In this document: positions 1-64,000 of the stretch, piece after piece
Layout of the letters: every line of letters begins with the position of its first letter
Numbering within the stretch: the stretch's first letter is position 1
Assembly (NCBI RefSeq): GCF_947568905.1
Contig: NC_079166.1
Span: forward strand, 63,302,001-63,366,000
Source of the DNA: Ostrea edulis
Taxonomy: Eukaryota
Direction of reading: 5' to 3'
DNA: 64,000 nucleotides
The notes under the pieces: generated by a model
Database searches by the model: none
What the model saw: the letters and a program-made list of their open reading frames with translations, nothing else
What the model was told of the DNA's origin: nothing
Translations under genes and position numbers: made by a program

Positions 1-270
1 CGTGATCTTCACCTTGCATATGCGACTCACTTTGAAATACAATGAATTTTGTTCGTTTGATTAATTTGTGTTGCAGCTAAAATGGCATGCTTTGCATTTT
101 TTAAGCAGATAGTTATGCTTTAAAAATGTCACACAGAGAAATTCCAATTTCTGAACATACATTAAATGTGAAATACCGTATAAGTAGTAATTTTAGTGAG
201 ACACAAATTTAGCGATATTTCCATACAATATATATGAGTGTATATATTTAGCGAAAACTAATTTTAGGGA
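1..270 (+). repeat. Paralogous copy of the C1qDC 3' flank (matches about 7178-7425), preceded by the 3' tip of a Penelope-like element (1-19)
   Basis: Colinear blocks are shared with 7178-7425, e.g. aatttgtgttgcagctaaaatg, attaaatgtgaaataccgtataagt and gagacacaaatttagc. Bases 1-19 (cgtgatcttcaccttgcat) match the repeat terminus seen at 4478-4500 in reverse. Confidence 0.8.
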
Positions 271-1079
271 GTTTGTAATTCGAAGAAAGAAAATACCGAG
301 CGAAGCTCGGACGGCCGAATGCCCGTCCGCGAAGCAAGGCTCTAAAGGTAACACGTATGTAAAATAAAAAATGAGAAAATCAGCAAATGAATAGAGATAA
401 TCTCTAAATACGTTCACTGAAAATTTTGTGATCCATATGGGCGCCGCCATATTGCTTTGTCCATTAGTTGCTTCTAGAGTTATTCGTGTTTTGATTCTGA
501 ATGCCAAAAATACAAGACTGACGTGTAATTTGTAATTCAAACACCCAGTTTGTTTAAAATGAATGTTGTGATTATTATTGTACAGTTTTTAGCCAATCAT
601 CAAGTAGAAAAACAGTAATACGACTAAATAGATGAACGAGTTCATGAGTTTCTTTAAATAAGAATATACGATATACTTACGGTTACTTTCTTACCATTTT
701 GATTTTATTGGTTAATTTTGTTTAGTTTTAACGGGTTTTTGATTGATACGGGATGTATTGTTGTTGTTTACAATTGTTTGCTTTGAAAAAGAGAAAAAAT
801 TCGAGGCTAAATGTGACGTCAAAATGCACAGTTTACTTCGCCTTGCGTTTTATTTCCCGCATTCAATGAATAGGCGGATCATGTAGAAATGTTGTCCCCA
901 TATAAACCCCTTTAATATTGATATGTTACTGGGTGTTTAGCGCAAGGAAAATTTCATGAAAAAAAAAATATATTAAATAAATCACAATCTACCGTACTTA
1001 ACGGATTTATGATTACCACTTGGGAAACCCCAATGACCATTTCATCCGTCGCTCGGTCCAACGGTCACACCGTATACAT

Positions 1080-1350
1080 ATTAGTCCCCTATGGTTTGTG
1101 AAATCTTGACGACAATAGAATGCAAACATGGTTACTTTGTTTAGAATTCAATCTGAAAATATAAGTCAAAACTAAGTCCAAAGGTCATAACTCAGCATAC
1201 AATCAATGTACCAGGACAAAATTGGAACTTGATCTGTAACTTGTCAATGTGAAACAATATAACAAATATAAAATTAATGCATGTCGAAAAAAGTGCGGAA
1301 AACTGATTTGCCGGACTGACAGACAGACGGACGGAGTGCAAACCTAAATT
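1080..1350. mobile_element. Helentron/pearl-like non-autonomous element remnant
   Basis: aaggtcataactc...gaacttgatctgta core followed by a (GACA/GACG)n microsatellite and aaaccta. Same layout as 33950-35025. Confidence 0.45.
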
Positions 1351-2504
1351 CAACACGACTTTGTATATGCATTTTACTTATATGTGAAATTTGTCATAAT
1401 TGAGAGAGACACAAAATGGAGGCAAGCTGACCACGAAATAACTATTTATATTAATAATCTTTCATACTCCAAGTTTTTTTTGAATTCTTGCAGGCTTTTT
1501 GTCCTTTGAAAAGCTTTAAATTAGTTCATCTTTTGGTAATTCGAATTTTGTTATCCAGTCCTGCAAATGAGAGTATGGAGATCCTCTTCAAGTAATCCTG
1601 AATTTCTTTTCTGCCTTAAAAATAATAATTCATTTCTACTTTTTATATGACATAAGGTTTTAATTCATCTTCTTTGTTTAAAGGTTTACTGTTAATCAAA
1701 ATACGAGATATTTCACATACTCATATAATTTAACCATTCTATGTAAAGGATAATAAACTGTGTGTACCCTCTTGTAAATTCTTATTAATTCGTTTATATT
1801 GAAAGTCAATTTACCAGCGGCCCAATATCAAAGCAAACCACCGTGTTTTACACAAACTTAGATTTATTCATCAGATCAAGTTATTAACACCTTACAATAT
1901 GTACAGTGGTGCTTAATTATTCCGTTTGTTTAGAAGTGTAGCATTGGTTCTAGTTGTAATTTTGCTTTCTTCATTCTATCATTTATTCATGCAATCTTTC
2001 AATTTATTCCCCTAGGATCAGGTTGCCCCAAATATTTCTCAATCATGTTTCTTTCGTTTGCATTTTTTCAGCCAATAAAATCACTGCTGAAAAATTCTTA
2101 ACTGTTTCTGTGTTTGAGGAAAAAACAAACACTCTTGCTTATCCACCATTGTATATTGCATCCTACGGTGTTGTGAAAGCATACGGAAAGTGGTGTGTGC
2201 TAAGAACTGAGACGAAAGAATCCAGATGTGTGAAAGTTGATAATTATGAAAAAGGGAGTTTTCCCATAAAACATTTTCTGCAGATCCGATACACGCAGCT
2301 GTGACAAGCGATGAATAACTTAATTACATTATTCATGAAGCACAAATAGACTTCAAGTACAATCGCTTTTCATGCCAAGAAAAAAATCCGTCTGCAACAT
2401 CTTATGTACGTGTTTGTGAATCATTATGCATACTATGGCATAAAAGAAAACGTTTTGTCATAAGAAATCGATATTAAATAGACGTACACATATAGTCTAG
2501 GAGA

Positions 2505-3448
2505 TACGAGGGATGATCTATATGTAATGTGTATTGTACCACAGCGCGATAAAGTTTTGCACGATTTCGTAGATGATGATACTCTTGAATTGCTCTATTC
2601 AATATTTTTCCAACGGTATAAACACGAGCCTTCAGCTCCACATAGTTTTAAACTTATAGTTATTTCAATAGAGCCAGTCGTTGACCACTGTTGTAAAAAT
2701 GGTTGGGAAACGGGTTGAGAATATTGACAGATGACCAAAAACGGGTACGAGTATAAACCGCTAAGCAATTGCTCAAAATGTTTCCCAAATTCAAAAACAA
2801 TTTGCAAACGTTGCTGGTGACGAAACATGGGTTCACTATTTCGAACCAGTAAGAACAATTGGAACCAAAATATGACTAACTAAACATGGTAGAAGGCATG
2901 TAATTGCCAAAAGAACCAAAAACACAAATAAGATTCTTTATTGCATATTCTTCTCATGTGATGGTATAGCCGTACAAATTCCGGTGCCGAAGGGCAAAAG
3001 TGTTACAGGTCGGTATTACTGAGGTATTATACTAAAAAAGCTCAAGGAATATTATCACAAACGACGCCCTGTGTCAGGATTTAGGCATTTTCGTCTACTT
3101 CATGATAATGCTCCATCACTCACATCTAAGCTTGTGAAGCAATTTATGAAGTCGGAGAAGGTTACCGTCTTGCCACACCCACCATACTTTCCAGATCTAG
3201 CCCCATGCGACTTTTTCCTTTTTTAAAAACTTAAAAAAATCTCGTATCTGGTCATCGTTACAAGTCCCGACAATCCCTTGGCTCGGTCATCAGTCAGTGC
3301 TTCAGAGGTCTACCTAACTCAGTGTACCGTGACGCATTTTAGAAATGCATTCAGAGATTGAAATTATATATTTCAAACTGCGGTGAATACTTTGCAGTGA
3401 TGTAATGTTCATTTCACTATTTGAGTTGAATGCTTTTGAGATATCGTA
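2505..3448 (+). mobile_element. Decayed, internally deleted mariner (DD34D) transposon
   Basis: Conceptual translation of 2720-3330 gives AGDETWVHYFEP ... LLHDNAPS ... LPHPPYFPDLAPCDFFLF, with exactly 34 residues between the 2nd and 3rd Asp. Stops and frameshifts are present. Degenerate TACGAGGG... / ...ATCGTA ends. Confidence 0.9.
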
Positions 3449-3519
3449 CAATACACAATACATATCGAACAGCCCTAGTAGATATAGGAAGTTCACAATG
3501 GAAAAGCTGAAGTCACCCC

Positions 3520-3785
3520 GTGTGTCATCAAATCGATATGAATATCTAATAAAGCATGCATAAAAGATTAAGATATAACCGTTCCATTTTTGTTTAGAAA
3601 AAAAATGTTTTTGAAAATTGAAAACGCTATTTGTTAATATTTTTTATATCTACGGATAAAATCTTCAAAAAAACATGTCAGTTAGAAAAGAGATATATCG
3701 AAGAAATATATCGTAAAAGAAATTGAAATTTGAAATAAAAATCATTCTTGAGTGACGAAATTATACTATGCCTCTTGAGGCCCTT
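3520..3785. repeat. About 260-bp dispersed repeat; inverted copy at 15335-15590
   Basis: tacggataaaatcttcaaaaaaacatgtc ... gaaattgaaatttgaaa is the reverse complement of 15380-15470. Confidence 0.75.
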
Positions 3786-4185
3786 AAATGGCACTAACTC
3801 ATCTGTATCTGTATGATATTGAAAATAGGAAGAATTAGGATTTAATTATCTGTAGCACGAATTCAAACAGAAGAATGTAAACGTTCCATACAAATTGTAA
3901 AATGAACGATAACTATTTTACCATATATTACTATAGCCTCCATGTTTGTATTGGTAGTTAATCATGAAATTAAAGTATCAAAGTTCAAATAACTATCAAA
4001 GTTTTCTTATGGTTTTTGATACAGTAATTCGCATCTTATCAGTGTTCAACACATTAATCAAAATCAAAATTATATGAGAAAAGGGTAGCTTTGTCTGCAT
4101 ACAACAAACTTCATATCAAAAGAAATGATATAACTTAACTTAGTATTGGGATTTTATAAGCAAATATGAGTCTGTGTATCAAAAG

Positions 4186-4320
4186 TATTTTGGTGTCATC
4201 TATAGACCAAGAAACTCAAGACTTAATTGAAGGTACTTTCTTTTAGCTAAATTAGAAAAAGTCCTTGATACCAATTTATCAATGTTATTGGGAGGTGATT
4301 TTAACATCAATATTTGGATG
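4186..4320 (+). mobile_element. LINE APE-type endonuclease fragment (CR1/L2-like)
   Basis: Translates FGVIYRPRNSRLN*...LLGGDFNINIW, containing the YRP and GDFN motifs, with an internal stop. Confidence 0.65.
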
Positions 4321-4477
4321 AGAGAAACTCTGTTTTTCTATTTTAATAATATAATGAAATGATAAGAAATAAACAATTGTCTGCACTACGTGCTTTGATG
4401 AAGTTTTCCGTCCAATTTTCGTTTGATACATGCATAAAAAAGAAGTATAAGTTTTATTTCTTAAATATAGTTGTAAA

Positions 4478-4772
4478 TGCAAGGTGAAGATAACGAACAG
4501 TGATCAATCTCATAACTCCTACAAGCAATACAAAATAGATAGTTGGGCAAACACGGACCCCTGGACACACCAGAGGTGGGATCAGGTGCCTAGGAGGAGT
4601 AAGCATCCCCTGTTGACCGGTCACACCCGCTGTGAGCCCCATATCCTGATCAGGTAAACGGAGTTATCGGCAGTCAAATCAGTGTGCCAAGAACGGCTTA
4701 ACAATCGGTATGAAACACGTCAGACAGCATTTGACCCAATGCGAGGTTGTATTGACGAACTAGATCGTTATA
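4478..4772 (-). mobile_element. Penelope-like (Naiad-type) element, 3' fragment
   Basis: aaggtgaagataacgaacagtgatcaatctc...gggcaaacacggacccctgg terminus shared with more than 10 copies in the window, some of them joined to RT-coding sequence. Confidence 0.8.
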
Positions 4773-5946
4773 AATCTAAACTATTGTATATACATTTGTT
4801 ATATTCTTATCAAACCTGACATCCAATTGTATCCTCCCTTTATTTATAATGATTTAATTCCTTTCTTTTATTTTTTATGTATCTCTTTTTTCCAAATCGT
4901 TTTGCTGCTTGTTGATATTTCCAAGTACTATATGTAAAACTTATATGGTATCAATTTTGATGCACCAGATGCACAATTCGACACATAATGTCTCTTCGAT
5001 GATGCTCAACCCGAAATTGTGGAAATCCGAAATAACAATAAACTTGTGACAGCTAAAAGGAAAAGCAGAGTGCCAAGAACTTGAGCCAAATTCGTCCAAG
5101 GATCGGAGCTATGCATGAGGAAGATATTCTTAATTTCGAATAATTTCTAACTTTTATCCCAGGAATTAAATATACATCCGTATATCTATTATGCATTTAT
5201 CTATTATAAATATATCTATTATGCATATATCATACATATATATATTGTGGGTTAAAGGAGGGAGGCTTATATAGGCGCTGCCTTCTGTGTAATCCTTATA
5301 TCATTATTATTAAATTAGTTTAAATCAAATATTTTATTATACCTTGTTATAATTGACCCGTGACCAATGGAGAGGATGTATATACATGTAGTCAGAGCAC
5401 CTGCTGCCAACTCTTATTGATGTATGTATTTACTATATATATATGAATGAAATGCTGTTCCAATCAATCAACAAAATGACAGGTCAGACTCTTCTGAAGA
5501 TCGAGAAGCATGTATCAATATCAAAGAATAGCTTATATGGAGACAACATTTAGGCATGATTTAGTATACAACTTCCACTATTGTACAACAGAACAAAACT
5601 CCATGTAATTTATGACAATACATGTACTTTTTAACTTTATTTTATTAGGGCTCCAAAATTCCATTGTCTGAATGTTGCTAGTTATCGTTTATCCACCCGT
5701 GCATGCATGAGTTAATGTCTAGAATCATTAACCGATCACGTATCACAACATCCGCGTTTTAAATAAGTATCTGCTTATATCGATTATTTTTACGTTTAGT
5801 GTTTATCACGAAAACCACGTATCATATGTCTTTTTAATGCAATACACAATGCATATATAAGAGCCAGCTTTCTCGTCGTTCAGGTAAGGAATCTTAACCA
5901 TTTCTATCTCTGACTATTTGTTGAGATCATTTCAGTACGATCTAAT

Positions 5947-7152
5947 ATGTACAGGTATGTTGTGATCGCGTTATACTCAATCAAATGTTTACACAACCTT
6001 TCATTTCTAAATCGTCAATATAATCGTATATAATCAATTCATTCAATCTCACCAATTTCTTGATGCAACTCAACTGAAAAACATGTATGTGATGAAAAAA
6101 TGTCGCCCGTTTTGATAAAAAGAAATACCTAGTTCTATGCAGTATTCAATCTCCTGTCGTGTCTCATTATTTTCATCATGATCAAATTAATTAGGAAATC
6201 ACATTTTCGGAAACTGAATTTTAGGAGACGGTCTTATGATAAATTCACGTTAAAATCTCACTCTTCTAGTTGTTTTAGATATCATAAACTGTAATGATTA
6301 CCATATTGTCTGACTACCCTGTCTTTATTGCAGGTTTATCCTATTGTCACTATTTGACCACCCTGTTGATTTATTGAGGACTTTTTCTCTTACATTGTAT
6401 CACTTATCTATCTGACCACTCTATTCATTTGTTGCAGGTTTTTGTCTGACCACTCTATACATTTATTACAGGTTTTTCCTATTATCCCTGTTTCTCATAG
6501 TGCATTTCACTGCTACACTATCTGACACACCACATCAGATCGTGACCAAATACAAAAACTATCACACAATATGCACTGGCCTGGGATACAGAGACAGACC
6601 TTGTGCAAACAGGGGTGGGTGAACTTGAATAAGTTTATTAATTCTCTTATTTTGATACCTGTATATTTAATCATTAAGGAACCTGATTTATGAAAGTTTA
6701 GTATTATTGATAGTGGCTTATTCTGTCTTTATTGTATTTTGTACTCTGTTGTAGGTGTTGTTGCATTCCAAGCCCTGCTTCAGAAACACATATCCAATCT
6801 TGGAAAATTTCAGCCGGTTAAATTTGACACAGTGCAGCTAAATGAAGGATCAGGATATGACGTAACAACAGGAAAATTTTCAGCTCCGGAGGATGGGGTA
6901 TACTCCTTTAACTGGAATGTTCTGGTTAACTCGGGAAAAGAGTTTCATACGGAGATTGTAAAGAATGGTAATGTCGTTGCAAAGAATTACGCTGATGGTA
7001 GAATACTGAAGAGTGGCTATCACCTGACGAGCTCATCCACGGTCAATATCAAAATGAAGGAAAGAGAACAGGTGTGGATCAGAGCACACCACAATCACGG
7101 AAAATACATATATGGCGAATCTTGGTCATATTTTTCTGGCTTTAAACTGTAG
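5947..7152 (+). CDS. Secreted globular C1q domain-containing protein (C1qDC), 182 aa; join(5947..5954,6472..6614,6755..7152)
   Basis: ATGTACAG|gtatgt ... ttacag|G (phase 2) and AGGG|gtgggt ... tgtag|GT (phase 1) give 549 nt with no internal stop. Hydrophobic N-terminus MYRFFLLSLFLIVHFTATLS. gC1q motifs VAFQA, VKFDTVQLNEGSGYDVTTGKFSAPEDGVYSF and SYFSGFKL. AATAAA at 7172-7177. Confidence 0.93.
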
Positions 7153-7629
7153 TCATTAAGTTTGCTTTGTCAATAAATGCGAATCATTTGGAAATACATT
7201 GTCCTTTTTCTTTTGATCAATTTGTGTTGCAGCTAAAATGACAAGCTTTACATTTTCTAAACCGATAGGTATACTGTAAAAACGTCATACAGGGAAAGTC
7301 TAATTTCTGCACATAAATTAAATGTGAAATACCGTATAAGTGGTAATTTTATTGAGACACAAATTTAGCTATATTTCCATAAATTATGGGTATATATATA
7401 TTTAGTGGGAGCTAATTTTAGGTTTTTAAGGAAAGCTTCTAACGTCAGATATAGGAGCAAAACAAGCAGAAAGGAAATGTAACTTTTTCATGAAATTCAG
7501 ATCTTCAAGCCTTAATACCTTCTTTCTACAATGTGATTCTTTTTAATAGTATTTCCGAGTTCCATCACATTGAGCAAACCGCAAGACTCAGGCATTTAAT
7601 ATAATGAGAACTGGTAAAGTGTTGAAAAG

Positions 7630-8720
7630 TCGTTCCACACCCGGCCATGAGTTCTATATCACGATAAGGTAAACGGAGTGATCTGTACTCAAAACGAATG
7701 TGTGAAGAATGATCTAACAATTGATATGAAACACGCCAGGCATTGAGTTGTATTGGAAAACTAGGTCGTTATAACGACCATAGAATTTTCAAAATGCTGA
7801 CTTTTAACACGACTGTTAAAACCCCTGCACCAGCAACTTGTTTGTCAGTAGGCTCCCTCGATTTTAAAACTGACAATATATAGAAGAAGTTCTTGCGTAT
7901 CGAATCAGTTGGGAAATATAAACACCATATGCAGGTGATGATGGAATATTGCTACATAAATATGGGAAGTTGACGATGGAGAAGCTGAAAGCATCCCGTT
8001 TGTCATAAAGTTGAGTTGTTTTTTTACTGCCGATATCTATTTCAAATTAGATATTTAAGTATAAAGCAAAAGTGGATGACTGTGGTGTCTTTTATTTTGA
8101 GTTTACAGGGATATATCGAATCGACATATGAATGAAAATCATTATTGTTAATATATAATATGTCGTCGATATATCTAAATATAGAATTAAAGGCGCCATA
8201 GCAAGAGATGTTTTCTTCTCACGTAAAAGTAAAAAAAATTGAATAAATTCTGCTTCAACAGGTCAGCTAACAAAGCAAGTTAATTTGTGCCCCACGGAAT
8301 TCCAACAGGAATGTTGGAAGACCTGATCACCAGAGACCACGAAGTTATTGTCAATGAGGAACTCTAGAATATTTTGTATTTCAACTTCAGAGTACTTGTG
8401 AGTGGAATCAGAGTGGTGTTTAAAAAAATTTGGGGGGGGGGGGTGATGACTGATCGCTAGATATGAATATTTCTGTTTTCCATTTATGTTGAAGAAGCAA
8501 CTATCTATCATGAAAGGTGAAGATAACGAACAGTGATCAATCTTATAACTCCTATAAGCAATACAAAATAGATAGTTGGGCAAACATGGACCCCTGGACA
8601 CACCAGAGGTGGGATCAGGTGCCCAGGAGGAGTAAGCACCCCCTGTCGACCGGTCACATCCGCCGTGAACCCTATATTCTGATCAGGTAAACGGAGTTAT
8701 CCGTAGTCAAATTCAAAACC
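7630..8720 (-). mobile_element. Penelope-like retroelement: decayed RT (7630-8512) directly preceded, in element orientation, by a second 3' end (8513-8720), i.e. a pseudo-LTR/tandem layout
   Basis: Minus-strand translation contains IDSCFFNINGKQKYSYL, LEFLIDNNFVVSGDQVFQ, a degenerate GIPMGTN region and AFNSIFRYIDDILYINNN (RT motif C), then thumb-like sequence and the shared 3' UTR. Confidence 0.85.
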
Positions 8721-9804
8721 AAGAGGTGTGCCAAGTGTAATAAGTTTACACAAATAGGATCAGTATTGAACCAGTAAATAACTGTATTTAGGTGTAACAT
8801 CCTGCGCAGTTGTGCTCAAAACATCAGGAGCAAAGTTCCTTAAGAGTTCAAATGAGCTCTTGTATGTACCAAAAACTGAGGGCATATTGTTTTTGTCCTC
8901 TCTGTTCAACTGTCTGTCCGAAACTTTAAAGTAACTTTTGAATGGTCAGTGATAGGGCTCTCATATTTGATATACATGTATGCATGCCTTGTGATATAAT
9001 GTAAGACCCAAGTTTATTTTCGTACTATAGATTGTGATAATAAACGAGAAGATTTCAGTGTGTAAAGTTGGTCTTAAGTCGTAAGTTCTTTTGTAAAACG
9101 CACCCCTGGACTCTAAAAAGTTCATACGACAACGCTTATTGTAAATCACTTTTGAGTATATGCCATGTTGCAAGGGTGAGTGCCGTTTGATGAGCCCTCG
9201 TTTTAAAACAATTATACAAAAATATACGTTGAATTCGTATCATTTATTGAAACGGCCTGGGATAACAACGTTCATATTGTCTTATTTCGCTAAATTAATA
9301 ATTCGAGAACAATCAAGCAATATTATTAATCCGAAAGGAATGCCTAGTAAACATGCACCTAATACTCCAATTGCCTGTGATGATTCACGATCGTCTGAAG
9401 CACAGTTGCGCTTGCGCACTGAACTTGACAATGTAGACTTCTGAACAGTCAGGTTTTGTTTCATTTCCAATATCTGGGCTTCCTCTTCCGCAGTTAAGTT
9501 GACGTTAGGGTTCAGTTCAAAAGTAACTGGGCAGGAACAGAGACAGTGGCTACTGGAGATCTGGGAATCTGGTGTCGCGGATGTTGAGGGGATATCTGAA
9601 GAGGTCGTACTCTCTGCAATAATAGGGAAACACCCATCATTCAGGATCATTTACAAAAAAGAAATAGAAGACATGATTGTTAAATATATTTACAAATCAC
9701 GGTCTCCGTTTAGACTGCAAAATCAGTAGGGACTTTCTAGCCACCGTTAACTATCGGGCTTAGGATTTTCTACTTTATGATCAGACATGTTTTGCTGTAT
9801 GAAA

Positions 9805-10500
9805 AAAGTGATGATAACGAACTGTGATCAAAATCAAAAATCCTGTAAAGAATATAAAATCAAGAACAGGTCAAACTTGGATCCCTGGACAAACCAGTAT
9901 CTAGGAAGAGGAGGTGGAGGCATCCCCCATTGTAGATCGTACTCATCGGCGGAGAGACTTATTTCTTGATCAGGTAAACGGAGTAATCCGAAGTCAAAAT
10001 CAGTGTAATACGAATATAACCCAACAATTAGTATGATACACGTCGGAAAAATTTGACTTATGATAGGTTAAATTTGCAAATACATGTAATATCATTATTA
10101 TGACAAAGGAAAAAAACAAGGCTCTTGAAACCCCTGTAACATCAACCTATTGTTCAGTAACATTCATCCGTTTAGAAATCGATCATACGTAGAACGTGTT
10201 CTCGTGAATCGAATCAGTTGGGAGACATAAGCACCATAGACAGGTGATAATGGAATACTGGTACATAAATATGGGAAGCATTCTTGAGTTATCAGTTTTA
10301 TGTTCAGTATAACATCCAAATATGAATCGGAGATAAAATGACGTCGATGTATCTAAATGCTATGAAGAACGCCACACTAAGCGATTTATCCCATGTTGAA
10401 AGTTTTGTTTTAAAAAATATACATTCTGCCTCACACTAGTATAGAAAAGAGTCGGCCGACCATCGTAACTTCAACAGGCTGTTGGAAGACCTGAACACGC
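9805..10500 (-). mobile_element. Older, diverged Penelope-like copy
   Basis: Degenerate 3' terminus (gtgatgataacgaactgtgatc) plus RT-thumb sequence colinear with 7630-8330. Confidence 0.7.
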
Positions 10501-10779
10501 GTACGTTTTGATGCTTTTCATTGTTGCAGCTCTTGTGATTTCAAATTTACTATGTTTCAGAATCCACAACACTTCTCGCTTTTGGCCCGGCACAGTACGT
10601 CTACGTTTTCCCTTCATAGAAGTTAATATTTTTCTGATGAGTAAAGATAGGGGCTTGGTAGAACATTACCGGGTCCTGTAATATGTGTTTATAAGGGTAC
10701 ATGTATGTATTCAAATTCATTCGTCCCACTGACTGGGATATTAGATGCGTTTGATGTTGAAGAACTTTGTTTAATTTTG

Positions 10780-11760
10780 AAGGAAGTATAAGATGTATCC
10801 CATTACCTTACAAATCATAGGTGACAGTGGTTAAGGTCATTGTGCCCCCTGTCCCGGGGATCACGGTATAAACAAACTTAAATCTAACTTTAAAATCTAC
10901 ACTACATGAAGATGCTTGTGCATTACTAAATGGTTGCACCCTTATGATATTTTAAAAGGATTTTCCCATGTGTAAAATTGAATTTTTGTTTGTTTAATGT
11001 ACCCATGTTAAGGGCGATAGGATGCAAAACTTGCCAAGTTGGGACCACAAAATAATAGATAGGAATGAATAAGAAAATTCTTAAAATCTTCCCAACGACC
11101 ACAATGGTGCAATATTTCAATTTGATATGCAAGAAACCATCAAACTTGAATCTGCACAGCTATTTACATATACATGTACATGGATTTCGATTGTGCTTCG
11201 TGCTTAAATTAATTCCTTTGTAAGACTTTGAACCCAGCTCTCTAATTACATCCTTAATTAAGGTAGTTCTGAGAAAACTTTGGTTTAATGGATTTCCCTA
11301 TATATTACTTTTAAATGTTTTAAATGCATTGTAGGGCTCCCTTAAGACCTAAGAAGCAATGGTACATGTATGAACAAATGTGTCCATACTAACACATTAC
11401 AAATGAAGATGATTGCGTATCATTTTGACACTTTGTACCCTTGTGGTCATTTTTAGAGAATTTTGTATGTAAAATCTTAAACCCCTACTGTGGTTTTGCA
11501 AATACCCCAGGTATCGGAATACACTATGATGATACCTGCGTTTTAGTTTGACGCTCTGTACATTTATACTTGTAGTTCTTAAGAAGATTTTAAATAATTT
11601 TCCTACACATTCTTTTTCCCAACTTTGAATTTTTACTATGGCCCACCCTGATTCCGCGGGACATGGTGTAAACAAACTTGAATCTACACTACATGAGGAT
11701 ACGTGAGATTCAAAACGCCATTTTGGCTCAGAAAATCATGATTTGAATGAAGTAAACTCA
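10780..11760. repeat. Diverged Cg170-like satellite monomers (related pieces at about 13720-14010, 36300-36500 and 59335-59690)
   Basis: Recurrent aaacttgaatct(a/g)cact and ccccggg..catggt..aaac motifs recalled from the oyster 166-bp satellite/Helentron core. 59630-59687 carries the typical ggtgagcgatgt..gcctcttgtt-like end. Confidence 0.6.
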
Positions 11761-11859
11761 AATCATCTTTATGCAAGGAAACTTCTATGTCCAATCGAAT
11801 GATTTAAACACTCTATCGTAAATTGTACTTTTTTAAAAGCTATTATCATTCATACAATG

Positions 11860-12475
11860 ATTCGATAAATCCAAGTGAACTCGAAATAAAGGACACCACA
11901 GACTCTTCCACATCTGCTTCATACTTGAATATTTTATTAAACATAGATGTTAACTGCAAACAAAAACTCAACTTTTTAAATTATGACCAAACAGGATGAC
12001 TTTGGCTTCTCCATCGAGAACTTCCCATATATATTTCTATAGCAATATTCTATTGTCACCTGCATATGGTAACTGGTTCGATACGCAAGAACATATTCTG
12101 CGTATAAATCTGTTTTAAATCGAGCAGGCTACTGACAAATAAATTGATCTAAAGAAGTTCCAACATTCTCATTTAAAGTCAGCATTTTGCAAATTCAATT
12201 GTCATTATAACGATCTAATTTACAAATACAACAATGTTATCAAACGTTTTATACCAATTTTATGCCATTCTTTTCATAGTAATTTTGACTACGGATTACT
12301 CCGTTTACCTGATCAAGATAGAGGATTTACTACGGGTGTGACCGGTCGACATAGGGTACTTACTCCTCATCGGCATCTGATCAGACCTCTGGTGTGTCCA
12401 TGGGTCCGTGTTTGCTTCTTAATTTTGTATTCTTTATTGGAACTATAAGATTGATCACTGTTCGTTTTCTTTCCT
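11860..12475 (+). mobile_element. Penelope-like element: RT C-terminal region plus 3' UTR, in an intron of the lectin gene
   Basis: Degenerate INPSELEIKDTTDSSTSASYLNILLNIDV ... NFPY..SNILLSPAYG..LVRYAR, then the shared 3' UTR. Confidence 0.8.
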
Positions 12476-13029
12476 TAGGTCTTAGAATGAGGATGTGGTT
12501 TTTTTTATTTTAATGAACCTGGATTTCCTTCATCCAAGCATGCATTTTGTCTAGTTCGCTTTAGATTGGCACTGTGGTTCTTGAGAAATAGAAAATGTTA
12601 AAATGTAGAGACGACAAACATAGATTGAAACTGTTATTCCACTCAGGACCTTACACGAGGCATGATAGTACAAACAGAGAATTAATCAACACAAGAAGCG
12701 GGTAACGAATGGGCATGAAAACATTTACATTTATAGGAAGCTGTTGTTAGTCCCGATACTGTGTGCTTGTCTTCACGCTTTACGAGGATTTTTTCGCTCA
12801 TGTAGTCACATAGAGACCTCACCAGCTTTAGGTGAAGAGCCACAAATTTTGACTCTCTTCTTAAATGCATGCTTGCATCAAGAGAATTTTTATTTCGTAG
12901 CTTAAAACATTTTCCTTGCAATAAGATGTGTATCACTATATCGTATTGTCATATTCAAGGTTTGAATTTAGTCAACTTTCACCCACCCAATATAAAATAA
13001 TTAATTTATATATAGCGACTTATATATCG

Positions 13030-13232
13030 TGATAATTTTTCACTCATATGGAGACGTCACCACCGCCAGTGAAGGACTGCAAAATAGGAGGGAGGGATCT
13101 TTATCGTTCCACATCTGCTGTGACACGGGGCCTCGGTTTTTGCGGTCTCATTCGAAAGACTGCCCCATTTATTCGTCTCTTACGACAAGCAAGGAGTAAT
13201 GAGGACCTATTCTAATCCGGATCCCCATGGGT
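13030..13232 (-). mobile_element. SINE-like family B, partial copy (non-tRNA-type head)
   Basis: cactcatatggagacgtcacc...gaggacctattctaatccggatcccc matches copies at 15025, 29974, 41609, 53310, 53820 and 57590. Confidence 0.8.
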
Positions 13233-14443
13233 AAGAAGAGGAATATAATTATAACAATAAAACACAATTAAATGAAATCAAATTGGCAGTTAGACATAAG
13301 ATGTAAAATCTGTAAAATTATCAAAATAAAACACTATAATTAAGATCGGTAAGCAAGGTTTTGTGTTTGATAATTAAAACAGTCACAGTTTATACATGTT
13401 AGACTCTAAAATCTCCATAGTTATATATACCATGCTTTGAATTGGGACCACCTTTCTGTAATTCTGATTTAAAATGGTTTTACAATTGGTTTAGCTTGCT
13501 TTTCAGTACTTATTCAATGATATCGCGATATTTCAAGACGCAAACTGCCAAAGCATTTAACACATTTAGTAATGTTAGCTGTCCATAACCTACAGCTACT
13601 AATTGACCCAGGGACCCTGAAGTTAAGTGTTTGGTCTACGTCCCCTACCTTACAACTACACACCTACTTAAATCCTTCATGTTAAAAATTCATACATATT
13701 TACTCAATAGAACTTAGAACCACTCTTACAAAGGTCTATGAAATTCCCAATTTTGGTAAAAACTTCCATGCGCATTCTTTACAGTTTGTAAACACGTGTA
13801 AAGATTATGTTTCAACATTTGAAATTAAGGTTTACAATATCACTATCTAAACCTCCCACCCTAGGATCGAACTTCCGATTCAGAGGTATAAATGTATATA
13901 TATACCATACATTTGCTTTGCATACTAGCGTCTTTACAAACTTTAAAAATTTGGATCAATTTCAAATTTAGCTAGGTTTGGACCACTGAACCTGAATTTC
14001 ACACTTTAGGCTCGTTTCTTAGATGTCGCTAACCAAAATCAGTCCCTGATTAAATAAGCTTCCAACGTACCCTCTGTCGTTGTGTCAAGGTCATCTCCTG
14101 AGTTAGCGAGCGACGAACAGACACCATAGAATTTTTCACTGCAAGACACGTCATAGTAAATGCCAGTCGTTCCATATATTGTAATGCAGGTGTCCAAATC
14201 ACTTTTAGGCTCTGTACTAGCATAATGGCTGAAGGTATCTTCCTCTCCCGATAGTGTGTACAAGCGGCCGGCAGACTCTGTGTATCCCAGATAATAATCC
14301 TCTGACAGAACCCTGAAAATCCACACAGAAACCCCCAGAAATTGGCACATATTTCAAGATATTTCTTATAACATGTTACTGACACAACCAAAAACTTTTG
14401 ATCAACAAGCAATATGTATTATTGAATAGAAAGCACGATAAAT

Positions 14444-14616
14444 CATAGGCGTAGCTTGGGTTCGAATATTACCGAGGCAGGGGGTGTGGGGGGCGCAGCC
14501 CCCCCCCCCCCACCCACCCAAAAGCTATCGACATTTTAACAACGTAAAAGGTGTTGTGTTTTTTTTTTTTTACCGAGGCAGCTGCCTCGGTTGCCTCAAT
14601 GGAAGCTACGCCACTG
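14444..14616. mobile_element. MITE with CAGTGGCGTAGCTT-type TIRs and a 5-bp TSD (TAAAT)
   Basis: cataggcgtagctt ... aagctacgccactg, flanked by taaat at 14439-14443 and 14617-14621. Confidence 0.75.
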
Positions 14617-15024
14617 TAAATTATACATGTACATATATATTACAATTTTGGTGGAGTTATGCCCCTTAAGCGTTTAGTTGATTTTTAAGACATCTTAACG
14701 ACATTTTTCTTAGCAGAATGTATAATCATAAAATAAATCTTTCCAGACCAACATATAAATCTACCAACCCATGTTCCGATCTCAAACTTTGAACAGCATC
14801 AAATACACCCGTGCTCGGAATGTAGGCCATGAGTCCGTTCTTAGCTCGGCAATGCAAGTCATTGTCTGTGAAATTCATGGCTATGGAGTTCAACCAAAAG
14901 CAGGCCACAGAGTTGTCAGGAAATTAAGACGTATAATTTACTGGGCAAGTTGTCATCACACGGTGTGAGTCCTGCAATATCATAAATATAAAGAAACTCA
15001 ATTTTCGATGTCATCACTCAGGAA

Positions 15025-15061
15025 TGATTGATTTGATTGTATATTGTTTAATGTCCCGCTT

Positions 15062-15097
<36 letters not shown>

Positions 15098-15290
15098 AGG
15101 TGAAGGGCTGAAAAACGTAGGCCTATGCTGGTGCTTACGGCTTTTGAGCAGGGAGGGATGTCTTACGTGTCACACCTGCTGTAACATGGGGTCTAGGATT
15201 TTACGGTCTCTTTCAAAGGACCGCTGCGATTAGTCGCCTTTTACGGCAAGCTAATGGTACTGAGGACCTATTCTAACCCGGATCCCCACT
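15025..15290 (-). mobile_element. SINE-like family B, near full length
   Basis: (GATT)n tail at the left and aacccggatcccc head at the right; central gtggcacg-type conserved domain. Confidence 0.8.
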
Positions 15291-17167
15291 AGACGCAATA
15301 TCATACAGATACAGTGTGTTATTGCCATTCAAGATCCTCGAGAGCTATAGTATAATTTCATCAATCAAGAACGATTATTTTCAAATTTCAATTTCTTTTT
15401 ATGATATATTTCTTCGATATATCTCTTTTCTAACCGACATGTTTTTTTGAAGATTTTATCCGTAGATATTTAAAAAAATGTTAACAAATAGCGTTTTCAA
15501 TTTTCATAAATATTTTTTCTATAAAATTGGAACGTTTATATCTGAATATTTTAGCCATGTTTTATTACATATTCATATCATGCACCAAATCACAGCGAAA
15601 TCTGGACTTTAGAATCTCTAATTAGCAAACAAAACACCCTTTTTATCATTCCGGGAAAAACAAAAAAGAAAATAATATAAAATAATTGAGAGCCTGTATC
15701 ATTCTTTCGATGGTGAAATCATACTTCATAAGAGGTGTTTTAAAGAGCCATTGAATACAAATTTAGTGTACCGGTAATGAGCTACTTTATGTTGGAACAT
15801 ATGAAATTCTTAAGTTTGATTTTATTTCCACTTAGAATACGAAGTTTAGTAAAACTTGTTCCTGGACGTATACCTTCCACTTTTCGGTAATGACCTAGAT
15901 GTTGATCAAAGAAACATGGACATACCCACTGTGGTATGTGTTTGTAATGTTTTCTGTGCAAATTATGGATTTTACGACAATGTCTCTGTGATCTTCACTA
16001 AGGTATGATCATAAGTATCAGGGGTCGAAATTAACTTTTTCTACCACAGGCTAATTTTAGCCTGTGAGTAAAAAATCCACAGGCTAAAATGAAAACCTAC
16101 AAGCTAAAATAAAAATAATGAATCAGTGCTATTTTTTTTATATATTTTTTTTAAATCAATGGTTTTCCCCATCATTACTGAGCCTAGTGGGTCAACAGGC
16201 ATCGTTTGGACAAGACAATAAATTACGCAAGTCATATGGTGCAATGTTTAGGTCTCTTGATTATCGCACCTCTAATCCACAACCTGTTTACTGCAGGTCT
16301 AGATCCAGTCTTCCAATTTCATGCCACATCAGGGTTGTCACTAGTGATTTTTCAAAGCGAATACCGGAGTCATGGTTTTTTAATCAGCAGGATCACGAGT
16401 TCCATGAACGTTTTTGATAATCGTTTACGTGGTGAGCAATGCAGTCGTATCATCACTACAACCCGACCTCAATATGACAATAAATTTAGATAGGACATTC
16501 TCATGATTCTGATAAAAATAACTACTGGAAGACTTGGTAAAACATAGACTCCGATATTTTGTTTTAGATAAATGAATAACAAAAACCTCATACTTGAAAT
16601 TCAATTTAATCACCCCTATAGGAATGTCATTAGTATGCACATGTTATAACATTTACATTTATGAAGTCTAAACCATCACAAAAACATACTCTCTAAACTT
16701 GCCAGTGAGTGTGGCCTACACCACACAAAAGTCGCGTTGGTCGTAAACTATTTTTTCTGTCAAACATGAGTATTATGAAGATTTACCAATGCTATAATGA
16801 TTTTGTTCTTAAATATATATGGATTTATAACTCGTTTCAAATGATCATCAATGTTGCTTTACTGTGACTATTCAGAAAGCCTCGATAGTTCAAATTTATC
16901 AAAAGTACAAACTGTACTACCCAAGTGGAATTCTTCGAACATTCAAAGAAAGAAAATTACACCATATTAAAGTAATTCCGCGTAGCTTTTTTTTTTTTTA
17001 AAATAAAAAAGGCTTTTTTTTTTTATTTATTGTCACTAATTTTATGTTTACATTGATTTACCATATATGCAGAGACTCCGAACAAACGATGTATGAACAC
17101 CGAATGCAACTCGGTGAGCGAACGGAGTTTATGAAAAGTGAACGGTGAGTGATAGGTGAATACAAGA

Positions 17168-17420
17168 TGAAAGGTGAAGATAACGAATAGTGATTAATCT
17201 CATAACTCCTATAAGCAATACAAAATATACAGTTGGGCAAACAAGGACCTCTGGGTATACCAGAGGCGGGAGCAAGTGCCTAGGAGGAGTAAGCATCCCC
17301 TTTCGAACGGTCACATCCGCTATAAGCCCTATATCTTGATCAGATAAACGGAGTTATCCATAGTCAAAATCAGTGTACCAAAAACAGTCTAAGAATTGGT
17401 ATAAAACACATACGTCAGAC
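17168..17420 (-). mobile_element. Penelope-like 3' fragment
   Basis: atgaaaggtgaagataacgaatagtg terminus and shared body. Confidence 0.8.
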
Positions 17421-17649
17421 TATTTGTTCGGAAAGTCTCTTGTGTTTTCCATGCATTATACTTATGATGAATATAAAATAAGTATAGACTCATATGATGT
17501 GAGAAAGATGATATATCCGTTCATTGATCACATCAAAGCAAACCTTTCAACCAACTTATAAAGTGTTTTACGAAGGAACCACAAGACAGACAAACGACCA
17601 ATCGACAAGGAATGAAAGAGAGGAGGAAATCTCAAAATTTATGCGCAAT

Positions 17650-18560
17650 ATTAAGTCAAAGAAATAACCAGGAATGGACAATATGCATTCAAGATTTCTG
17701 AGCGACTGACATTCCGAGCTAGCAAAACCACTGTCGTTAATATTCAACAGATCATTAGAGCTCTGACAGCTAGGATCAGTGGCACTTTTATAAATAGGAA
17801 ACTCATAATTAACAGGCAACAACAGGCCAGTGAGTGTGACATCTGCTTATGTAGAGTTATTCAAAATCTTGTTAGGAACAATCGCATAGACCAATTCACA
17901 AACAACACTATTTTACCACAAAACAATATGTATTCATGTCTGGAAGGTCTACTGCAATACAACAAATCAAAGTAATGGACCGCTACTCTTGATAATGAGA
18001 ATGACATAGATTAAAATTCACAGGATAGGGATTATCAAAAGTCATTCAATACAGTCTTTTATACAAGACTAATTAAGAAACTAGAAGCATACAATGTTTG
18101 GGGAAAAGACTGATAGAAAGGATGGGAAACTACTGAATCAGTCAATGGGGAAGTACATGAAAGGTGAAGATAACGAACAATGCTCAATCTAAAAAAATCA
18201 CATAAGCAATACAAAATAGAGAGTTGGGCAAACATGGACATGTATCAGAATGGTATGATATGACTTAAGGAATCCCACAAGGCTTGGTCCTGGGTCCACC
18301 ACTGTTTGTGATCGTTATCAATGATATATCGTATACAGTGGAATAATCAGTGTATATATTTGTGAATAACATAAAAATATTCAAACTGATACAAACTTAA
18401 AGAAGACAAGGACAGCCTGTAACAAGACTTAGAGAGACTTACAGAATGGAGTATCACAGTTTTACTAGACTTTGGTTGTCATAAAAACCATTTTTGGAGA
18501 TATATTTTTGATGTTTTATAATTAATGATACTGCTGAAAAGCTTGTAATCAATTATTCAA
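17650..18560 (+). mobile_element. Decayed CR1/L2-clade LINE reverse transcriptase, interrupted by a Penelope-like 3' tip (18157-18242)
   Basis: Degenerate translation: PGMDNMHSRFL..ELAKPLSLIFNRSL ... RPVSVTS ... FMSGRSTAIQ ... GIPQGLVLGPPLFVIVIND. Many stops and frameshifts. Confidence 0.8.
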
Positions 18561-20294
18561 ACAATTTTTAACCATTTGACAGAAATTTGCCCAAGTTACG
18601 TCTCCATAAACGTGACCCGCAGCATACGAAAGCTGTAGATACAAAATGTTAGATCAGAGGGGACAAGTGGTGTGAGGATATGTTTTAATTAATATTCTCT
18701 ACAAACCATCCCCCCCCTAATTCGAAAGAGAGTATTAGATAGGTGTCCCTATAGATATACCTAACACAGTACATGTTCTCTTCTAGACATTGTGAAGACG
18801 TCCTAACTTAATAGGTTTCATTGTGTAAAGAACGTCTCGGGTATGTGTATATCTGTTACATACATGTAACACTTCCTGTCTGCTTCAACGCCCAAGACCT
18901 CGATCAGCGCATGCTCTACCCGTGAAACTGCTAAGACAACATTAGATTAGCCAAACAAACACCGCTTGGTAATCAATAAAAATAAAGCATCAATCTAATT
19001 AAAATAAAATATTAATTGGATCCAATTTTCAAATTTTAATTACATTTTTGGGGCTTTGAACATCTGAGAGAGGGGAAAAAAACGCAATGCATATTTTGAA
19101 GGAGGTAATATAATACCAAAAAGTAGATAACAAGTAAAACACAGTTTTGGGGTAAACGCCACCCCTGTCGTATATGTGTGGCCTTACTCTACAACGTATA
19201 TTAAATTTTGATTTAACATGCAATTAGAGAGTAGTTTTGATGATACTGACATTCATATGTACCGTAATAAAAGGAATTAGTAAGTTGTAAGCGAGGAAAT
19301 CAGCACTTGACGATGAAATTAAAAACAAACACCCTAGTTTAATTACTGGTAAAATTTGTTGGGTATAGGTAATTGTAAACTGATAAGCAGATTGCATGCC
19401 CTGGAGTAGAGACATTACCTATTCGACGCGTTCAACATATTCACACTGGGTCTTCTCCCCCGTGTGTTGTTTTAAGAACACGTGCAGCAGGTACCCAGCA
19501 GGTGTACATATAAACGATGTTCGATTGAAATGAGAAAACAAAAATCTTTCTTTTAGCATAATATAAAATATACATTTTTTTTTATTCTTAAAACATACAA
19601 AATAATATTTTGTTATTAATAAATTTTTGAACCAATTCTCGAAGTCTACACAAACACCATTAAAACAGACAGAACATATTAATCTTGCACTCGTATACGG
19701 TCATTTGTAGATCTATTTGTATTATTTTTTCACTGTAAAAGATATTAGGACACAGCTCCTAATCCTTATCATTAAATGTAGCATAAAAATACTATTAAAA
19801 ACAAAATTAAATGCTGGGTTTTTTGTTTTGTTTTTGGTTTTTTGTTTTGGTTTTTTTAGAATAAAAAAATTGGAGGTGTATTAAATATGCTAAATCCTAA
19901 GTATATCTGGTTTTAGTAGGTCCCTGATTTTATTTTTCATTTTTTAAAACAAATGATTTATTTAATATACCGGTATGTAATGCGAGATAGCTGTCCATAA
20001 CCAAGCCGTACTCATTTTCTGCCGACGAATGAAATAGCTATCGTACAGTTAGTTTGTCCTAACAGGTAAATAACGGTACTTCAAGCCGCGGCGGTATAAA
20101 TCTGCCCCGCGATGAAATCTCGCGGAGGGATAGCGCGGGAAGGATTAACATACAGGGGGGGGGGGGGGGGTGCGGTCTAATTACGGGATCCGCGATGGCT
20201 CTACTGTATCTATCTATCTATCTACATATATATATACAGAAATAGCAAATAACTCTTAAATGAACATAACTGTCCTAAGTGAAGAAATATTTGA

Positions 20295-21821
20295 TATAAA
20301 GCACAGAACAATTCACTTTATTTGGATACCCACTCCCGCCCCTACCCGGGGTTGAACTCACGACCTGCGGAACCAAATCTCCTAGCAGCGCGTAACCAAC
20401 GCGCAAGACCGCTCGACCATCTAGGCAAGTCATCGAAAGCAAGTTTCCTGACTTGCCTAGATGGTTGAGCGGTCTAGTGCGTTGGTTACGCGCTGCTAGG
20501 GGATTTGGTTCCACAGGTCGTGAGTTCAACCCCGGGTAGGGGCGGGAGTGGGGGTACCTGTAAAGTGCGAAACGAAATCGAAACGAAACGAAATGAAATC
20601 TACCGAAACGAAACGAAACGTACCGAAACGAAACCTACCGAAACGAAACGAAACAGATTGTATAACCGAACTCTTTTAATTATAATAATTAAAAATGGTA
20701 TCTTAGGCCCCTGTGAAAGTTACCACATATAAATAAAATTCGCCTCCCCTTTGATGTAGGCTTTCGGCTTGACTGTTACAAAGTTTTAAAAGCTGGAAAG
20801 GGGGGAGTAAGCACAAAGTACATATCCGTAGTTGATTAAATGCCATGCACAATTAGTTTCGGATCCATAAATTTCAGAACCGAAGGTTACAGTCTCAGAG
20901 ATCTGGGGAAACACACTATACGAGGGGTGGGGTCGCCGACGTTGGATCCGCCTTTGGGCATAGATACATTGTTTGAAGAAGCTGGTGTCTGAGAAAATTG
21001 AAAGCAGGAAGAGCTCTTAACCTCTTATTTTATCTCTAACTGCTGAGGTGCGAGTACTTTCAATAATGGAAAAACTCTATACATTTTGGGTGTTGCTAAG
21101 ACGGGGAATTGAAAACGGGACGGAAAACGGAATTTTTTTAATGCAATAATATTAGGAGGAGGTCGGCATTTTGTAAACTGAAAAGGCTTATGAACAAGGG
21201 AATTTTAAGCAGAAATCACAAAGAGAACGGGAGGACATATTCAGAATCCACCGTTTGATATACTACATACAAATACACAATATCCACATGTATACATATA
21301 TTTGTCTTTAGAGCAAAAAATACTGAAACATGTATTCATGCCCAAAAGCGGATCCAACGCCGACGACCCCATCCCTCGTTTAGTGTGTTTCCCCAGACTT
21401 CTGACCTGTGAGACTGTAACCTTCCGTTCTGAAATTTATGGATCCGAAGCTAATTGCACATGGTATCTATGTACTTTGTGCTTACCCCCCCCTTCCAACT
21501 TTTAAAACTTTGTATCAGTCAAGTCGAAAGCCAACATCAAAGGGGAGGCGAATTTTATTTATATGTGTAAACTTTAACAGGGGCCTAAGATACCATTTTT
21601 AATTATTACAATTAAAAGAGTTCGATTATACAATGTTTCGTTTCGTTTCGGTAGGTTTCGTTTCGTTTCGGTGGGTTTCGTTTCGTTTCGGTGGGTTTCG
21701 TTTCGGCAGATTTCGTTTCGTTTCGGTAGATTTCGTTTCGTTTCGTTTCGATTTCGTTTCGCACTTTACAGGTACCCCGGGAGTGGGTATCCAAATAAAG
21801 TGAAATTTTCTGTGCTTTATA
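20295..21821. mobile_element. Inverted (head-to-head) dimer of a tRNA-derived SINE-like unit with 138-bp arms and a 16-bp spacer; the right arm is split by an insertion
   Basis: Left arm 20295-20432. Right arm 20449-20551 plus 21787-21821. 7 mismatches in 138 bp by manual comparison. A-box TGGT(C/T)GAGCGG, B-box-like GAGTTCAACCCC, and an AATAAA/T-rich end. Confidence 0.85.
20552..21777. mobile_element. Foldback/Mutator-like non-autonomous element with about 420-bp TIRs containing (GAAAC)n and a 9-bp TSD
   Basis: gggtacctg ... caggtaccc ends. TSD cgggagtgg at 20543-20551 and 21778-21786. Arms 20552-20970 and 21327-21777 are reverse complements. Confidence 0.9.
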
Positions 21822-21857
21822 ATATATATATATATGTGTGTGAATGAATGAATGAAT

Positions 21858-22300
21858 GATACAATACCTTTAGTGACATAGTGCTCAAGGTACACAGAGA
21901 TTCCTAGAAATATCCTGACAATATTTACTGTAATCATACCCACCGTCCACTCTAACCCGACTGTCACCTTGATCGGGTACTCAGGGATTTTTAAGAACAC
22001 AACTAATCGATAACACTATTTTAGCAATGTTTGTACAGTGTATGAACGGAACATTTCAGAAAAGTTCGGTCATTACCGAGGGTGTCATTACTCTTCACAA
22101 ATATGGTAGTATGACATGTAAATACATGTAGAATAAAATACCTTTGCTGACATAGTGCTCGAGGTACACAGAGGTTACTAGAAATGTCCTGGCTATATTT
22201 GCTGTAATTATGGCTATTGTCCACTCTAACCTCGAGGATTTTTGAAAACACACAACTAATCGCTAATACAGGTAACACCGTTTTAGCAATGTTTGTATGA
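21858..22300. repeat. Diverged tandem duplication (copies at about 21858-22040 and 22133-22300)
   Basis: aataccttt..tgacatagtgctc.aggtacacagag..ctagaaat..cctg occurs twice, about 275 bp apart. Confidence 0.8.
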
Positions 22301-22644
22301 ATGACGCTAGAAATTGCTCAGTCAACAGAGGAATAATCATCACCAATTGGTAAATATTTAGTGATTCTAAGATAATTTTTGTAATGGACTTTGATTATAT
22401 AACTTTTTAAACAATAAAACCAATCCTTGTGTACTAAGTTTTAAATCTGAAGTTAATCTATAAGTAACATTAAATATCATCGTGTCCATTTCACCTTTCT
22501 CGGTATTGCATTCAAGAAAATCCTGAAACCTCTGTTGAAATTTCTGTTTTGATTTTTAGAGTAAATAGAATGATATTGACAGGGTCTTCCTACTCAGCAG
22601 CATTCGTACATGTATCATAAAACCTTCCCAATAAAATGAAAACT

Positions 22645-22870
22645 AGACTTCTGTCACCTGTAATCAGTATTTCATAGACCTGTATATATAGACTTCTGTC
22701 ACCTGTAATCAGTATTTTTATACACCTGTATATATAGACTTCTGTCACCTGTAATCAGTATTTTTATAGACCTCTGTAACTAGTGTATATATAGGCTTCT
22801 GTAGTCTGTAATCAGTATTTTATAGACCTCTGTAACTAGTGTATATATATATACTTCTGTACCGAGTAAT
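22645..22870. repeat. Minisatellite, variable unit of about 40-50 bp (gacttctgtcacctgtaatcagtattt...tatata)
   Basis: About five tandem degenerate copies are visible. Confidence 0.8.
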
Positions 22871-24559
22871 ACTAGACTATATTAAATATTAACCGGTACC
22901 TACAAGGCAGTCAATACATGTTACTATGTGTGCGTCAGAGACACGTGTGAAGCAGGTGTAATCCATGTAAGTACAGTGTCTTTATAAACAGATGGGCAGA
23001 AATACTACTTGCAGTTCGGTGTCGATCCGGGTCCTCACGGGATTACTACATGCACATGTATGTAAGGAGATATGCATTGTAATGGGAAATTAAAACTACA
23101 ATAACTTGCTTGCCCTACATATTCCTGACATTTCATAAACTAGTTCTTAGTTTTGTTTTTATTTACCATGGAAAAATGGATTAACACGTGGAATAACATT
23201 GCTAATTTTGAGACGTTGACAGGTACATGTATATATATGAATGTAAGGAATGATAACTCTGACTGGGAGGAGATTGGTTTTGCATCTGGAAGACGTAAAT
23301 GCGGGAACCAGTGACGGTTTACGCTTCGATTGACGTTTCGACTCAAACATGCTTGAAATTACGTAATATACAAGCTATTTCCACATGAATGTATGTATCT
23401 GTCACATGAATTACAATACGAGTAACCCATTTTTTGATGACCTCTATTGGCGGTAGGAAAAAAAAACAAAATTTCGAAGTCGGATAATTTGGAAAAATTA
23501 GATAATACGAATATTAATTCTTGGAATGCTTTTTGACAATTTACTCTGAATACACTTATCTTTCTGTTCATATTAACGAGATTGGTTTTAAAATAAATAT
23601 CTAGATACAAATTTTAGAAAAGATAATATCGTTATCACTGCTTTTCGGGGTCTGTTACTCATCTTGTCCATAACTTCCCCCATGACAAAAACTCTCCTAC
23701 GATTTAAACATATTTGTATTGAGGGTCTCCCATACCACGACACGTACCGTTTAGAGACGGATGTATAAAAACGTTTCTGTGTCTTGCTGTGTTTTCCTTT
23801 ATCGTCTAAAATCATTAAACTTCACACTAAGACTCGCCATGGGATAAATTGATATAGGTCACGTGAACCGGCGTCAAGACCATAAACTGAGAACAGAATT
23901 ATTTAAAAAAAAAAAATGAATAAATGATTACTTATATATCTTAAGATTATGTAGCACAGATGTGGTTTTTTTTTAAATCAAGTTTATAAAGAATTCACAT
24001 GCAAACATATACTTTATAGTACTGAAAATTTTATTTGTTTATGAAAATTATTTCAAAAGTTAGCTGGATTTGAATATTAGAAACCTCAGTTTATGGTCGT
24101 GAGGCCAGGACTCTGATATACGAAATGCCGTAAGTGATTTCTCCTTTCACTTAGATTCACTGCACGGAAGGACGGAGGCATTTTCCACGATCCACTTTTG
24201 TGTTATCTGCCCAGTTTGTCGGTTATCTTATTACATGTTTTATAAAAGAATAATATACTGAACTGCAATCTTTCATACAATATATGCAGTAAGTATTAAT
24301 ACAAATGAAGGCTGTATTCTAGTGTAGCTGTAAATTGCGCCGTTAATTATTTGTCCAAGTCTTATTCATTTCACTCCTGGAAGATAGAAACATTTCTATA
24401 TGGGATAATACAGAACATATAATGAAGTGCGTTGTTAAATATGAACGACTAGGGCAATACTGCAGATATCACTTTGCACTTATGAAGTTTGTAATTATAT
24501 AAAAATAAGCATCGTTGATCGATTGATGTTTTCTGCCACACTCAACAATATTTCAATTA

Positions 24560-24730
24560 TCTGATGGCGCCCAGTTTTTATTGGTGGAAGAGAGAACCCA
24601 GATACAATGTACCTGGGAAGACCACCGACCTTCCGAAAGTAAACTGGGGAACTTTCTCACCGGCGCGAGCTGGATTCGAACTCACGCCGGCAGAGGTGAG
24701 AGACCGTGTGATTTTGAGCGTCTCGGATAC
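24560..24730 (-). mobile_element. tRNA-derived SINE remnant, possibly V-domain type
   Basis: B-box in reverse (ggattcgaactc) plus a ggtggaagagagaacc...cctgggaagaccaccgacc segment resembling the V-SINE core as recalled. Confidence 0.45.
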
Positions 24731-25195
24731 CCAAATTTTGTTGTTAAGCAAGAGAGAATATGTTTTAAATTGATATGATAGCCTATCATAGGATCACATA
24801 GATTTTATACCTAAGAACCATGAAAAAACTGATTATGTGAACTGTTGTGTATAATAAAACGATAGATACAAAATGGACATACATTCAAGTGCAACAATGA
24901 TTCAATGTGTCACGTTTAATTTCAGGTATATTCCGCTTTGAACCAATAGGCTTCACGTGATGAGAGAGTTAGTACAGTTAGAGAGACAGTCTGCCATGTA
25001 TTCACAATATGTAACTAGTGACAGCTTCCTTCATAAAATCAGAATTTCTGACCTTTCAAATCATTATCATTCATAAATGGACATTTATTCATGTCTATAA
25101 AAATCCATTTCATAAATGTTTGTCATGGAAAAACAAATGAATTCCTGGAAAACAATCCCTGAAAGCAATCACAACGTTTGAGATCAACCCCTTCT

Positions 25196-38254: not shown

Positions 38255-38792
38255 TGTCTTATAGAACAAAAACGTTAAACTGACGGATGTCAAGTTGCCT
38301 TAAATGTGCAGCTTTTAATTGCATGCTTCACCTTCATTTATATAAAAATAAAACATTTTAAAATGTGTACGAATTAATGGAAACATGCGGAAGAAATTAT
38401 CGTGGAGCATCGCGGATGTTTAAATCTCATCAAGACAATGAAAACACCAAGCTCTTTAGCTGTCTGGTTTATAATTAATGTAAATCAAACAACAAAACAA
38501 ATAAAAAACAAAAATACTCCCCCCCCCTAAAAAAAAAACAACAACAAAAAACAAAACAAAACAAAGAACCAAAACTTAAACCAAAATATTAATAAAATAA
38601 AATAAAACCTATATGAAAAAGTGTTTTACGACTTGGTATCCCTTACGTACGACATAGCAAGACTATTTTTCTTTTGACAATAATGAGAACGAAATAACTT
38701 TTAAATTATTAGTATTTAAACCCACTGTGTTTAATTATAAAACACATCTGTTTGAAACTTAAACAGAAATTATACCTCAAAACCGGATTCCC

Positions 38793-38794
<2 letters not shown>

Positions 38795-38843
<49 letters not shown>
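38795..38843. repeat. (CT)n microsatellite
   Basis: Direct observation. Confidence 0.95.
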
Positions 38844-38847
<4 letters not shown>

Positions 38848-40319
38848 TACTAGTATTTTCATTAGTAGGCCCGGGGACACTGCATTTTACGAAGATTATC
38901 ACTGCCAAGGGATAGATATTTTTAGCATATGGTTATTCTAGTGAAACTATTTTACCTGAATGTCAAAGGATGACACCCGTTATAATGTTTTCTCACATGG
39001 TTCCCCCATTAATCACATGTTTAATTTTAATCACTGTTCGTTATCTTTTTCATATTTCCCCGTTAAGCAGATGTAACATATCATCATGTATTTCTGTTAT
39101 ACCAATATATTTGCATTTACTTTTTAATCCTTCTATATAAGACTTTAGAAAGTTTTTTATCATATTTGCTTATAACTGTAGAGACCGAATCACTAAATTC
39201 CGTTCGGCGTATGAACACTGTCGTGCACGTCGTCTGTATCTCGGCCCCACGTCAAACTTCCGCCAGAGTTCGTTTGCTTACAAACCAAACTCTTCCAGTT
39301 AGACATTATGGGATAGCGATTTCTTAGGCCGCGTATACTGCGTGACGTCACTGTAGAATGACAAAAAACATGTTCGTCAAACATAAACAACTTACAAAAC
39401 AAGAACGTAAACATCAAGTTCATTACTTTACACAATAATTTGAACAGAATCTCCCTACTTTTTAATGATCTTTTGATCATTTTATGTTTAAATAAATTCC
39501 ATACTTTTATATTAATGTTCCTAATGTCAATATCTTCAAACTTTTAACTACGAACTACTTCTTTAGTGTTATTTGCCTGCGTGATAATCGCGGACTCACA
39601 ATATACAAATCTGTATATTGTACTGCGTCACATAGGAGAGGTCTATTCGTAGGTGACGTAATGAGGCCTCGACGGGGAACTTGGGCCCCACGTGTGCAGA
39701 ATGACAACAGAACTTTGTTGCGCATTCCTGTATCAGACAACGTACATGCATCTCATTCGATGCCTAGATAAGTTTATCTTACGTCAATGTGGTTAATGTT
39801 ACCGATCAAACACAAGTACATGTAATTAATTTAAATGCGGGGTTTCTCAACAATTCTTCTCCAGTAATTGTACTTTCAATTTCTCGAAGTGACAACATGA
39901 TTGACTGACACAGATTTACTACCTTATAGTGGTTATACCTACGCTGCTTATAATTAGATAAATGAACTGAACAAAGTCCAGATTGTACAATTTTGTTAAT
40001 GATTTGATGTTTATGGTATTCAATTGAAAATCAATTCAAGAATAGGATTATTAATTTTTTTCAGCATTTCGCATTCGTTTTTCTTTTACGATATGACATC
40101 ATATGTGTTGTTCCATGGCTGTTCCTTTAATCGCTACTTACCCAAAGGATAAGGTGTGAATTTTGAAATATGTATAAAACTGCACACATTTTAAAAGGGT
40201 TTTAAAAATGTAAATATAAGCGATGAATTATTGTTTTTCGAAAAATGTCGTCTCGTAACTGCAAAGGTGTGTGCAAACAAATTTTATTCATTTTATATCC
40301 ACACACGTGCCACTACATG

Positions 40320-41610
40320 GTTCCCCCGCTATACCGACTTAAGCCTTTATCACACATTCCCTGGTATACTAATATAACCTAACATTACATATTTCCTCCG
40401 TTATTCTGATCAATACATCACACGATTCTCCGCTATACTGATATATCACACGTTTCCCCGCTATGTTGATATACCACACGTTTCCCCGCTATTTATATAT
40501 CACACGTTTCCCCGCTATACTGATATATCACATGTTTCCCCGCTATACTGATATATCACACGTTTCCCCGCTATACTGATATATCACACGTTTCCCCGCT
40601 ATACTGATACATCACACGTTTCCCCGCTATACTGATATATCACACGTTTCCCCGCTATAATGATGTATCACATGATTCCCGCTGTTCTGATATATCACAC
40701 GTTTCCCCGCTATAATGATGTATCACATGATTCCCGCTGTTCTGATATATCACACGTTTCCCCGTTATACTGATATATCACGTTTCCCGCTATACTGATA
40801 TATCACACGTTTCGCCGATATACTGATATATCATATAATTCCCCGCTATACTGATATATCACACGTTTCCCCGCTATACTGATATATCACACCTTTTCCC
40901 GCTATACCGATATATCACACGTTTTCCCGCTATACTGATATATCACACGTTTCCCCGCTATACTGATATATCACGCTCCCCCGCTATACTGATATATCAC
41001 ATGTTTCGTCAATATACTGATATATCATATAATTCCCCGATATTTATAGGTTATAGACTTTGTATGGGAACATATGACGACCGAGTTTTTTGGTGCGTAG
41101 ACGGACCGAGCTTGCGAGGTCCGTCCGCGACAAAAAACGAGGTCGTCATATTTCCCATACAAAGTCTATAACCTTTTTATTATATACTTTCAATTTCATT
41201 TAGAAACTAACAATAATTTTATTTTTAACAATAACTTTATCGGTTTAACTGAGTAAAAGATGAAAAACACGAAAAATTTGAAAATTAACGGCGTAGAAAT
41301 TTGATTGTGACGTAATGTTTGCGGGCCGGAATGTTTCCGGGCATATATCGTGTGATATATGCCCGCAAACTTTTACAGAAAAAAGAAGAGATGAAATTGA
41401 AAGTATATAATAAACTGATATATCACACGTATCCCCGCTATACTGATATATCACACGTATCCCCGCTATACTGATATACCCCACGTTTCCCAGCTATATT
41501 GATATATCACTCGTTTCCCCGCTATACTGATGTGTCACTCGTTTCCCCTCTATATTGATATATCACACGTTTCCCCGTTATACTGATATATCACAGGATT
41601 CCCCGCTATT
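40320..41610. repeat. 28-bp minisatellite interrupted by an insertion at 41049-41414
   Basis: Unit tatcacacgtttccccgctatactgata (40501, 40529, 40557, ...); the array resumes after 41414. Confidence 0.95.
41049..41414. mobile_element. Double-hairpin non-autonomous element (A..A' B..B'), possibly Crypton-like
   Basis: Palindrome 41049-41173, then IR pair 41176-41199 / 41391-41414. No TSD seen. Confidence 0.55.
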
Positions 41611-41831
41611 CCGGGTTAGAATAGAGTCTCATTACCCCTTGCTTGTTGTAAGAGGCAAAATCCGAAGCCCCGGGCCATGTCACACCAGGTGTGGCATGAT
41701 AAAGATCCCTCCTTGCTCAAAGACTGTAAGTGCCGATCATAGGCCTAAATTTTGCAACCCTTTGCAGGCAATGATGATGTTTCCATATGAGTGAAAGATT
41801 CTCAAGAGGGACATTAAAACAATATTCAATC
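41609..41831 (+). mobile_element. SINE-like family B
   Basis: ccgggttagaatag head, gtggcatgataaagatccc core and aacaatattcaatc tail. Confidence 0.8.
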
Positions 41832-43086
41832 TTATCGGATGATTCAGCTTCGTCAACCATTTTTAATTTTAGTGAAGTCGCGGCGGGATTATTCGTATTA
41901 ATTTTTTTTTTACCGACGTCGGTGATTTTCGATTTTTAAAATGGCAATTGATTATTCACATCCTTTAAGTTATAGCGACCGACCATCGAAAGTCGGCGAT
42001 AATCGGAACATCACTATGTTTAGTTATACTTGTCTTGTATTAACAGGAATTAAAATGATATCGGAAATTTGAGATCTCTTCATGGCAAAGAAACATTAAC
42101 CAGGACGACACAAAGGTAACCATAATTAACTTTAATAAATAGCAATATCATAAACAGAACGAAAAGAAATAAATACAAAGTGTATGAATGGTAATTATAA
42201 TTAAATGTACACACTGTGGTAAACTGTATGTGGATCGTTGTAAATATGCCATTTTATTCATATGATTATGTCTCAATAGCCCTGGGAACAATAAAAAGAT
42301 GAGGCAGAAAAACTTATTGCAGCATGATCAAAATAGACCCCCAAGAAAGGGAGGGAAAAATCAACCAATGTGATATGTTAACAACATAACGCCACCTTTA
42401 AAAACAAATATTAGCTACAACGCATGTCAAATAAAACTGAAATGTTCTAATGACACAGATTGTACTTCATACCTTTAAGTAGAGCAAACTCATGACTTGG
42501 GATTCATGGAAGTATTTGTAGATTCTAACCTCAATTTCGCCCACTACGATAAGCACTTGGTAGAACGATCATTTACATTTTGTACATGTAATTAGGAATC
42601 ACAGACATTTTTCTTCTTCTCTTTCCTCGCAATGACTTTTAAAAAAAGAAGTTATCCATCAGAAAGTTTAATTCGGCCATGTATATATAACTGCTTATGT
42701 GTGTTACATGTAGTTTCGACCATATACATATTTCTTCGTCCAGATTGACCCGATTAACAACAGTGATTATATATGTTCCGGGAACGACATTTCTTGGGTT
42801 GAATTCTCATAATTATGTACTATTTGATCAACCAAATCTTAATTCACGAACAAGAGTTAACCATCCTCAATAACACATAGCATAAACGAAACGTTTGAAT
42901 TTGGCAACCAATACATTATTGAAAAGCCGTATAACATCTTAATACATCGTCACAAATCAATAATGCCATTGTTTGGGTCCTGGGATCCATTGTACCACCC
43001 ACTTTCTGCTTTCTCCATGGACAAACTCCTTATCTGATTTTGGATCATTCTCCATCAAACTCTATGACCAAAGACCAAGGAAAGGT

Positions 43087-46000
43087 TCAATGTCCATCAG
43101 GGTTAGGTGGACAAAGATCTCGTCTGTTACCCAGAGATCCGCACCGGAAATTGCGCTCTACCTCTACACTTGGGTGATCTATGATTCCTCTCTGTAATGG
43201 TCTCCGGATCCCGAACGTCTTTAAAGTGTTGCCATGAATATCTAAGACATTACCAAGTGCATCAAACGCCTGAAATTAAGAATCAACCAAGGAATGAATC
43301 GTGCTGCTCATAAACATTTCGTTCATTTGCTTTTCTTCACATTTCAGTGTAATAATCCTAACCGCCAGCGCTGATTTAGAAATAGCACAATCGTAATGAA
43401 GATATTCATGTGTAAAAGTAAAATTGTAACATTTCATGTCAAGGAATGATTTATTTTCGATTGTATCACACAATTTAATTGTTTAATAGGCATTCATCAC
43501 ATTAGTTTGTAAAGAATTGTCCGCTGCTACTTAGCATATGACAGCCGCCATTACAGTACATGCTCAGAATGTTGTAAAAACGATTATGCTCTGCTTCAAC
43601 ATTAGATTCATATTAATTTTGATATGGGTGATTTGAATTGTGTATCCAGGTAAATTTTCGACCCCCATTTCATATTCTACGACTTATTCGCCCTAATCAC
43701 AAGTCGGCGAATTCAAAGCTGGATTACTAGTAACACAAATTGAATCATTGCTGTCTGATGTGTTTCATACCGATTGTTAGGCCGTTCTTGGCACACTAAT
43801 GTTGACTACGGATAACTCCGTTTACCTGATCAAGATATATTACTCATGGCGGATGCGACCGGTCGACAGGGGATGCTTACTCCTCGTAGGCACCTGATCC
43901 CACCTCTGGTATATCCAGGGGTCCCGTGTTCGCCCAACTCTTTTTTGTATTGCTTACAGGAGTTATGAGATTGATCACTGTTCGTTATCTTCACCTATCA
44001 TTGCTCTAATGTAACAAATATGGCTTTGGACGAATTTAAAAAGGAAAGAAATTGTTTATCTTCACCTTTTGGCGATGATAAAACTGGGCGAAAATATGCC
44101 AGTATACAATACATGAAATGTTTTACAAGCTTGCATTATAAAATGAATCTCATACTTAGATTTCCTGTCTAGAATGATACTACAAGTCACTCTCCTTCAC
44201 AGAACTGTCGTTAGTGAAATAGTCATCATTAGTACTACTCTACAACTTACTTTCCTTGAAACTTTGATTGGACATCTCATCACTATCCACTGAACCGTTT
44301 CAAAACATGGGGGCGTGGTCAGTGAACCTTGGTAGGTATAGAAACTCCAATCGTAAGGTAACACGTCACTCAGAGAAATCTTCTCTTTAACTTCAACGTA
44401 AGAGTTTTCAATCTGCTCTGAAATGAAATGGATTCAAACTGAAATTATCTGGGATAAAAATGTGAGCAAAACAAATTCTTTATTAATCGGAATGGAACAG
44501 TTCGTTGGTGCGAAAACTGAAAAATACCACAGTGTACTTCAACTCAGCAACTATTTTTAGACTAGAACATTTTGTACCCTCAGTGTACCACTACTCTGAA
44601 AAGAACTATGCATTTGGCCCTAACTGTGTGAAAAATACATGATAAACCGTTCGAGATATTTTATAAATTGAAATGAATTATTTTTTCTGTCTACTGATTC
44701 ATCATCACTATTAAGCGTTTGTTTTATTTCTACTTTAAAACAGCTAATGCAGTACCGATTGTGGTAGCTCTATGACAGAGCGTTCGCTTTGTAACAGGGA
44801 GGTCGTGAGTTAGAACCCCCCCCCCCCCCCCCGTGACAACGAACAGTGATCAATCTAATAACGCCAATAAGAAATACAAGATAGCGTGTTCGGCAAAAAC
44901 GGACCCCTGGATATACCAAAGGTGGGGTCATATGACTAGGAGAAGTAATCATCCCCTATCGACCGGTCACACCGGAGGATTATATCTTGATCAGGTAAAC
45001 GGAGTAATCCGTAGTCTAAATCAGTGTCAAGAACGGCCTAACAATCGGCACGTATGTCATACAGCATTTGACCCAATGATAGGCATTTTCGCTAGCCAAG
45101 GGTTTACGATCCGTTCCGCTTCTATTCACGCCTTGGCTGTGCTAGCATGATTTTCGTGTCAACAATTTCCTGCATATGATTGGACGCAGGCCAAGTCCCC
45201 TGCATCTAATCAGATAGCGTGTTACGTTACACCACGTGCAAGACCGATGAATGTGTAAACAATTAGTCATTGTCTTCAAAACGCCTCCATTTAATCAGAT
45301 TTTCAGTCTCCATACAACATGGCGGTGTGTAGACTGTGCCACGAGGCTTTGTCTGTGAAAAAAAAAGTGTATTGATTTTAAATGATTCGCGTATAACATC
45401 GTGTAACTCACTGGGCGCAGCTATTTTTATTTTAACAACACATAAAGTGTAGTTAAAAAACAGATTTTCATTGTTTGGACATGATGTAACCCAAACAGAG
45501 TGTGTTGTCTCCATCCGCTAGAGGACGCCACTCAAAGTTACGAAAATCATGCTAACGCAGCCAAGGGTTGAATAGAAGCGGAGCGGATCGTAAACCCTTG
45601 GCCAGCGAAGATGAATGATAGGTTTTGTTGGCAAACTTGATCATTATAACGGCCATAGAAGGTGCAAAATGCTGACTTTAAACGAGACCGTGAAGCCCTG
45701 TAACATCAACTTATTTGTGAGATTAACGGGTATTTCGGATATGACCTTTAAAACGGAGGTCCCGTGTCGTGACAGGCGTTGTCACGCTAAAGAACCCTCA
45801 CTGCTGGGGCCCAGGGACCAGTTGCACACAAGTTAATTAAGTTTAACTGACAGTTAACTTCAAGTTAACACTATATAAATGTTAAAGTTAATGGCAAGTT
45901 AATTGTCAGTTAAAGTTAACGAATCATCGTGCAACTGGGTCCTGGGCGCTACAACTCCTGACGTTTCAATATCCAAAGGACGTAAAAACAAATAAACAAT

Positions 46001-46146
46001 CAATCAATCTAGTGCAACATACTGAATAATAAGGTTTATTTTTCTACTATTTTGAGATGTGTCTATGCTTTAAGAATATCGATTATTGTCTTCAAGTTCC
46101 CAATAAATGTGAACAGCAAAATTATTGTTTTATTTTTAAAATCAAA

Positions 46147-46182
<36 letters not shown>

Positions 46183-49100
46183 AAAAAAAAATCGAGGAAT
46201 TTTAAAGTCTTATATCTATTATGTTCTAAAATTTGTGGAGTCATCGGGATTTTTTCTGTAGATATTATACATTTTAAAAGCTGTGCATAGAATCTTCGTT
46301 AAAGCAGATTAAAACGTTGTTTCAGAATTTAGAGAGTTAAATCAGACCCATACTATACAGGTCTTTAAATTCTCATTGAATACCTTATAGCGGGGTTTTT
46401 TTTCCCGCGGGATGATAAATTTGGCTTGTTTTAGCGGTATGATAGCCAAATATGCAACCAAATGCGACTTCAATATTTGCAAGAGAAATAAATCTTCCTT
46501 GTCTGCCAAAATTCATTCCGCTAAAATTAGTAGCATACCTTTGAGCAATCAAATCGCCAAATTTTAGACCCGCGGAATAAACTCTATGCTGTAGCAATTT
46601 TCTTGAACCGATTTCATAGCGACGCGATTCATCGTCATTATCTTATTTTGAAACCATTGCAATGCACCGTAGATATGAGATACTATTACACATCGATGTG
46701 TAAGCAAAACGATAATGTAAGACTAATAGAATCCTTCATTAGTACGAGTGTGAGATAGGGAAATTCCACCGAGGGGACAAGATTCGCAGTCTTCGACGAG
46801 GCTTTGCCGAGTCCTAGACAGCGAATCTTGTTCCAGAGGTGGAATTTCCCTATCCCACACGAGTAAATAATGAAGGATTATTTTTCTCACATTTTAACTA
46901 CAGTTTAGTGCATAAAATTAGGAGTTTTCAGAAAATTTTAGATTATCAAAATCCTCATTTGAACTCCGATGCAAAAACTAATTAGATAGGCAGAAAGAGC
47001 ATACCCGAAAATGGTTTACACTGTAAGTGTAAACTAAAAACCCCAAGGTTGTCCACCAGAAAGCTATACTACATTAAAATTTAAAGATAACAATGCAAAA
47101 TATTTTTACTTCACTGTGTAACGTAGATCTTCACCGTGTAACGTAAATCATAGAAAATATGTTACGTCAATCAAATGACAGAAAAATCTCACATGGCCGT
47201 CTCACATGGGTAAAGTCGATCTCACACTGGTGATAATGTGAGAAATAATTATCCTAATTATAACGAAGTGTTAGATACATGTTCTTCATTCAATTCATAA
47301 AAACGTCATGATCTGTAGGTGTTAATTGCTTTCATTACATGATAATCCAAATATTATTACAGAAACATTTCATTTCTGTAAAACAATATTGGGGAATTAT
47401 CTTTATGGTTGATATGTAAAAAAAAATTTCTTCCTTCATCAATTCTCCCTGTTACTGATAGTTTTATTTTATGTTTAAAAGTCTGCCTGTAGAAAATGAG
47501 AAATTCCTCATAGTATAGATATGATAACACGTGGCATCCCAGACATTGATCACAATACAGACAGCTCATAATATATCAGCCCCCCCCCCCCCCCCCCCCC
47601 CAACGTTTCTTGTTCCAGAGGTTTGCTTGACTACAATGTATTTCAGCAATAGTAATAACTTCCCTGACACAAATGCATTGGATAAGAAGATGTAGAGCAG
47701 AATTATCCCCATATCACTAAAGAAACGAGAGTTATCTGCCCTTTATAATGGTTAATGTAGTGACTTCAATGGCAGATCAGGTCCAACACAAATATCATAA
47801 TTTAATTTAAATAAAAGCAATGTTATATTTCAACATTATATAAATATATGATATAGCTTAATAAAAGAAAAATGGCCGATTGCAAAACTTAAAAGTACGA
47901 AGTTCTGCCTGGCTTTCCATTGAAAGCATCTTAGCCACAGACAAAATATTCACTATGGTAAAGAACCAGCCATTTTCTACTATACCTGCATTTTTCTCGG
48001 GTCTATGCTTTTTGATGATAGTGTAGTATTTCTCCATTAGATAACTCAGTCGTCTGGCACTTTTCACTCTACATCCGCCGGAGTCTGCGCAAGACGGACC
48101 TCGCCAGAATGCTTGTCGTCTGTGTCGATGAAATCGACGTTGAAAGGGAAAGATAGGCTTCCTGTACGATTTTCGTCGATTCGGACGTTTAATCTAAAAA
48201 CGAAATTGTTAATGTTGCAGTTAGGTCACAAGCTTACAGCAAAAAAGCAGACGTTATCACGTGTATTCAGAATGTGTACATTGTAACATATTCAGAATAT
48301 GAGTTTTAAGAGTAGATGGGTATACTACTTCTTTAACCCTGTGATCAGAATCGTTACGGCATGGGGAATCCATGATGTGTACCTGAAGTTTACCAGTGTT
48401 ACTTTGGTAACGAAACAGTACTGCTTCAATGTCATCTAATTTTCGATAAAAGCATTGGACTTTCGATTTCACTTAAAGCTGTATGACCCGACGTTCATGA
48501 ATGTATTATTTTTGTACATAATTACTTTAAAGCAGATTAATTACTTTCCCTTAATTACATGCTTGAAAACATCTGCATGTAAAAGAAAACAGTGCGAATA
48601 TTATTTAGAAAGTAAATATAGTGGGTACATATATAAATCATCCCATAATAGACGTCTATAAGTAGACCCACGCGCGTCAGGGGAATCCCAACATGATGTA
48701 TTAACTCACACGCAACTGTCTAGTTTTAAGGCTGAAAGAGAGTAAAACAACGAATTACGAAGAGGTATTTGATATTTTTATTTTTATTAAACTTGTGGTA
48801 CGGTACTGTTATAACAAAATACACAGCTTTACACAGATAAGACCACCGATGATCTGAAAGTTTGAACTGGTCACGTGACTGTCACTTGAAATGGCAGAGT
48901 GACGCGGTTATTTGTAAACATCGATTTAAAATCATATAATTTGGGTTAAAACAGGTGAAATAATTCATGACATGTCGTACAGTCTCATAACTACATATAT
49001 GCGATGATTTAATAGCGTTTTTACGAGATGGAAAAAAATATTGTAATTCGGACCATATAGCTTTAAAGAATAGATATCACAAAATATTCATAAATGGAAT

Positions 49101-52100
49101 AGACATCACAAAATATTAATAAATGTGAGTAGGTGTCTTCGCTGATTATACAAAGTACCCCCATGCTTCCAGCATTTGTATGATGTGAATCAAATTTAAT
49201 TCGCGAGAATATTACCATCGTGTGATTTTGCGAGACTAACAATTCGCAAAAATGTAGTCCTCGCGAATAAACTCCAACACAATGAAGACTTGAGGAATTC
49301 GCGAAAAGGATGAGTCCCGCGGATAAATACATCATTTTATCTACACGAAAATAAGGCCTCGCGAAATAAAAATGATATACATTACCACCATTATATAGAA
49401 AACCTCTTATGGATTAATATTTGGCTAGAATCGTTACTGTGTGTAGGTTCTACAAAGGGAGACAACAACGTGTAACATTTATACTCATGGGGAACTTAGA
49501 CAATTCAATCTACGGTATATTTTCCTTTTCAAAATCCCTTGTCGTTTATAAACCATCAAATCATACACCAAATGCGTGGTAATCGTTTGCACCTAATACA
49601 ACATATACAATTGTGAATATTAATAAAGGAAGTTACATGTATTCAATGTCAAACCCATTATCACAGAATTCTAGACTTCTTTTTTAAAATTAAAAAAAAA
49701 AAAACATAAAAAAGAAAGCAACATACTTTTGGTTCTCCCTCAATCTGCAAAAGGAAGTAAAACCAAAATTTATTATCGTGGCATGGTTTGTTTCTCGTAT
49801 ATTTCATGTCTATATATTCTGCACATGTGATTAATCAGCCATGCGATTTTTAACCTGCCGTAAATCGAATGTATGTCTGGTATAATAAACTCTCATCGCA
49901 TCGTAAGTGTCTTTTTAATTTAGATGACCCTAGTATTCTATATACAGGGCAGGTCCATAAAAATAACAGCTGTCTACAGTGAATCCTCAATGAGATTGAT
50001 GAAACCTCAAACACATTTAAGACATACAACAGGCAGCAATAAAGGAATAATGGACCGTCCACCATTAAGTGTTCGATGTATATAGCTTTCATTTCTGTCA
50101 TCATAAATTAATGTTACATCTTAATAAATTAATGATAAATCAAATACCGATCACAAGGAAATCAACAGGCACGAGGAAGAGCGATAGCTATGTTGTATTG
50201 CCTGACACAGTATATACTGTGTGATCATCATAATTGTTCAAACTCTCTGTATTGTGGTTAAATATTTAGAGGAGCGATTTAACAGTTTTTGAACAGTAGA
50301 TTGTAACATTATATTGTAACCCTATAGTGTAACAAAACATATATATTGTACAGTATATTGTGACAGTACATATATATTGTACAGTATATTGTGACAGTAC
50401 ATATATATTGTACAGTATATTGTGACAGTACATATATATTGTACAGTATATTGTGACAGTACATATATATTGTACAGTATATTGTGACAGTACATATATA
50501 TTGTACAGTATATTATGACAATACATATATATTGTACAGAATATTGTAACAGTACATATATATTGTACAGTATATTGTGACAGTACATATATATTGTACA
50601 GTATATTGTGACAGTACATATATATTGTACAGCATTTTATGACAGTACATACTGTAACAGTATATTATAATAGTACATATATTATTATATTGCTATTTAT
50701 CACATAATGATGGCTTCTGTTACAGTAGTGAATGCAATCAGTGAATCAGCGCTACTTCTACACTACATAAATCGTACCTCAATTTGAACTGCAAAAATTG
50801 TACGAAAATTTAGACCAAATAAATCCTACCTCCACCATGACTGCAATAACCGCCAGTGCCCCGGGCTGTGTCTGGGCTTCCTCAATGTTCTCGTAGCGGT
50901 CATCGAAGAATACCATGTGTGCCTACAAGTAACAAACCCCTCATTGTTATAACCATGTGCACCAACTTTCGTTAAGAAACATCAAATTGACTTTAGAGTT
51001 AAGAAGGTCATTGTAGGATGCTGTTTTAGTTAAATGATTAATGCCACTGTTAGCCGCATTATGAGGTTTGGAATAAATAAAATGCATGCTTAAGGCATAA
51101 TCTGAACTAAGAAATTGACAGATTTTTGCTTTTACGTTACTTTTAAACGTAAAATGAGCACTTTTCTGTCAGTAAATGAAATTTAACTTGACACTCTGTT
51201 GCAGGATAAAGAACAGGCATTGTGATTGACTTGAAATGTACGTTTTGGGATAATAATAATAATAAAAAAAAACAACTAAAGAGGCCTCCTCTAATCTCGT
51301 CCTTTATCATGTTTTCTGATGTATCATTTATATTTCACGACAGAAACCTTGTACATTCTGTATTCTATTTACATGTATACAAATAGAAGATTTAAGTAGA
51401 ATTATCCATAACTATCATACATAGAATTATTTATTATGGTACATTGATTAAAGGGTCAAAATTGTTAACGATATCATTTTTTTTACTTAAAGTAATTTCA
51501 CCCTCCTGTGATGTCATCAGATTTTGCAAAATCAATGATTTATTTAGATTTATTAATGATAGAAGCATAAATTTCGTTGGGTTTTTTCCCCGATAGTTAT
51601 TGTAAACAATGTTGTTAAAAATAAGATATCTTAAAAGTTTAAGGTATATACGAATAATCATTGATAAGTTTCAAAATATTGAGTCCAAGGGCAATAACTC
51701 TGTTTTTACTGATTTCTTTATCAAGTCCACTATGCGACATATTTCCTTTATTTTTCAAAGACATTTTGTGTATTTTTGTAAAGAAACAGTTTCATGAAAT
51801 CGTTACCAATACTATTCTTTCATTAAAAACAGTTTTCGTGAAATTTTGATAACACTGTTTAAGGAAAATTGCAATTTTCTGACGTTGATATATGCATGTT
51901 TCGCACCTTAAAAAGTGCGATGACCTATATATTTCATTTTATAATTTATTAGTTTTAACTCTGATAAATTGAAATAAATACACTTTTATCAGATAAAAAT
52001 GCGATTATGTAGTTACCTTAATACTAGTGAATTAAGATGTCAAAATTGTTAAAGATATCAAAATTTTACTTTATAATAGTACATAATTATGTAGATCAAA

Positions 52101-55100
52101 TAGTCAAAATTATTGATACAGCAAATCAATTTTTTATCTTCAATGTCTGAAATATATTCACAGTATTAAGATGTCATAAAACTTATTCGAAGTATCAATG
52201 ACGTTTTTACTCAAATAAGCCACGGTCTTACACCAATGTAAATGACGGTATCGTAGCTTCACAATAGATAATTATATTACTTCAGTAATCAAAGCTTAGT
52301 ATAGTTAATTATTTTGTCAACATTTTAACTGTACTAACTCGCAGTGTTCACAGAACTGGTTTGTGAAAAGCTATACTGAACATCGCAAGATGCAGAATGA
52401 ATTTATCCATTTAGAATACGTAGGGCCTATAGGACATTAAAAGACACTGCGTGGATGTAATGAAACACTTGAATAGATCATCGTATGACGATAAGTGGAA
52501 TTACAAAGGGCTAGCTATAGACGTTATACTGTAAATGTATTGCATTTGGCTGTGTATTCTATTTAGCGCCTTTGGCTGAACGCAGCTTCCGCTAAATCAA
52601 GTACATCGCTAAATGCCATCCGTAAATCTAGATGTTTAAAGTAATTCAGGAATACGCTAAATCAAATCTACGTTAACTTGTTGAAAAAACGATTTCCGCC
52701 AAATATCGTACACGCCAAATATAATACGTTTACAGTATGTCCCGATTCTCAAAGAGAATCACATTCTCTCACCAGAGGGCGCGTTACGCAAGCTTCTCTT
52801 ACAAGCTCGTAGCGCACGGAATTCTGGGTAGAGAATGAAAGAATCATTGCATCAACGAACGCTATTACGCCTTACAGACAGACAGCATAGCGTCAGAGTA
52901 ATGTGTTCACTGTTGCATTCGTACAAACCACTTTATTTCTGTCCAATACATTCTCATTACCTCCATTGGATAAAATCTGTCATCTATAGAGTGCTCGGAC
53001 CCTCGGACCTCACTCTGACCGAGGTGAATGTGTACCTCATGGAAAGCATAGCCGTTTATGCCGCTGTACGGAACGTTCCCGAGTTTGACCTGCGTACGGT
53101 CATCTGCCATAAAATGTGGAGAATGTCCTAAACAAAGCAGAACATAACACTGGTTATTGGTAAAAAGATAAATAGTTCATTGTTGTCGTTACGATAGGTT
53201 ATACTGGTAATGCGTCCATAAACAGCTGATTTACTGCCCCCCCTCTTTAACATACTGCCCTGGTTTCTCAATCTGCAGTAGCGAATTGTCTGACTGTGCA
53301 TATTTCGACCTTAGTGTTGATTGATTAAATATTGTTTAACGCCCTCTCGAGAATCTTTCACTCATATGGAGACGTCACCACTGCCGGTGACGGACTGCAA
53401 ACTTTAGGCCTTTACTCGGCGCTTACGGCCTTTGAGCAGGGAGAGGTCTTTATCGAGACACACCTGCTGTGACACGGGGCCTCAGTTTTTGCGGTCTCAT
53501 CCGAAGGACCGCTCCATTTAGTCGGCCCTTACGATAAGCAAGGGGTAATGAGGACCTATTCTACCCCGGGTCTCCACGGAATCTGTTGAATTAATCACAT
53601 ATTTAAATCTCTTTCTATATATACATTTTACATCCTGGTTTCCTTCCACTTGTTGGGTCGTTGCTACATTGATCAATCATGTTCTGAATCATTATAACGT
53701 TTATATCAAGCGATACTTTTCTAAGTGATGAAAAAGAAAATTAAAAACGGCGAAAATTTAAACCTTAATATTTCTAATATTGCAAGACAATAATCAGATG
53801 TTGTTTTTTTTTAATTTGACCGGGTCAGAGTAGTTTCGCAGTACTCCTTGTTTGTCATAAGAGGCGACTAAATGAGTTGGTCCTTCATATGAGACCGCAA
53901 AAACGAGTCCCCGTGTCACAGCAGGTGGGGCACGATAAAGATCCCTCCCTGCTCAAAGACCATAAGCGCTGAGTATAGGCCTAAATCTTACAGCCCTTCA
54001 CAGAAACTACAATTGTAAACTATAATAAATTATAGTGAATAGAGTACACTGTAGTGATTCATAGTGAATTCTAGTGAATAGCATACACTGTAGTGATTCA
54101 TAGTGAATTATAGTGAATAGAGTACACTGTAGTGATTCATAGTGAATTCTAGTGAATAGCGTATACTGTAGTGATTCATAGTGAACTCTAGTGAATAGCG
54201 TACATTGTAGTGATTCATAGTGAATTATAGTGAATAGAGTACACTGTAGTGATTCATAGTGAACTCTAGTGAATAGCGTACATTGTAGTGATTCATAGTG
54301 AATTATAGTGAATAGAGTACATTGTAGTGATTCATAGTGAATTATAGTGAATAGAGTACATTGTAGTGATTCATAGTGAATTATAGTGAATAGAGTACAC
54401 TGTAGTGATTCATAGTGAACTCTAGTGAATAGCGTACATTGTAGTGATTCATAGTGAATTATAGTGAATAGAGTACACTGTAGTGATTCATAGTGAACTC
54501 TAGTGAATATCGTACATTGTAGTGATTCATAGTGAATTATAGTGAATAGAGTACACTGTAGTGATTCATAGTGAATTATAGGGAATAGAGTACACTGTAG
54601 TGATTCATAGTGAATTATAGTGAATAGAATACACTGTAGTGATTCATAGTGAATTATAGTGAATAGAGTACGCTGTAGTGATTCATAGTGAATTATAGTG
54701 AATAGAGTACACTGCAGTGATTCATAGTAAATTATAGTGAATAGCGTACATTGTAGTGATTCATAGTGAATTATAGTGAATAGCGTACACTGTAGTGATT
54801 CATAGTGAACTCTAGTAAAGCATTGTGAACTCTAGTGCAGTATTGTGATCTATAATAAATCATCGCGAATTCTAGCAAAATGTTGTGAAATATTGTGAAC
54901 GCTAGTGAAATTATGTGAATTATAGTAAAGCATTGTGAACTCTAGTAAAGTATTGTGAACTATAGTAAATCATCGCGACCTGTAGCAAAATATTGTGAAA
55001 TATTGTGAATGCTAGTGAAATTATGTGAACTATAGTAAATCATTGTGAACTCTAGTGAAATAATGTAAATTATAGTAAATCATTGTGAACTCTAGTGAAA

Positions 55101-56477
55101 TAATATAAATTATAGTAAATCATTGTGAACTCTAGTGAAATAATATAAATTATAGTAGATCATTGTGAACTCTAGTGAAATAATGTAAATTATAGTAAAT
55201 CATTGTGAACTCTAGTGAAATAATATAAATTATAGTAAATCATTGTGAACTCTAGTCAAATTATGTGAACTATAGTAAATCATAATTGTAAATCATTGTG
55301 AAATTATGTAAATTATAGAGAATTATAGAGAACTATAGAGAATCAGTGAATTTTACCTAATGGAAGTTAATTATAGTGAACGATAGGGAACTGTAGTGAA
55401 TCATAATACAATATTACAAGTAGAAAAGATTTTATTGCTGTAAATCAAGGTATTATTTTTTCTATAATATCTAAGTATGTGATAATTTTGATGTAGTTAA
55501 TAAAGGTTTTTAAAATCTATTTTGTAGAAAAAAATTAAGATAAATTGTTAAAAATATCACCAGATAATTATCCCTTTTCACTCCGACGAGTCAAATGTCA
55601 ATTTTTTTCTTTGATAGTTTTTATCTAATAGGAGTATAAATCAATGAGCCACGAATTAAGATAGGTAGAAATACGATATTTCAGTGAAAAATGTGATTTT
55701 ACCATTATTTCTTATTTTGGCGCTGATCCTCTCACAAAGGTCCAGGAACTTGAGACCCCTAAAAGGGCGATAGATTGTCTCCCTTGTGTTAATGTTAATA
55801 GGAGACTGTAAGATGGACGAACAATTTCCCCAGCACGAAGTGACCCGGTCCCAAAAGTTCGGACCTGCAAGTTCAAAGAATGTTTATGAACTACTCATTA
55901 CAACTGCAAATGCATGCAAATGTTTGTTGGTTTTTTTGTTTTTTGTTTGTCAGGAATATACTTTCAGTGTTTTTTTACAATGTATAGTAAGCAAAATGAA
56001 TGTTTCATTTTTGATATAAAATGTATTTGATTTCAATAAAATACTTTCAATTATGTCGGGTAAAATAAAATCTATTTGAGTTGAGTGACAGGTATCTTTT
56101 CATAATTTCTTATAATCAAATGATATAACTCAATATTACTCAATTTACTATTGAATCTAATCATTTGTTTGTCGCGCAATCAATGAAAATTATTACCCAT
56201 GATATATAAAAAACAAAGAGAAAAGATATAAAATCGGAATGATATGCAACAATTGATTTTGCTACATTAGTTTCCACAGAATAAGGGTTGAATGTAGATA
56301 TTTCTCACCTTGACAGCTGTCTCGGTTGTAACTGAAGTGGGCCAGGTCACAGTATTTCTCTCTACAATTCCCAGTGTATCGACTCCTGTACATATATCTA
56401 GAATAAATAGATGTTCCCTGCAAAACAGTCACCGTTGTAGATAAACACAAAATAAAAAATACGGATTTCTGACACAT
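43087..56477 (-). CDS. Nacrein-like secreted alpha-carbonic anhydrase, copy A, 382 aa; complement(join(43087..43269,44251..44417,47986..48193,50830..50922,52961..53127,55703..55864,56309..56477))
   Basis: GT-AG introns with the same phases as copy B, giving 1149 nt open. Signal peptide [21 protein letters not shown]. Motifs [73 protein letters not shown] and RRPLQ. Confidence 0.93.
43760..43999 (+). mobile_element. Penelope-like 3' fragment in CA-A intron 6
   Basis: aggccgttcttggcacact ... cgttatcttcacctatcat. Confidence 0.8.
44832..45720 (-). mobile_element. Penelope-like 3' fragment in CA-A intron 5, split by a MITE
   Basis: Shared 3' UTR at 44832-45083 resumes at 45614 after the duplicated aatgatagg. 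Confidence 0.8.
45084..45613. mobile_element. 530-bp MITE with about 75-bp TIRs and a 9-bp TSD
   Basis: cattttcgctagccaagggtttacgatccg ... cggatcgtaaacccttggccagcgaagatg. TSD aatgatagg at 45075-45083 and 45614-45622. Confidence 0.9.
45811..45945. mobile_element. Short hairpin MITE (possibly Harbinger-like) inserted in a SINE remnant
   Basis: ccagggaccagttgcac ... gtgcaactgggtcctgg inverted ends. TSD not resolved. Confidence 0.5.
46730..47249. mobile_element. Second double-hairpin element (A..A' B..B')
   Basis: Palindrome 46730-46879 plus IR pair 46877-46893 / 47235-47249. Confidence 0.55.
50335..50670. repeat. 31-bp minisatellite, about 10 copies
   Basis: Unit acatatatattgtacagtatattgtgacagt. 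Confidence 0.95.
52527..52737. mobile_element. TA-bounded MITE (TACTGTAAA...TTTACAGTA) with cgctaaat subterminal repeats
   Basis: Terminal inverted 9-mers are visible. Similar degenerate elements lie at about 31760-31970, 46385-46595 and 49080-49380. Confidence 0.65.
53310..54000. mobile_element. Two inverted family-B SINE copies (53310-53580 on -, 53820-54000 on +, 3'-truncated)
   Basis: Matches to the other family-B copies in opposite orientations. Confidence 0.8.
54020..55400. repeat. Satellite array: about 20 copies of a 39-bp unit grading into a 40-bp variant, built from an approximately 10-bp subunit
   Basis: tgtagtgattcatagtgaattatagtgaatagagtacac (54050, 54089, ...); later cattgtgaactctagtgaaataatgtaaattatagtaaat. 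Confidence 0.95.
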
Positions 56478-57589
56478 ACTGCTCACGGGGACCAAACAAA
56501 AAATATATATTGGAACAACGTTTGTAAAAACAAAAGTGATTTCTAGATTCCACGGGATAGATATTTATACAGTATCATGGCGGATGTATGACATTAGTCA
56601 AGAAGTTGTACTGAATGACTAAAAACACTACTTCTTAACAGTACATCGGTGCTATCACTGGTATCCGTTTGGTGCACTCGAAATAGTCGAGGCCGGAAAC
56701 ACACGGGCATCCAAATCGTCCCAGAACAGACTGGGGAAAACCCCGGCCTGGGTCTGTTTTACTGCCAACTGTGTGCCGTCTAGGATATTCTCCTATAAAC
56801 TAATAAGTAGATGTAATATGTAACCTCGATTTACTTTCCTTTTCTTGTGAAAATCACAAACCTCCACAGTATATTTAGGAGTCTCTTCTTTAAACAAAAT
56901 TTAGTATAATTTGAACACTTTTATTCTAAACGGCTTCAAGAAAAACGATCTAGAAATCCGTTTCCAAACGTCATATACATGTAGAACATCAGAAATATAT
57001 AAATATACATGTATCTAGCAAACATAATTATCGGCCGATCTATTTGTGATTTTGCAATAAAGTGCGTACAGGAAACGAGAATTTTTTTTATTGTTTCGGT
57101 ACAATAATTCCGCGTAAATAGCATGTATAAATAATTAATATTATGAAATAAAATACTTTTTAGAAAAAATATTAACAGTTAATTGCTGTTACTAATACGT
57201 TTTGTTTTTAGTTATTATTAATAAGATGCTATTAATTTGCGATTTTATACGAAGTATTTACAAGTACTCCTTGGAAAGAAAGCGTGTAAGATATAAAAAG
57301 AACTCGTTATGAGTTTCCAGATATTAATTATATACTGACTTACCTTAAAAACAAAAAAGTGGATAATTTTCCATGATATTTATCAATTAATTAAATAAAT
57401 AAACAGATACCTGTGGTATGTGATCTTTCATGATAAACGTCAAATAATTAATTGATTTTAAATGTCCTTGTTATTTCCTGAGAGGTTAACGTGAAATGGA
57501 AGTCCAGAGGGGTGTGTCAAAAAGGTATCTAATAACGGGTATACCAACAATTAGAGATGACAGCGGCGCATGGACAACGTGTTATTGAT

Positions 57590-57850
57590 CCCGTGGGTTA
57601 GAATAGGTCCTCAGTACCCCTTGCTTGTCATAAGAGGCGATTAAATGGAGCGGTCCTTTGGATGAGATAGCAAAAACCGAGGTCCCGTGTCATAGCAGGT
57701 GTGGCACAATAAAGACCCCCCCCCCCCTTGCCAAAAAACGCCGAGGATAGTCCTAAATTTTGCAGCCCTTCACCGGCAATGGTGACGTCTCCATATGAGT
57801 AGAAAATTCTCGAGTGCATGGACGTTAAACAATATACAACCAACCAACTA
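57590..57850 (+). mobile_element. SINE-like family B
   Basis: cccgtgggttagaataggtcctcagtacccc head and aaacaatatacaaccaacc tail. Confidence 0.8.
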
Positions 57851-59410
57851 ACAGACGCTCCTAGTGGTCCTATTGGTAATGTTCTGCCACTCTTACAACA
57901 ACGCCCTTCCATTTTCTAACGGAGTCTGAGGCTGAAGATAGATCTACCTATCTCGTCCCACAAATGTTCAATCTGGTTTAAGTGTGTGGGGACATACCGG
58001 AAGAATGAAGAACGTTAATGTCGTTTGTTTAAAAGAAATTTTAAGGAAATCTTGCTGTGCGCGCGCGCACATTGCCCTGTTGAAAAAATAATCCATAACC
58101 CATGGCGTTTTACTATTTTGGACATTGTTCTAGGATAAATGGACCTCAAACTCCCCCATCGAGGCCCCATTACGTCGCCTACTTACAGAGCAGACGAACT
58201 CTGGTGGATGGAATGGAACTACCATGACGTCCAATCATTTGCCTCGCCGCAGCAGCCGTAAACCTTTTCCACAAGGGACGTAACCGTACGTACGCTTCTT
58301 GACCTGGTGTTGTCACAAACGGTCAACCAGGTCTAGGGTGATCATATCTTTATCCTGTCTGATGATACCGTCCCAACATCCGGCGTATCATACAGGGGTG
58401 GGCAATAAAACGTCTTGCTACCTTCCGCTCACTAACGCCTCCATGGAGCAGACATTGTATGGTTTAAACGTAGTGTGGTTTACTTCTTTTCTTTTCCGCT
58501 GTTGATAGAGCATCTGCAATAACCAGCAGAACGGTATCACTACGATAAACCTTGTTTTAACCTTTTCATTGGTTTTGAAAAGAGCCCAGGAATTGTCGTA
58601 TGGTGCTCTATCATAATGCGAGGATCTAAAAGTGTTTCTTCTGTTTCCATTTTTACATCAAATGTCATTTTACAATTCCAGTGTAATTTGTTGAAGATAT
58701 TAGTAGTTTAGAATGCTTGAACGTTTAGTGGCTGATATGATTTGCATCAAAATTATCTTAGAATTTCTGAGGATATCTTATTCTACAAATTCTTTGTCAG
58801 GAATAGAGTAGAAACTCAAAAATATATCTTTAACAAGAGCACTGTAAATGGGAACATAATACGCCCGTCACAAGCTAATGTAGGATGTTTTTTTCTTAAG
58901 CCATGAGTTGTAGAACTTACTCAAAATAGTACCAGCCATCATCACCTGTGATGTACTTTCTTTTTCACCGTATTGATAAAACTTCCAAGCTTAAGAACTG
59001 TGGCAGGAAATAGACAAATCAAGAGCTCTGTGTAAAATATTTCCCCAAAATTGACTGAGTTGAACAACCTGTACTTTTTTTTCAAATGTCAAAAAAAAAA
59101 AAAAAAAATTTTGGGGAATGAAATTTCATCTTCATGTTGTTTACAAAAGCCTTAGTTTGAAAATTGTGAGACGAGTGAAAGGGACAGTTCATCTACTCAT
59201 TTTATGATATTTCCGCAAAACTGATACGTTCAACAACTTGTTATTTTCTCAAGTTAACGAAAATCGTACGTGTAAAACTAAATCTACAGAAACGAAACGA
59301 AACTCGCCGAAACGAAACGAAACCTCCTGATATAGTGCAGATTCAAGTTTGTAAAAATCATGCCCCCTGGGATAGGTTGGGGTCACAATGGGGACTAAAG
59401 TTTTACATCC

Positions 59411-59413
<3 letters not shown>

Positions 59414-59464
<51 letters not shown>

Positions 59465-59576
59465 TTGTTCGTGTCGTTGGTCATTTTAGTGCTTTGTATA
59501 ATTTTTTGTATTTGACCTTGTATCCATGTTGTGGATCCGACACTTTGAGGTATCGGGTGTTGTTGGAACTTTAGTG

Positions 59577-59624
<48 letters not shown>
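59414..59624. repeat. Two (AT)n microsatellites (59414-59462 and 59581-59624)
   Basis: Direct observation. Confidence 0.95.
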
Positions 59625-59628
<4 letters not shown>

Positions 59629-59689
59629 TTTTAGATATGGGCCAAAGTGACTCACGGTGAGCGATGTTACTCATGGACCTCTTGTTAAT

Positions 59690-61480
59690 TATTATGTCTC
59701 TCCTTCAAAGGGGAGACATATTGTTTTTGTCATTTTTTCTTCTTCTTCTTCAACCAAATTTTGTCCAGGCCCTATCTAGAGAACCCTTTGACTTTAAGAC
59801 TTCAAAGGAGATGGTATGGAGGAGGGGAGCCCGCCCCCAAAGTGTTTGACCTTGACCCACTTATAAAGTCAAGGTCAATCTTTTATGTCAACATATAGTC
59901 CAGGCCAATAGCTGAGAACCCTTTGACATTACGATTTCAAATTTGGAACGTGGCAAGAGGACATAGATACAAGGTGCACTGCACCAAAATTTATGACCTT
60001 GACCACTTTCTTCATTCAAGGTCAAATTAAGAAAAACATGAATAGACCATAACTTTAGAACCCATTGACATTAAGATTTCAAACTTAGAATATGAGAAGG
60101 GGGAATGAGGAAAGGGGGAATTCCACCAATTTTTTTTTACCTTGACCTATTTATAAAGTCAAGGTCAATTTTTTGTCAAAATATAGTCCAGACCAAAAGC
60201 TGACTTGACAACCGTTTGACATTAAAACTTCAAACTTGGAATATGGAGAGATGATATAGAAGAGTGCACCAAAATTTTTGACCTTGACCACTTTCTTCAT
60301 TCAAGGTCAAATTAAGAAAAAACTAAAATTGACCATAACTTTAGAACACTTTGACATTAAGACTTCAAACTTAGAATATGAGAAGGGGGAATGAGGAAAG
60401 GGGGAATTCCACAAATTGTTTTACCTTGACCTATTTATAAAGTCAAGGTCAATTTTTTATGTCAAAATATAGTCCAGGCCAAAAGCTGACTTGACAATCG
60501 TTTGACATTAAAACTTTAAACTTGGAATATGGAGAGGTTATATGGAAGAGGGGTGCACACCACAAACATTTTTGACCTTCATCCACTTACAGTGTCAAGG
60601 ACACTCTTTTACATCAAGACTATAACCTAAGAACTATTTGACATTAGGATTTCAAACTTACAAAGCAGATATTAAGACAAGAAAGAAGTACTGTACCAAA
60701 ATAATTGACCTTGACCCAATTCTTCATTCAAGGTCACTATTTTACATCAGAGAATAGTCAAGACTATAACCTGAAAACCCTTTGACATTAGGATTTCAAA
60801 CTTACAACATGGAAAGCAGACATTAAGACAAGCTGTACTGTACCAAAATGTTTGACCTTGAACCATTTCTTCATTCAATGTCATGTTTAAGAAAAACTTG
60901 ATGATTTCATAACTAAGATTTGTTTGACATCAAGACAGCAAACTTGTAATATGGAAAGGCAATATTGAGAAGGGGCGCACATCACCAACATTTTTTACCT
61001 TGACCTACTTACATTGTCAAGGTCACTCTTTTACATTAAAGTATAGTCCAGACCTTAACCCGAGAACCCTTTGACATTAGGTTTTCAAACTTACAACATG
61101 GAAGGCAGATTTAAGACAAGATGTGCTGTACCAATTTTTTTTTACCTTGACCCATTCCTTGGAAAGCAGACAGACGAGATGAGATCATGGTTAAATGCAT
61201 TGCAGGAAATTTTTTATCTTGACCCATTTCTGAAGCAAATCAAAATCATGTCTCTCTTTCACTAACTAATAATAAAGTAATTGACTTTCATCGGGCTCTT
61301 TTATGACCAAGAAATGATTAAAAAATGTGTTCATTTCTCAAGTAACTTGTTAACCCTTTAACATCAATACACCATTCTTAGGTGTAATATTGATGCAAGC
61401 CGTTGTTATTGCCTCTTACGCTTGCACTCATTATTGCTGTCCCGGTTATTAGACAATCAAACTTTGAAGGGGAGACATCT
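59690..61480 (+). mobile_element. Helentron-associated non-autonomous element (HINE-like) with about 10 internal tandem repeats of about 140 bp
   Basis: 5' hairpin atgtctctcc-ttcaaa-ggggagacat, a (TTC)n tract, repeated gaaccctttgacatt...gaccttgacc units, and the 3' subterminal IR ctttgaaggggagacat before a T-run. Confidence 0.7.
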
Positions 61481-61519
61481 GGGTTTTTTTTGTGTTTTTT
61501 TGTAAAAAACAATACCCAC

Positions 61520-61615
61520 TAGTTATAATTAAAAGCGTTCGGTTACACAATCTGTTTCGTGTCGTTTGGTTTCGTTTCGTTTCAGTAGATTTCGTTTCGC
61601 ATTTTGCAGGTACCC
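61520..61615. mobile_element. Solo right end of the GGGTAC/(GAAAC)n foldback family
   Basis: taattaaaagcgttcggttacacaatctgtttcg...ttttgcaggtaccc matches 21600-21777. Confidence 0.7.
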
Positions 61616-64000
61616 GAATGTGATAAAAAAAAAAAATTCCAATGCAGCGCGAGTTATTTCCCTCTGAATACAAGAGGGCTCTTTATTGCATCACTATAAG
61701 GGATGGATTTGCGCCATTTACGGAATTTTTGTAAAACTTTAATGTAATTGCTGAAAATAGGATTAGAGGGACAAACCATGCACCCTCCATACAGCATTAA
61801 ATTTCAAATAAAGGGGCAAAAGTCCTACAAAAGAGGTAATAAAAGGACTCAACATAGATAAAAAAAAACCCACCCGCAACATGATTTAGAGTCACCCGCA
61901 AATAGGTTACATAACAAGTTTCAGCGCGACAGACCTAAGTCGTTAAAACAGGTAGTGACAGTTCCATCGCCAAACGTTCGGTATGTGAGTGAAATATTCT
62001 TAAGCAAGATACAATCAATCAATCAGCTTGATATATGCGAAAGAAATGAAAATAGAAACAGAAAACCTTCAACGGACGCACGGACGTACAAACTTCACTG
62101 TACCGTATAACATTAAAGACAATCTTTTTTTCTAAAATTGCATTGATACCTTTTTTATTTATGATAATGTATAATTGTAATTATGGAATGCACGTTACTT
62201 ACCTGTAACCAGGAAATGTGCATCATGGTCAATTTGTCCTTGTCTGTTTATAAAGCACAACCAGACATTTATTTGTATAGTTCTTAGCATAAATAGAAAT
62301 TATTTAGCAAGAAAACAGGATTTAGATTTTAATTTAGTTAAAACATCATACATATCATTAGGAAGCGTTGAACGAATTTGACATATATGATTTAGCACTG
62401 CAGAAATGCAATGTAAATTGAAATATAGCTGTATATGTACATTCGTGGTGATAACCCTAATTAATATACATTAATGTATTTATTTCTTAATTTGAGTAGT
62501 ATAAAAACTAATTAGAATATCATTAGTACTTTTCTGTTTTAAAGATATACACACTTCAATTTTGCTCTTCTCTGTTTAGTGATTATATGAATTTGGTGAA
62601 TGTTGGCCGAGTTTGTTTTGAAAAATTTCGCTAACTTGTCACACCCAACGACTGCCCATGCTCACCAAAATATGATCAATAACCCCTTAACTATATGATA
62701 AAGGTTAAGTTATATTTCCGTTGTTCTATGCTGATAATGTTTATATTTTCATATTAAAATGGAAACTGAAGCATTACCGGCACTTATCTATTTAGAGTCA
62801 AACTATGAAGATTGTTAACATTCATACATTACATCGATTATCATTACTCACAAAGTGAAATGTAATAAAGTTAACTCGTTTTCGGAACGCTTCGGCACGG
62901 ATCCTATCATTTCATGAAAAGTTGGCGTTTAATAGTGTCCCGGGTGTTGCAGGCCAATCTCTCTATAATTTAGGAACATTTTCATCGCTGCAATATTTTG
63001 TAGTTTTTGCCCAGTGTTAGTACTTTTATTACGGAGAACCCTACAGTACATACTCCGTGACACATTCATTGTAATGGGTCTCTTCCTACCTTTATTGGTT
63101 GGAACTTTTAAGTAGAAACAAATACTGCTAAACTTGATAGAATATTTAAGAGACAATATCACAATTTAAGAAAATCGGGCTTGACAAAGTAAACTTCTTG
63201 TATTTTAACACCCCACTCTATTGTTTGGGAAATCAGTTGTAGGCCAAGTGAACACTTTATCTAGGAAAAAACCACATCTAATGAAATCATATGTCATTCA
63301 TTATTTTTGAAGGTGTATAGGCATAAAACATGACTGTAGAAATTTTACCACATGACTTTACGAGGACAGTATTTTTCTCGCGTAATGTTGCGGAAAGATC
63401 CGAAAGCATATATTTTGTTTTACTACATGACTTTACGGAAACTGTCGAGAACAGTAATTGTCCAGTGCATCGTCATGAAAAAGAAGTTATTTTCAATCGA
63501 GGTTAACGCACGTACATTGTGTGCTGTTCTACCAGAGACATATATAACAGAGACTGTCAACTACCTCAAGTCTCATATTATCTCGCGGTCCCCTATTTCT
63601 CGGTAAAAATGCACACACTGAATTAAATTGCGTATACCGATTGTAGCACGTTCAAATCTTCCAACTCCTATCACTAAAACAATTAAAGATACAATGTTTT
63701 CAGAAGACGCTTTACGTCAAAGTAACCACTTCAAAGTAAAATGAAAGTGAAGTTTCAAAAGGTGACACATGATCAAAACTCGGAAAAATCGGCGAGATTT
63801 CAGGAAATGTTTACGATTTGCCTTCTTTTTTGATAATAGTATACTAGTATTTGTTGATCGTAAAATCATTTTAAAACTTGTCATGTTCGGTTCCAATTTA
63901 TTGATAGGAGTGAAATAAACTTAAATCAGCATCAATTTATCAAACCAGAAAATAGGGAATAACAATTAACACCGTAAGTGGGACCGTGACATATTTTAAG

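What the first reader, a model, noticed from the sequence alone, without database searches (positions are those of the whole stretch)
20295..21821. Head-to-head inverted dimer of a tRNA-derived unit forming a 138-bp hairpin element
Seen: two about 95% identical tRNA(Leu/Ser)-like units face away from each other across a 16-bp spacer. Each has A and B boxes, a GCGCGT-TGGTT-ACGCGC stem where the anticodon arm would be, and an AATAAA/T-rich end. The dimer is bounded by TA. No monomer of this unit was noticed elsewhere in the window. Inferred: either a SINE dimer that now moves as a MITE, or a bidirectional Pol III unit/cruciform. Read-through would give long dsRNA. I know of no described bivalve family with this layout.
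Basis: partly seen in the sequence, partly recalled or inferred. Interest (0 to 1): 0.7.

Follow-up and report, generated by a model that had tools for sequence, protein, structure and literature searches.

The report
Inverted SINE pair split by transposon
Two copies of a common oyster jumping element (over 1,000 copies in this genome) sit head to head, with a third, unrelated mobile element inserted into one of them; this particular pair is a one-off rather than a new mobile family, but the element forms such inverted pairs repeatedly and in a regular way.

Summary
Two tRNA-like units lie head to head at 20236-20432 (minus) and 20449-20551 plus 21778-21829 (plus). They are 94.9% identical once a nested 1226-bp element is removed.

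- The unit is an abundant SINE-like retroposon. Its head 22-mer occurs 1070 times, and most copies sampled have no inverted partner.
- The 'TA' boundaries are its (TA)n tails.
- The left arm runs 59 bp beyond the stated start.
- The 16-bp 'spacer' is the end of an upstream module of the same repeat.
- This junction is unique in the genome. Seven pairs with two complete 5' ends all have different fillers, so this is not a MITE family.

Inverted pairing is nonetheless recurrent. About one in seven of the sampled heads has an inverted partner arm of 50 nt or more. Fourteen of 15 pairs join one short and one long 3' form (p = 0.0005), and the arms share rare variants. I infer that both arms arise in one retroposition event (twin or dual priming). 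Palindromic SINE structures are already reported in bivalves. No read data were obtained, so nothing tested function.

The parts
20207..20235 (.). (TATC)n then (TA)n microsatellite. This is the 3' tail side of the left arm. It adjoins the end of an unrelated dispersed repeat that stops at about 20209-20215.
   Evidence: Read directly. The upstream repeat has at least 40 copies at 88-92% identity, ending at query position about 339-346.
20236..20432 (-). Left arm, the long form of the SINE-like unit: head H plus most of module M, reference positions 1-197. Its 5' end (position 1, TGAC...) is at 20432.
   Evidence: blastn against a 346-bp H-M-T reference cut from genomic copies: 94.9% over 197 nt.
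20433..20448 (+). The so-called spacer. Together with 20429-20432 it matches the last roughly 20 nt of module T, which precedes H in tandem copies. It is therefore a 5' extension of the right arm, joined to the left arm through a 4-nt overlap (GTCA).
   Evidence: One search compared with the T-module end printed. This filler occurs at no other locus.
20449..20551 (+). Right arm, first part (reference positions 1 to about 103). It carries the box A-like and box B-like motifs.
   Evidence: blastn 92.3% over 104 nt.
20543..20551 (+). Left copy of the 9-bp target-site duplication CGGGAGTGG made by the nested element.
   Evidence: Junction printout. The same 9-10-bp duplication pattern is seen at nine other copies.
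20552..21777 (+). Nested 1226-bp non-coding element. Its terminal inverted repeats are about 420 bp (20552-20974 and 21326-21777), begin GGGTACCTGTAAAGTG and are rich in GAAAC-type subrepeats.
   Evidence: At least 40 near full-length copies at 91-98% identity out of 2383 first-look candidates. The longest ORF lying wholly inside it is 67 aa.
21778..21786 (+). Right copy of the 9-bp target-site duplication.
21778..21829 (+). Right arm, second part (reference positions 95-146). This is the short form, ending CTGTGCTTTATA and running into its (TA)n tail at about 21818-21835.
   Evidence: blastn 94.2% over 52 nt.

Best explanation
What it is. The region holds three nested mobile-element events and no dedicated hairpin element.

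1. A SINE-like retroposon occurs more than 1,000 times in this genome. It has a degenerate tRNA-like head H of 139 bp, an optional 67-bp module M that repeats the last 16 nt of H, and a (TA)n tail.
2. Here two copies lie head to head with their tails pointing outward.
3. Later, a non-autonomous long-TIR DNA transposon (9-bp target duplication, Mutator- or Foldback-like) landed in the right arm.

How the pair arose (inferred). Both arms were made in one retroposition event.
- Two reverse transcriptions were primed from the two strands of one target. One started at the terminal 3' motif, giving the long arm. The other started at the identical internal motif at the end of H, giving the short arm. 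This is twin priming or dual priming.
- The two cDNAs ran towards each other and were joined by microhomology or a template jump. Here the join is a 4-nt overlap.
- The same process recurs across the family, giving a different junction each time.

Shown: the anatomy, the copy numbers, the unique junctions, the pairing of long with short arms, and the rare variants shared by the arms.

Inferred: the RNA intermediate and the priming model. No function is implied. Each arm keeps its Pol III-like boxes and would be transcribed away from the other.
For: Abundance. The head 22-mer has 1070 matches at up to 2 mismatches, and the reversed control has none. Single copies match the left arm at 94-97%.

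Retroposon signature, from 60 head loci taken in positional order from the listing of exact 22-mer matches (the listing starts on contigs C1 and C2):
- about 20 begin at position 1-6;
- the others begin at scattered points upstream, as in 5' truncation;
- 41 of the 44 copies whose 3' end is not truncated stop at position about 139 or 206, usually followed by (TA)n.

Recurrence.
- Nine of the 60 heads have an inverted partner arm of at least 50 nt joined at their 5' side, and about 14 have some inverted piece.
- Seven loci have both complete 5' ends, with seven different fillers of 2-18 nt. Two of these fillers are built from pieces of the head.

Coupling of the arms.
- 14 of 15 pairs combine one short and one long arm, although single copies are about 54% short and 46% long. 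Binomial p = 4.6e-4.
- The arms share rare variants. The window's arms share 34T, 42G, 43C and 98G, which occur in 4, 1, 6 and 2 of 60 heads. L047 and L098 share 111C. L068 shares 34T and 43C.

Other points.
- 14 of 15 pairs carry (TA)n on both outer sides.
- The nested element is independent, with 9-bp duplications at ten copies.
- Dual priming, with two RNAs primed at the two nicks, was postulated for L1 (PMC2837659).
- Palindromic SINE structures are reported in bivalves (PMC11481361).
Against: - No target-site duplication could be seen around single copies or around pairs, because the flanks are (TA)n. A single insertion event is therefore not shown directly.
- No LINE partner was identified.
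- A single-RNA model needs strand displacement or a template jump, and a two-RNA model does not by itself predict the long-plus-short rule. Neither model fits every case.
- Some arms carry module T sequence upstream of position 1, including the window's right arm. At least some templates were therefore longer than a transcript starting at position 1.
- One pair (L064) is short plus short.
- L013 and L014 share one odd junction on different chromosomes. This hints that a finished dimer can be copied as a unit.
- The tRNA origin of the head is weak: Rfam and default ARAGORN are negative.
- The census rests on 60 sampled loci plus about 25 selected ones, not on the whole genome.
Confidence: 0.6

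Rival explanations
1. DNA-level inverted duplication. A resident single copy was duplicated in reverse by fold-back priming or replication template switching after a break near its 5' end. It would be an ordinary palindrome-forming mutation.
For: The arms share rare variants. The junctions carry microhomology or short fillers. A small natural inverted repeat (GCAAGT...ACTTGC) spans the T/H boundary and could seed a fold-back.
Against: A duplicate of one copy should have the same 3' form on both arms, yet 14 of 15 pairs are long plus short. Seven loci keep both arms complete to the same first base, which random breakpoints would not give. A fold-back at the natural small repeat would put its loop at the centre, and that is not what is seen in the window.
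Confidence: 0.2
2. The dimer is a mobile unit: a SINE-derived MITE moved by a DNA transposase, with the shared 16-nt outer ends as inverted termini and TA as the target.
For: The outer ends of the long and short arms are the same 16 nt in inverted orientation, and the flanks are TA-rich. L013 and L014 have the same unusual junction apart from a 13-bp indel, lie on different chromosomes and have unrelated flanks.
Against: Every other junction is different. The L013 and L014 junctions each occur once in the genome at up to 3 mismatches, and the window's junction is unique. The pairs carry the marker variants of different single-copy subfamilies, so they arose repeatedly. The TA flanks are explained by the (TA)n tails that single copies also have.
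Confidence: 0.07
3. The repeat is a Helenus-type tRNA-LTR miniature retrotransposon, and the pair is an element with one LTR inverted. Another first-stage note in this genome suggested this for a similar locus.
For: H-M-T-H head-to-tail copies and chains with a period of about 346 bp exist. H starts with TG. A TGG... stretch lies 3 nt after a CA in module T, and a purine-rich stretch precedes the next H. Bivalve Helenus families with tRNA-Thr-like LTRs are published (PMC10886601), and relaxed ARAGORN calls the head Thr-like.
Against: Of the 44 sampled copies whose 3' end is not truncated, 41 stop at position about 139 or 206, usually followed by (TA)n, and not at a common LTR end. The 5' ends are scattered as in 5' truncation. 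No 4-bp duplications were seen. Of four 12-13-nt words of H and T, three are absent from the published Helenus consensus file and the fourth occurs once, in a fungal LTR. Published oyster Helenus LTRs have a different tRNA-like part.
Confidence: 0.05
4. Two independent insertions happened to land head to head.
For: SINEs often insert into microsatellite tails of other elements. One tail-to-tail neighbour pair exists (L074).
Against: With about 1,000 copies in 895 Mb, a second copy within 20 bp of the first base is expected far less than once. There is no (TA)n between the heads. The arms share rare variants, and the long-plus-short rule holds.
Confidence: 0.03
5. The hairpin is kept for a function, such as a bidirectional Pol III unit, a cruciform or a source of double-stranded RNA.
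For: Both arms keep the box A-like and box B-like motifs, and the stem is very stable.
Against: The arms have drifted about 5% apart, as expected for neutral decay. One arm is broken by a 1.2-kb insertion. This junction is unique and other pairs differ freely at the centre. No expression data were obtained.
Confidence: 0.03

Closest known systems
Palindromic and tandem-like SINE structures in bivalves (Martelossi et al. 2024, Mob DNA 15:22, PMC11481361)
   Same: tRNA-related SINEs of bivalves found as inverted ('palindromic') pairs. That paper counts 403 such structures in the blood clam Scapharca broughtonii, some of them in introns.
   Different: That survey covered SINEs with highly conserved domains in five species, found almost none in Crassostrea gigas and gave no mechanism. 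Here the family has a (TA)n tail and no recognised conserved domain. The pairs follow a long-plus-short rule and have arm-to-arm junctions that point to a single event.
Twin priming and the postulated 'dual priming' of L1 (Meyer et al. 2010, Mob DNA 1:7, PMC2837659; Ostertag and Kazazian 2001, recalled from memory)
   Same: An inverted segment joined to a direct segment, with 3' ends outward and microhomology or filler at the internal junction. Roughly a fifth of copies are affected (the L1 figure is from memory).
   Different: In classical twin priming the two parts cover different stretches of one RNA. Here both arms contain the same head, often complete to the first base. That fits dual priming, or twin priming with strand displacement on an RNA that carries the 3' motif twice. 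Flanking target duplications could not be checked.
Helenus tRNA-LTR miniature retrotransposons of oysters (Kojima 2024, PMC10886601)
   Same: A tRNA-like (Thr-like) Pol III module in a repeated unit, with head-to-tail chains, in the same host group.
   Different: The copies here end in (TA)n tails and are 5'-truncated. There are no 4-bp duplications, and the words tested do not match the oyster Helenus consensus sequences.
Mutator-like or Foldback-like non-autonomous DNA transposons (for the nested 1226-bp element)
   Same: A 9-bp target duplication, very long terminal inverted repeats built from short subrepeats, no coding capacity and high copy number.
   Different: No transposase relative was sought, so the superfamily is not assigned.

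Membership tests
tRNA-derived SINE | Head derived from a tRNA, with internal Pol III boxes A and B | tested here: inconclusive
   Box-like motifs can be read at about positions 11-25 and 73-84 of the head. ARAGORN at default settings finds nothing. The Rfam tRNA model gives no hit even on one arm alone at E up to 10. ARAGORN at 80-85% of its threshold finds a tRNA-Thr(GGT)-like cloverleaf with a long variable arm at positions 6-95.
tRNA-derived SINE | Short, non-coding, dispersed and in high copy number, with a defined 5' end | tested here: met
   The head 22-mer has 1070 matches on all large contigs. About 20 of 60 sampled copies start at position 1-6.
tRNA-derived SINE | 3' end with a simple-repeat or A-rich tail | tested here: met
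   Of the 44 sampled copies whose 3' end is not truncated, 41 stop at position about 139 or 206, usually followed by (TA)n. This also holds where the 5' flank is unique sequence.
tRNA-derived SINE | Flanking target-site duplications | tested here: inconclusive
   None was recognisable at copies with unique flanks, and the (TA)n flanks hide any others.
tRNA-derived SINE | 3' region shared with a partner LINE | not tested
   No LINE was sought.
MITE (dimer moving as a unit) | Many copies with the same internal structure and the same spacer | tested here: not met
   Seven pairs with complete ends have seven different fillers. All other junctions differ. The L013 and L014 junctions are each unique. 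Only L013 and L014 look related to each other.
MITE (dimer moving as a unit) | Terminal inverted repeats flanked by a fixed target duplication such as TA | tested here: inconclusive
   The outer 16 nt are inverted copies of each other, but the TA-rich flanks are the element's own (TA)n tails.
Helenus / TRIM | Two LTRs with fixed TG...CA ends enclosing a primer-binding site and a polypurine tract | tested here: not met
   Copy ends fall at positions about 139 and 206 with tails, not at a common LTR end. The 5' ends are scattered. A TGG stretch after a CA in module T is the only hint.
Helenus / TRIM | 4-bp target duplications in animals | tested here: not met
   None was seen at 21 copies with clean ends.
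Helenus / TRIM | Sequence relation to the published oyster families | tested here: not met
   Of four 12-13-nt words of H and T, three are absent from the supplementary consensus file. The fourth occurs once, in a fungal LTR. This is a weak test, because it uses exact words only.
Twin- or dual-priming product | Inverted plus direct segments of one element family with their 3' ends outward | tested here: met
Twin- or dual-priming product | Microhomology or short filler at the internal junction | tested here: met
   A 4-nt overlap in the window. Fillers of 2-18 nt elsewhere, two of them built from head fragments.
Twin- or dual-priming product | One target-site duplication around the whole structure | not testable with these tools
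   Both flanks are (TA)n.
Mutator/Foldback-like DNA transposon (nested element) | 9-11-bp target duplication and long terminal inverted repeats | tested here: met
   9-10-bp duplications at ten copies. Inverted repeats of about 420 bp.
Mutator/Foldback-like DNA transposon (nested element) | An autonomous relative with a matching transposase | not tested
   No search was made.

The most novel reading that the evidence does not exclude
This SINE family systematically makes head-to-head dimers because its RNA carries the 16-nt 3' recognition motif twice and ends in a self-complementary (TA)n tail. Both nicked strands of a target can therefore prime reverse transcription on it, and the two cDNAs are joined by an end-to-end template jump. 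That would be natural, repeated evidence for the 'dual priming' mechanism, which so far has only been postulated for L1. It would also explain mechanistically why some bivalve SINEs pile up as palindromes.
Probability: 0.3. Interest if true: 0.5.

Novelty: new member of a known kind. Interest (0 to 1): 0.3.

Why it matters
For this locus, little. It is a decayed, interrupted pair of retroposon copies with no sign of function.

For the family, the regular pairing of a long and a short arm, the arms that are complete to the first base, and the shared rare variants give a set of about 100-150 likely natural events (extrapolated from the sample). These could be used to study how reverse transcription from both strands of a target creates palindromes. 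Palindromes of this kind are a source of hairpin RNA and of genome instability in bivalves.

Tried and rejected
- ARAGORN and two Rfam scans for a tRNA were negative. The Rfam MIR7723 hit (89.5 bits against a gathering score of 200) and the mir-503 hit only reflect the long hairpin.
The sample is therefore 60 loci, not 97.
No expression or polymorphism data were obtained.
- I looked for an empty site through paralogues of the flanks. The upstream flank is another repeat family. The one paralogue of the downstream flank starts only after the microsatellite, so it says nothing.
- I tested whether the nested element has a hotspot at this 9-mer of the SINE. No other such junction exists.
- A search of the literature for 13-15-nt words of the head found nothing relevant. 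No supplements are held for the 2024 SINE survey.
- One script call got no answer and was repeated.
- Repbase and Dfam could not be consulted, so I cannot say whether this SINE or the nested element already has a name.

Full report
**Anatomy of the region.**
- Reading 20000-22100 and the repeat scan show an inverted repeat at 20314-20432 and 20449-20567 with 16 nt between the arms.
- Around it lies a much larger inverted structure (20551-20969 against 21330-21778) and a 52-nt outer pair (20287-20338 against 21778-21829).
- The outer pair and the inner hairpin belong together. Between them sits a separate 1226-bp element (20552-21777) whose ends read GGGTACCTGTAAAGTG... and ...CACTTTACAGGTACCC. 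The 9-mer CGGGAGTGG is present on both sides of it.
- This element is a family of its own. The genome holds at least 40 near full-length copies at 91-98% identity out of 2383 first-look candidates. Nine other copies with both ends visible have their own 9-10-bp target duplications.
- The longest ORF lying wholly inside it is 67 aa, and its inverted repeats are about 420 bp. It is a non-autonomous DNA transposon of the Mutator or Foldback style, and it landed in the right arm after the pair existed.
With the insert removed, the arms are 94.9% identical over 138 nt.

**What the unit is.** A search of the window's own genome (895 Mb, 52 contigs) with 20295-20550 returned many hits covering only one arm at 94-97% identity. 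About eleven loci covered both arms, at 77-87%.

Reading these copies shows three modules. I cut them into a 346-bp reference from genomic copies:
- H: 139 bp, starts TGACTTGCCTAGATGG, ends TTTCTGTGCTTTATAT.
- M: 67 bp, ends with the same 16 nt.
- T: 140 bp, ends in a T-run just before the next H.

The window's left arm covers reference positions 1-197, that is window 20236-20432. It therefore reaches 59 bp beyond the finding's start. The right arm covers positions 1-104 and 95-146.

The head 22-mer occurs 1070 times at up to two mismatches, against zero for the reversed control.

I took the exact matches in positional order from the listing, which starts on contigs C1 and C2, and fetched 60 of them with 800-bp flanks. 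In this sample:
- About 20 copies begin at position 1-6.
- Most others have T or M sequence upstream, starting at scattered positions, as in 5' truncation.
- At the 3' end, 22 stop at about 139-146 (short form) and 19 at 206 (long form), usually followed by (TA)n. Three run on further and 16 are truncated earlier.
- The (TA)n tail is present even where the 5' flank is unique sequence. It therefore belongs to the element.

These are the marks of a SINE-like, LINE-dependent retroposon. I saw no target duplications, and the tRNA origin of the head is weak. ARAGORN at default and the Rfam tRNA model are negative. Only ARAGORN at 80-85% of its threshold gives a tRNA-Thr(GGT)-like cloverleaf.

**Is the dimer a family?** No.
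- A pattern requiring both complete 5' ends within 19 nt of each other found seven loci, with seven unrelated fillers of 2-18 nt. Two fillers are made of head fragments.
- The other pairs have one or both arms truncated at different points. Some have a piece of module T between the arms.
- The window's 16-nt 'spacer' is itself the last roughly 20 nt of T attached to the right arm. It overlaps the first four bases of the left arm (GTCA). It is a junction, not a designed loop.
- Flanks of different pairs are unrelated, except for L009 and L015, which lie in a 1.8-kb duplicated block.
- One case hints at copying as a unit. L013 and L014 lie on different chromosomes with unrelated flanks, and share the same odd junction apart from a 13-bp indel. 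Each junction occurs only once in the genome.

**Inverted pairing is nevertheless a property of the family.** In the 60-locus sample, nine heads have an inverted partner arm of at least 50 nt joined at their 5' side, and about fourteen have some inverted piece there. With about 1,000 copies in 895 Mb, chance neighbours are negligible, and there is no (TA)n between the heads.

Two regularities point to a coupled origin:
1. Of 15 pairs whose outer ends can be typed, 14 join one short and one long arm. Single copies are 54% short and 46% long. The binomial p is 4.6e-4.
2. The arms of a pair share rare variants. The window's arms share 34T, 42G, 43C and 98G, seen in 4, 1, 6 and 2 of 60 heads. L047 and L098 share 111C (4 of 60). 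L068 shares 34T and 43C.

The pairs therefore arise repeatedly, from different subfamilies, with both arms coming from the same template or source. In addition, 14 of 15 pairs have (TA)n on both outer sides, as expected if both ends are 3' tails.

**Mechanism (inferred).**
- The layout is tails outward and heads inward, often complete to the first base, with microhomology or a short filler at the join. This is what reverse transcription primed from both strands of one target would give.
- Twin priming is established for L1 (from memory: Ostertag and Kazazian 2001).
- Meyer et al. postulated 'dual priming', with a second RNA primed at the top-strand nick. They noted that it remained to be validated (PMC2837659).
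- Here the RNA offers two identical 16-nt 3' motifs and a self-complementary tail. Priming at the terminal motif would give the long arm, and priming at the internal motif would give the short arm. This would explain the long-plus-short rule.
- Joining could be by microhomology or by an end-to-end template jump. That is a property of non-LTR reverse transcriptases that I recall from the R2 literature and did not check here.

The model has gaps:
- A single-RNA version needs strand displacement.
- A two-RNA version does not by itself predict the rule.
- Some arms, including the window's right arm, carry T sequence upstream of position 1. At least some templates were therefore longer transcripts, perhaps from head-to-tail chains.
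- A DNA-level fold-back duplication remains a real rival. It does not explain the long-plus-short rule or the arms that are complete to the same base.

**Other readings considered.**
- *Helenus.* Earlier notes of this scan describe Helenus tRNA-LTR miniature retrotransposons in this genome, and one note reads a similar inverted structure that way. I tested this. The copies end in tails at two alternative points and are 5'-truncated. No 4-bp duplications appear. Of four 12-13-nt words of H and T, three are absent from the published consensus file and the fourth occurs once, in a fungal LTR. I do not file the repeat under Helenus. The H-M-T-H chains and a TGG stretch after a CA in module T keep a small doubt alive.
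- *Function.* A functional hairpin or bidirectional Pol III unit has no support. The arms have drifted apart, one is interrupted, and centres vary freely between pairs. The two heads would be transcribed away from each other, so only read-through from outside could give a hairpin RNA.
- *Read data.* Runs holding the region exist in at least ten studies.

**Comparison with the literature.** Martelossi et al. [quoted passage not shown] They give no mechanism (PMC11481361). The layout is therefore known in bivalves. What may be new is this (TA)n-tailed family in a flat oyster and the regularities of its pairs. The species name comes from an earlier scan note and was not verified here. I could not consult Repbase or Dfam.

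**Verdict.** The MITE and functional readings are not supported. The structure is one instance of recurrent inverted pairing in an abundant SINE-like family, later hit by a DNA transposon.

Noticed in passing
window 20552-21777, and L032-L042: An abundant non-autonomous element of about 1.2 kb. It has inverted repeats of about 420 bp built from GAAAC-type 5-mers with a subrepeat of about 20 bp, ends GGGTACC..., and 9-bp target duplications. Copies reach 98% identity, so it may have been active recently. Its first 16 nt resemble the SINE sequence just after the insertion point, but no other SINE copy carries it at this site.
   Followed up: partly
L013:1440-1840 and L014:1442-1832: Two inverted pairs on different chromosomes share the same unusual junction (a short arm plus 55 nt of module T, joined to a truncated long arm). 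They differ by a 13-bp indel and have unrelated flanks. This is the only hint that a finished dimer can be copied as a unit.
   Followed up: partly
L054, L071, L106, L030 (for example L071:753-1267): Head-to-tail chains H-M-T-H with a period of about 327-346 bp. Module T ends in a T-run directly before the next head, and a 6-bp inverted repeat (GCAAGT/ACTTGC) spans that boundary. The relation between these chains, the short and long single copies and the source genes is unresolved.
   Followed up: partly
L085-L088: Four long-form copies share the same 50-nt 5' flank and start at the same base. This SINE is therefore also carried inside, or fused to, another repeated unit.
   Followed up: no
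window 19870-20215: A different dispersed repeat (at least 40 copies at 88-92% identity) ends at about 20209-20215, right at the (TATC)n/(TA)n tract that borders the left arm. The pair may thus have landed in the microsatellite tail of an older retroposon.
   Followed up: no
window 21847-21957 and 22121-22231: A direct repeat of 111 nt at 81% identity, 274 bp apart, lies just downstream. The downstream flank has one paralogue, on contig C6, at 83%.
   Followed up: no
L047:1237-1708: The youngest pair seen (arms 99.3% identical) has two extra partial heads of 51 and 42 nt in opposite orientation at its centre. It looks as if the polymerase switched template several times.
   Followed up: no
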